Shown: piece after piece, positions 1 to 29,443 of the stretch | Numbering within the stretch: position 1 is the stretch's first letter | Layout: every line of letters starts with the position of its first letter | Virus record (IMG/VR): IMGVR_UViG_2609459795_000003 | Strand: one strand, 5' to 3' | Source of the DNA: a virus | Taxonomy: Duplodnaviria > Heunggongvirae > Uroviricota > Caudoviricetes | Length of the DNA stretch: 29,443 nt | The notes under the pieces: model-generated | The model's database searches: none | What the model saw: only the letters and a program-made list of their open reading frames with translations | What the model was told of the DNA's origin: nothing | Made by a program: the position numbers and the translations under genes

Positions 1-303
1 TTCTCCCAAACCAAGGTTTTGAAGAGCCGTTTTCACCGTGCCGTCCGATTTGATATCGCCAAACGGATTTTTGCGACTTAACAGCAGCGCACGAAGCGCG
101 GTAAGCAGCTGGTCATGCCGCCCCTTCTCCAGGCTGGCACCGGATGCCTCCACCACGCTGCAGAGCTCTTCCTGCAACATGTCAAAGTAGTCATCATCCA
201 GATCGGTGGCAGGCGTGCCGGTCTGGGGGTTACCACGGGTAAAACCGTTCTTACCCGCGCCGAACTTATCCTTCTGCGCGGTTTTCGTGTCTATACGATG
301 CAT
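1..303 (-). CDS. Putative tail fibre protein, N-terminal part (gene continues beyond window start)
   Basis: Minus-strand frame opens with ATG at 303-301, 4 nt after the upstream gp48-like stop, and stays open to position 1 (101 codons, [21 protein letters not shown]...). It occupies the slot after baseplate genes where Mu-like tails encode the fibre. Not in the ORF track because no stop lies in the window. Confidence 0.45.
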
Positions 304-306
304 GGA

Positions 307-891
307 TTACTCCGGATATTTAAAAATTACGTAGGTATGCGACGGGCAGAGTTTGTTAAGCACACATTCGACAACTGTGTCGCCCCAGATACGCAGTGCG
401 GAATCACAGGGATCGCCACATGTCATCCAGGTGGTGTTGGTGGCGGCTGGCATGTTGACCTGCCAGTAATACCGCCATTCAGGCGCGTTCACAGCGTCAG
501 TACAGGCCGATGAGCAGGTGAACGTGCTTTTGTCGTATCGCGTGATGGCGGCATCTGGTCTGCCCAGGGCAGCAAGCTGTGCAAGATAAAAATCCTCGTT
601 GATGCCACCCGCCAGGTTAACCTTCGCATCCAGCCGTTGCTGACGCTGGCGAAGGGTCTGTGTCCCTGCGGGATTACATTCATCCGGCAGGCCGCACAGA
701 CGCTCCCAGCGATTTATCAGTTCGGTGGTGGTGCGCGGATCCAGCTCCCGCATCAGGGCATCCGCACGCTGATGAACACGAGTTAATGACGGTGCCGCAC
801 CGGCAATCGCCGGATCGCTGGCTGACCACGCCGGACCGGGCGGCAGCAGCGCCGACAACAGACGGATGTAATCATCGTTTGTCACGTCCAT
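307..891 (-). CDS. Mu gp48-like tail/baseplate protein (DUF2313/YmfQ-like)
   Basis: 194-aa ORF directly downstream of the baseplate J-like gene; sequence and position match the small protein that follows gp47 in Mu-like tail modules (family recalled from memory). Confidence 0.55.
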
Positions 892-1940
892 GAAATCGTC
901 CCCAGAACTACCAGCTCATTTTTTGCAATGGAGATATTGTCCGCTGGTGCAAGCAACTGATGGCTGTATTCCCCGTTCGCACCGGAAATCGCTTCACTGA
1001 TACGCGACACCTTCAGTTCTCCCTGCGGATAACCATCACGCAGCAGGAACGAACGCAACTCGGCGGTGATGGCAGCCCGTATTTCGGGTGTGTCCGGCGT
1101 CACGCGGATATGAAAATCCACAGTATGCGCCACCGGCCTGAACACATACAAATCAGAGCCTGCCACCGGGGCCAGTGGCCCGATATGTTGTCTTGCCGCC
1201 GTTTCCGTTGATTCTTCCGGAATGGGATTAATCAGGTCACTGCCGGCAATCATCACACCGACAGTCCCCGTTCCCATCCAGTGACGGTATGTCCATGCGC
1301 GGGTAATGCCGGGCACTTCTTTAGCCCAGACGACATAGTCCCCGTCAGCCCCGCCCTGCGGCGTCCAGTAATACCGCTCAATGACGCGGGCGCGCCACGT
1401 TTCGAGATCTTCAGTATCGAATCCGCCAGTCAGGGTATCTGCCACACCGGAAGACGGCAGACCATTCACCGGCGTGACCAGGATTAATGCCGTACCGTCG
1501 TCAGCGTTACCGACCGCGCCTGCAGTTGAGCAGGCGATCGGCACGCGCAGGACTCCACCTGAGCTGGTTGCATCAGAAGTTGCCGTGTACTGAACCAGGT
1601 CATCGCGCTGAATAACACTCCCGGCGGTCACCTTCAGGCCATCGCTGACACCTTCCCAGCGCATATACCCGCTGGCAGACGTGGCCCCCTTGCGCGGACA
1701 CCGTTTCATCGCAGCATGTCGCGCCAGCCAGGACTCATCGCACAGGTCAGGCAGCATGTTCATTGCCAGATAATCGATGTAACCGTAAACCGTATGCAGC
1801 GCCGCCGCATACACCTTTGCCCGCACGTCTTCATCCATGCGCCGGAGCGTGTCGCTGACGTCCAGCCTGGCGAATAAATCGTTACGGAGCATACTGATAT
1901 TTTCTGCCAGCGTCGGGCGCTGAAATTCACTGTTCGCCAT
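882..1940 (-). CDS. Baseplate J-like protein (Mu gp47-like)
   Basis: 352-aa ORF, overlapping stop/start with neighbours, in the conserved Mu-like order V - gp46 - J - gp48. Confidence 0.7.
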
Positions 1941-2355
1941 GCGTTATCGCACTCCACAGATCATCAAAAGAAATCATTACCGGTCCGTCACGACGCCAGA
2001 GAGTGATACTGTTACCCAGTTCATTAATCCCGGTGCGGCGGATATCCAGATCAATACGGGACACCACGCCGTCATCAGTCATCCATTGCAGGCATTCGCG
2101 GATATATCCCCTTACCGTCTGCACCAGCTGATTGGTCAGTTTGCTGCGCTGAAGCAGCCACAGTCGGGAGCCGTAACGGTCATTCTGTACCGCAGGCCAG
2201 GTATCCCCCCACCATCCCATCGGGACGTCGGCATTGTCATCAGGCTCCGCCCGCCGCCAGGTGAACAGGGAAATCACCACGGCGCGGGTCAGCGGATCCA
2301 GCGGTGCGCTGGCGCAGGTGCGTTTACCGTTCACCGTCAGCCACAGTTCCATCAT
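1927..2355 (-). CDS. Mu gp46-like baseplate protein
   Basis: 142-aa ORF between the V-like and J-like genes; size and synteny as in Mu gp46. Confidence 0.6.
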   Translation of the reverse strand: MMELWLTVNGKRTCASAPLDPLTRAVVISLFTWRRAEPDDNADVPMGWWGDTWPAVQNDRYGSRLWLLQRSKLTNQLVQTVRGYIRECLQWMTDDGVVSRIDLDIRRTGINELGNSITLWRRDGPVMISFDDLWSAITHGEQ

Positions 2356-2900
2356 GCCTCCATCGCTTTATCAGGTTTGTCGGTGTTACTACCCTGACCG
2401 TTCTCTCTGTGACGATGCCCGTTATAGGCAAGCCGCATCGCTGACATGGTGGTGCCGCCGGAGTCGCACAGGTCTTTCACCTGTCCGGTCACTTCCAGAT
2501 CCATTTCAAAACGTGCTTCAGGTGCATTGCGAAACGTGATCGTTTTCCCTGCACCGTCCACCACGATCCCCTCCCGGGTCAGCGTCACGGACTGCCCCTG
2601 ATCGTCATAGACAGCCACCTCACCCGTCTGCAGCCCTTTCAGGCGGTAGCGCCGGTCCGACACCGTAACAACCACCGCATGAGAACGGTCGCCATCCGGA
2701 AACAACACCACCGCTTCCGCACCGCTGTTTGCCCTTGCGGTAAAACCGTAGGGTTCAAGATGTTCAACCCCGGCTTTGGGTTCACCGGCAATCAGGGACA
2801 CATCCACGGTCTGACATTTCGTGGCGGCACTGATGCTTTTCACCACTGCCCGCCCAATCAGGCCGAGAAGTTGTCGCTGCATGGCTTCAATCGTCCTCAT
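2352..2900 (-). CDS. Baseplate assembly protein V / spike (Mu gp45-like)
   Basis: 182-aa ORF; start overlaps the stop of the upstream gene (2900); position after the P-like gene. Confidence 0.6.
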   Translation of the reverse strand: MRTIEAMQRQLLGLIGRAVVKSISAATKCQTVDVSLIAGEPKAGVEHLEPYGFTARANSGAEAVVLFPDGDRSHAVVVTVSDRRYRLKGLQTGEVAVYDDQGQSVTLTREGIVVDGAGKTITFRNAPEARFEMDLEVTGQVKDLCDSGGTTMSAMRLAYNGHRHRENGQGSNTDKPDKAMEA

Positions 2901-3979
2901 CAGAACGGGTCCTCCTGTACTCTGGCTTTTTTCTTTTTCCGCGCGCCGGGGGCTTCGGGTTCAGGCAGATAAGCATCAGGTGGGCCGACACGGATTTCCG
3001 TCAGGGTGCCATTCTGGTCCTGAGTAAACGTGACTTCCGAGACAAGCAGTTCGGTATTGTCGAAACCACAGACCGGATCGAAGACAATCACCCGCTGGTT
3101 GGGCTGCCACAGCGTACCGTTACCCTGTCGCCAGCCCTGCACCACATAGGTGGTTTCATCCGTCCGCGCCGCCCGTTGTCGGGCTTCAAAGTCAGCACGC
3201 GCAATACAGCCTGCCCCCGTAGCCTGCCCTGTCTGCCTGATATACATCGGACGGTAACGGGCAATAAATGCATCCTCTGTGCGGGCCCGCAGCGCGGTGG
3301 TGGTGGCCTCACCGAAATCATCGTCGTTTCCGGCACGCTGCCCCGCCACCTGGTAAACTGAAAACCGCTCCCGGATACTCTTCTCCGTATCACAGGAAAG
3401 GATGTTTTCCCCAAGTACCAGCGCGGTATGTGCCCGCGTTGAGCCAATACCACCAATCACCAGCCTGCCGTGCGGGTCGTCATAAGCCAGCGCCTGCTGC
3501 TGACCGAGTATTTTGTTGATCACCTCGATCACCGTTTCACCGTGATCAGGCTGGACATCCGGAATAACACCCGACGGCGCATCGCTGTTCACCACCTCAA
3601 TGCCGAAAGGCGCAGCAAGCGCCTGCGCAATCTGTACCAGCGATCGTCCGTTAAACTGTGTCGGTTCGGCTGCACAGTCAATCAGGTCAGCAGTCAGACT
3701 ACGTCCGGCAATACCGGTGCTGACCGAACGGGCATCGTAACGAACGGGGGTCGCCTCCACCCAGCCGGTGATCACCAGCTCATCACCAATCAGCACTTCC
3801 ACTTTTGAACCATTTTTAATGCGCGGCTGAAGCGTGGTGATACCCTCATCTCCCGGCCACTGGCGGGTGATCCCCACGCTAAAACCCCGCCCCAGCCGTT
3901 CAATACCGGCACCGATGCGCACCGATGTCCAGCCATTCCACTCTCGGCCATTTACCCGTAGCGTGACGTTATCGTTCAT
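2900..3979 (-). CDS. Mu gp44 (P)-like baseplate hub / tail protein
   Basis: 359-aa ORF following the DNA-circulation-protein gene with a 4-nt overlap (3976-3979); Mu-like synteny. Confidence 0.6.
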   Translation of the reverse strand: MNDNVTLRVNGREWNGWTSVRIGAGIERLGRGFSVGITRQWPGDEGITTLQPRIKNGSKVEVLIGDELVITGWVEATPVRYDARSVSTGIAGRSLTADLIDCAAEPTQFNGRSLVQIAQALAAPFGIEVVNSDAPSGVIPDVQPDHGETVIEVINKILGQQQALAYDDPHGRLVIGGIGSTRAHTALVLGENILSCDTEKSIRERFSVYQVAGQRAGNDDDFGEATTTALRARTEDAFIARYRPMYIRQTGQATGAGCIARADFEARQRAARTDETTYVVQGWRQGNGTLWQPNQRVIVFDPVCGFDNTELLVSEVTFTQDQNGTLTEIRVGPPDAYLPEPEAPGARKKKKARVQEDPF

Positions 3980-5304
3980 TGCACTGGCACCTTCAGAGGG
4001 ATCACCGGCACAAAGCCGGGATGCGTAATGGCATTACGCCGGATAATGTCCGCGTCACGCGCCGCGTTATCAAACCAGGTCGCCGCCAGCACCAGCGCGG
4101 GTAAAACCTCATCCGGCGTGCGCTGAATGATCCGTGCAGACTGTTCAAGGCGCGTGTTGATATCCGCATTCAGATCTGCTTTCACCCGGCGCAGCGCCAG
4201 AAACAGCGCATCACTGGTTGTACGGGACAACTCCTTATCAGTTGCCGTATTCAGTGTGTCGCGAATGTCGGTCAGTTCTTCCCACGTTGGCAGGTCAACC
4301 GTGTTTTTTACCGCCGGTGCATTGTTCAGCACCGGATGCGTGACGGCAGGCCAGCCGGAGCTCTGCGCGGGTGTTGTTGACTGCCCCACTGCGGCATTCT
4401 GCATCACCGCAGAAGTTGTTGGCGCAGGCAATCGGGTAACGGCATACGCCGCTTCGCTGATTGCAGTCGTACGAAGGGTGCTGGCAACCATGTTACGCTG
4501 CTGCGTCGCTGTGGCGGTGGTTTTACTGTCCGTTTTCCAGACGCCGCGCGGTTGCAAATCGCTGCCGAGGCTGACACCAGAAAGCGTTTTGATCATGGTG
4601 ACCAGGTCGCTGGCGTTACCATAAAGGCGTTTCCCGGTACGCCACATTTTCTGCACCTGCTCAACGAAATTTTTGCCTGACGATGGCGGCGGCAGAAGTA
4701 CCGAGATATCCCCCTGCAACAGCCTGGCGGCATCCGATACGGCAGAATCCACCACTTTCATCGCATCAGAAACATACCCCAGCATTATGCTGGCATTACC
4801 GATAACGTCGTTCTGCACGAAATCCGCCACACCATCGATACTGAAACCGCTGAAGCTGTCACTGATGCAGTCATCCAGTGCAGAACAGGATGACATCAGC
4901 GTCTGCGCCGTCGCCGCACCTGATGTGGGGTAAGAGAGTTCTCCTGCTTCGACAAACTTCAGGTCAAAGCGGACAATACGCCCTTCACTTTTCGATGTGC
5001 TGACCCGAACTTCCCCGTCAACACAGACTTTCAGCTCACCATATGTCGGGTGGACAAGCGTGCCGGGACCTGGTTTATTCAGCGCTTCAATCAGGCGATC
5101 GCGCTGGTCAAAGCAGTCATCTCCCACCACATAAGCCGTGATGGACGGGCGAAAAGTGATTTTCCCCAGGTCTTCGGTATAGGGTTTGTCGCGGTTCGGG
5201 TATTCATGTGTTTCCACACGGCGACCGGTTCCCGCACTTTCTTCTTCAACCTTAAACGGCACGCCGCGAAATGACGCGTCCTGAAGCCTGTCTTTCCACG
5301 TCAT
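3976..5304 (-). CDS. DNA circulation protein N-like tail protein (Mu gp43-like)
   Basis: 442-aa ORF downstream of tape measure; N-terminal region MTWKDRLQDASFRGVPFKVEE...THEYPNRDKPYTEDLG matches the conserved N-terminal domain of this family as I recall it; SD GGAG 5 nt before the ATG. Confidence 0.65.
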   Translation of the reverse strand: MTWKDRLQDASFRGVPFKVEEESAGTGRRVETHEYPNRDKPYTEDLGKITFRPSITAYVVGDDCFDQRDRLIEALNKPGPGTLVHPTYGELKVCVDGEVRVSTSKSEGRIVRFDLKFVEAGELSYPTSGAATAQTLMSSCSALDDCISDSFSGFSIDGVADFVQNDVIGNASIMLGYVSDAMKVVDSAVSDAARLLQGDISVLLPPPSSGKNFVEQVQKMWRTGKRLYGNASDLVTMIKTLSGVSLGSDLQPRGVWKTDSKTTATATQQRNMVASTLRTTAISEAAYAVTRLPAPTTSAVMQNAAVGQSTTPAQSSGWPAVTHPVLNNAPAVKNTVDLPTWEELTDIRDTLNTATDKELSRTTSDALFLALRRVKADLNADINTRLEQSARIIQRTPDEVLPALVLAATWFDNAARDADIIRRNAITHPGFVPVIPLKVPVQ

Positions 5305-5309
5305 ATATA

Positions 5310-5345
5310 CTCCGAAAATTAAAAAGCCACCTATTAGAAGGTGGC
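5310..5345 (-). terminator. Rho-independent terminator after the tail-operon moron
   Basis: Minus strand reads GCCACC-TTCTAATA-GGTGGC followed by TTTTTAATTTT; lies 21 nt after the moron stop and abuts the SD of gene N. Confidence 0.6.
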
Positions 5346-5365
5346 CTTGTAATGAATTTTATTAA

Positions 5366-5896
5366 TTAGCGAGTCAGAAACAACGAATCTTTATACTTTT
5401 GCTGTTGTTCATTTAAATACTTAGCTGTTTCATCGCTGGCAAATGGAAATATTACCGTATTTTTAGGCATGGTAATTTCTTTTTTGTCCAGCGTCAGAGT
5501 AAACATAGGAACATACTGAGCAGAGTAACGCACCGCAGAAACGAGCTCTAGTTTAGACTCTTCAATAACACTTAAATTATCCAGGCTAACTTTCTCTTCA
5601 TCTTTTTTCTTTGACGCATTTAAAGTTTTTATTACTTTATTTAATTTCTCCTGAAAATCCTCCTTAAAGTTTTCAGGATTGCCGTCGACAACAAGAATCT
5701 GTTCACCCTGATTATCTGGAAAAATAATCTTTGCACTTATCAATTTATTTTCTTTATAAACATCACCAAGTTTTATGGCTCCTCCAGATAACTGAATAAT
5801 ATGTTCATCTTTAAAGGAGATGTTGCCAGAGATTATGAGAGATGAAAAAATAGCCGCTGCTCCAAGAATTACACTTGCTGTGATATAGCCTTTCAT
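5366..5896 (-). CDS. AT-rich moron: exported or membrane-anchored protein of unknown function
   Basis: 176-aa ORF, visibly AT-rich versus flanking tail genes; N-terminal hydrophobic signal/anchor (MKGYITASVILGAAAIFSSLIISG), lysine-rich body; flanked by its own promoter-like element and terminator; inserted between tape measure and N. Confidence 0.6.
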   Translation of the reverse strand: MKGYITASVILGAAAIFSSLIISGNISFKDEHIIQLSGGAIKLGDVYKENKLISAKIIFPDNQGEQILVVDGNPENFKEDFQEKLNKVIKTLNASKKKDEEKVSLDNLSVIEESKLELVSAVRYSAQYVPMFTLTLDKKEITMPKNTVIFPFASDETAKYLNEQQQKYKDSLFLTR

Positions 5897-5931
5897 TTTT
5901 CGCCTATTAACATTTTTCTAAATGTGCATTA

Positions 5932-5959
5932 ATTCTATCACTCTATTTATGACTTACAA
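5932..5959 (-). promoter_or_regulatory. Candidate sigma70 promoter for the tail-operon moron
   Basis: Minus strand: -35 TTGTAA (5954-5959), 16-nt spacer, extended -10 TGaTAGAAT (-10 hexamer 5932-5937), roughly 35 nt upstream of the moron ATG. Confidence 0.45.
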
Positions 5960-5987
5960 CCAGCAATACCTGTGAGGGGAATCCTGG

Positions 5988-7820
5988 CTACCAAAATCGG
6001 GTATAGCCAACATCGTGATTTATATCAATGCCACTGGAGCGTGTTTCCGTAACCCGCATACCTGGTGGCATATTTATAAATGATACCTTGATCTCACCAT
6101 CAACTTTTGGCGCGGTAGCTTTATTAATCATGAAGGGATTCGGACCTGTGGCACCGGAGGCGTTGTTTGCCTGAGCCGGATCCACCTCCGGATAAGGAGT
6201 GTATCCCCGTGGCGGTATTCCCGTCCCATAAGCATCATAAGCACCCGCGCCCCACTGCGCCGAGTTAATGGCATCGACCGTGTCACCGGAACTGTCGGTA
6301 AACCATTCAATAATCGGCTTCAGCTTATCCCACATATCCTGAAACCACTTAACAACCGGTCCCCAGTTATTGATCACCATCCCCAGCGGCGACCAGGCAA
6401 AAACCTTCTTCAGAAGTTCCCAGCCAGCCTCAAAATAAGGACTAATGGTTTCCCAGAGCTTCTTAAAATAAGGTCCGACAACATCCCAGTTAGTGATAAT
6501 TAATCCCGCAGCTAGGGCAATCGCCGTCGCAATCATGCCAATCGGCGTCATCGACATGATCCTGCTGACGATACTGATGGCACTGCCCACGCCCATCAAT
6601 CCCAGTTTCAGAATCGCAAGACCGGCAGCAAGCCCGACGACGCCGCGAATAACCCGGGGATTTTCATCCGCAAACTTCGTGAATTTTTCCCCTAACTCCC
6701 CCAGCCATTGCGTGATATTTTTGACGTCACCAGAAAATGCGCCGCCAATAGCCGCAAGGCCGTTAGTTGCGGTCCCCGTCATTGCCTCCCACAGGTTGGA
6801 CAGCGTACCAAGCTGGGCCTGAACACGTTTATTCAGGCTGGCCTGTTTATTCATCTTCTGCTGGATCTGATCGTAATCATCCTTTCCTTTATCGATCAGA
6901 GCATTGACCACCTGAAGGGTTTCGGCATCATCACCAAATATTGCCTTAAGTACACCGGTTCGCTTAACGTCGGTCAGTTTTCGCAGCTTTGCCAGTTGCC
7001 TGAACATGTTATCAAGACCGCCAAAACTCCCTTTGCCGTCAGTAAAATCGAGCTGTACCCCGAGTTTCTGGCGGGCCATAACTTTATTAACGTCCCTGAT
7101 TTTCTTAACGCTTAATCCGGACTGGATAACTTTTCGCAGGGCATTACCTGCCGACTCCCCGTTCATCCCCATCTGATCCATCATGACGCTGATGGGGGCA
7201 AGGCTCTGTGCAGCCTGAAGACCGTCCTTGTTCACCATCTTCAGAACAGAACTGGTTTTAGTGAAGAAGGACAACATGTTGGTATCGTCAACGCCCAGAT
7301 AAAACGCCTTCTGGATAGTGTCGAACAGCCCCATCATGTCTTCTGACGCCGTTCCGGTAGCATCCTGCATCTTTGCAGCAAACTCAGCAGCCGCTTCCGG
7401 TGTTTTTTTCAGTTGTACCGCAAGATAAGCTGTCGCTTTACCCACACCGCCAAGAATATTTTCTGCCGGGATCCCCTGACGCACCAGCATCTGCATCATG
7501 TTCTGGAAATCAGCCGTTGTACCGGGTAGCTGGTTACCCAGGCCAATAGCCAGTTTATTGATGTCCTGAAAGCTCTTTCCGACCTCGCCGTTCGCATCCA
7601 TCATGGCGACTTTCAGCCCGGTGGCGGCGTTTTCCTGATCGGCATAAGATTTCAGGGAAAGCGTCAGACCCGCTGCCAGTCCGCCACCAAGCGCCAGCCC
7701 ACCCTGTGATGCTTCTTCCGCCTGGCGTTTAAATCCCCGGATTTTCTTTTGCATTTTCGACAGCGCGGGAGAAAGTCTGTCGACACCGGTGATCAACGCC
7801 TTAAGCTCAAATTCAGCCAT
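5988..7820 (-). CDS. Tail tape measure protein
   Basis: 610-aa ORF, Ala/Gly-rich with predicted coiled-coil and hydrophobic segments, directly downstream of the frameshifted chaperone pair and upstream of N/P/V baseplate genes. Confidence 0.8.
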   Translation of the reverse strand: MAEFELKALITGVDRLSPALSKMQKKIRGFKRQAEEASQGGLALGGGLAAGLTLSLKSYADQENAATGLKVAMMDANGEVGKSFQDINKLAIGLGNQLPGTTADFQNMMQMLVRQGIPAENILGGVGKATAYLAVQLKKTPEAAAEFAAKMQDATGTASEDMMGLFDTIQKAFYLGVDDTNMLSFFTKTSSVLKMVNKDGLQAAQSLAPISVMMDQMGMNGESAGNALRKVIQSGLSVKKIRDVNKVMARQKLGVQLDFTDGKGSFGGLDNMFRQLAKLRKLTDVKRTGVLKAIFGDDAETLQVVNALIDKGKDDYDQIQQKMNKQASLNKRVQAQLGTLSNLWEAMTGTATNGLAAIGGAFSGDVKNITQWLGELGEKFTKFADENPRVIRGVVGLAAGLAILKLGLMGVGSAISIVSRIMSMTPIGMIATAIALAAGLIITNWDVVGPYFKKLWETISPYFEAGWELLKKVFAWSPLGMVINNWGPVVKWFQDMWDKLKPIIEWFTDSSGDTVDAINSAQWGAGAYDAYGTGIPPRGYTPYPEVDPAQANNASGATGPNPFMINKATAPKVDGEIKVSFINMPPGMRVTETRSSGIDINHDVGYTRFW

Positions 7821-7995
7821 GTGTGCGTTTCTCCTGCTCTATCCTGTTTGCCTGACTGACCAGCAAGGGAATTTCACTGATCGGCATATTCAGCAATTCG
7901 AAAGGATTAATGCGCCAGTAACTGGCGCAGTCAAAGAAGCGATCAGTGAGGTATTCAGCCGTCAGGCCTGGAGGAAAAAACCGGCCACAAGCCAC
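7813..7995 (-). CDS. Tail assembly chaperone, -1 frameshift extension (fusion product spans 7813-8231)
   Basis: ORF in the -1 frame relative to 7962-8231, overlapping it by 34 nt; reads ...FFPPGLT... across the slip site; stop overlaps the tape-measure start. Confidence 0.5.
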   Translation of the reverse strand: MACGRFFPPGLTAEYLTDRFFDCASYWRINPFELLNMPISEIPLLVSQANRIEQEKRTHG

Positions 7996-8231
7996 GCCGC
8001 TGCATTCAGGTCTGCCGGAGACATCTGGTCGACAGAGTTTTGCGGCACTTTCGCCAGCCGCACAATGTATTTCGATACCACATGCGCCAGAAGTCTGACT
8101 GACTCATCCTGATTCATCTGGTAGGGATACCCCAGCTCGCGGACATCTTTCCCGGTGGGCTCATCAAACTCAAGTACGGAGAGTGTCTCGCCATGAGCAG
8201 TAATCGGTTTCTTTAACTCAAGCTCTTTCAT
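7962..8231 (-). CDS. Tail assembly chaperone (upstream frame)
   Basis: 89-aa ORF between tail tube and tape measure; ends ...AGFFLQA* with a slippery heptamer in its last codons. Confidence 0.6.
   Translation of the reverse strand: MKELELKKPITAHGETLSVLEFDEPTGKDVRELGYPYQMNQDESVRLLAHVVSKYIVRLAKVPQNSVDQMSPADLNAAAWLVAGFFLQA
7974..7980 (-). other. Slippery heptamer T TTT TTC (programmed -1 ribosomal frameshift site)
   Basis: Minus-strand codons GGT TTT TTC CTC CAG GCC TGA; the heptamer is in X XXY YYZ register with the zero frame and the -1 frame is open downstream. Confidence 0.55.
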
Positions 8232-8587
8232 TACTGGTAATCCCCTTCTTCACCGTGGAACTCAAGATCAACCGTGCCTTCTTCGGCATTATGGTTCGCT
8301 TCGCCGTGCAGCCAGGCAGACGACAGTACATAGACCTGACCGTTCGCCAGCTCGGCAGTGATGGTCATCTCATCAGACGAGGTGATTTTGCTCACCGGAA
8401 AATTCTTCGGCACCTTGAAGGTCCCTTTGACATAGGGCGCACGGTGAGTTTCCTTGCGGTCCACTGAACCGTCCAGGCCGATGATGTCATCATTGACCGT
8501 CCTGTTCATGGGCACCTCAATGCCGCCGGTCAGCGATAGCTGCTGACCGTCAATTTTGAAATAACAGGTTCCCCCGATACGGGCCAT
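8231..8587 (-). CDS. Tail tube protein (Mu gp40-like)
   Basis: 118-aa ORF immediately after the sheath gene (stop/start overlap at 8587); size and position typical for contractile-tail tube. Confidence 0.7.
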   Translation of the reverse strand: MARIGGTCYFKIDGQQLSLTGGIEVPMNRTVNDDIIGLDGSVDRKETHRAPYVKGTFKVPKNFPVSKITSSDEMTITAELANGQVYVLSSAWLHGEANHNAEEGTVDLEFHGEEGDYQ

Positions 8588-10083
8588 TATGAAGACTCCT
8601 CTGAATACTGAAGACGGAACTGGTTAACCACGGCAAAGACACGCAACTGGTTAACATAGTCAGGCGGGAACAGCGTGTTCAGGCGGTTCGGATCGCTGGC
8701 ATCACGCTCCACAACCAGGTACTGCTTAAACAGTTCGTAGTTTTCCACGATCCCCGCACGCTCAAGCTGACGGTAGGTTGCCAGCAGTTCCCCTTTGATC
8801 ACCGCCGGGGTGACAATCGCCTGACCGGGACCAAAGCGGGTACCGTCACTGGCAAGCTTGTGACGCCCGTACTTACTGGTAATGACGGATTTCAGTTTGC
8901 GCAGTACATACGCGCTGGTATGCAGTGTCTCACTGTCGAGGTAGCTGTTATCCGCAACCCCGTAAGCGTTTTTCCTGTACGTGGTGACATCACGCTGAAT
9001 GCGCAGTACCCCGCTTTCGACATACGCCGTTGCCACGCCATGAGACAGCAGGGTCTGTTGTTCGGTCATCGTGAACCGTTTCCCCTTCGGCGCAGGCAGC
9101 ATACCCACCAGCTCACCGGTCTGCGTGGGACGTGCCGGATCGTTGCGAATAAACACCGCTGCGCGGGCGGTACGGCTTGCCGCCAGTTCGTCGGCAGGCG
9201 TCTGGGTCTCTTTTTCGTACCCCGCCAGGGTAATGTGCTGCTGGTTAAACTGGTCACCTGCGGTCACCAGTTCTGACAGCGTGCCGATCTTTGCCGTATA
9301 CACATGACCATACAGCTGACGCGCATAGCTCCAGCGACCGCTGGTATCGTTCATCTCGGTCACCAGCGTGTTAACGGAGGCCGTGTCGTTGAACGGCAGG
9401 CCGATATAATCAAACGGCTCATCCGCCATTGCAGCCACCGCGCCGGTGAGAACCGGAGCACCCGTTCCGGCGGTACCCGTCGCCACGGCAATCTGTACGC
9501 CCGCTGGCAGCACTTCGCCCCCACCAAAGCCGTAGTAATTGAGGCTGACAGGAATTTCATTCCCGCAAAGCCCCTTATGACGCGCGGTCAGTGTGACCAC
9601 ACCTGCCGAAGATGAAGCCGTAAACGGCAGGGCCGGAACGGCATTGATGGCATCTTTGATACTGCTGGCAATCGTCGTGACGTTATCGCCGTTGGTCACC
9701 GGAGCCTGCACGCGGGTACGTCCCACATAGACATTCACCGTGCCGCTTTCGGTTGCTTCCCCGGTCACCGTCAGCGTAACCGTTGCCGCCGCGCCTGTGG
9801 CTTCCGGAACGGCAATCACATACAGCTCACCAAACGGGTCGGTCTGGCGATAAGCCTCGACCATACGCGCCAGCTGACTTCCCGCACCACAAATCTGGCG
9901 TGCATAGTCTGCCGACGGCATCAGCACCAGACTGTTGGCAACAATCTCTGCACCGTTACTGGCATGACCAATCAGCAGCGATGCTCCGCTGTCCTGTGCA
10001 GTATTCGCCGCCTGGTTATCCATTTCCGCATAAAACAGCGGAACCAGCGTATTCGACGGAATGGTGTTAAAGCTTATCGTCAT
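8587..10083 (-). CDS. Tail sheath protein (Mu gp39-like)
   Basis: 498-aa ORF followed by the tube gene; canonical sheath-tube-chaperone-tape measure order. Confidence 0.8.
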   Translation of the reverse strand: MTISFNTIPSNTLVPLFYAEMDNQAANTAQDSGASLLIGHASNGAEIVANSLVLMPSADYARQICGAGSQLARMVEAYRQTDPFGELYVIAVPEATGAAATVTLTVTGEATESGTVNVYVGRTRVQAPVTNGDNVTTIASSIKDAINAVPALPFTASSSAGVVTLTARHKGLCGNEIPVSLNYYGFGGGEVLPAGVQIAVATGTAGTGAPVLTGAVAAMADEPFDYIGLPFNDTASVNTLVTEMNDTSGRWSYARQLYGHVYTAKIGTLSELVTAGDQFNQQHITLAGYEKETQTPADELAASRTARAAVFIRNDPARPTQTGELVGMLPAPKGKRFTMTEQQTLLSHGVATAYVESGVLRIQRDVTTYRKNAYGVADNSYLDSETLHTSAYVLRKLKSVITSKYGRHKLASDGTRFGPGQAIVTPAVIKGELLATYRQLERAGIVENYELFKQYLVVERDASDPNRLNTLFPPDYVNQLRVFAVVNQFRLQYSEESS

Positions 10084-10237
10084 CGGTGTTCACCTTTTTA
10101 TTCACGCGCCGGATATCACCAGCTGCTTCACGGCGCAGCCAGTAGTTGTTCTCGTCAACATTTCGCCCTTCGGCGGGCAAAAGGTCGCTGCGGGCAGGGT
10201 CAGGCACTGACCGCCCTTTAACAGGTTTCACAAACAT
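10067..10237 (-). CDS. Small hypothetical protein between gp37-like gene and sheath
   Basis: 56-codon ORF found by hand translation (MFVKPVKGRSVPDPARSDLL...NTDDDKL*), below the ORF-track size cutoff; fills the gap between neighbours and overlaps the sheath start. No RBS evidence. Confidence 0.25.
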   Translation of the reverse strand: MFVKPVKGRSVPDPARSDLLPAEGRNVDENNYWLRREAAGDIRRVNKKVNTDDDKL

Positions 10238-10245
10238 GAGGATCC

Positions 10246-10806
10246 TCAGGAAGGAATGGTTATTTCTGTGTGATGTTCGATATCGCCGTCAGGCCCGTTA
10301 CCGGGATCGAGATAATCAACATCAATCGCCAGCGTTTGCAGTTCATCCAGACTGTTCAGATCATCCTGCTGGCGGGTATCGTCTTCAGTCAGCTCGCTGA
10401 TGACCGAAAAATCGAACTGATAAATCAGCTCATGACGATTCAGATCCAGCAGCGTGCCGCCGTCATAGGTAATCGGGTTACCGCACGCCTCCGGGTTCCA
10501 GCCCAGCAGAGCCTTAAAGAGCATCTGCCGGACATCGTCCACCACATCATACGAGGCAAACTGACCGCGCTCATCACGCCCGTTACTCAGTATGACAATC
10601 ACGGAGAAACCCTCTTTCAGCGCCTGCCAGTAGTCGGTCTGGCTTTTGTTTTCTCCCGGAGAATCATCACCCGGTACAACATATGCCGCCGGGAGTTTCA
10701 GCTTTCCGACCTCCGGCAGATTTTTGAACTGGGCCGCACCTGCAACCCGGTTTTCAAAATACGGACAGCGGGCACGCAGTGCAGCAATAACAGGCGTCAG
10801 TTTCAT
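10246..10806 (-). CDS. Mu gp37-like protein (putative tail completion protein)
   Basis: 186-aa acidic ORF immediately upstream of the sheath region; 4-nt overlap with the upstream gene. Confidence 0.45.
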   Translation of the reverse strand: MKLTPVIAALRARCPYFENRVAGAAQFKNLPEVGKLKLPAAYVVPGDDSPGENKSQTDYWQALKEGFSVIVILSNGRDERGQFASYDVVDDVRQMLFKALLGWNPEACGNPITYDGGTLLDLNRHELIYQFDFSVISELTEDDTRQQDDLNSLDELQTLAIDVDYLDPGNGPDGDIEHHTEITIPS

Positions 10807-11309
10807 CTGTGTCGTCGCTCCGGCTTCAGTGATTTACGCAATTCCCGCGCCAGAAAATAGCGTGTCCAGCTGCGGTTCTTTTCAAGCGTTTCCATCATGA
10901 AGTTATTACGTGGAGCCAGTCGCCAGCCGCTGCCACCGGATGCACCACGATGATGGCTGCGACGACGCTTTGCCCCTCGCCTCACTCCATAGAACAAAAA
11001 AGCCGGATAAAAATCACCAGTGATACGGCGGTTTCCCTCTCCATTACGCTGGTTAGGGGCTATACGTGCCATAAAACCAGGGCGATGTTTACTGGCTCTG
11101 GGTACCATGTAACCAATCGAACGAGCCAGGCGTCCGGTCTGATAACCGGGGTTTTCACCCGGTGCCGACCGCGCACGGCGCATCACCAGCCGACGGGCAT
11201 CACGCATATGACGCTGACCAATCGTGACAAACGCCCGCCGGACACGGGCGCGGTTAAAGCGCATCTCCGTGGGCTGCTGAAAATCAACGTGCAAAAAGGA
11301 AGTCGCCAT
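10803..11309 (-). CDS. Putative neck / virion morphogenesis protein
   Basis: 168-aa arginine-rich ORF between head-tail adaptor and tail genes; true start probably an internal Met because the 5' end overlaps the upstream gene. Confidence 0.4.
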   Translation of the reverse strand: MATSFLHVDFQQPTEMRFNRARVRRAFVTIGQRHMRDARRLVMRRARSAPGENPGYQTGRLARSIGYMVPRASKHRPGFMARIAPNQRNGEGNRRITGDFYPAFLFYGVRRGAKRRRSHHRGASGGSGWRLAPRNNFMMETLEKNRSWTRYFLARELRKSLKPERRHR

Positions 11310-11694
11310 TGCTGCCTCCGTGACTCTGCCTACATTCGCCCAGCTCCGTACACTCCAGCAGCAGAAAGCGCCGCGCTCCGTTCAGATCGCGCTGACGTTT
11401 CACCCGGTACACACTGTCACCGCAGACCACCTCATAATCAGAGGTGATCCCCCGGCGGTAACGAATGGTGATGTAATGGGTGATGGCGTCTCCGGTCTGC
11501 GCGGTTTCCTGCCAGGTGGTGGCACTGGTCTGGATAACCTTCGCCCATGTACTGAACGCAACCGGGTATTGAGGCTCCACGCCAAAGTTATCTGCGGGCA
11601 TATCCACCCGCTGGCGGATCAGGACGCGTTTATTCAGTTCACCGGGGTCCGGCAGAATGTAGGTTGCGCTGGTCTGTGCCTGGCTAATTTTCAT
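11284..11694 (-). CDS. Head-tail adaptor / head closure protein
   Basis: 136-aa ORF after the connector gene; contains an IRYRR...Y.V pattern reminiscent of head-tail joining proteins (from memory). Confidence 0.5.
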   Translation of the reverse strand: MKISQAQTSATYILPDPGELNKRVLIRQRVDMPADNFGVEPQYPVAFSTWAKVIQTSATTWQETAQTGDAITHYITIRYRRGITSDYEVVCGDSVYRVKRQRDLNGARRFLLLECTELGECRQSHGGSNGDFLFAR

Positions 11695-12020
11695 TGCGGA
11701 AAGTACCTGTACGGGCTGACAAGCCAGCCAAAACTCTGCGGCATGTCGAGTTTCTCCACTTCCGTAACCGACGAGCGGTTTTCGTAAAAGTGGCTGATAA
11801 GCATCAGCATCCCAAGACGAATATCATCCGGCAGGTGCAGCCCGTCCGGATCGCTGTCCGGAATGGATTCATCCGGTGCATAGAGCTTCCGGTTCAGATA
11901 CGTTTCCGTCCGCTTTTGCGCCGCACAGGCCAGCAGTTGCAGATGGCGGTCATCGGCATCGAAATCCTCATCCAGCCGGAGTTGGGCTTTAATCTCTTCC
12001 AGTGTCAGAAGCATTCTCAT
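11691..12020 (-). CDS. Head-tail connector protein (gp6-like)
   Basis: 109-aa ORF downstream of the capsid gene; ATGA-type overlap with the next gene; typical position. Confidence 0.5.
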   Translation of the reverse strand: MRMLLTLEEIKAQLRLDEDFDADDRHLQLLACAAQKRTETYLNRKLYAPDESIPDSDPDGLHLPDDIRLGMLMLISHFYENRSSVTEVEKLDMPQSFGWLVSPYRYFPQ

Positions 12021-12216
12021 CCCTCTTTACTGGCCGTGGCTTTTTCTCTTTTGCCGCTTTACTGCTTTTTGCACTGGTTCCGCGCTCTGCTAACCCGGCC
12101 TGAAGTGCAATCTCCTGCACCCGGGCAGGAAGCGCCCCGTCGTCATACTCACCGGCCCTAATAACCTCAACACGCATACCGTCCGGTGACCATTTAAGAT
12201 CTTGTTTCAGGATCAT
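11989..12216 (-). CDS. Small hypothetical protein downstream of capsid gene
   Basis: 75-aa ORF with a lysine-rich C-terminus in the capsid-connector gap. Confidence 0.3.
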   Translation of the reverse strand: MILKQDLKWSPDGMRVEVIRAGEYDDGALPARVQEIALQAGLAERGTSAKSSKAAKEKKPRPVKRDENASDTGRD

Positions 12217-12265
12217 GATTCTTCACCCTTCAGAACAGGGGGCGCGGAACCGCGCCCATGAGCGA

Positions 12266-13471
12266 TTACTTCTCTGCAATCTTCAGCAGTTTGATGGCCT
12301 GCGAATCGACCAGCATTCCGCCGGTGCGCTTGGTGGTATAAAAACCGACAAACGGTTTATTGGTGTACGGGTCACGCAGAATGCGGGTGCCGATACGGTC
12401 AACGATGGTGTAACCCCGTTTGAAGTTACCAAATGCGATGGCTTTCGCATCCGCAGCAATATCCGGCATCTGTTCGTTTTCAGCAATACCGTACCCCAGC
12501 AGAGAAGAAGGCTGCCCCAGTTCCAGCCCCGGACGCCACAGATAGTTACCCTCGTTGTCTTTCAACAGACGAATGGCAAACAGGCTGTTGTTGTTCATCA
12601 TGAACTTCGCGCCAGTGCGGTGTGCCTTACGCAGCGTGTAAATCAGTTTGATAATGGCGTCTGCGGTCACCGCAGTCGCTTCGCCGGATACAATATGCTG
12701 AAGTTTGCCGAACGCCCGGACCTTATCGGTTTCATCAGTGGATTCATACGCCAGGAACCCTTTCGGCTTCTTGGTGCCATCGCCTGAGGTAAAGGCAATT
12801 TCTTCCTGTTCGGCAAATTCGGTTGCCAGCTCGCTGTTGATCCATGCTTCCACGTTGAAAAAGGCATCATCCAGCATTTTCTGGGTGGCCTGCGGGTTAC
12901 CGTAGATTTCCCCCATGAAAGGTTCAATCAGGCCCAGTTTTGAGGTGGCAGTCTGGGAGCGCGCGTCAGTCTCGCCAACCCATCCGGAAGCCGTGCCGCC
13001 CAGATTCACCAGTTTTTTGTAGTCGGAACCACCAATGGTGATCACCGTGGCTTCCTGACGCATCACCACTTCATCTTTCAGCAAGGTCAGAATGTTGCGA
13101 TCCAGCGCTTCCGGCACGGCATAGCCGCCGTCTTCATCGGTGCCCACCTGTAATGCCTTGCGCTCCAGATCGCGCAGACCATCTTCACGGCCTTTACGCA
13201 GGAAGCCCACAAACGCTTCTTTATGCTCGGTGGTCAGTTTATTTTGCGCACCACCTGCCGGACGTTTCAGCTCAAGCAGCTCTTTTTCAAGATCGCTTTT
13301 GAGGTTTTCCAGCTCGCTGAGTTTTCCGTTCAGGGTTTCCACCTGCCCGGCAAGCTTGCCTTTTTCCTGCTCAATCGCATCCACGCGCTTGTCGTTCTTT
13401 GCTTTGAAGTCGTCAAACTTCTGCTGCAGCTCCTGCGCGACCTGTTCGACATCTTTAATATCAACCGCCAT
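12266..13471 (-). CDS. Major capsid protein, HK97 fold, with N-terminal coiled-coil delta (scaffold) domain
   Basis: 401-aa ORF; first ~100 aa highly charged heptad-like (DIKDVEQVAQELQQKFDDFKAKNDKRVDAIEQEKGKLAG...), followed by a typical capsid body; directly after the prohead protease. Confidence 0.85.
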   Translation of the reverse strand: MAVDIKDVEQVAQELQQKFDDFKAKNDKRVDAIEQEKGKLAGQVETLNGKLSELENLKSDLEKELLELKRPAGGAQNKLTTEHKEAFVGFLRKGREDGLRDLERKALQVGTDEDGGYAVPEALDRNILTLLKDEVVMRQEATVITIGGSDYKKLVNLGGTASGWVGETDARSQTATSKLGLIEPFMGEIYGNPQATQKMLDDAFFNVEAWINSELATEFAEQEEIAFTSGDGTKKPKGFLAYESTDETDKVRAFGKLQHIVSGEATAVTADAIIKLIYTLRKAHRTGAKFMMNNNSLFAIRLLKDNEGNYLWRPGLELGQPSSLLGYGIAENEQMPDIAADAKAIAFGNFKRGYTIVDRIGTRILRDPYTNKPFVGFYTTKRTGGMLVDSQAIKLLKIAEK

Positions 13472-13485
13472 CGTATTTCTCCTGA

Positions 13486-14172
13486 TTAGAAGTTCAGATT
13501 TTTCAGTGCATTCAGTGCAGAGCCCACATCCTCAGCGTCGCGCAGGGACAGTGCGCCATAGCCCCCGGCCATGAATGCTTTGGCCTGGGTACGGGAGAGT
13601 CCGACATCACGCAGGACTCTTTCGATTTTTTTCTGTTCGGGGATTTCCCCGCGGGCCAGTGCGTTCTTGACGTCGCTGATCCGCGCCTCGTCGTTAGACG
13701 GGAACGTCACCAGGCTGACTTCCCAGAGGTCGATTTCTTTCAGCAGAAAGGCTTCTTTGCTCCGGTCATATTCCCAGTCTTTCAGGACGTACCCAATAGA
13801 AAGGCCGGTTAACGAACCGGCCTTCATGTGTGCATGTGCGCGTTTTGCGAGGGGATCATCATCAATAAGCAACCGTCCCCTGACGTAAAGCCCGACATCG
13901 TCTTCCTTCATTTCGGTGTAAACACCGATGGGTTCATCCATGCGGTGCTGCCAGAGCAGCGCAGGTAACGCTTTTCTGTCACTCCACGCCCGCAGGGAAG
14001 CAGCAAATGCCCCGGACATCACCACATCATCGTGGCTGTCCTTTACACCAAAGACGGAGCCATACCCTTCAAACTCACCGGAGTCACTGACAGATTTCAG
14101 ACTCAGCGGTACATCAAGACGTTGTTTCGTCTGCATTGGCGTTATCCTTCTGCTTACCGGCTTTACTGCCAT
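13486..14172 (-). CDS. Prohead protease (HK97 / S78 family)
   Basis: 228-aa ORF between portal and capsid; motif ...DSHDDVVMSGAF... resembles the catalytic region of this family. True start may be the internal Met (MQTKQ...) because the 5' end overlaps the portal gene. Confidence 0.75.
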   Translation of the reverse strand: MAVKPVSRRITPMQTKQRLDVPLSLKSVSDSGEFEGYGSVFGVKDSHDDVVMSGAFAASLRAWSDRKALPALLWQHRMDEPIGVYTEMKEDDVGLYVRGRLLIDDDPLAKRAHAHMKAGSLTGLSIGYVLKDWEYDRSKEAFLLKEIDLWEVSLVTFPSNDEARISDVKNALARGEIPEQKKIERVLRDVGLSRTQAKAFMAGGYGALSLRDAEDVGSALNALKNLNF

Positions 14173-15355
14173 CGGAGGGCTTCGTGGTCATGTTCATCGG
14201 TGTGAGATAGACATCACCACCGGGACGCGGATTCATATCTTCCAGGTCGCGGCAGTCATTGGGAGAGTAAATTCCCCAGTTGATCCCGGTGGCGTAGGCT
14301 TCAAAACGGGACTTCATATCCCCGCGCAGTAACGCCCCGGCGTTAAATTTGGCGTAATAAACGCCCTGCTTACTTTTTCGTACCAGTCCGGTGTTGATCC
14401 GCTGTTCGATGCGGGTCAGATACGGCACCAGTGAATAGTTGATAAATCCCAGCCCCAGCTCTTCGATATTGTTGAAGGTGGCGCGATCGGTGTTCTGCAC
14501 CATGTGCAACGGCACCCGGAACAGACGACAGATTTCTTCAAGCTGAAACTTGCGGGTTTCCAGGAACTGGCTGTCCTCGGCGTTCAGCGCCATCGACTTC
14601 CAGTCCAGCCCCATCTCAAGGATCATCGGGCGGTGAGCATTGCCAAGCCCGGTGTGACGCTCCTCAAAATCTTTCTTCAGGCGCTCATAAGCCTGATCTG
14701 ACAGCGTCTGCTCTGTACGCAACACACCCGACGTCACCGCGCCATTGCTGAACAGTCTGGCCCCGTGCTCTTCGGTCGCTGCCGCCAGCGATATTGCCTC
14801 GCGGGCATAGGCGATGGGATTCAGCCCCACCAGTCCGTCCAGCGTCAGCGTGCGCACATGCCAGATATCCTCCTGGCTCAGTACATCCGTGGAGCCATCC
14901 GGGAATGTGACCTGATAGACCGGCTCCCAGCTACTGTTAAGCTTCGGTACCACACAGCCGGGATCGACGGGCAGCAGTTCAGCCACTTCGCCAAATGCTT
15001 TCACTTTGTAGGCGTAAAAGTTTCCCCGCAGACACAGACAGGTGACCACCAGCTCCCAGAACTCCTGCGGCGTCATATAGCCATTGGGATGCGTGGAGAT
15101 CAGCTTATGCAGACGTTCGCCAGTGGCTCTCTGCTTCAGGCTGCCGTTCAGGTGATACAGGTTGCAGGGCAACATCCCGACCGACTCCGCCAGCACCCTG
15201 ACACAGGAAAAAACCGCCGTCAGTCGCATGGCCCGCTGGCTGCTGATCTGCTTTCCGGTATAGGTGTCGTAGGACAACCCGATAGCATCCGCCAGCTCTG
15301 CTGGCGTGGTCACCGGTGCGTCACTTTTTCGTTGAAATAATCCCGAAAAGAACAC
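14114..15355 (-). CDS. Portal protein (HK97 family)
   Basis: 413-aa ORF immediately downstream of terminase large subunit and upstream of protease and capsid. Confidence 0.85.
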   Translation of the reverse strand: MFFSGLFQRKSDAPVTTPAELADAIGLSYDTYTGKQISSQRAMRLTAVFSCVRVLAESVGMLPCNLYHLNGSLKQRATGERLHKLISTHPNGYMTPQEFWELVVTCLCLRGNFYAYKVKAFGEVAELLPVDPGCVVPKLNSSWEPVYQVTFPDGSTDVLSQEDIWHVRTLTLDGLVGLNPIAYAREAISLAAATEEHGARLFSNGAVTSGVLRTEQTLSDQAYERLKKDFEERHTGLGNAHRPMILEMGLDWKSMALNAEDSQFLETRKFQLEEICRLFRVPLHMVQNTDRATFNNIEELGLGFINYSLVPYLTRIEQRINTGLVRKSKQGVYYAKFNAGALLRGDMKSRFEAYATGINWGIYSPNDCRDLEDMNPRPGGDVYLTPMNMTTKPSDGSKAGKQKDNANADETTS

Positions 15356-15537
15356 TATTTACCTCCGCCGACAGACGACTGTGTACGGTCGAGATATCGC
15401 GCCACCAGCCACGACCAGAACAGGCACAACGCCCCGGCAACAACAAACCCCGCCGGGGGATAAATCAGCCAGGCACCATACGCCAGCAAAAGCGCCCCCA
15501 GCACGCCCACCAGAGGCGCGAGAATCAGCATGATCAT
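15355..15537 (-). CDS. Small putative membrane protein between terminase and portal
   Basis: 60-aa ORF with two hydrophobic stretches ([26 protein letters not shown]... and ...[16 protein letters not shown]); fills the terminase-portal gap exactly. Confidence 0.3.
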
Positions 15538-15548
15538 AATTACCTCAG

Positions 15549-17282
15549 TTAAAGCGAGCGGATCCCATAGGACTCAATGTGGTCAGACAGCGTGTCTTCT
15601 TTCTCGTACAGCATGGCTCTGCCAACCGCCATAATCAGCGCAACTGCACCATCGATTTTGTTTTCCGCCTGCTCTTTGACGGGCTTCACCACATCATCGT
15701 TACCCGGAATGGTTTTGCCGACCACGTTGCCGATACACCAGGTCATGATGGGATTGCCATCATGATGAAAGCGCCCCGATTCAATTGCCGCTTCCAGCTC
15801 TTTCATCGGGTCGGACATGTTGGTGTAGTTCTGAATGATAGTGATGGGGTTCAGGTCTTCATCAGCAAGGTCATGTGACAACCCGGTCGCCCCGAAGGGG
15901 TCGATGGGTGACTCACTGACCGGGCTGATTTTGTTCGCCGCTTTGGCCTCCTCGAGGATGTAGCGATAATCCACCTCCGCACCATCGGTAACGGTCAGAA
16001 CGCCCATTTCCACCCATTTCTGAAAGCGTTCGGCTGTCCGTCGATCTTCATTTTTCTCGACGCTGTACACCGTGTCATACGGTACCCAGAAACGCGGGGC
16101 CACACTGTAGTAATGCGTTTTACCGTCAATCTCGCGGGTATAAAGTCGCGCCATACTGTTCATATCCAGCTTACGCGCCAGGTCAAAGGCCAGAATGCAC
16201 GGCTGCCCCTCGAACTGCTCAAGGGTCAGTGATTTATCCTCGCAGCTCTGCCAGCTCACCAGATTGAAATACGCCGAACGCGCCGACACCCAGATATTGA
16301 GGTGTTTTGTTTTAAAGACGTTTGCCAGACGGGCGTTATTTTTCGCACGCTGCTGCTGACTTAACAAAAATTCGCGATAAACCGACACGCCAATATTTGG
16401 ATTGGCTTTTTCCAGCACCTGCGGGTCGGTCCAGTCATCGCCTTCGTCAACGGTATAGATGATCCCGAACAGTTCATCGTTGGGTACCGACCCGTTGAGC
16501 ATCTCGATAACTTCCCGCCGCTTGTCGTAGCACGGCCCCTCAATGTTGTACCCGGCAGTAGTAATGGCCCACATCAGTGGCTGACGTCGCGCCCCCATCC
16601 CGGTAAGCATCGTGGTGTAAAGCGCATCGGTGGCGTGCTCGTGATATTCATCCACCACCGCACAGTGGGGTGATGAACCATCACCGGGGTTACCGATCAG
16701 CGGTTCAAAACGCGCACCATCCTCCGGACGGTTCATGTTTGAGGCGTTAACCTCAATCCCGAACGCTTCCGTCAGCATGGGTGTGCGTTTACACATCAGT
16801 CTTGCCGGACGAAAGACTTCCCATGCCTGTTTCTCCGTCGTGGCACCGGAATACACTTCCGCGCCGAACTCGTTATCACAGGCAAAACAATACAGGGCGA
16901 CACCGGCAGAGATTGCCGATTTGCCGTTCTTACGGGGGATTTCGGTATACACCTCACGGAAGCGGCGCAGCCGGGAGCCTTTATTGACCCAGCCAAACGC
17001 GCAGCAGATCACAAAGAGCTGCCACAGCTCCAGCGTGATGGGCATCCTCTTAAATGCCCACTCACCCTTGGTGTGCGGCAACAGCTGAATAAATTTAGCG
17101 GCCCGTTCAGCCAGGTCCTTGTCGAAGCGGTAACGAAACGACTTACTTTTTTCCGCCATCAGGTCATCAAGATGCCGCTGGCAGGCCTGAATCACAAACT
17201 GGCAGGCCACAATCTTTCCGCGCACGACATCACGGGCATACTGATTGGCAGCATTTACGTTGGGGTAAGATTTCCGGCTCAT
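15549..17282 (-). CDS. Terminase large subunit
   Basis: 577-aa ORF; 4-nt overlap with the small subunit gene; followed by portal. Confidence 0.9.
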
Positions 17283-17782
17283 GATTCGATGATTTTCAGA
17301 AACGGGTTAGTGGCTTTCTTCTTCCCCGCCAGGCCAATCAGACGCTGGCGGCTGCTGGGGTCGAGTCCGAGCATTGCCCCCGTACTGCTCATCTCGGACT
17401 CCTGTTCTTTTTTGGCGGTCAGCTCCGGATTTTTGACCATACCGCCCATTGCACCGGTGATGGTGTTGCCCTGTCTGGCAATATTTTTCACGGCACGTCG
17501 CCAGAACTCATAGGCCACACACCACCGCTCAAGCACTGCGAGGTCAGTCACGCACAGCAGGCCCTGACCGCAGAGTTCTTTAGTTGTCAGTTGCCACATG
17601 ATCGTGGCGAGAGGGAGATCTTCTTCAGCGAACCACTCCGGTGGCTCAACACCTTTGATGGGCGTAAAAACAGGTTCATCTTTATTCAGGGCTCGCTTGC
17701 CGGGGTTTCCGGCCAGCGCCTTGCGCGCCGTTGGCTTGGGGCGACGCCCGGAACGCCCCGCCGTTCCAGCCATATGCGGCAC
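17279..17782 (-). CDS. Terminase small subunit
   Basis: 167-aa ORF immediately upstream of the large subunit. The track start is GTG; an ATG at 17773 with AGGAG 8 nt upstream is the more likely start. Confidence 0.7.
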
Positions 17783-17819
17783 TCCTGGTTAAATTTCATT
17801 TTTCGCGGGTATAAAAAAA

Positions 17820-17860
17820 CGATGGGGCGGGCAGTCCGGAAGGCGCGCGGTTGCAAAGAT
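17820..17860. other. Candidate cos (cohesive end) region
   Basis: GC-rich block GATGGGGCGGGCAGTCCGGAAGGCGCGCGG preceded by an A-run, in the HNH-to-terminase intergenic gap; GGGGCGG resembles the start of the lambda cohesive-end sequence as I recall it. Confidence 0.25.
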
Positions 17861-17899
17861 TCGACCTCCCCCTCCCCTGGCTGATGATGACATCAATTC

Positions 17900-18250
17900 T
17901 CACCTGAACCGCTCACGCGCGGTCTTCACTGCGTGACACGACCAGCACAGACTCTCAAGGTTGCTGTCTTCATCAGTGCCGCCGTGAGCCTTCGCCTTGA
18001 GGTGGTCCACGCAGGACGCTTGCTTCACAACTCCCTGCCGAAGATGGTTCTGACATAACCCTTTGTCGCGCTTTAGTATCCGCTCCCGGATGACTTCCCA
18101 CTTTGTTCCATATCCGCGCTGCTGCCGTGATTGACCTGGCTTGTAGGATTTCCAGCCCTCACCTTTATGATTTTCGCAGTAGCCTGACGGATCTGTAGTG
18201 GTAGAACGGCAGCCGCGAACACGGCAGGCTTTTGGGATTCGTGGCGGCAT
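17900..18250 (-). CDS. HNH endonuclease (terminase-associated)
   Basis: 116-aa ORF with Cys/His pairs (CRVRGC ... CENH ... CVDH ... CWSCH) adjacent to terminase, as in HK97-like cos phages. Confidence 0.75.
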   Translation of the reverse strand: MPPRIPKACRVRGCRSTTTDPSGYCENHKGEGWKSYKPGQSRQQRGYGTKWEVIRERILKRDKGLCQNHLRQGVVKQASCVDHLKAKAHGGTDEDSNLESLCWSCHAVKTARERFR

Positions 18251-18321
18251 ATGGAAAACTCCGGATAGAAATTATGATAGAAACCATGTTATTTAATAGC
18301 GTTTCAATCCGTTAAGTAACA

Positions 18322-18738
18322 ATGGTTATGCTCGTAAAGGACGCCCTGATGACAAATAACTACATGAATGATTTCCTCAAATACTCACAGCCATATGTTC
18401 CAAAGGACTACAATCTTGCAAATGAATTTCATAGACGCCTTATATGCTGGATAAATGATTTTCACCGTGAACTTGAAGAAGAGTATGAGGTAGGAGGACA
18501 ACTAGCTAGCTTTGGTAAAAACATTGAATTTCATTTCACAGACATAAGCTACTGGAATCCATCATTAATTTCTTTCATTGGTACTCTGGAGGATGGCAGT
18601 CCTGTAGAACTTGTTCAGCATGTATCTCAAATAAATGTCCTGCTAATCCGAAAAAAACGCTTATGCTTAGAGACCCCTAAAAGACCGATTGGGTTTGCTG
18701 ATTGGGGTGAATACGACTCCTTTAAAGGAGATAATTGA
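18322..18738 (+). CDS. AT-rich plus-strand moron: hypothetical soluble protein
   Basis: 138-aa ORF, opposite orientation to all flanking phage genes; visibly AT-rich. Likely start is the ATG at 18349 with AAGGA 7 nt upstream. No hydrophobic segments; family not recognised. Confidence 0.55.
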   Translation: MVMLVKDALMTNNYMNDFLKYSQPYVPKDYNLANEFHRRLICWINDFHRELEEEYEVGGQLASFGKNIEFHFTDISYWNPSLISFIGTLEDGSPVELVQHVSQINVLLIRKKRLCLETPKRPIGFADWGEYDSFKGDN

Positions 18739-18745
18739 TAACTTT

Positions 18746-18778
18746 ATTGCGGGCGATAATTGCCCGCAATCTCGTTTG
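18746..18778 (+). terminator. Terminator-like hairpin after the plus-strand moron
   Basis: ATTGCGGGC-GATAATT-GCCCGCAAT (9-bp stem) 8 nt after the stop, followed by CTCGTTTG (weak U-run). Confidence 0.4.
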
Positions 18779-18780
18779 CC

Positions 18781-18999
18781 TCATAACTGGCTAATACAGT
18801 TGCGCTGTACTGCTTTGTTATGTGCCAGAATATCCCGCTTCGTAAGCTTATCCAGCACTTCAATGTCCTGACCTGTGAGATAGATGATTCTTACCCAGTC
18901 ACAGGCCGTGTCCGTTACTTCAGGTTTTGCGGGTAAAGTTTTCGCGCAACTCACGGTCAACATCGTCATCAGGTAGATGATTAACAGTCTGCTGTACAT
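18781..18999 (-). CDS. Putative o-spanin (Rz1-like outer-membrane lipoprotein)
   Basis: 72-aa ORF with signal peptide and lipobox-like LTVSC; two later Cys; overlaps the 3' end of the upstream membrane protein gene in another frame, downstream of the endolysin. Confidence 0.45.
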   Translation of the reverse strand: MYSRLLIIYLMTMLTVSCAKTLPAKPEVTDTACDWVRIIYLTGQDIEVLDKLTKRDILAHNKAVQRNCISQL

Positions 19000-19252
19000 C
19001 CCAGGCTCCTTTTGTTGTCTCTACCCTACGTTCTGCAACGGCTTCAGTAGCAGCTGCACGTTCTTCAGTGCGTTGCTGGTCCGCTTTTGTTTCTGCGATA
19101 CTTGTACCGCGTGATTTACCCAGACCAAAAGCACCTGCAATTGCAGCCAGCACAGCAACAACCAGGCCGATAATCATTTCAAGTCCCATAGTGACCTCAT
19201 ACCAGTGCGGCTTTTGCTTTGGCGTAACGTTCACGGCGGTCTTTAATGCCAT
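18920..19252 (-). CDS. Putative i-spanin (Rz-like)
   Basis: 110-aa ORF (likely starting at an internal Met) with one N-terminal TM segment (MIIGLVVAVLAAIAGAFGL) and a charged, helical C-terminal part; directly after the endolysin. Confidence 0.4.
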   Translation of the reverse strand: MALKTAVNVTPKQKPHWYEVTMGLEMIIGLVVAVLAAIAGAFGLGKSRGTSIAETKADQQRTEERAAATEAVAERRVETTKGAWDVQQTVNHLPDDDVDRELRENFTRKT

Positions 19253-19811
19253 TCTGTCCGCCGTTAATAATCTGCGTTACACGTTCCACGTCACCCGAAT
19301 ACATCAAGCAACCGCGTAACGTGAAGTACCACGCCGCCGAACGGGCCGCATGTCGCTCCTGCGTTAGCAATTCTGGTGTATTGACAAGGTCAAGTTTCAG
19401 CGCCGCACCACATTTGGTGTAGTTCTCACGGCCAGTAATTTGAAGCAGGCCACGACCGCGATATTTCCAGCCGTCACCCTGGCTGTTATTCCCCATGCGG
19501 TCACCGTAAACCAGATTGGCTATTTGCGGCTGGTGAGCGACCTGTTTACCATCGACACGCCCCAGCATTTCGCACTGGTACGGCGTCAGACGCTTACCAA
19601 AGGTTTTCTTCAGCCCTTCAACCGAGTAGTTAAAACTCTCTGCCAGCGAAGTAAATCCTGCAGACTCATGCCCGACTTGTGCAATGAACATGGCCTGATC
19701 ATTAACTGCTGTAATACCAAACTCTTTCATTGCCGCATCAATGTGCGGAAACCAGCGTGCAGAAACATCGGCGCTGATACCAGCCGCCTGCTGAAATTGT
19801 GATTGGTTCAT
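19197..19811 (-). CDS. Endolysin (glycoside hydrolase family 19, chitinase-like)
   Basis: 204-aa ORF after two membrane-protein genes; sequence resembles GH19-type phage endolysins as I recall them (e.g. ...FIAQVGHESAGF..., ...GRGLLQITGRENY...). Confidence 0.7.
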   Translation of the reverse strand: MNQSQFQQAAGISADVSARWFPHIDAAMKEFGITAVNDQAMFIAQVGHESAGFTSLAESFNYSVEGLKKTFGKRLTPYQCEMLGRVDGKQVAHQPQIANLVYGDRMGNNSQGDGWKYRGRGLLQITGRENYTKCGAALKLDLVNTPELLTQERHAARSAAWYFTLRGCLMYSGDVERVTQIINGGQNGIKDRRERYAKAKAALV

Positions 19812-20092
19812 TAGTGCCTCAGATGGTCAACCAGACGTGCCACATTGCCTCTGACGGCGACCAGCACGGACAGGAAAATAATGTTGGCCACGATAGTGGC
19901 CCACGATGAATAAGGGTAGATACCGCACAGATACGCCAGCGGTACGGCGCTATAAATGACCGTAAGCAGCCACGCTAAGCGAGATATCCACGGTCGATGT
20001 CTGGAGTCGCCACGACGATAAAACATCAGAGTAATAACAACACAAGCACATAACAGCGCATTTATAGTTGCTGTCGGGTCATTTAGCTCCAC
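19811..20092 (-). CDS. Small multi-TM membrane protein (holin or antiholin candidate)
   Basis: 93-aa ORF with three hydrophobic segments, stop/start overlap with the endolysin gene. Confidence 0.45.
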   Translation of the reverse strand: MELNDPTATINALLCACVVITLMFYRRGDSRHRPWISRLAWLLTVIYSAVPLAYLCGIYPYSSWATIVANIIFLSVLVAVRGNVARLVDHLRH

Positions 20093-20531
20093 CTGAACCT
20101 CCCCGGCGCGTTATGAGCGCCACCAGCGAGCCGATATCCTGATTATTCAGGAACGTCAGGATTTTAACGGCTAAAGCAGAGACGATTACGGCACCAATAG
20201 CATCCAGAGGTTTATCACTGTATCCGGTCAAGTTCGCCAGCTTGGAGCCAACCAACCCAGAGCAAAGGATCCCGGCAATATATGACACGATAAAATATGC
20301 TAGTCGGCGCGATGCACTCAGATCTGCTGCTGTTGCTATGTAGAATACAGCCCCTGCAAATGCGCCAAATACAACGCCGTAATCAGTTCCGGTCAGCAGT
20401 CCATAAATACTAGCGCCCGTTAGGGCTCCACCAGCTAACCCTGTGCCGGAAATCGGATCGGACATTAGCCACCTCTTATTGCAGTGAGTCCTCTCAGAAA
20501 TAGAAATGAGAGGAATAAAAAAGGCCACCAT
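20079..20531 (-). CDS. Putative holin
   Basis: Gly/Ala-rich multi-TM protein upstream of the endolysin; probable start is the internal ATG at about 20465 (MSDPISGTG...) preceded by AAGAGGTGG. Confidence 0.55.
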   Translation of the reverse strand: MVAFFIPLISISERTHCNKRWLMSDPISGTGLAGGALTGASIYGLLTGTDYGVVFGAFAGAVFYIATAADLSASRRLAYFIVSYIAGILCSGLVGSKLANLTGYSDKPLDAIGAVIVSALAVKILTFLNNQDIGSLVALITRRGGSGGAK

Positions 20532-20540
20532 TTGGCAGCC
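20517..20540 (-). promoter_or_regulatory. Degenerate palindrome GGCTGCCAAATGGTGGCC plus T-run after the 268-aa cargo gene
   Basis: Shares the half-site GGCTGCCAA with the perfect palindrome at 21546-21563; followed on the minus strand by TTTTTT. Could be a weak terminator and/or a second operator. Confidence 0.35.
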
Positions 20541-20573
20541 ATAGAATTGATGTAATTATAACTAATTCATTAA

Positions 20574-21380
20574 CTATTTCTTAATGATGCTATTTAACAT
20601 TTCTAATGCAAAAAGCAACATGGAGCTAATAAAATACAATATAACCGCACTGGCAATCGCTCCAATTATAGCCTGGACACTCCAGTGAAAGTAATTTTTA
20701 CCATTAATAACAAACTTAACACTAGGAAACAAAAAGTCGATAAGCTTAATTATTAATGGAATAGCAAAGCTCCATAAGTTCGAAAACAAAATAAAGATAC
20801 AAATAAATGATAAAGCAAATGCACCATCGATTGATAGTTTTGGCGCCAGTTTTGAGGCTGTCCATAAGCTAAGCAAAAAGCCAACTGTCACACCTGAAAT
20901 CTGGATACTTAACATAGTCCAAGCTGTTCTAAAAAATCTAAATTTATTTTTGCACTTGTTAATTAAATCCTGAATCGTAATCCATAACGAGTCAACCCAC
21001 TCATTATCTTCCGATGCTACAATCATTGTGCTGCTATTTGAATTCCTCTCATCAATTCGTAGCTCCATCCAAGATCCATTCATCCTGTTAGACTGTCGAC
21101 TTTGATAAGTTTCAATAGTAAAAATTATTTGATCAATCCTAGTGGCCTGTCTAAAGTATTTCACAAGCTCACCGATAGAATCAACTTTATACCCCTTACC
21201 ATCGAACAAAATAAAAAAAACACATTGAGCACAAACTTCCCTACTTTCCTTTTGAGCTTGCTCATTCATTTTAACGCAGCGTTCGACAATTGCCGTGCTT
21301 AAGCTAATCAAGCTATCTTCATTTATAGAAACACCTGAAATATTCTTGCTTCTGTAAAAATATGACACTTTCGATTCCAC
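20574..21380 (-). CDS. AT-rich cargo protein: soluble N-terminal domain plus C-terminal 3-4 TM helices, unknown function
   Basis: 268-aa ORF, visibly AT-rich; hydrophobic segments in the last ~110 aa. Track start is GTG at 21380 with no convincing RBS, so the true start is uncertain. Confidence 0.55.
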   Translation of the reverse strand: MESKVSYFYRSKNISGVSINEDSLISLSTAIVERCVKMNEQAQKESREVCAQCVFFILFDGKGYKVDSIGELVKYFRQATRIDQIIFTIETYQSRQSNRMNGSWMELRIDERNSNSSTMIVASEDNEWVDSLWITIQDLINKCKNKFRFFRTAWTMLSIQISGVTVGFLLSLWTASKLAPKLSIDGAFALSFICIFILFSNLWSFAIPLIIKLIDFLFPSVKFVINGKNYFHWSVQAIIGAIASAVILYFISSMLLFALEMLNSIIKK

Positions 21381-21511
21381 TCCGCACCAGTCTCGATTTA
21401 GCGCAGGTTAACATAACCACTTCATTGGTAGAAGAAAAGAACTCTTCTTGTCAGAAAGCTACTGTGATATCCCTAAACCTGCAGATGATACAGAACAAAA
21501 TTTAAGCATCA

Positions 21512-21563
21512 ATTGTAGGCGATTTTAAATTCACTTTACAGTTTAGGCTGCCAATTGGCAGCC
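21512..21563 (-). promoter_or_regulatory. Perfect 18-bp palindrome GGCTGCCAATTGGCAGCC adjacent to a candidate promoter for the 268-aa gene
   Basis: Palindrome at 21546-21563; on the minus strand it is followed after 5 nt by TGTAAA (21535-21540), a 17-nt spacer and TACAAT (21512-21517). Confidence 0.4.
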
Positions 21564-21577
21564 GATTGAAGCAGAAA

Positions 21578-21847
21578 TCAATGAGTGCTCATCGATGAAT
21601 TTTTTTCAGCGCCAATCTCACTCAAAAAAGCAAAACCTTTTGACGTTATCTCATTAGCAATCAATCCACCTTCGGCAGATTTGCTTCGTATAACATCGAT
21701 AAAACCTATATCAGCAAGATCTGAAATAGCAAAGTTAACCTCTTTTGCTGAGAGATGAGGTAATGATGCAGCCTGAATTCTAGAATCCTTTGGCTGCAAT
21801 TCATTCACTCGACGTAGTATTTCAAGATGGATAGAGGTCAGTTTCAT
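21578..21847 (-). CDS. AT-rich cargo protein: small putative winged-helix/HTH protein
   Basis: 89-aa ORF with strong RBS (AGGAG, 6-nt spacing) and an upstream extended -10; alternating hydrophobic/charged pattern consistent with a small DNA-binding fold (inference). Confidence 0.5.
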   Translation of the reverse strand: MKLTSIHLEILRRVNELQPKDSRIQAASLPHLSAKEVNFAISDLADIGFIDVIRSKSAEGGLIANEITSKGFAFLSEIGAEKNSSMSTH

Positions 21848-21884
21848 AATGTTCTCCTGTTTTTAATGTTGTTTTACAGAAAAC

Positions 21885-21893
21885 ATTATAACA
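21885..21893 (-). promoter_or_regulatory. Extended -10 promoter element TGTTATAAT upstream of the 89-aa cargo gene
   Basis: Minus strand TGtTATAAT about 35 nt upstream of the 89-aa ATG; no good -35, as is common for extended -10 promoters. Confidence 0.45.
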
Positions 21894-21920
21894 CATTGAT
21901 TTTGATGTAGATTGAATAGA

Positions 21921-21953
21921 AAAAAACCATAAAAAAACCTCGCAATAGCGAGG
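21921..21953 (-). terminator. tR'-like Rho-independent terminator downstream of Q
   Basis: Minus strand: CCTCGC-TATT-GCGAGG hairpin followed by TTTTTTTATGGTTTTTTT, about 110 nt after the Q stop. Confidence 0.65.
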
Positions 21954-22061
21954 TCGTAAAAATTGTTCAACGATAGATACACAAGCCCCATCGTTGAGAA
22001 AATCTTATCCATATTTTTTGAGAAATACAAGTATTATGTCGTTATCTTCGGCGAAAATCGC

Positions 22062-22856
22062 TTATCTCGTCACCCTTCTCAATTGTGCTTCAGCGTAAGC
22101 TTCCTCCTGCCAGCACTTTGTAACCAGTTTATCAATGACATCTGCATATCCTTTGTACCACTGATAATCCGTCAGGTCTGGTACCAGCTTCTGGACATGA
22201 AGCCGCGCCAGTGTGGTTGGTAAACGGCTAAACCGGTTTCCACTGCAACGCCCACAAATCTTATAAACAGGCGTGCCATGAAGCCGGGTTCTTTTTTCAT
22301 CCAGGACAATACCTTTACCCTTACACCCTCTGCACGCGGTGCTGACTTCTCCCTTACCATGGCAATGCTGACATAGTTCCTTCACCCACTCTTCCTTGAT
22401 AACAGATTCCCCGCTTCTGGAGTGTTTCACCACTTCGCGCAATACATTATGAAATCCAGTACCAGCACAATGCTCACAGCGAGCCTTACTTGCCGCAGAC
22501 CTGGAATAATCAGCAAAGGCAAAATTCACAAGGTAAGGGATGATCTGTAACCGGGTTTCTTCACTCAATTTGTTCAATGTCGGGTTATCCAGTGCCATCG
22601 CGTAATTGAGCAGACCTTCAATCGCAAACTGAGGATCCTGAACACCAACTTTTGCCAGGAATAAGGCAAACCCAAGCGGTGCTTTCGACTGCACCATCCC
22701 CTGCGCAGCCATCACATCCGTAATCGTTAAACCACCTGAGCCTGTCGCCGGTGCGTCATCGCTCAATTTTGGAGATTTTGGGGAGTAATATTTTGGTAAG
22801 GCTTCAAGGTTCATGCTCGTTCTCCACTTACGCCAGCACGCCAATTGCCAGCGCAC
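22062..22856 (-). CDS. Late-gene antitermination protein Q
   Basis: 264-aa ORF (probable start at MNLEALPKYY, about 22814) with Cys/His zinc-binding motifs (CEHCAGTG ... CQHCHGKG ... CRGCKGKG ... CGRC), immediately upstream of a terminator and the lysis genes. Confidence 0.7.
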   Translation of the reverse strand: MRWQLACWRKWRTSMNLEALPKYYSPKSPKLSDDAPATGSGGLTITDVMAAQGMVQSKAPLGFALFLAKVGVQDPQFAIEGLLNYAMALDNPTLNKLSEETRLQIIPYLVNFAFADYSRSAASKARCEHCAGTGFHNVLREVVKHSRSGESVIKEEWVKELCQHCHGKGEVSTACRGCKGKGIVLDEKRTRLHGTPVYKICGRCSGNRFSRLPTTLARLHVQKLVPDLTDYQWYKGYADVIDKLVTKCWQEEAYAEAQLRRVTR

Positions 22857-23823
22857 GATCGATAAAACGAAATATCAGCTCCAACTGGGAGCCATACTTT
22901 TCTTCAAATGCCACGGTATCCGCATGCAGATCGTCGTGATGCTTTCTGCACAAAGGCAACACAAAGAGGTCATGCGCTTTTGTACCCATTCCCCCCTGAC
23001 CGTCGCCTATCAGGTGGTGGGGATCATCAGCAAGCTTTCCACAACATGCACACGGCTGTGTCTTAACCCAGCGCGTGTACTTTTCATTAGCCCAGCGGCG
23101 ACGTTTTGGGCGTAACATAAAAGACTCCGGCGACTCCGGATCCACTTTCAGCGCCAGCACCTTTTTCGCCTTATCCTGGATGATGCTGGTGGCAGGAACC
23201 GAAGGCACAAGGTCACTTTCCCGGGTGACAGACGGCACAACAGGCTTCGGTAATCTCAGTGCCTTACGGGCTGCACTTTCCGGTAAGGCATCCGCCAGGT
23301 CATTACGAACCAGCCACCAGCACAGTTCCGGCATTGTCACAACGTGACTATCATCAAAACCGAGATCCCGACGCACAACAGACAATACCCAGCGGGCACA
23401 GTTATCCGTTGCCATTGATTCCAGCCGTTCCGTGAACTGATCGCGCAACTGGTTATCGCAGTGCCAGCACAGACGGATTGCGCCCGGCGCGTGTCGCATT
23501 GTGGTCATGTTCTCGCTGTGCCAGTCGGAATGAGGCCACTGGCAGCCTTTTTCACGAAGTAACCAGCTTTCAAGACATTCCACCCCACCAGCACGACGAA
23601 TCACTGCCTCATTACGGAACACGGCCCGAACGACAGGATCATCCGCCAGCGGTTGTGATGCCGCGGGAACGGCACCACTGGCGAAAGATGAATAATGCTC
23701 CGGCTCAGGCTCCAGCAGGACACGCCCCTGCATAAACAGGGGCATCAGCTCTGAACCTGGTCTGAACAATACGATCCCCATACGCGGGGCAATTTCAGGG
23801 GTCAGTAGTGCTCTCACGGTCAC
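22828..23823 (-). CDS. DUF968-like protein with C-terminal HNH-like Cys/His motif
   Basis: 331-aa ORF; C-terminus CACCGKLADDPHHLIGDGQGG...CRKHHDDLH looks like an HNH-type zinc finger; located in the nin-like region upstream of Q. Confidence 0.45.
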   Translation of the reverse strand: MTVRALLTPEIAPRMGIVLFRPGSELMPLFMQGRVLLEPEPEHYSSFASGAVPAASQPLADDPVVRAVFRNEAVIRRAGGVECLESWLLREKGCQWPHSDWHSENMTTMRHAPGAIRLCWHCDNQLRDQFTERLESMATDNCARWVLSVVRRDLGFDDSHVVTMPELCWWLVRNDLADALPESAARKALRLPKPVVPSVTRESDLVPSVPATSIIQDKAKKVLALKVDPESPESFMLRPKRRRWANEKYTRWVKTQPCACCGKLADDPHHLIGDGQGGMGTKAHDLFVLPLCRKHHDDLHADTVAFEEKYGSQLELIFRFIDRALAIGVLA

Positions 23824-23824
23824 C

Positions 23825-24622
23825 TCAATGAACGGTATCGAGCAGCTTTAACAGCTCAGGGAATCGGGATTCGAAAAAGTGCGGCTGCGTCTCGCGCGGA
23901 TTTGCGGGACTGGTGATGTTCTTGCCGAACATGCAGCCTTTCGCTGTCAGCGACCAGAATTTTTTGATGTTGTTAATCGCGGTACGGCTGTATCGTTCGC
24001 GCTGTTCGACGATCCCCAGCTTCACCATCTGGTGATATGCCTGATTAGCCGTAAGGCGGATACCATACTGCTTCAGCAGTGCACTCAATGATAGCGTAGG
24101 GCGGCTTGAGCCATCGAGTGCATCAGCAGGAGCATCAATGGCATAGCGCGGTGCCAGATTCGGTAAGCCAACAGCCTCCTGAAGCTTCTGACAGGCACCA
24201 AGCACTGAAGAGTTAGACAGGTTTAACTCCCTGCGCATAAAGTCCAGCAGAATCACACCAGCCTGCATCTTGTCAGCAGCCTGCCCGGATAATTTTTCCG
24301 GTGCGCTGGTTACCATATCGAAAGTACGGATCACCTTCAGATGGAATGACGGGCTGATCCACATTGCATAGGCATACACCAGTTCTTTGCAGACATACGT
24401 CCCCTGGTTATTTCCGCCACGAATAACGTTAACTGGCTCTATATTGACCGAGTTGCAAATCTGCAACTCGCTTATTAAACGTTCAGTTTGCTCATTGCGG
24501 AGCCAGAATGCAGGCTTATGCTTATCCAGAGAACCGGCAGCCCTGTGCAGATCGTTCAGGCTGTAACGACCATAAGCATCACGACGAACTTCAATACCAT
24601 CAATGACCATCAGATTATTCAT
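23825..24622 (-). CDS. KilA-N domain protein (putative antirepressor-like)
   Basis: 265-aa ORF; N-terminal ~100 aa (MVIDGIEVRRDAYGRYSLNDLHRAAG...KPAFWLRNEQTERLISEL) has the KilA-N pattern as I recall it. Confidence 0.6.
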   Translation of the reverse strand: MNNLMVIDGIEVRRDAYGRYSLNDLHRAAGSLDKHKPAFWLRNEQTERLISELQICNSVNIEPVNVIRGGNNQGTYVCKELVYAYAMWISPSFHLKVIRTFDMVTSAPEKLSGQAADKMQAGVILLDFMRRELNLSNSSVLGACQKLQEAVGLPNLAPRYAIDAPADALDGSSRPTLSLSALLKQYGIRLTANQAYHQMVKLGIVEQRERYSRTAINNIKKFWSLTAKGCMFGKNITSPANPRETQPHFFESRFPELLKLLDTVH

Positions 24623-24641
24623 ACTTCGTTTCTCCTCTTAA

Positions 24642-25031
24642 TCAGGCGGCTGCACCCGCCGTTTTCTCGTACTTACTGATAGTGATCTCGACCTTCCCTT
24701 CCGGGATAACCGGTCCCCACTCCACCAGCATTCTTTTCACCTGACTGTCGTCTTCCCACACACCCGCGTGGGTCAGGGCGTCAAACAGCGCCTTGTTATA
24801 GTTGTCCAGATCGCGGATCCGGTTATCCGGTGGAAACAACACGATCTCCACTGCAGCAGGTGCCGACGTTGGTTTCGGCAGACGACGTAACTGCTCAACT
24901 ATTGCTGCGCACGCCGCGCTCTGGAATTTTCGCCCCGCCGTGCTTATCAGGCTCTTACCAGCAAACGCCCCTTTGTTGGGGTGTCGCCAGTACGTGTTCA
25001 CGCTGGGCGGAAAAGGCAGAATAAGCTTCAT
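24642..25031 (-). CDS. rusA: Holliday junction resolvase RusA
   Basis: 129-aa ORF beginning MKLILPFPPSVNTYW..., the characteristic RusA N-terminus; typical nin-region location. Confidence 0.8.
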   Translation of the reverse strand: MKLILPFPPSVNTYWRHPNKGAFAGKSLISTAGRKFQSAACAAIVEQLRRLPKPTSAPAAVEIVLFPPDNRIRDLDNYNKALFDALTHAGVWEDDSQVKRMLVEWGPVIPEGKVEITISKYEKTAGAAA

Positions 25032-25387
25032 ACTTTCAGGCCCCTCTCATGTAACCAGTGGGCTGCACGCAGCCTGGCGTTTTCCTCACCGGCAAGCAGT
25101 GAGCGGATAATCCCGACCGCCTCGCTGTCGTCGTCCTTCACCGCGGTATGAAGCGTTATCCCCCGGGCCACGCCACGCTTTATCGTGATGACGCCTTTTT
25201 TCTCCAGAGCACGAAGATGCTCCACCGCTGCATTCACCGAACGGTATCCCAGCATGGTTGCCACCTCCTGATTGGTTGGTGGGAAGCCACGTTCTTTCTG
25301 ATAAGAAATCAGCATATCCAGCACCTGCTGCTGGCATTGAGTTAACGTCGTCATTAAGCCCCCACGTAATTCCCTGACAGATACCAC
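25028..25387 (-). CDS. LexA-like N-terminal DNA-binding domain protein lacking the S24 peptidase domain
   Basis: 119-aa ORF (probable start MTTLTQ at about 25354). Residues MTTLTQCQQQVLDMLISYQKERGFPPTNQEVATMLGYRSVNAAVEHLRALEKKGVITIKRGVARGITL closely parallel the LexA DNA-binding domain; no Ser/Lys peptidase region follows. Confidence 0.55.
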   Translation of the reverse strand: MVSVRELRGGLMTTLTQCQQQVLDMLISYQKERGFPPTNQEVATMLGYRSVNAAVEHLRALEKKGVITIKRGVARGITLHTAVKDDDSEAVGIIRSLLAGEENARLRAAHWLHERGLKV

Positions 25388-25848
25388 TCTTCACCCGATG
25401 CAGCGCGCTTGCTGCTTTTCCGTAAGCACCGCTCACGACGCGCCAGAAAATTGTTTCGTTCTGGCTGGGAGTGGCTTTCACGGAATGCCGCCATCCACAC
25501 GGTTGCAGCACGACGGTATAAGCCCCTGGACTCCAGTTCTTCCGCCTGGCGGGTCAGGCACAAAATCACCCGGGGATCGTTAGTGCCGACATAGAAATTA
25601 CGCACAGGTCTGGTTTCACGAACTGGTTGTGGTTTCGGCTCCTGCGCTCTCTCAGTCAGGCGCGGGAAATGTCTGCGTGTATCTCCTTCACAACGGTGAG
25701 CCACACGTCCACTCTGACGTAACTTGCTTGCTGACTGCAGAACGCGCTGCCGTGAGTAACCAGCAAAAGCATCCGCAATGTCTCCGGAAGTACACCCCGG
25801 ATGGGCTTCAATGAATTTCTGAACGTCATTTAACAGACTCATGATCAC
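25354..25848 (-). CDS. PerC-like transcriptional regulator (putative)
   Basis: 164-aa ORF; C-terminal segment AEELESRGLYRRAATVWMAAF resembles the conserved PerC/Pch motif as I recall it; probable start is the ATG at about 25842. Confidence 0.4.
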   Translation of the reverse strand: MIMSLLNDVQKFIEAHPGCTSGDIADAFAGYSRQRVLQSASKLRQSGRVAHRCEGDTRRHFPRLTERAQEPKPQPVRETRPVRNFYVGTNDPRVILCLTRQAEELESRGLYRRAATVWMAAFRESHSQPERNNFLARRERCLRKSSKRAASGEEWYLSGNYVGA

Positions 25849-26786
25849 CCCCTGAATCCTGCCGGGATCTGGCTGTAGTCCACATTGTCGTAACTGGATT
25901 TGAAGTACGGGTCTTCGCGTTTTTCGGTGTACGTGCTTACGGACGGCGATAAGCGCAGGGAAAGCTCATCCCATTTTTCCCGCAGCTTCGACGGGCTGAG
26001 CACGTTACGGCACCAGAACGGATCGCGGCTGACGCGGCTGTACATCTCGCAGATTTGTTTGTGAGTACGACCATCCTGCACACACATCAGGCGAATTTCG
26101 TTTGCCCAGGCTGTCCAGTTCGGTTCTTTGGGACGAACCACCTCGCCGTCACATTCGGCAGCCTGCTCGTACAGGGCGATGATTTTTTTCCAGAGCCACT
26201 GTGCGCAGGTCAAATCATCCTGCGTCCCCCACTGGCGCTTTTTAGGGCTGAATACAACCGCATCAGGATGGCGAGTTAAAAAATCCTGTTCAGCCGTCTG
26301 CGTGTCCGGTTGCGAAGCGTCCGGACGAGAAGTTTTTTTATCTGACGGATCATGTTTTGATTTTACTGACGGATCCCCGCCAGATTCTGACGGGTGAAAA
26401 CCCGCTTTTTTGCCAGATTTCGACGCATCAAATTTTGACGGGTCAGATTTTGATGCGTCAGATTTTGACGGGTCAGAATCTGACAGTTGAGAAAAAGCCG
26501 CAGCCTGAAGCTTCGCAACGTTAAGCTGATAAACATTCGACGCATTGCGGTTACCCTGGCGACGCGCCTTACGCGTTAACCAGCCTTCTGCTTCCAGCCG
26601 TGCGATAGCCGTTCTGACGGTACTCATCCCCGCGCCAATCTGGCGGGCAATGGTTTCAATTGATGGCCAGCACACACCTTCGTCATTACTGAAATCAGCC
26701 AGGCGTGCCATAATTGCCACGCTGGATAATTTCATGCCTGACGCTGCGCAACCATCCCATACATAGCCGGTTAATTTAGTGCTCAT
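25845..26786 (-). CDS. Replication initiator (lambda O-like replisome organiser) with internal iterons
   Basis: 313-aa ORF; N-terminal wHTH-like domain, central repetitive linker (DPSKSDASKSDPSKFDASKS) encoded by 15-bp DNA repeats, distinct C-terminal domain; sits after the Cro/CII-like genes like lambda O. Confidence 0.6.
   Translation of the reverse strand: MSTKLTGYVWDGCAASGMKLSSVAIMARLADFSNDEGVCWPSIETIARQIGAGMSTVRTAIARLEAEGWLTRKARRQGNRNASNVYQLNVAKLQAAAFSQLSDSDPSKSDASKSDPSKFDASKSGKKAGFHPSESGGDPSVKSKHDPSDKKTSRPDASQPDTQTAEQDFLTRHPDAVVFSPKKRQWGTQDDLTCAQWLWKKIIALYEQAAECDGEVVRPKEPNWTAWANEIRLMCVQDGRTHKQICEMYSRVSRDPFWCRNVLSPSKLREKWDELSLRLSPSVSTYTEKREDPYFKSSYDNVDYSQIPAGFRG
26341..26490. repeat. 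Iteron array (candidate phage replication origin) inside the initiator gene
   Basis: About 8 copies of a ~15-bp unit (consensus near TCAGATTTTGACGGG); four consecutive copies at exact 15-bp spacing 26435-26490; an AT-richer stretch on the 3' side (26325-26370). Confidence 0.6.
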
Positions 26787-26795
26787 GACCGACCT

Positions 26796-27134
26796 CTATT
26801 TCCCTGAATTTACGACGAAACTTTTCGAGCGGACTGAAGCATTCATGCTCATAGCCTTCGCGGAGGTAGATAACCCGTTGTGTTTCCGGCTCCCAACGAA
26901 TGACTCTGACGGGTACTCCGTAGTGATCTTTGAACCAGCGGTTAACTTGTCGCAAAGGACTGTCTCCTTTTGCCGGTTAAAATCACCCACAGCCCACTCT
27001 GCAAAGCTGTGGGTTACAATTACCCTGCCACCTGGTACATTTACTGCATAGCAATACTCCACCTTCGCTTTTCCACCCGGTACAGGAAGCGCAATCAGTT
27101 GCGAGCGACGGTAGTGTGTTGTTAAACTATTCAT
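26796..27134 (-). CDS. Hypothetical protein with apparent frame discontinuity (possible frameshifted gene or two overlapping small genes)
   Basis: 112-aa ORF whose C-terminal third is low-complexity, while an alternative frame over 26776-26955 encodes a convincing 59-residue peptide (...[58 protein letters not shown]) with only a TTG start preceded by AAGGAG. Confidence 0.3.
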
Positions 27135-27682
27135 GCGTTAGTTTCTCCACAGTCACGACACGCCACGGCGCCCGGAGCTGCACACTCGCGGGCGTCATTA
27201 CTTTCTGAAATGCAAAAAATTTTGTAGACCAGTGCTGCATGCTCCTGCAGCTTCGAAATTGAGAGGTACAGCTCGTCGTTAATTGCTGTCTTCTCATGCG
27301 GTTCCACTACACCGTCTTCAATTGCTGAACGAATCTGTTTTGAATAACTGCCGATCTGTTCAATGACCTCCAGCAGGCGTTGGTTGATATCGGCGTTGTC
27401 CACATCCTCGACATCAGGAAGAGACACAAAGACGCCATTTGCAGACTGCGCCACAGCGTCAGCAATGAAGTGAGTTCCACCAGCACGTTGCAAAATCATT
27501 GCCCATCCCAGCGGGAAAATCTGATCGCCATCGGCACGAAGGCGGTTAAATAATGCGTTCTCTGTTACATCCAGCCAGTCAGCAGCTTCAGCGTAACCCC
27601 CCGGCAACGCTGCGATAGTTTTTCTGACAGCTTTCACGTACCACTCAGGCTGTTTTTCTACTTTCCAGTGATGCTTACCCAC
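27131..27682 (-). CDS. CII-like early regulatory protein (putative)
   Basis: 183-aa ORF immediately downstream of the Cro-like gene and upstream of the replication gene; family assignment by position and vague recollection only. Confidence 0.35.
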
Positions 27683-27935
27683 GGTTCACCTCCTGTTCCT
27701 GTGGTTTAAACCCATTCTGGTTTTGGCTAGATTGAAAACGTGCCGGATAAAGAATCTGCATTTCGCTGACTTCACCCTTAAAAAAATTGGCTAAACGTTC
27801 TGCAAGCTCGATAGATGGAATCTGCTCCAGCCTCTCAATACGACTCAACGTCGCTGGATTGACTTGAACACCCGCAGCAACATGCTGCAAAGTGAAACCA
27901 TGCGCCTTACGCACATTTCGTAATAGTGATTGCAT
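27675..27935 (-). CDS. Cro-like HTH repressor
   Basis: 86-aa ORF divergent from the CI-like gene; HTH-type segment (GFTLQHVAAGVQVNPATLSRIE); SD GGAGG 5 nt before the ATG. Confidence 0.6.
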   Translation of the reverse strand: MQSLLRNVRKAHGFTLQHVAAGVQVNPATLSRIERLEQIPSIELAERLANFFKGEVSEMQILYPARFQSSQNQNGFKPQEQEVNRG

Positions 27936-27945
27936 ATAACCTCCA

Positions 27946-28032
27946 AATATTGCGCGTTATGCATGTTATTTCACGCAATTATTTTGCGCAAGTTGATTTG
28001 CTTATCACGCAATAAAGAAATGTAATAAACGC
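27946..28032. promoter_or_regulatory. Immunity-region operator/promoter segment (OR-like) between cro-like and cI-like genes
   Basis: 97-bp divergent intergenic region with repeated CACGCAAT / TTGCGCAA-type motifs and a plus-strand -35 TTGCTT (27998-28003), 17-nt spacer, -10 TGTAAT (28021-28026) ending 6 nt before the cI ATG. Confidence 0.45.
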
Positions 28033-28725
28033 ATGAACATAGGAAACCGAGTCAGACAACTTCGCCAAGCGAAGAACATGAAAATCGCCGATCTCGCTGA
28101 AGCAATAGGAGTAGATGCGGCGAACATCTCGCGCTTAGAAACGGGTAAGCAAAAACAATTTACCGAACAAACACTGAGTAATATTGCCAAGAGCTTAGGT
28201 GTTGATATTGCTGATCTCTTTACCTCTGCCCACAAAAGTAATACTGTATATAAAAACAGTAATAATGAGGATGTTGCGCAGGTGAAGGATGTGTTCCGTA
28301 TTGAAATGCTGGATATCAGTGCCAGTGCGGGAAATGGCCTTATCCAAGGCGGTGATGTCATTGATGTGATTCATGCCATCGAATACAGAACTGATAATGC
28401 TGTATCAATGTTCGGCGGACGACCAGCCAATCACATCAAAGTTATCAACGTTCGTGGGGACAGTATGTGTCCAACCATTGAGCCAGGAGATCTCATCTTC
28501 GTTGATGTCAGCATCAATCAGTTTGATGGTGATGGTATATATGTCTTTGGTTTTGATGACAAAATATACGTTAAAAGACTTCAAATGATTCCTGACAAAC
28601 TGCTGGTGATTTCTGATAACCAGATTTACCGTGAATGGGGAATTACTAGCGAAAACGAACACCGATTCATGGTCTTTGGAAAGGTCTTAATCAGTCAGTC
28701 GCAAACCCTTAAGAGACATAATTAA
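28033..28725 (+). CDS. CI-type prophage repressor (HTH plus S24 LexA-like peptidase domain)
   Basis: 230-aa ORF; N-terminal HTH (RVRQLRQAKNMKIADLAEAIGVDAANISRLETGK), C-terminal autocleavage domain with GDSM (catalytic Ser) and VKRL (Lys); divergent from the cro-like gene. Confidence 0.85.
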   Translation: MNIGNRVRQLRQAKNMKIADLAEAIGVDAANISRLETGKQKQFTEQTLSNIAKSLGVDIADLFTSAHKSNTVYKNSNNEDVAQVKDVFRIEMLDISASAGNGLIQGGDVIDVIHAIEYRTDNAVSMFGGRPANHIKVINVRGDSMCPTIEPGDLIFVDVSINQFDGDGIYVFGFDDKIYVKRLQMIPDKLLVISDNQIYREWGITSENEHRFMVFGKVLISQSQTLKRHN

Positions 28726-28744
28726 CCTCAATATCCCATCCATC

Positions 28745-28769
28745 GGCCACCGAAAGGTGGCTTTTTATT
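28745..28769 (+). terminator. Rho-independent terminator after the cI-like gene
   Basis: GGCCACC-GAAA-GGTGGC hairpin followed by TTTTTATT, 20 nt after the cI stop. Confidence 0.65.
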
Positions 28770-28779
28770 ACCTATAAAT

Positions 28780-28830
28780 TTGCATACCTCGCAAATATTA
28801 CTTGCATATCTCGCAATTTAATTTTATCTT
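28780..28830 (+). promoter_or_regulatory. Tandem operator-like repeats with candidate rightward promoter (OL/pL-like)
   Basis: Two adjacent ~21-bp repeats TTGCATACCTCGCAAATATTA / CTTGCATATCTCGCAATTTAAT sharing the C-N-CGCAA core seen in the cI-cro intergenic region; -35 TTGCAT (28802-28807), 17-nt spacer, -10 TATCTT (28825-28830). Confidence 0.35.
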
Positions 28831-29028
28831 TTGTTCCAGACCAACTACCGGATTACAACAAAATCTGGTTGCAACACGGTGCATGTGTCGTAAGCAGTCA
28901 GTAAATGTCAAAAACGAACAGGCAGGACGCCCACGAAGTAGCCGCCTGGGGCATATGAAGTCCAGGATGATTCGTTGAGTCATGTTGTGCCACCAGGCAC
29001 TCATGTTAAAGCAGGTGTATGAAATGAA

Positions 29029-29443
29029 GTAAGCGTAAAGCCAATGCCGTCTGTAACACCTGCTCCTTGCAGACTAAATTAGAGCTCCTTCTAAATTAGA
29101 CGGAGTTCTATTGATGGATAAACCTACAGACTGGCGCTCCGGAACCCGCCGGATATTTTCTAATGAATTTAAACTTCATATGGTTGAACTGGCTTCGAAA
29201 CCAAATGCCAATGTTGCACAACTGGCCCGGGAACATGGCGTTGATAACAACCTGATTTTTAAATGGCTACGCCTCTGGCAAAGAGAAGGACGTATTTCTC
29301 GTAGAATGCCTCCAACTATTGTAGGCCCTACAGTATCACAATCTTTTCCGACCTCTCCGACTCTGGTTCCAGTGGAACTTATCGACACCCCGCGCTGTGC
29401 TACAGATGCTCCTGCTCCGGAGGCATTATCAGTTGCTTGTGCA
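29029..29443 (+). mobile_element. Left end of an insertion sequence (IS66-like terminus GTAAGCG; continues beyond window)
   Basis: Sequence GTAAGCGTAAAGCC begins at about 29029, 85 bp upstream of a transposase OrfA-type gene; IS66-family ends begin with GTAA as I recall. The other end is outside the window. Confidence 0.45.
29114..29443 (+). CDS. IS transposase OrfA-type HTH protein (partial, runs off window end)
   Basis: Open frame from ATG 29114 to the window end (110 codons: MDKPTDWRSGTRRIFSNEFKLHMVELASKPNANVAQLAREHGVDNNLIFKWLRLWQREG...); pattern typical of IS3/IS66-type OrfA/TnpA proteins. Not in the ORF track because no stop lies in the window. Confidence 0.6.
   Translation, partial: MDKPTDWRSGTRRIFSNEFKLHMVELASKPNANVAQLAREHGVDNNLIFKWLRLWQREGRISRRMPPTIVGPTVSQSFPTSPTLVPVELIDTPRCATDAPAPEALSVACA

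Follow-up and report, generated by a model that had tools for sequence, protein, structure and literature searches.

Comparative sequence analysis of the window, the whole 29,443-nt stretch of the IMG/VR virus record IMGVR_UViG_2609459795_000003 (Caudoviricetes), indicates that two intact genes, ymfM and a gene encoding a DUF4222 protein, very probably share 160 nt in different reading frames, and that the ymfM frame is kept open over the shared stretch. The initial annotation had described this region, between a CII-like gene and a replication gene, as a discontinuity or disruption of a reading frame; both ORFs are intact, and the arrangement appears to be one of dual coding instead.

Regarding the layout of the locus, all of the genes discussed are encoded on the minus strand (Table 1). 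Both of the frames described in the initial annotation were borne out, the 112-aa frame as an ATG-initiated ORF and the alternative frame as a 59-aa ORF, offset by -1, whose sole start codon is the TTG with AAGGAG exactly 8 nt upstream. The 59-aa ORF had been thought to end exactly at the start of the replication gene, but its TAA lies inside that gene, giving an overlap of 11 nt at its 3′ end; the frame that stops just short of the replication gene is the 112-aa frame, whose TAG precedes the replication-gene ATG by 9 nt and is in frame with it. Both ORFs end beside this start codon. In phage SfII the counterpart of the replication gene is annotated as O protein or primosomal protein. A scan against Rfam (positions 26500-28100) gave no match, and a promoter and terminator scan (26600-27300) gave nothing convincing on the coding strand.

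Table 1. Features of the ymfL to replication-gene region (positions in the window).
Feature	Position	Strand	Evidence or remark
ymfL (CII-like regulator, 183 aa)	27131-27682	-	Pfam Phage_CP76, E = 1.5e-13; ymfL in RefSeq
ymfL stop codon TGA	27133-27131	-	overlaps the ymfM ATG (ATGA)
ymfM Shine-Dalgarno GGAG	27145-27148	-	10 nt upstream of the ymfM ATG; read from the sequence
ymfM (112 aa), orthologue of e14 YmfM/SfiC	26796-27134	-	b1148 identity; full-length phrog_1170 match
ymfM start codon ATG	27134-27132	-	
ymfM stop codon TAG	26798-26796	-	
ymfM, non-overlapped part	26956-27134	-	conserved N-terminal domain, ~60 aa
Probable dual-coding stretch (160 nt)	26796-26955	-	ymfM residues 61-112 and DUF4222 codons 1-53
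DUF4222 Shine-Dalgarno AAGGAG	26964-26969	-	8 nt upstream of TTG
DUF4222 gene (59 aa)	26776-26955	-	TTG 26955-26953, TAA 26778-26776; Pfam PF13973, PGAP WP_071791755.1
Replication initiator gene (O-like, 313 aa)	25845-26786	-	ATG 26786-26784; Pfam HTH_36 and DnaD_N

The same layout is widespread among relatives. Both ORFs are intact and of identical length (112 and 59 aa) in all 79 e14-type loci in IMG/VR, which comprise 51 distinct DNA sequences, and the two-frame layout was detected in all 38 species-level loci from other genera. A 551-nt region of the locus has matches in 2,700 of 5,426 complete E. coli genomes, that in strain AMSHJX01 being 100% identical, and phages SfII and SfIV match it at 97.5%. 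The 112-aa frame was found to be open end to end in homologues, and most relatives begin the second gene with an ordinary ATG. Of the explanations offered in the initial annotation, two nested small genes came closest, as there are indeed two genes, but the overlap is partial and the second gene is not fully nested in the first.

The 59-aa protein matches Pfam PF13973 with 66.1 bits (cut-off 27), residues 2-53 aligning to profile positions 3-52 of 53, and has a full-length match to phrog_1343; no NCBIfam model matched either this protein or YmfM. Among 40 distinct sequences the DUF4222 start column contains ATG (35), GTG (2) or TTG (3) and nothing else. In other genera the start of the related genes falls at the same position and is mostly an ATG, a Klebsiella phage homologue having ATG exactly at the position of the TTG in the window, and a Shine-Dalgarno-like motif precedes the start in 36 of the 38 related loci, such that the gene has both its own start codon and its own ribosome-binding site. 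Within the 160-nt overlap the dN/dS of the DUF4222 frame is 0.10, and 13 of the 15 sites that are polymorphic among e14-type loci fall on DUF4222 codon position 3. AlphaFold2 predicted a small beta-barrel (pLDDT 83); PDB chain sequences searched with the profiles of both families gave nothing below E = 0.3. Judged from the Pfam match, the start column, the dN/dS and the confident AlphaFold2 model, the DUF4222 gene is real.

RgdR (ECs1581) of the EHEC prophage CP-933C is the one DUF4222 protein to have been characterised; it activates the LEE1 promoter and represses motility, and it has 99 aa, an RGD motif at residues 20-22 and a C-terminal extension (PMC3378721, PMC10877973). Like RgdR, the 59-aa protein is a small, prophage-type product with the DUF4222 Pfam domain, and a profile search with the family alignment recovered an RgdR-like representative with the RGD motif (P0287). 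It contains neither the RGD motif nor the C-terminal extension, however, and its gene neighbourhood differs, so that it was not assigned to the RgdR type; it would be a small regulator related to the RgdR family and similar to Tudor/SH3 proteins.

Regarding ymfM, the encoded protein is identical to K-12 b1148 ('cell division inhibitor YmfM') at 106 of 112 residues (95%) and matches phrog_1170 over positions 1-112 of 112 (E = 7e-67); orthology to b1148, together with the position of the gene between ymfL and the replication gene, places it in the YmfM/SfiC family. The N-terminal domain has a dN/dS of 0.25-0.40 in the ymfM frame, and in the non-overlapped part 13 of the 21 sites variable among e14-type sequences are at codon position 3. 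AlphaFold2 predicted three strands and two helices for this domain (pLDDT 58-77), and stand-alone versions of it are present in Entomohabitans (78 aa) and in phrog_20047. On the strength of the dN/dS, the third-position polymorphism, the ATGA link to ymfL and the stand-alone versions, the N-terminal domain of ymfM is also real.

The ymfM tail of 52 codons is of a different character. The last third of the 112-aa frame had been noted as low-complexity, and it is indeed Ser/Thr-rich and predicted to be disordered, with AlphaFold2 pLDDT <50 over residues 67-112; this low complexity arises simply because the tail reads the DUF4222 gene in its +1 frame. Over the shared stretch dN/dS is 1.8 for the ymfM frame, compared with the value of 0.10 in the DUF4222 frame, and the amino-acid sequence of the tail is not conserved, so purifying selection on the amino-acid sequence was detected for only one of the two products, DUF4222. 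A reduction of synonymous divergence in the overlap was not seen either, dS being 1.4 in the DUF4222 frame vs 0.6-0.75 in the ymfM N-terminal domain. These substitution patterns indicate that the amino-acid constraint in the overlap is carried by the DUF4222 frame, with the ymfM tail as passenger sequence, and that the extra constraint is limited to the avoidance of stop codons. A protein-level function for the tail is doubtful because its sequence is unconserved and its character differs between clades, hydrophilic in the clade of the window and hydrophobic in Providencia-type loci.

In spite of this drift the frame has stayed open. It is uninterrupted across 52-54 DUF4222 codons in 38 of 38 species-level loci, downstream of three types of N-terminal domain, and also in the diverged lineages L184 and L186 (chance probabilities 0.05 and 0.03); resampling of synonymous codons put the probability that a locus is open by chance at 0.02-0.20 (mean 0.077). 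Over all clades, both frames are open beyond chance, which would account for openness at 0.01-0.2 per lineage. In DUF4222, a Val, Leu or Ile codon with A or G as the next base always has a pyrimidine in third position, and purine-ending codons are thus absent exactly where a stop would arise in the +1 frame. Parsimony counts gave 17 transitions and 0 transversions in these critical columns, vs 4 and 13 in non-critical columns (Fisher p = 5e-6; the sequences are related and the statistics not fully independent, a problem lessened but not removed by counting with parsimony and by the inclusion of three diverged clades). The ymfM stop is contributed by a codon that reads NTA in 39 of 40 sequences, although NTA is rare. 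That openness might be intrinsic to DUF4222 coding sequences was ruled out by the resampling and by control DUF4222 genes of the RgdR type, which lie in a different genomic context and have 4-6 stops in the +1 frame.

A separate ORF of 55-62 aa occupies the same +1 frame in Providencia-type loci and in a third clade. Its ATG overlaps the upstream gene's stop in both clades; the third clade has a second overlap, between the TGA of the ORF and the ATG of the following gene, giving ATGA at both ends. Purine-ending codons are found at 0 of 56 critical vs 48 of 112 non-critical sites of the separate ORF. Taken with the pattern in the species-level loci, this codon usage indicates that the ymfM (+1) frame is held free of stops by selection and that its stop is held beside the replication start. 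Conservation of the +1 frame by selection was the unexpected part of the result. An antisense ORF of 90 aa at 26779-27051 (plus strand), which is annotated as a CDS in phage vB_EcoS-733R5, was also considered, but its frame is open in only 26 of 40 related sequences and it is not maintained.

Termination-reinitiation coupling at ATGA-type junctions occurs in phage and bacterial operons, and the locus and its relatives have features in common with it: the ATGA between ymfL and ymfM, the ymfM stop 9 nt before the replication ATG, and the ATGA at both ends of the third-clade +1 ORF. The difference is that the link proposed at ymfM would be an ORF laid over another gene, with a role deduced from its position. 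Inactivation of the CI-like repressor would lead to expression of all four genes as part of the early rightward operon. Within it, ymfL is joined to ymfM by ATGA, and ymfM reads on through the +1 frame of the DUF4222 gene. Selection on the tail would then preserve unbroken translation up to the replication start and no particular peptide, and translation of the replication gene would, from the gene geometry, be coupled to that of ymfL and ymfM, independently of the more weakly, TTG-initiated DUF4222 gene. We tentatively suggest, as one possibility though not a probable one, that the +1 frame over DUF4222 is a translated relay ORF selected only as an unbroken ribosome path from the small upstream gene to the replication start; this relay may be fused to ymfM in Enterobacteriaceae and may exist in other clades as the separate ORF whose ATG overlaps the upstream stop. 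The locus is a clean natural example of a frame conserved for its openness while its peptide sequence drifts, and it could serve for testing the coupling of a phage replication gene to the translation of upstream genes through overlapping ORFs.

Another explanation is that the +1-frame peptide itself is functional, as the C-terminus of YmfM or as a separate small protein, in division inhibition or another host-directed activity. Conservation of the ORF in all clades speaks for this, as do the ATGA start link in both clades with a separate ORF and the additional stop link in the third; overprinted proteins are, moreover, typically disordered and fast-evolving. Set against these points are the dN/dS of the tail, its low pLDDT and its composition, Ser/Thr-rich in the clade of the window vs a hydrophobic stretch in Providencia-type loci, and we regard the explanation as unlikely.

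Alternatively, only DUF4222 and a YmfM of ~60 aa would matter, and the 52-codon extension would be accidental read-through of no benefit to selection, left open by shared ancestry and chance. The unconserved and disordered tail, the existence of versions consisting of the N-terminal domain only, and the fact that PGAP leaves ymfM unannotated would all fit. Against this, a lineage would be open by chance with a probability of only about 0.08, whereas no locus in any of the three diverged clades has the frame closed; the critical codons do change synonymously but never to a purine, the position of the stop is conserved with rare NTA codons, and the RgdR-type controls are full of stops in the same frame. 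Read-through by accident is thus improbable.

Recoding, the last possibility raised in the initial annotation, would require a programmed -1 frameshift near the AAGGAG that fuses the N-terminal domain of YmfM to DUF4222. Such frameshifting is known in dnaX and in lambda G/GT, which resemble the present locus in having frames offset by -1 and a Shine-Dalgarno-like sequence near the junction. An A-rich CAAAAGG is located just upstream of the TTG in the window, and fusion proteins with both parts in frame occur sporadically in databases (P0031, P0051, P0060, P0063). However, K-12 has CAGAAGG in place of CAAAAGG, and no X_XXY_YYZ site was found in 37 of 38 loci. In 11 loci a stop closes the DUF4222 frame within 0-9 codons before its start, and a canonical start codon and Shine-Dalgarno motif are conserved at the start position. 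The junctions of the four fusions all differ, as expected for sporadic indels or assembly errors. A programmed frameshift site was rejected on these grounds and is very improbable.

The least probable explanation, with next to no chance of being correct, is that an indel near GTTAAC disrupted what was once one gene, or that the window contains a sequencing error. Beyond the first impression of a frame change nothing favours it, and it is ruled out by the identical arrangement in all e14-type loci, the matches of the region in thousands of E. coli genomes and in SfII and SfIV, and the same layout in the loci of other species. The GTTAAC, confirmed at 26941-26946, corresponds to Val-Asn, codons 4-5 in the 59-aa ORF, and comparison with homologues revealed GTT-AAC or CTT-AAC as the normal codon pair at this position. 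No family of intact single-frame homologues was found, and the two-frame layout was seen throughout the loci compared; the rare one-off fusions, considered as a trace of such an ancestral gene, were rejected for their differing junctions.

The preferred reading, two intact genes sharing a stretch in different frames, has a partial parallel in the lambda Rz/Rz1 pair, in which Rz1 lies entirely within Rz and the two proteins serve known, conserved functions in one process. In both cases a longer lambdoid gene contains, in another frame, the start of a further gene that has its own ribosome-binding site, and both frames are conserved, but in ymfM/DUF4222 the overlap is partial and one frame is conserved only in its openness and end points.

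The element e14 of K-12 has the same neighbours as the window (ymfK/cI, ymfT/cro, ymfL and the replication gene) and the nested ORF is also present there, but its replication gene is fused and deleted (ymfN/oweE), whereas that of the window is intact. In K-12, ymfM (b1148) has been described as the cell-division inhibitor SfiC, and inhibition of FtsZ-ring formation was reported for YmfM from a clone that also contained the nested gene (Ansari et al., bioRxiv 10.1101/2020.11.19.390815). The cloned fragment, the whole ymfM ORF, includes the internal Shine-Dalgarno sequence and TTG as well as 53 of the 59 codons of DUF4222, and term searches of the preprint turned up neither the nested gene nor any reference to reading frames, gene overlap, stop-codon mutants or other frame-specific mutants (bioRxiv 10.1101/2020.11.19.390815). 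The naming of ymfM as SfiC, an SOS-inducible division inhibitor, is based on the cloned ORF and a deletion, which carry or remove almost the whole DUF4222 gene, and the phenotype therefore needs to be re-tested frame by frame. The Z-ring block would come from the N-terminal domain of YmfM; it is also a possibility that the filamentation credited to YmfM is due wholly or partly to the nested DUF4222 protein. No paper combining ymfM and ribosome profiling was found in the literature searched.

Existing annotations of the same E. coli DNA contradict one another, in that the reference K-12 annotation has ymfM only, with no gene in the second frame, and PGAP has DUF4222 only, ymfM being missing from the PGAP-annotated records inspected. 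The conservation patterns described above indicate that both genes are real, and a conserved protein-coding gene would thus be missing from the K-12 record at 1,204,001-1,204,180 of NC_000913.3.

The region is the early-right part of an e14/SfII-type lambdoid prophage (see table). A 551-nt query taken from it matched 2,700 of 5,426 complete E. coli genomes, one match being 100% identical, and Shigella phages SfII and SfIV at 97.5%; K-12 YmfM (b1148), listed as 'cell division inhibitor YmfM' in the reference K-12 record, shares 95% identity with the 112-aa product. The 112-aa ORF (ymfM) and the 59-aa ORF (DUF4222) are both intact and overlap by 160 nt, the latter being in the -1 frame relative to the former, while the ATG of the replication gene lies 9 nt downstream of the ymfM stop and in the same frame as ymfM. 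The initial annotation had suspected a discontinuity at this point. The change of frame itself was confirmed, as were the TTG as the sole start of the 59-aa ORF, the AAGGAG 8 nt upstream of it (26964-26969) and the GTTAAC at 26941-26946, but what looked like a discontinuity is simply two real genes sharing the DNA in ordinary dual coding, essentially one of the options then raised, and the 59-aa ORF runs 11 nt into the replication gene rather than ending exactly at its start. The last third of the 112-aa frame, described as degenerate, is indeed Ser/Thr-rich, and it appears to degenerate because the YmfM tail (residues 61-112) is the DUF4222 gene read in the +1 frame.

Features of the early-right region and the related +1-frame ORF of other clades
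Feature	Position	Strand	Remarks
CI-like repressor, 230 aa	28033-28725	+	divergent
Cro-like, 86 aa	27935-27675	-	
ymfL, CII-like, 183 aa	27682-27131	-	Pfam Phage_CP76
ymfM, 112 aa	27134-26796	-	stop TAG 26798-26796
DUF4222 ORF, 59 aa	26955-26776	-	start TTG 26953-26955
O-like replication gene, 313 aa	26786-25845	-	
PerC-family regulator gene	25354-25848	-	downstream of replication gene
Small ORF	25028-25387	-	after PerC-family gene
Separate +1 ORF	+7 to about +190 relative to DUF4222 ATG		Providencia-type and third clade

A gene broken by an indel or a sequencing error, as had been proposed, is ruled out by the conservation of the layout: both ORFs were unbroken in all 79 e14-type IMG/VR loci (51 distinct DNA sequences), the start of the shorter one always being TTG, and the same two-frame arrangement was present in 38 species-level loci from Klebsiella-, Enterobacter-, Citrobacter-, Kosakonia-, Kluyvera-, Atlantibacter- and Phytobacter-type genomes. 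Recoding was also rejected, since no X_XXY_YYZ site was found within a permissive distance in 37 of these 38 loci, and in 11 loci a stop closes the DUF4222 frame 0-9 codons before its start codon; where the window has the A-rich CAAAAGG, K-12 has CAGAAGG. Database proteins fusing both frames are few and every junction is different, as sporadic indels or assembly errors would give. In the database proteins P0063 (14 cluster members), P0031, P0051 and P0060 a 1-nt change puts the YmfM N-terminal domain and DUF4222 into one fused frame (102-119 aa); these are either natural or assembly-derived variants and, if real, would be ready-made fusion mutants.

DUF4222 is encoded by a normal gene in its own right. 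Its product matches the Pfam family end to end (66 bits, cut-off 27), its frame has a dN/dS of 0.10, and among near-identical E. coli sequences its third codon position holds 13 of the 15 variable sites of the overlap. The first codon in 40 distinct sequences is ATG (35), GTG (2) or TTG (3), with TTG confined to the E. coli/Shigella lineage; the homologue of Klebsiella phage KpF5 has an ATG at the exact position of the TTG in the window, and 36 of 38 loci have a Shine-Dalgarno-like motif ahead of the start. Only one member of the family has been characterised, the 99-aa RgdR of an EHEC prophage, which regulates type III secretion and motility (PMC3378721, PMC10877973). A candidate small hairpin in the window, pairing AAAGGA (26970-26965) with UCCUUU (26959-26954), would hide the DUF4222 Shine-Dalgarno motif and start until opened by a ribosome translating ymfM; the pairing was not evident in other lineages.

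The N-terminal domain of ymfM, too, is real. The ymfM ATG and the ymfL stop overlap as ATGA, GGAG lies 10 nt upstream of that ATG, codons 1 to ~60 have a dN/dS of 0.25-0.40, and 13 of the 21 polymorphic sites in this part fall at codon position 3. AlphaFold2 predicted three strands and two helices with moderate confidence. Three divergent versions of the domain occupy the same position in different phages and share the pattern MNSL...R..Q(L/F)...P..G...(F/V).Y, and stand-alone forms occur in Entomohabitans (78 aa, immediately ahead of the replication gene), in a Salmonella remnant (76 aa) and in PHROGs (phrog_20047). The coding sequence of this domain contains a perfect 11-bp hairpin (ACCCACAGCUU...GGGCUGUGGGU, 26985-27014 (-)) followed by GAUUUUAA; the surrounding 101-nt region has a folding z-score of -3.0, and the hairpin is too U-poor for a terminator. 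In K-12, the cis-antisense sRNA ECS003 (~70-116 nt) was reported to face the junction of ymfL with ymfM and the ribosome-binding site of ymfM (PMC3175480). This position is analogous to that of lambda oop RNA, and the counterpart in the window is at about 27085-27210 (+); a GC-rich hairpin (27167-27196 (+)) and the U-rich stretch behind it could be the ECS003 terminator. No Rfam family matched the ECS003 region.

Within the overlap, amino-acid constraint is carried by the DUF4222 frame, and the ymfM frame, with a dN/dS of 1.8, is maintained open and terminates next to the start of the replication gene. When the synonymous codons of each DUF4222 gene were resampled using local codon usage, the +1 frame stayed open in a mean of 7.7% of trials (range 2-20%); in the real sequences all 38 species-level loci have it open, as do two lineages with a much more diverged nested DUF4222 (chance probabilities 0.05 and 0.03). 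At Val, Leu and Ile codons followed by A or G, the C- and T-ending forms vary and a purine ending, which would yield TAA, TAG or TGA in the ymfM frame, never occurs, whereas purine-ending codons are often used where C or T follows. Parsimony on the tree gave 17 transitions and 0 transversions in these critical columns versus 4 and 13 in non-critical ones (Fisher p = 5e-6). The codon giving the ymfM stop is NTA in 39 of 40 sequences although it is a rare codon, and in related loci this stop is nearly always 9 nt before the replication ATG. RgdR-type DUF4222 genes, which have a different neighbourhood, contain 4-6 stops in the +1 frame, thus openness belongs to this locus and not to the protein family. 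What selection favours may be uninterrupted translation of the +1 frame, by which the replication gene would be coupled to ymfL/ymfM through termination-reinitiation. A specific tail peptide appears a less likely target of selection, while a functional disordered tail is a live alternative; YmfM residues 67-112 have pLDDT < 50. An antisense 90-aa ORF opposite the overlap (26779-27051 (+)), whose counterpart is an annotated CDS in phage vB_EcoS-733R5, is probably a spurious call, its frame being open in only 26 of 40 related sequences.

Regarding other clades, the Providencia-type loci (L127, L131-L136) and a third clade (L138-L175) have an upstream small gene that stops 8-10 nt into the DUF4222 gene, with its TGA overlapping a +1-frame ATG (AATGA), and a separate +1 ORF of 55-62 codons that extends from this ATG across all of the DUF4222 gene; the TGA of this ORF overlaps the downstream gene's ATG in the third clade. 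Within the ORF, purine-ending codons were found at 0 of 56 critical sites versus 48 of 112 non-critical sites. The peptides it encodes do not resemble the E. coli tail and have a hydrophobic stretch, e.g. MKTQIILIGCIWISVVFVFASYVM..., and the gene calls for locus L127 do not include the ORF.

Existing annotations of this DNA are contradictory. The reference K-12 and phage SfII records annotate the 112-aa frame alone (NC_000913.3 1,204,001-1,204,180, corresponding to L198:3002-3181, of K-12 MG1655 has no gene for the nested DUF4222 ORF), PGAP calls the 59-aa gene alone, with 175 nt left blank after ymfL (PGAP-annotated K-12 assemblies have DUF4222, WP_001250269.1, and lack ymfM), and PHROGs has families for both products (phrog_1170, 112 aa; phrog_1343, 59 aa). 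The preprint naming ymfM as SfiC used the ymfM 'open reading frame' cloned in pBAD24 and a ymfM deletion; in term searches of its text, frames, overlapping genes and stop-codon mutants did not come up (bioRxiv 10.1101/2020.11.19.390815). The cloned ORF also carries the internal DUF4222 Shine-Dalgarno motif and TTG start, together with 53 of that gene's 59 codons, and the division block is therefore formally assignable to either product, the conserved YmfM N-terminal domain being the more economical candidate. In the literature searched, no paper tied ymfM to ribosome profiling or treated the overlap. Overlapping genes in phages are already known, and the case is of moderate interest for the deep conservation of a frame that is open yet unconstrained in sequence, for the conflicting annotations and for the ambiguity over the product behind a published phenotype.

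The replication gene contains 15-nt direct repeats (26337-26488) of the type CAGATTTTGACGGGT, in five copies at 15-nt spacing and read in the protein as DPSKSDASKSDPSKFDASKS, with further related copies upstream; the array resembles the iteron-type origin inside lambda O. Of the two downstream ORFs, the second is a LexA-family regulator according to an identical E. coli record in RefSeq, and PerC-type prophage regulators, the family of the first, are known to activate LEE in pathogenic E. coli.

What the first reader, a model, noticed from the sequence alone, without database searches (positions are those of the whole stretch)
27936..28032. Divergent cI/cro control region with shared operator motif and a probably leaderless cI transcript
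The 97-bp intergenic region contains several copies of a C-N-CGCAA-type motif (TTGCGCG, TCACGCAAT twice, palindromic TTGCGCAA). A plus-strand promoter (-35 TTGCTT, 17 nt, -10 TGTAAT) ends only 6 nt before the cI ATG, so the maintenance transcript would start at or next to the start codon with no SD, as for lambda pRM-derived cI mRNA. A minus-strand candidate promoter (TTGCGC, 17 nt, TAACAT) would serve cro, which does have an SD.
Basis: partly seen in the sequence, partly recalled or inferred. Interest (0 to 1): 0.4.

Follow-up and report, generated by a model that had tools for sequence, protein, structure and literature searches.

The report
Prophage cI/cro switch, leaderless repressor mRNA
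This 97-bp stretch is the lysis/lysogeny control region of an SfII-type prophage, with repressor-binding sites over two back-to-back promoters and a repressor mRNA that almost certainly starts at its own AUG, which is a correct but ordinary example of a well-known phage design.

Summary
The window is 98.6% identical to Shigella phage SfII cII-cro-cI. The same control region occurs in 1060 of 5426 complete E. coli genomes.

Relatives from at least eight enterobacterial genera show that the real operator is a 15-bp inverted repeat, TTGCR-N5-YGCAA. Two strong copies lie in the intergenic region:
- 27950-27964, centred on the predicted cro transcription start.
- 27998-28012, covering the cI promoter -35.

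TCACGCAAT at 27971 is clade-specific. TTGCGCAA at 27984 is invariant and contains the cro promoter -35.

The cI promoter -10 (TGTAAT) is invariant. It lies 6 nt (7 in two relatives) before an invariant ATG, with no Shine-Dalgarno sequence. Two published dRNA-seq data sets for the homologous Salmonella prophage ST64B place the repressor start exactly on the A of that ATG. One of them places the cro-side start exactly where predicted.

Verdict: interpretation supported. This is a new member of a known kind (lambda cI, e14 ymfK, racR, dicA and paaR2 mRNAs are also leaderless). Low interest.

The parts
27131..27682 (-). cII-like regulator (YmfL / Phage_CP76 family), 183 aa. It overlaps the end of cro by 8 bp.
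   Evidence: Pfam PF06892, E = 1.5e-13. Annotated as cII in SfII.
27675..27935 (-). cro-like gene, 86 aa, single HTH_3 domain. Recognition helix PATLSRIE.
   Evidence: Pfam. SfII annotation. Protein alignment.
27900..27914 (.). Distal operator inside cro codons 8-12 (ATGCGCCTTACGCAC). Its centre lies 50 bp downstream of the predicted PR start.
   Evidence: 11.1 bits, rank 6 in the window. It is a perfect TTGCGATTTTCGCAA in phiNP and Eeyore. The TGCG-N5-CGCA core is invariant in 13 sequences despite L->V and S->A changes, and it persists in Pseudescherichia, where the sequence at the cro start differs.
27940..27944 (-). cro Shine-Dalgarno sequence GGAGG (CCTCC on the plus strand), 4 nt from the ATG.
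   Evidence: Sequence. Conserved as CC(T/C)CC in the eight phage sequences.
27950..27964 (.). PR-proximal operator TTGCGCGTTATGCAT. Its centre, 27957, is the predicted PR transcription start.
   Evidence: 20.8 bits. Present at -76 from the cI ATG in all relatives. The ST64B minus-strand TSS lies 76 nt upstream of the cI ATG.
27963..27968 (-). PR -10 hexamer TAACAT (TAATAT in several relatives).
   Evidence: TAAYAT is invariant. It lies upstream of the mapped ST64B TSS.
27971..27979 (+). Orphan copy of TCACGCAAT. With 27984-27989 it forms an everted palindrome, ACGCAA-N5-TTGCGC (27973-27989). It belongs to no canonical 15-bp site.
   Evidence: Sequence. No matrix-positive site between 27965 and 27997. 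Not conserved in ST64B, phiNP, Eeyore or the Klebsiella phages.
27984..27993 (.). Invariant block TTGCGCAAGT. The PR -35 hexamer TTGCGC is the reverse complement of 27986-27991. In some relatives its CGCAA is the right half of a middle operator centred at -49.
   Evidence: Invariant in 13 sequences. ST64B PR promoter string. Middle sites in phiNP, Eeyore and the Klebsiella phages.
27998..28012 (.). PRM-proximal operator TTGCTTATCACGCAA, centred at -28 from the cI start. Its left half is the PRM -35 hexamer (27998-28003).
   Evidence: 21.4 bits. Present at -28 in all relatives. Repeat family D1.
28021..28026 (+). PRM -10 hexamer TGTAAT, at -12 to -7 if transcription starts at 28033.
   Evidence: Invariant in 13 sequences, 6 nt (7 in two) before the ATG, with a variable linker. 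It lies upstream of the mapped ST64B leaderless TSS.
28033..28725 (+). cI-like repressor, 230 aa: HTH_3 domain, Ala99-Gly100, Ser144 and Lys181 of an S24 self-cleaving domain. The A at 28033 is the predicted +1 of a leaderless mRNA.
   Evidence: Pfam. Alignment. Homologue TSS. PGAP calls the same start in E. coli O157:H7.
28745..28770 (+). Intrinsic terminator after cI.
   Evidence: Terminator scan. Annotated in SfII. A stem plus T-run is conserved in relatives.
28780..28794 (.). OL-type operator 1, TTGCATACCTCGCAA.
   Evidence: 18.6 bits. Conserved position in relatives.
28802..28830 (+). OL-type operator 2 (28802-28816, TTGCATATCTCGCAA) overlapping a PL-like promoter: -35 TTGCAT 28802-28807, 17-nt spacer, -10 TATCTT 28825-28830.
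   Evidence: 22.2 bits, the best site in the window. Operator and TATCTT are conserved in relatives. The promoter is inferred only.

Best explanation
This is the OR-type control region of the immunity switch of an SfII/ST64B-type lambdoid prophage.

Promoters. Two back-to-back sigma-70 promoters start 76 bp apart.
- PR (minus strand, +1 near 27957) makes a 22-nt-leader, SD-bearing cro-cII mRNA.
- PRM (plus strand, +1 at the A of the ATG at 28033) makes a leaderless cI mRNA.

Operators. CI (HTH plus S24 domains) and Cro (HTH only) have similar recognition helices. They are inferred to bind, as dimers, the same 15-bp operators TTGCR-N5-YGCAA.
- The site at 27950-27964 sits on the PR start and -10, so occupancy shuts off lytic transcription.
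- The site at 27998-28012 covers the PRM -35 and spacer, so occupancy by Cro, or by excess CI, shuts off cI.
- A third site in cro codons 8-12 and two sites after the cI terminator over a PL-like promoter complete the regulon.
- In all three promoters the -35 hexamer (TTGCnn) lies within an operator half-site motif.

Induction is inferred to occur by RecA-stimulated self-cleavage at Ala99-Gly100.

Shown: gene identities, motif positions, conservation, and the TSS positions in the ST64B homologue. Inferred: which protein binds which site, the order of occupancy, any activation of PRM, and the TSSs in this exact sequence.
For: Identity of the region:
- Domain content of the three genes.
- 98.6% identity to the annotated SfII cII-cro-cI.

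Operators:
- In seven fetched phages, from E. coli, Shigella, Salmonella, Citrobacter and Klebsiella hosts, sites with at least 8 of 10 consensus positions fall at the same five places, while the central 5 bp vary.
- A matrix trained on relatives alone ranks the window's four strong sites first in 29.4 kb.
- Leave-one-out scans give centres at -126, -76, -28, +755 and +778 in every phage.
- CI and Cro recognition helices (AANISRLE, PATLSRIE) are conserved across relatives and resemble each other.
- e14, which has the same module layout but a different repressor, has different inverted repeats (TGTAC type) and no TTGCG-N5-CGCAA site in its control region.

Promoters and leaderless start:
- dRNA-seq of the ST64B prophage gives a TSS on the A of the repressor ATG (5'UTR 0). 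It gives a PR TSS 76 nt upstream, behind TTGCGC-17 nt-TAACAT (PMC3293720).
- The leaderless TSS recurs in a second growth condition (PMC3963941).
- TGTAAT, the 6/7-nt distance and the ATG are invariant in 13 sequences from at least 8 genera, while the linker varies. None of six 4-nt SD-core words occurs in the 20 nt upstream of the ATG in the 12 sequences read in register.
- The first 15 residues are conserved, and Met16 is Ile or Leu in Klebsiella relatives.

OL/PL: the terminator, two operators and TATCTT are conserved downstream of cI.
Against: - No TSS or binding data exist for this exact sequence. The TSS evidence comes from a homologue that is 78% identical over this stretch.
- The generic promoter scan finds nothing here. 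The -35 hexamers match the consensus at 3 of 6 positions, and TGTAAT has G where sigma-70 promoters almost always have A (-11). PRM should therefore be intrinsically weak, and how it is kept active is unknown.
The window has no matrix-positive middle site, whereas phiNP, Eeyore and the Klebsiella phages do, at -49. The number of functional operators between the promoters is therefore unsettled.
- Relatives are related by descent, so sites at homologous positions are not independent observations.
- The motif-blind 5-mer shuffle test is not significant.
Confidence: 0.82

Rival explanations
1. cI is translated from the internal ATG at 28078 (Met16) on a leadered mRNA, as the depositors of mEp460 and phiNP annotated it. 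The ATG at 28033 would then not be a start codon.
For: The mEp460 and phiNP records start the repressor CDS 45 nt downstream. There is no SD before 28033.
Against: - Residues 1-15 are conserved at protein level while the underlying DNA varies.
- Met16 is Ile or Leu in Klebsiella relatives.
- The Pfam HTH_3 match starts at residue 7, at profile position 1, so a Met16 start would truncate helix 1.
- The ST64B TSS is on the upstream ATG.
- PGAP and the SfII, ST64B and Klebsiella annotations use the upstream ATG.
Confidence: 0.03
2. In the prophage, cI is expressed mainly from a promoter further upstream (a PRE-like promoter inside cro/cII) as a long-leader mRNA. On this reading TGTAAT is conserved for another reason.
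For: ST64B has a second plus-strand TSS 292 nt upstream of the repressor ATG, with recognisable -35 and -10 elements. TGTAAT lacks the -11 A.
Against: - In the same table the upstream TSS has 8 and 4 reads, against 59 and 218 for the TSS on the ATG.
- In late stationary phase the ATG TSS is listed as the primary one.
- The upstream region aligns poorly between ST64B and the window.
Confidence: 0.07
3. The TTGCR-N5-YGCAA sites are bound by some other factor (the CP76/YmfL-type cII or a host protein) and not by CI and Cro.
For: No binding experiment exists. The cII-type gene travels with this module.
Against: - The sites sit on the starts or -35 elements of the early promoters on both sides of cI, which is where immunity repressors act.
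- They are inverted repeats of a size suited to HTH dimers.
- The CI and Cro recognition helices are conserved wherever the half-site is conserved.
- e14 carries a ymfL homologue but a different repressor and different repeats. SfIV matches the window only over the first 580 nt, the cII-like gene, and its cI and Cro are reported to have very limited identity to those of SfII.
Confidence: 0.06
4. The repeated motif is a chance feature of an A/T-rich intergenic region.
For: A motif-blind test for any 5-mer occurring 5 or more times is not significant. The generic promoter scan is negative.
Against: - The specific motif reaches 5 in only 4 of 5000 shuffles.
- The matrix from relatives picks exactly these sites out of 29.4 kb.
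- Half-sites are invariant in 13 sequences while spacers vary.
- The same sites recur at the PL-like promoter.
Confidence: 0.01

Closest known systems
Phage lambda OR region (PRM/PR, OR1-3) with the leaderless PRM cI mRNA, plus OL/PL
   Same: - Divergent cI (HTH plus self-cleaving C-terminal domain) and cro, with transcription starts about 80 bp apart (76 here).
- Inverted-repeat operators shared by both proteins and overlapping both promoters.
- A second operator cluster on the far side of cI over the other early promoter.
- The cI mRNA starts at the A of its AUG and has no SD.
   Different: - The operator is 15 bp (TTGCR-N5-YGCAA), not 17 bp.
- There are two strong sites 48 bp apart, rather than three adjacent sites 23-24 bp apart.
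- An extra conserved site lies inside the cro coding sequence.
- OL has two sites.
- No site is clearly placed for activation of PRM at -42 in this phage.
- The PRM -10 is TGTAAT, with G at -11.
- cII is of the CP76/YmfL type. No N or cIII homologue is reported for SfII (PMC3851460).
Salmonella prophage ST64B sb38/sb39 (SL1344_1967) and Shigella phage SfII cI/cro
   Same: These are true homologues: 98.6% (SfII) and 73-78% (ST64B) DNA identity, with the same operators, promoters and spacing. ST64B supplies the mapped TSSs.
   Different: The middle TCACGCAAT copy is absent from ST64B. In the library searched I found no paper that describes the operators or comments on the leaderless start. The data sit in supplementary tables.
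CP-933P paaR2/ydaS switch of E. coli O157:H7 (Jurenas et al. 2021, PMC8630535)
   Same: A lambdoid prophage switch that also has a 97-bp intergenic region, divergent PRM- and PR-like promoters, a repressor mRNA shown by 5'-RACE to be leaderless, operators bound by both regulators, and a PL-like promoter with the same repeats.
   Different: The proteins and operators are unrelated (18-bp palindromes, GTTTAGTAA half-sites). According to that paper, paaR2 heads a toxin-antitoxin operon.
e14 ymfK (cohE)/ymfT, and the other leaderless K-12 prophage repressor mRNAs racR and dicA (Romero et al. 2014, PMC4681348)
   Same: - Same module order: S24 repressor, divergent small HTH gene, ymfL-type gene, ymfM-like gene.
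- The ymfK mRNA is reported to be leaderless.
- A -10-like hexamer lies 6 nt before the ymfK ATG.
   Different: The repressor sequence and the inverted repeats (TGTAC type) are different. No TTGCG-N5-CGCAA sites occur in the e14 control region.

Membership tests
Lambdoid CI/Cro immunity switch | Divergently transcribed repressor gene (HTH plus LexA/S24-type self-cleaving domain) and small HTH cro gene. | tested here: met
   Pfam HTH_3 plus Peptidase_S24 for the 230-aa protein, HTH_3 only for the 86-aa protein. Annotated as cI and cro in SfII.
Lambdoid CI/Cro immunity switch | Repeated inverted-repeat operators in the intergenic region that overlap both promoters. | tested here: met
   The 15-bp sites at 27950-27964 (on the PR start and -10) and 27998-28012 (on the PRM -35) are top-ranked by a matrix from relatives and conserved in position.
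Lambdoid CI/Cro immunity switch | A second operator cluster at the other early promoter (OL/PL). | tested here: met
   Sites at 28780-28794 and 28802-28816, with -35 TTGCAT, a 17-nt spacer and TATCTT, conserved in relatives. Promoter activity was not tested.
Lambdoid CI/Cro immunity switch | CI and Cro physically bind these operators with different orders of affinity. | not testable with these tools
   The only support is indirect: similar recognition helices in the two proteins.
Lambdoid CI/Cro immunity switch | Lambda-specific layout: three adjacent operators 23-24 bp apart, the middle one placed to activate PRM. | tested here: not met
   The window has no matrix-positive site between 27965 and 27997. 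The strong sites are 48 bp apart. Some relatives have a site at -49.
Lambdoid CI/Cro immunity switch | Repressor inactivated by RecA-stimulated self-cleavage (Ala-Gly site, Ser/Lys dyad). | tested here: inconclusive
   Ala99-Gly100 (SASAGNG), Ser144 (GDSM) and Lys181 (VKRL) are present and conserved, with the Ser-Lys spacing of 37 residues seen in LexA. Cleavage itself was not tested.
Leaderless mRNA of the lambda cI PRM type | Transcription starts on the A of the AUG start codon. | tested here: inconclusive
   Not mapped in this sequence. In the ST64B homologue the dRNA-seq TSS is the first base of the gene, with a 5'UTR of 0, in two data sets. The promoter geometry is identical here.
Leaderless mRNA of the lambda cI PRM type | No Shine-Dalgarno sequence upstream, and an AUG (not GUG or UUG) start. 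| tested here: met
   None of six 4-nt SD-core words occurs within 20 nt upstream of the ATG in the 12 sequences read in register. The ATG is invariant in all 13.
Leaderless mRNA of the lambda cI PRM type | A -10 element ending about 6-7 nt before the start codon. | tested here: met
   TGTAAT is invariant, 6 nt (7 in phiNP and Trabulsiella) before the ATG, with a variable linker.
Consensus sigma-70 promoter | At least 4 of 6 matches in each hexamer, with A at position 2 and T at position 6 of the -10. | tested here: not met
   The scan finds 0 sites in 27600-29000. PRM is TTGCTT/TGTAAT and PR is TTGCGC/TAACAT. Both are nevertheless used in ST64B.

The most novel reading that the evidence does not exclude
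The switch may be wired differently from lambda. It would have only two strong operators between the promoters, 48 bp apart. A conserved third operator is embedded in the cro reading frame 50 bp further on. PRM has G instead of the near-universal A at -11. Repression and PRM control could therefore depend on long-range CI contacts among the three OR-side sites and the two OL sites about 830 bp away, and not on adjacent-site cooperativity. PRM may need an unrecognised activating contact, for example through the invariant TTGCGCAAGT block centred near -42 to -49.
Probability: 0.25. Interest if true: 0.4.

Novelty: new member of a known kind. Interest (0 to 1): 0.2.

Why it matters
This immunity type sits in about one in five complete E. 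coli genomes. Its carriers include O157:H7 and Stx2-converting phages, serotype-converting Shigella phages and Salmonella ST64B.

Practical uses of knowing its operator (TTGCR-N5-YGCAA), its promoters and its true cI start:
- Correcting repressor start annotations. mEp460 and phiNP are annotated 15 codons short.
- Predicting homo-immunity between prophages.
- Designing induction or reporter experiments.

It also adds one more case to the rule that prophage repressor mRNAs are leaderless. It does not change how such switches are understood.

Tried and rejected
- Generic promoter scan: no hits. I did not take this as evidence against the promoters, because the homologue's TSSs fall exactly behind these hexamers.
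- Alternative -10 frames for PRM (TAATAA, or an extended -10 TG plus AATAAA): rejected. They are not conserved in relatives, and they would place the start downstream of the ATG.
- Alternative -35 TTGATT (27993-27998): rejected because the spacer would be 22 nt.
- Three lambda-like operators at 24-bp spacing (centres 27957, 27981, 28005): rejected. The middle element ACGCAA-N5-TTGCGC has its half-sites everted, scores below zero with the matrix, and is clade-specific.
- A weak site over the PRM -10 and ATG (28020-28034, 7.9 bits): not counted as an operator. It is lost in the Klebsiella phages, and a 1-nt insertion disrupts it in phiNP.
- Rfam: no known RNA family anywhere in the window.
- PDB sequence search: only distant HTH and UmuD-type matches, the best at E = 1e-4. 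No close solved relative of CI or Cro.
- Literature searches for a description of SfII, ST64B or mEp460 operators found none. The Alonso 2005 ST64B paper is not held.
- The ST64B PRE-like promoter could not be mapped confidently onto the window.

Full report
**What is there.** The window between 27131 and 28900 is 98.6% identical to Shigella phage SfII, where the three genes are annotated cII, cro and cI.
- The plus-strand ORF 28033-28725 encodes a 230-aa protein with an N-terminal HTH_3 domain and a C-terminal Peptidase_S24 domain.
- The minus-strand ORF 27675-27935 encodes an 86-aa HTH_3 protein.
- The next minus-strand ORF (27131-27682) is a Phage_CP76/YmfL-type cII.
- The rest of the window is an SfII/SfI-like prophage with contractile-tail morphogenesis genes.
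- The 171 bp around the intergenic region occur in 1060 of 5426 complete E. coli genomes, mostly at 90-99% identity. One carrier is an O157:H7 prophage next to a tRNA-Thr gene and proA.

**Check of the observation.** The intergenic region is 27936-28032 (97 bp, 34% G+C).
- TTGCGCG at 27950, TCACGCAAT at 27971 and 28005, and TTGCGCAA at 27984.
- TTGCTT (27998-28003), a 17-nt spacer, TGTAAT (28021-28026), 6 nt, then the ATG at 28033.
- On the other strand, TTGCGC (27991-27986), a 17-nt spacer, TAACAT (27968-27963), then GGAGG 4 nt before the cro ATG.

The core CGCAA/TTGCG occurs five times in the 97 bp. The window-wide density predicts 0.21. Only 4 of 5000 dinucleotide shuffles of the region reach five. 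A motif-blind test (any 5-mer five or more times) is not significant, so the case rests on comparison with relatives. The generic sigma-70 scan reports nothing here. Both -35 hexamers match the consensus at 3 of 6 positions, and TGTAAT has G at the second position.

**The operator.** I fetched the homologous region from SfII, mEp460, ST64B, phiNP, two Klebsiella phages and phage Eeyore. I added seven chromosomal prophages from Citrobacter (three), Pseudescherichia, Klebsiella spallanzanii, Trabulsiella and Buttiauxella.
- Scoring 15-mers against TTGCG-N5-CGCAA finds sites at the same five places in every phage, with invariant half-sites and variable centres.
- A weight matrix trained only on relatives ranks the window's sites 28802-28816 (22.2 bits), 27998-28012 (21.4), 27950-27964 (20.8) and 28780-28794 (18.6) as the top four of the whole 29.4 kb. 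The next score is 11.3. The site 27900-27914 follows at 11.1.
- In leave-one-out scans the centres fall at -126, -76, -28, +755 and +778 relative to the cI ATG in each phage.
- The repeat finder independently groups three of the sites as one family.

Two of the four copies listed are halves of such operators. TCACGCAAT at 27971 is confined to the SfII/mEp460/Citrobacter clade. TTGCGCAA at 27984 lies in a block (TTGCGCAAGT) that is invariant in all 13 sequences and carries the PR -35.

The CI and Cro recognition helices (AANISRLE and PATLSRIE) resemble each other and are conserved wherever the half-site is conserved. e14 has the same gene layout but a different repressor. It has different inverted repeats and none of these sites in its control region.

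**The site inside cro.** The site 27900-27914 occupies cro codons 8-12.
- In phiNP and Eeyore it is a perfect TTGCGATTTTCGCAA, encoding LRKSQ. That needs TTG for Leu, CGN for Arg, TCG for Ser and CAA for Gln, roughly a 1% outcome under free codon choice (my calculation from the sequences).
- In the window clade the residues change to VRKAH, but the core TGCG-N5-CGCA is kept.
- In Pseudescherichia the sequence at the cro start is different, yet ATGCGCAACGCGCAA is still there.

I take this as a real, conserved third operator on the cro side, 50 bp downstream of the PR start.

**Promoters and the leaderless start.** The strongest evidence is published and concerns the ST64B homologue in Salmonella SL1344.
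- The dRNA-seq master table of Ramachandran et al. 2012 lists TSS 2072244 (plus strand) for SL1344_1967, whose coding region is 2072244-2072939. The 5'UTR is therefore 0. The promoter string is CTTGCGCAAGTTGATTTGCACAATGCGCAAAAAATTAATGTAATGAACGCA, which is the ST64B row of my alignment ending on the A of the ATG (PMC3293720; alignment).
- The same table lists a minus-strand TSS at 2072168, 76 nt upstream, behind ...TTGCGCAAGTTTGCTGTATGAAATAACATGCGATA. That is TTGCGC, a 17-nt spacer and TAACAT.
- The leaderless TSS appears again as the primary TSS in the late-stationary-phase data set (PMC3963941).
- Transferred to the window, PRM starts at 28033 and PR at 27957. The latter is the exact centre of the operator 27950-27964.
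- Across 13 sequences, TGTAAT and the ATG are invariant and the gap is 6 nt (7 in phiNP and Trabulsiella), while the linker itself varies. None of six 4-nt SD-core words occurs in the 20 nt upstream of the ATG in the 12 sequences read in register.
- The first 15 residues are conserved, and Met16 is Ile or Leu in Klebsiella relatives. The shorter CDS annotated in mEp460 and phiNP is therefore almost certainly wrong.

**The other side of cI.** After the cI stop there is an intrinsic terminator (28745-28770). Two operators 22 bp apart follow it. The second provides the -35 (TTGCAT, 28802-28807) of a candidate promoter whose -10, TATCTT, lies 17 nt downstream (28825-28830). The whole arrangement is conserved in relatives. 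The ST64B ORF TSS rows retrieved list nothing between the cI start and 2073408. That fits a repressed PL-type promoter in a lysogen.

**How it most likely works.**
- Shown: the genes, the positions and conservation of the sites, and the two TSSs in a homologue.
- Inferred from the established logic of lambdoid switches: CI dimers on 27950-27964 (with 27900-27914) block PR, and CI dimers on 28780-28816 block the PL-like promoter.
- Also inferred: the site 27998-28012, centred at -28 and covering the PRM -35, is the place where Cro, or excess CI, turns cI off.
- Also inferred: DNA damage removes CI by self-cleavage at Ala99-Gly100 (Ser144 and Lys181).
- The cI message made in the lysogen is translated without a leader, as for lambda.
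- A second, low-level plus-strand TSS 292 nt upstream in ST64B looks like a PRE-type establishment promoter. I could not place it confidently in the window.

**What does not fit neatly.**
- The window has no canonical operator between the two strong sites, whereas phiNP, Eeyore and the Klebsiella phages have one centred at -49.
- Instead the window has an everted perfect palindrome, ACGCAA-N5-TTGCGC (27973-27989), built from the same half-sites.
- PRM has a poor -35 and lacks the -11 A, yet it is the more heavily represented TSS in ST64B lysogens. Whether CI activates it, and from where, is open.
- The three OR-side sites are 50 and 48 bp apart, which is not an obvious helical phasing.

**Comparison with what is known.**
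- The design is that of lambda OR/OL with a leaderless PRM transcript.
- Leaderless repressor mRNAs have been reported for the K-12 prophage genes dicA, racR and ymfK (PMC4681348). One was shown by 5'-RACE for paaR2 of CP-933P, which also has a 97-bp intergenic region and four inverted repeats bound by both regulators (PMC8630535).
- In the library searched I found no description of the operators of this immunity type or any comment on its leaderless start.
- The finding is therefore a correct reading of an ordinary element: a new member of a known kind.

**Verdict.** Observation confirmed. Interpretation supported, with the operator redefined and extended beyond the given coordinates. Interest is low (0.2). 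The residual novelty lies in the layout of the operators and the odd PRM -10.

Noticed in passing
window 27900-27914: A conserved operator-like inverted repeat lies inside cro codons 8-12. Its TGCG-N5-CGCA core is kept through amino-acid changes, and also in a relative whose sequence at the cro start differs.
   Followed up: partly
window 28780-28830: Two strong operators and a PL-like promoter (-35 TTGCAT, 17-nt spacer, -10 TATCTT) sit just after the cI terminator. The arrangement is conserved in all relatives examined.
   Followed up: yes
window 27973-27989: A perfect everted palindrome, ACGCAA-TTATT-TTGCGC, is made of the operator half-sites in the wrong orientation for a canonical site. 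It is present only in the SfII/mEp460 clade. Its function is unknown.
   Followed up: partly
L002 (mEp460) 1678-2325 and L004 (phiNP) 1679-2329: The deposited annotations start the repressor CDS at the internal Met16, 15 codons short. This is probably because gene callers reject the SD-less leaderless start.
   Followed up: yes
L003 (ST64B) about 1292-1342; window about 27690-27745: Published dRNA-seq shows a weak plus-strand TSS 292 nt upstream of the ST64B repressor ATG, inside cro. This is a PRE-like establishment promoter. The window aligns poorly there, although it has a TAGATT near 27730.
   Followed up: partly
window 28020-28034: A weak operator-like sequence, ATGTAATAAACGCAT (7.9 bits), overlaps the PRM -10 and the cI ATG. 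It is not conserved in the Klebsiella phages or phiNP, so it was not counted as a site.
   Followed up: partly
window 26414-26477: There are four tandem 15-bp repeats (CAGATTTTGACGGGT) inside the O-like replication gene (25845-26786). They encode the repetitive PSKSD stretch and probably serve as origin iterons, as in lambda O.
   Followed up: no
window 27675-27682: The cII-like gene starts (GTG at 27682) 8 bp before the cro stop codon ends, which suggests translational coupling of cro and cII.
   Followed up: no
L008 (E. coli K-12 e14) 3435-3524: The e14 ymfK/ymfT intergenic region has its own inverted repeats (TGTAC...GTACA type). A -10-like hexamer lies 6 nt before the ymfK ATG, which matches the published leaderless ymfK mRNA.
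   Followed up: partly

What the first reader, a model, noticed from the sequence alone, without database searches (positions are those of the whole stretch)
28770..29443. Insertion sequence next to the immunity region where the early-left operon should begin
Downstream of the cI terminator are tandem operator-like repeats and a plus-strand promoter-like element (an OL/pL analog). About 200 bp later an IS terminus (GTAAGCG..., about 29029) and a transposase gene begin, instead of N-like antiterminator, recombination or integrase genes. Either the IS has inserted into, or replaced part of, the early-left arm, possibly leaving a defective or induction-impaired prophage, or pL now reads into the IS.
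Basis: partly seen in the sequence, partly recalled or inferred. Interest (0 to 1): 0.5.

Follow-up and report, generated by a model that had tools for sequence, protein, structure and literature searches.

The report
ISEc43 insertion after prophage repressor gene
A common E. coli jumping gene (ISEc43, IS66 family) has landed about 200 bases downstream of the left-hand operator/promoter of an SfII-like prophage; this is an ordinary event, and the window stops inside the element, so whether the prophage is damaged cannot be read from it.

Summary
A cI-type repressor gene (28033-28725) ends with a terminator hairpin (28745-28762). Two 15-bp operator copies follow (28780-28794, 28802-28816), and the same motif occurs in the cI/cro intergenic region. 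Similarity to uninterrupted prophages and to Shigella phage SfII stops exactly at 29028. From 29029 (GTAAGCG...) to the window end, the sequence is 99.8% identical to the left end of ISEc43, an IS66-family element.

The gene starting at 29114 is tnpA, an HTH accessory protein. It is not the DDE transposase.

The IS sits in the first few codons of a small early-left ORF of unknown function (phrog_3195 type). In the three closest relatives this ORF is only a 15-codon remnant.

Functional phages with this immunity region (SfII, mEp460, Stx2a_1447) have no annotated N gene. Their early-left arm is a short run of small ORFs, yfdR-type genes, xis and int, so no N gene is "missing".

The window ends 415 bp into the IS. 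The other IS end, the predicted 8-bp duplication (GAAATGAA) and the xis/int genes are therefore unseen. Simple insertion is most likely (about 0.6). An IS-associated deletion or rearrangement cannot be excluded.

This is an ordinary finding of low novelty.

The parts
27675..27935 (-). cro-like HTH repressor gene, first gene of the early-right operon
   Evidence: Pfam HTH_3. Annotated Cro in SfII.
27950..28012 (.). OR-type operator region between cro and cI. It holds copies of the 15-bp operator motif at 27998-28012 (exact) and 27950-27964 (minus strand, 1 mismatch).
   Evidence: Conserved in SfII, mEp460 and Stx2a_1447.
28033..28725 (+). cI-type prophage repressor (HTH plus S24 self-cleaving peptidase domain)
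   Evidence: Pfam HTH_3 and Peptidase_S24. 99.1% DNA identity to the SfII cI region. The exact protein is widespread in E. coli.
28745..28770 (+). Intrinsic terminator of the cI transcript (7-bp stem, 4-nt loop, T-run)
   Evidence: Annotated as a terminator in SfII.
28780..28816 (+). Two tandem OL-type operator copies, TTGCATACCTCGCAA (28780-28794) and TTGCATATCTCGCAA (28802-28816)
   Evidence: Conserved in 11 related sequences.
28802..28831 (+). Putative pL: TTGCAT, 18 nt, TATCTT. The -35 hexamer lies inside the second operator. Inferred, weak match to consensus (7 of 12).
   Evidence: Read from the sequence. TATCTT is invariant in alignment A2, and TTGCAT is conserved in all but strain 442/2. 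Not detected by the consensus scan.
28832..29028 (+). Leader of the early-left transcription unit. No Rfam family, no boxA, and no more structured than shuffled sequence.
29003..29028 (+). 5' stump of the first early-left ORF (phrog_3195 type, unknown function). In the window it reads MLKQVYEMK and then a stop codon supplied by the IS end. RefSeq starts the gene at ATG 29024.
29021..29028 (.). Predicted 8-bp target site GAAATGAA, which should be repeated at the unseen right end of the IS
   Evidence: Inference. ISEc43 copies with intact flanks show 8-bp duplications, and PMC6531882 reports the same.
29029..29443 (+). Left 415 bp of ISEc43 (IS66 family), beginning with the terminal inverted repeat GTAAGCGTAAAGCC... 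The element is cut by the end of the window.
   Evidence: 99.8% identity to 2541-bp reference copies. One substitution at about 29351.
29080..29110 (+). Predicted hairpin inside the IS left end that pairs with the GGAG ribosome-binding site of tnpA
   Evidence: z = -2.76 for 29000-29135. Function is inferred.
29114..29443 (+). tnpA (IS66-family accessory HTH protein), first 110 of 144 codons
   Evidence: Pfam HTH_Tnp_1, 42 bits. The reference copy encodes TnpA, TnpB_IS66 and DDE_Tnp_IS66.

Best explanation
Shown: a copy of ISEc43 is inserted between window positions 29028 and 29029. ISEc43 is a 2541-bp IS66-family element carrying tnpA, tnpB and tnpC, with GTAAGCG termini. The host is an SfII-like lambdoid prophage whose closest relatives are integrated at icd. 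The insertion point is about 200 bp downstream of the OL operators and putative pL. It lies in the first codons of a small early-left ORF of unknown function. The IS genes are co-directional with pL.

Inferred, about 0.6: this is a simple transposition that duplicated the 8-bp target GAAATGAA. The rest of the IS would then be followed by the normal short early-left arm of about 2.9 kb, with small ORFs, yfdR, xisE, intE and attL at icd. The window stops in the IS because it is a contig broken at repeats.

Inferred consequences:
- The stump ORF is inactivated. In the closest relatives it is already a 15-codon remnant.
- 2.5 kb of foreign DNA now separates pL from xis and int.
- No convincing intrinsic terminator is predicted on the plus strand between pL and the IS or inside the IS. 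After repressor cleavage, pL transcription could therefore read into the IS and possibly through it.
- Excision may be reduced by polarity, but need not be abolished.

The confidence given (0.85) is for the shown core, the ISEc43 insertion at this site. The simple-insertion part stands at about 0.6.
For: Boundary:
- Similarity to uninterrupted prophages ends at 29028 in all 30 records listed.
- ISEc43 similarity starts at 29029.
- The uninterrupted sequence reads ...GTATGAAATGAA|AGTCCAGATT.

IS identity:
- 99.8% identity over 415 bp to copies annotated as the ISEc43 family.
- The reference copy has ends GTAAGCG...CGCTTAC, is 2541 bp long, and encodes HTH_Tnp_1, TnpB_IS66 and DDE_Tnp_IS66 proteins.

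Target duplication:
- Perfect 8-bp duplications flank 3 of 6 independent ISEc43 loci sampled.
- An 8-bp repeat is reported for ISEc43 in PMC6531882.

Operators:
- Exact motif copies occur only next to cI, 3 observed against 0.01 expected, and they are conserved in relatives.

Context:
- The window is 100% identical over 25 kb to the icd-site prophage of strain 442/2.
- In 442/2, A8 and AMSHJX01 the early-left arm is small ORFs, yfdR, xisE and intE.

Contig-break inference:
- Window position 1 lies in a tail-fibre gene. In strain 442/2 that gene is followed by tail-fibre assembly genes on both strands and a recombinase pseudogene, which I read as an invertible segment.
- The other window end lies inside a multicopy IS.

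Terminators:
- No plus-strand terminator is predicted between 28770 and 29137, and only one weak 5-bp-stem hairpin inside tnpA.
- The count inside the IS is no higher than in shuffled sequence.
Against: - The right IS end, the duplication and everything beyond it are outside the window.
- The exact junction and the predicted right junction were found in none of these: 5426 complete E. coli genomes, GTDB representative genomes, JGI metagenomes, IMG/VR, or GenBank phages.
- Half of the ISEc43 loci sampled lack a duplication or are truncated. One of them, L020, is an ISEc43 flanked by two truncated prophage genes, which suggests an IS-associated deletion in a prophage.
- pL itself is inferred. 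It scores 7 of 12 against consensus and is not called by the scan.
Confidence: 0.85

Rival explanations
1. IS-associated deletion or rearrangement. After insertion, ISEc43 mediated an adjacent deletion or inversion, or recombined with another copy. The early-left arm (yfdR, xis, int, attL) would then be lost or moved, leaving a locked-in, excision-defective prophage.
For: - 3 of 6 independent ISEc43 loci sampled lack a target duplication or are truncated.
- L020 shows ISEc43 between a 3'-truncated HTH regulator gene and a 5'-truncated antirepressor gene in a thrW prophage.
- Some strains carry up to 22 matching places, which gives many substrates for recombination.
Against: - Nothing in the window points to it. 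The left junction is a clean IS end at a site that is continuous in relatives.
- The copies without a duplication that I sampled sit mostly in old, IS-riddled pathogenicity islands next to pic or sat. They are not recent insertions.
- The window copy differs from the reference at only one base.
Confidence: 0.3
2. The IS sequence is only a fragment: a truncated ISEc43 left end followed by other mobile-element debris, not a complete active element.
For: Truncated copies exist. L015 ends inside tnpB. L021, L022 and L024 have tnpC cut by ISEc45.
Against: - The 415 bp present are intact, with one substitution, an open tnpA frame and an intact terminal repeat.
- Nothing in the window suggests nested insertions.
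Confidence: 0.12
3. Functional coupling. pL, repressed by cI in the lysogen and released by SOS-induced cleavage, now drives tnpA-tnpB-tnpC. ISEc43 transposition in this strain would then become induction-dependent.
For: - pL and the IS genes have the same orientation.
- About 200 bp separate them, with no predicted plus-strand terminator in between.
Against: - The tnpA ribosome-binding site is predicted to be sequestered in a stable hairpin within the IS end. In other IS families such hairpins limit activation by outside transcription (my own knowledge, not tested here).
- pL is weak by consensus.
- There are no expression data.
Confidence: 0.1

Closest known systems
ISEc43 (IS66 family insertion sequence of E. 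coli)
   Same: - 99.8% identity over all 415 bp present.
- Same GTAAGCG terminal repeat and same tnpA.
- Reference copies are 2541 bp, encode tnpA, tnpB and tnpC, and make 8-bp target duplications (PMC6531882).
   Different: - One substitution, A for G at about 29351, changing Ala to Thr in TnpA. It is not seen in the listed top hits, which are all at 99.8%.
- This insertion site was not found in any collection searched.
- Only the left 16% of the element is in the window.
Immunity region of Shigella flexneri serotype-converting phage SfII (KC736978) and the related SfV / mEp460 / CPS-53-type early regions
   Same: - cro, cI, the terminator, both operators and the leader up to 29028 are 99.1% identical to SfII.
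- The layout of the early-left arm in relatives is the same: small ORFs, yfd-type genes, xis, int.
   Different: - SfII is uninterrupted at this point and integrates at thrW with gtr genes.
- The closest relatives of the window prophage use intE/xisE at icd and have a shorter arm.
Lambda OL/pL-N early-left control region
   Same: - The position is the same: downstream of cI on the side opposite cro.
- It has repeated operators sharing the OR motif, and a promoter whose -35 overlaps an operator.
   Different: - Two operator copies were recognised here, not three.
- There is no N gene and no boxA/nutL-like site.
- The promoter matches consensus poorly.
IS insertions in the early regions of other lambdoid prophages
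   Same: The event is of the same kind. Among only ten places sampled for this cI, two carry IS3-family elements in the early-left arm or in int (L010 at 11403-12616, L007 at 15204-16417).
   Different: A different IS family and a different site.

Membership tests
IS66 family insertion sequence (ISEc43) | Terminal inverted repeats beginning 5'-GTAAGCG | tested here: met
   - Window 29029-29035 reads GTAAGCG, exactly where similarity to intact prophages ends.
- Reference copy L016 has GTAAGCG...CGCTTAC at both ends.
- Other IS66 members have GTAAGCG-initiated repeats (PMC12888890).
- Only the left end lies in the window.
IS66 family insertion sequence (ISEc43) | Three-gene organisation: tnpA (HTH), tnpB (IS66 Orf2) and tnpC (DDE_Tnp_IS66) | tested here: inconclusive
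   - The window holds only tnpA codons 1-110 (HTH_Tnp_1).
- The reference copy, 99.8% identical over the shared part, has all three genes.
- tnpB and tnpC of this particular copy lie beyond the window.
IS66 family insertion sequence (ISEc43) | 8-bp target-site duplication | not testable with these tools
   - The right end is outside the window. The predicted duplication is GAAATGAA (29021-29028).
- Reference loci L016, L025 and L026 show perfect 8-bp duplications.
- The predicted right junction was not found in public collections.
IS66 family insertion sequence (ISEc43) | Nucleotide identity to the named element | tested here: met
   414 of 415 bases identical to copies whose tnpC RefSeq names 'IS66-like element ISEc43 family transposase'.
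Lambdoid OL/pL early-left control region | Repeated repressor operators downstream of cI that share their motif with OR | tested here: met
   TTGCNTANCNCGCAA occurs exactly at 28780 and 28802 (OL) and at 27998 (OR). That is 3 observed against 0.01 expected. The copies are conserved in relatives. Repressor binding was not tested.
Lambdoid OL/pL early-left control region | Sigma-70 promoter overlapping the operators and reading away from cI | tested here: inconclusive
   - The candidate TTGCAT-18-TATCTT matches 7 of 12 positions.
- The consensus scan calls no promoter in 27600-29443, so it misses pR as well.
- In alignment A2, TATCTT is invariant and TTGCAT is conserved in all but strain 442/2, which reads TTACAT.
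Lambdoid OL/pL early-left control region | N antiterminator gene and nutL (boxA/boxB) as the first elements of the operon | tested here: not met
   - No N gene is annotated in SfII, mEp460, Stx2a_1447 or the intact prophages.
- No boxA-like match lies in 28770-29028.

The most novel reading that the evidence does not exclude
ISEc43 sits co-directionally about 200 bp downstream of a cI-repressed promoter with no predicted terminator in between. Its transposition genes could therefore be under prophage-repressor and SOS control. DNA damage would then trigger a burst of IS66-family transposition together with prophage induction.
Probability: 0.05. Interest if true: 0.4.

Novelty: already known. 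Interest (0 to 1): 0.1.

Why it matters
It matters little beyond annotating this strain.

An IS between pL and xis/int may lower the excision efficiency of an otherwise complete-looking SfII-like prophage. The junction 29028/29029 could also serve as a strain marker, because it is absent from 5426 complete E. coli genomes.

The finding corrects one expectation: phages with this immunity type carry no lambda-style N gene, so its absence is not a sign of damage.

Tried and rejected
Searches for the sequence beyond the window:
- I searched the exact left junction in complete E. coli genomes, GTDB representative genomes, JGI metagenomes, IMG/VR and GenBank phages. No match anywhere.
- I searched the predicted right junction (IS end + GAAATGAA + AGTCCAG) in genome and metagenome contigs. 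No match.
- I looked up contigs encoding the exact cI protein. It is present in more than 21,000 blocks of the collection, and the ten places shown all lack this IS, so the source could not be found that way.

Looking for an RNA element in the pL leader:
- Rfam with permissive thresholds gave nothing.
- The fold of 28836-29028 is no more stable than shuffled sequence, z = -0.2.

N/nut hypothesis, rejected:
- No boxA-like site in the leader and no N gene annotated in relatives.

Small ORFs in the leader:
- The 58- and 31-codon plus-strand ORFs and the 68-codon minus-strand ORF have no Pfam or PHROG match. I treat them as non-coding.

Consensus promoter scan:
- No hit for pL, but none for pR either, so the negative result is uninformative.

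Literature:
- I tried to read Roberts, Allison and Verma 2007 (SfV transcription-termination-mediated immunity, pmid 17947546). It is not held. I use it only as a lead from memory.

Full report
**What the window is.**
- Almost all long ORFs lie on the minus strand: tail, head, terminase, lysis, Q, replication, cII-like and cro-like genes.
- Window 1-25000 is 100.0% identical to a prophage of E. coli strain 442/2. That prophage sits next to icd and carries intE and xisE. The window is 99.7-99.9% identical to the same prophage in strains A8, AMSHJX01 and others.
- The right end of the window holds a divergent pair of regulators. One is a cro-like HTH gene (27675-27935, minus strand). The other is a cI-type repressor with HTH and Peptidase_S24 domains (28033-28725, plus strand).
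- This immunity region is 99.1% identical to that of Shigella phage SfII. It is about 90% identical to those of phage mEp460 and several Stx2a phages.

**Checking the observation.**
- The terminator downstream of cI is real. It has a 7-bp stem, a 4-nt loop and a T-run at 28745-28770, and the same sequence is annotated as a terminator in SfII.
- The tandem repeats are two 15-bp copies, TTGCATACCTCGCAA (28780-28794) and TTGCATATCTCGCAA (28802-28816).
- The generalised motif TTGCNTANCNCGCAA has exactly three perfect matches in 29.4 kb, against 0.01 expected from shuffles. The third match is in the cI/cro intergenic region at 27998-28012. A one-mismatch copy lies at 27950-27964 on the other strand.
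- I derived the motif from these same sites, so the count is partly circular. The clustering on both sides of the repressor gene is what an OR/OL pair looks like. Both copies are conserved in 11 aligned relatives, including the 90%-identical phages.
- The promoter-like element is the weakest part. The best candidate is TTGCAT (28802-28807), 18 nt, TATCTT (28826-28831), which matches 7 of 12 consensus positions.
- The consensus scan calls no promoter anywhere in 27600-29443. It therefore also misses pR, which must exist, so the negative result has little weight.
- In alignment A2 the TATCTT hexamer is invariant. TTGCAT is conserved in all but strain 442/2, which reads TTACAT.

**The IS end.**
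- Megablast of 28000-29443 against 5426 complete E. coli genomes gives matches that all stop at window 29028. No record spans the junction.
- Window 29029-29443 is 99.8% identical (414 of 415 bases) to hundreds of copies of an element whose transposase RefSeq names 'IS66-like element ISEc43 family'.
- The alignment shows that identity begins at the G of GTAAGCG at 29029. There is a single substitution near 29351.
- A clean reference copy (L016) is 2541 bp long, ends in GTAAGCG...CGCTTAC, and is flanked by the 8-bp duplication CACTGATC.
- Its three genes match HTH_Tnp_1 (TnpA), TnpB_IS66 and DDE_Tnp_IS66.
- The ORF starting at 29114 in the window is tnpA, with 110 of 144 codons present. It is the accessory HTH protein, not the catalytic transposase.
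- GTAAGCG-initiated repeats in other IS66 members and an 8-bp duplication for ISEc43 are both reported in the literature (PMC12888890; PMC6531882).

**What was hit.**
- The uninterrupted sequence reads ...AGCAGGTGTATGAAATGAA|AGTCCAGATTTTAAAC....
- In prophage L001, RefSeq annotates a 91-aa hypothetical protein starting at the ATG that corresponds to window 29024. Other gene callers start it 21 nt upstream, at 29003. The PHROG profile phrog_3195 (unknown function, 98 positions) supports the longer form.
- The IS therefore entered at codon 2 or codon 9. In the window the stump reads MLKQVYEMK and stops at a TAA supplied by the IS end.
- In the three nearest relatives (442/2, A8, AMSHJX01) this ORF is already only 15 codons long, because a different mosaic module follows. 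Little or no coding capacity is likely to have been lost.

**What should follow in this phage type.**
- No relative has an annotated N gene downstream of cI. That covers the functional phages SfII, mEp460 and Stx2a_1447 and every intact prophage inspected.
- The arm instead consists of small ORFs of unknown function, sometimes yfdP/yfdQ, then yfdR, further small ORFs, xis and int.
- No boxA-like site lies in the leader. There is no Rfam family there and no unusual RNA structure.
- In the nearest relatives, the distance from the insertion point to the end of intE is only about 2.9 kb.

**What cannot be seen.**
- The window ends 415 bp into the IS.
- The window start lies inside a tail-fibre (gp53-like) gene. 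In strain 442/2 that gene is followed by tail-fibre assembly genes on both strands and a recombinase pseudogene, which I read as an invertible segment. Both window ends thus coincide with repeated DNA. I infer that the window is a whole short-read contig.
- Neither the left junction nor the predicted right junction occurs in any collection available.
- For a base rate I examined six independent ISEc43 loci. Three have perfect 8-bp duplications. Three lack one or are truncated.
- One of the three without a duplication has the IS lying between two truncated prophage genes.
- Those without a duplication sit mostly in old IS-rich islands. The window copy is nearly identical to the consensus. I put simple insertion at about 0.6 and IS-associated loss or rearrangement of the arm at about 0.3.

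**How it most likely works.**
- Shown: the IS is co-directional with the putative pL and lies about 200 bp downstream of it.
- Shown: no plus-strand intrinsic terminator is predicted between them. Inside the IS there is only one weak 5-bp-stem hairpin, in tnpA, and the count is no higher than in shuffled sequence.
- Inferred: in the lysogen, cI holds pL off. After SOS-induced cleavage of cI, pL transcripts enter the IS and may continue into yfdR, xis and int. Some loss through polarity is possible.
- Predicted: a stable hairpin at 29080-29110 pairs with the tnpA ribosome-binding site. Read-through transcripts need not be translated into TnpA.
- The prophage may therefore remain inducible. Impaired excision is possible but not demonstrated.

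**Comparison and verdict.**
- This is a known IS (ISEc43, IS66 family) in a known type of prophage (SfII-like immunity region).
- IS insertions in this arm are common. Two of the ten other places sampled for this cI carry IS3-family elements there.
- The specific site appears unreported in the collections searched, but that makes it a strain marker, not a new kind of thing.
- Novelty: already known. Interest: low.

Noticed in passing
L001 10543-10765 (+); same block in L003 at about 13455-13680; outside the window: About 520 bp downstream of the point equivalent to the IS insertion, intact relatives match the Rfam sRNA family STnc100 (RF02076). The score is 41.2 bits with E = 4e-7, just below the gathering score of 47. 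RefSeq annotates a 'frameshifted hypothetical protein' there. It may be the RNA element of the transcription-termination immunity described for phage SfV (Roberts et al. 2007, recalled from memory, paper not readable here).
   Followed up: partly
window 29080-29110: The two 'direct repeats' CTAAATTAGA in the ISEc43 left end (29074 and 29091) are arms of a strong predicted hairpin, AGAGCUCCU-UCUA-AAU-UAGA-CGGAGUUCU. It sequesters the tnpA Shine-Dalgarno GGAG (z = -2.76 for 29000-29135). It may protect against translation of read-through transcripts.
   Followed up: partly
window 29010-29018 and 29056-29064: A nine-base perfect complementarity links the phage flank (AGCAGGTGT, the ribosome-binding region of the disrupted ORF) and the IS interior (ACACCTGCT). 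It shows up in the centroid fold. Probably chance.
   Followed up: no
window 28942-28966, compared with L014: The hairpin CCTGG...CCAGG in the pL leader is replaced by CCGGT...ACCGG in relative L014. This looks like compensatory change. The leader as a whole is not unusually structured, and a 31-codon arginine-rich ORF overlaps the site.
   Followed up: partly
window 28918-28934 (minus strand): A terminator-like hairpin plus T-run on the minus strand lies in the pL leader. It is placed to stop leftward transcripts from the minus-strand small gene found in relatives (L003 13244-13435). The IS now lies between that gene and this terminator.
   Followed up: no
window 1-300: The window begins inside a tail-fibre (gp53-like) gene. 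In strain 442/2 this gene is followed by tail-fibre assembly genes on both strands and a recombinase pseudogene, which I read as an invertible segment. Both window ends thus fall on repeated DNA, which suggests the window is a complete short-read contig.
   Followed up: partly
L003 12805, equivalent to window 28804: The closest relative, strain 442/2, has TTACAT where the window has TTGCAT in the second OL operator and putative -35 hexamer. It is the only difference in 28000-29028.
   Followed up: no
L020 2561-5815 (E. coli 214-4, thrW prophage): Another ISEc43 copy lies between a 3'-truncated HTH regulator gene and a 5'-truncated antirepressor gene, with no target duplication. This looks like an IS-associated deletion in a different prophage. 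The strain has 19 places matching the IS left end.
   Followed up: partly
L010 11403-12616; L007 15204-16417: IS3-family elements are inserted in the early-left arm or in the integrase gene of other prophages that carry the identical cI protein. IS hits in this arm are recurrent.
   Followed up: no
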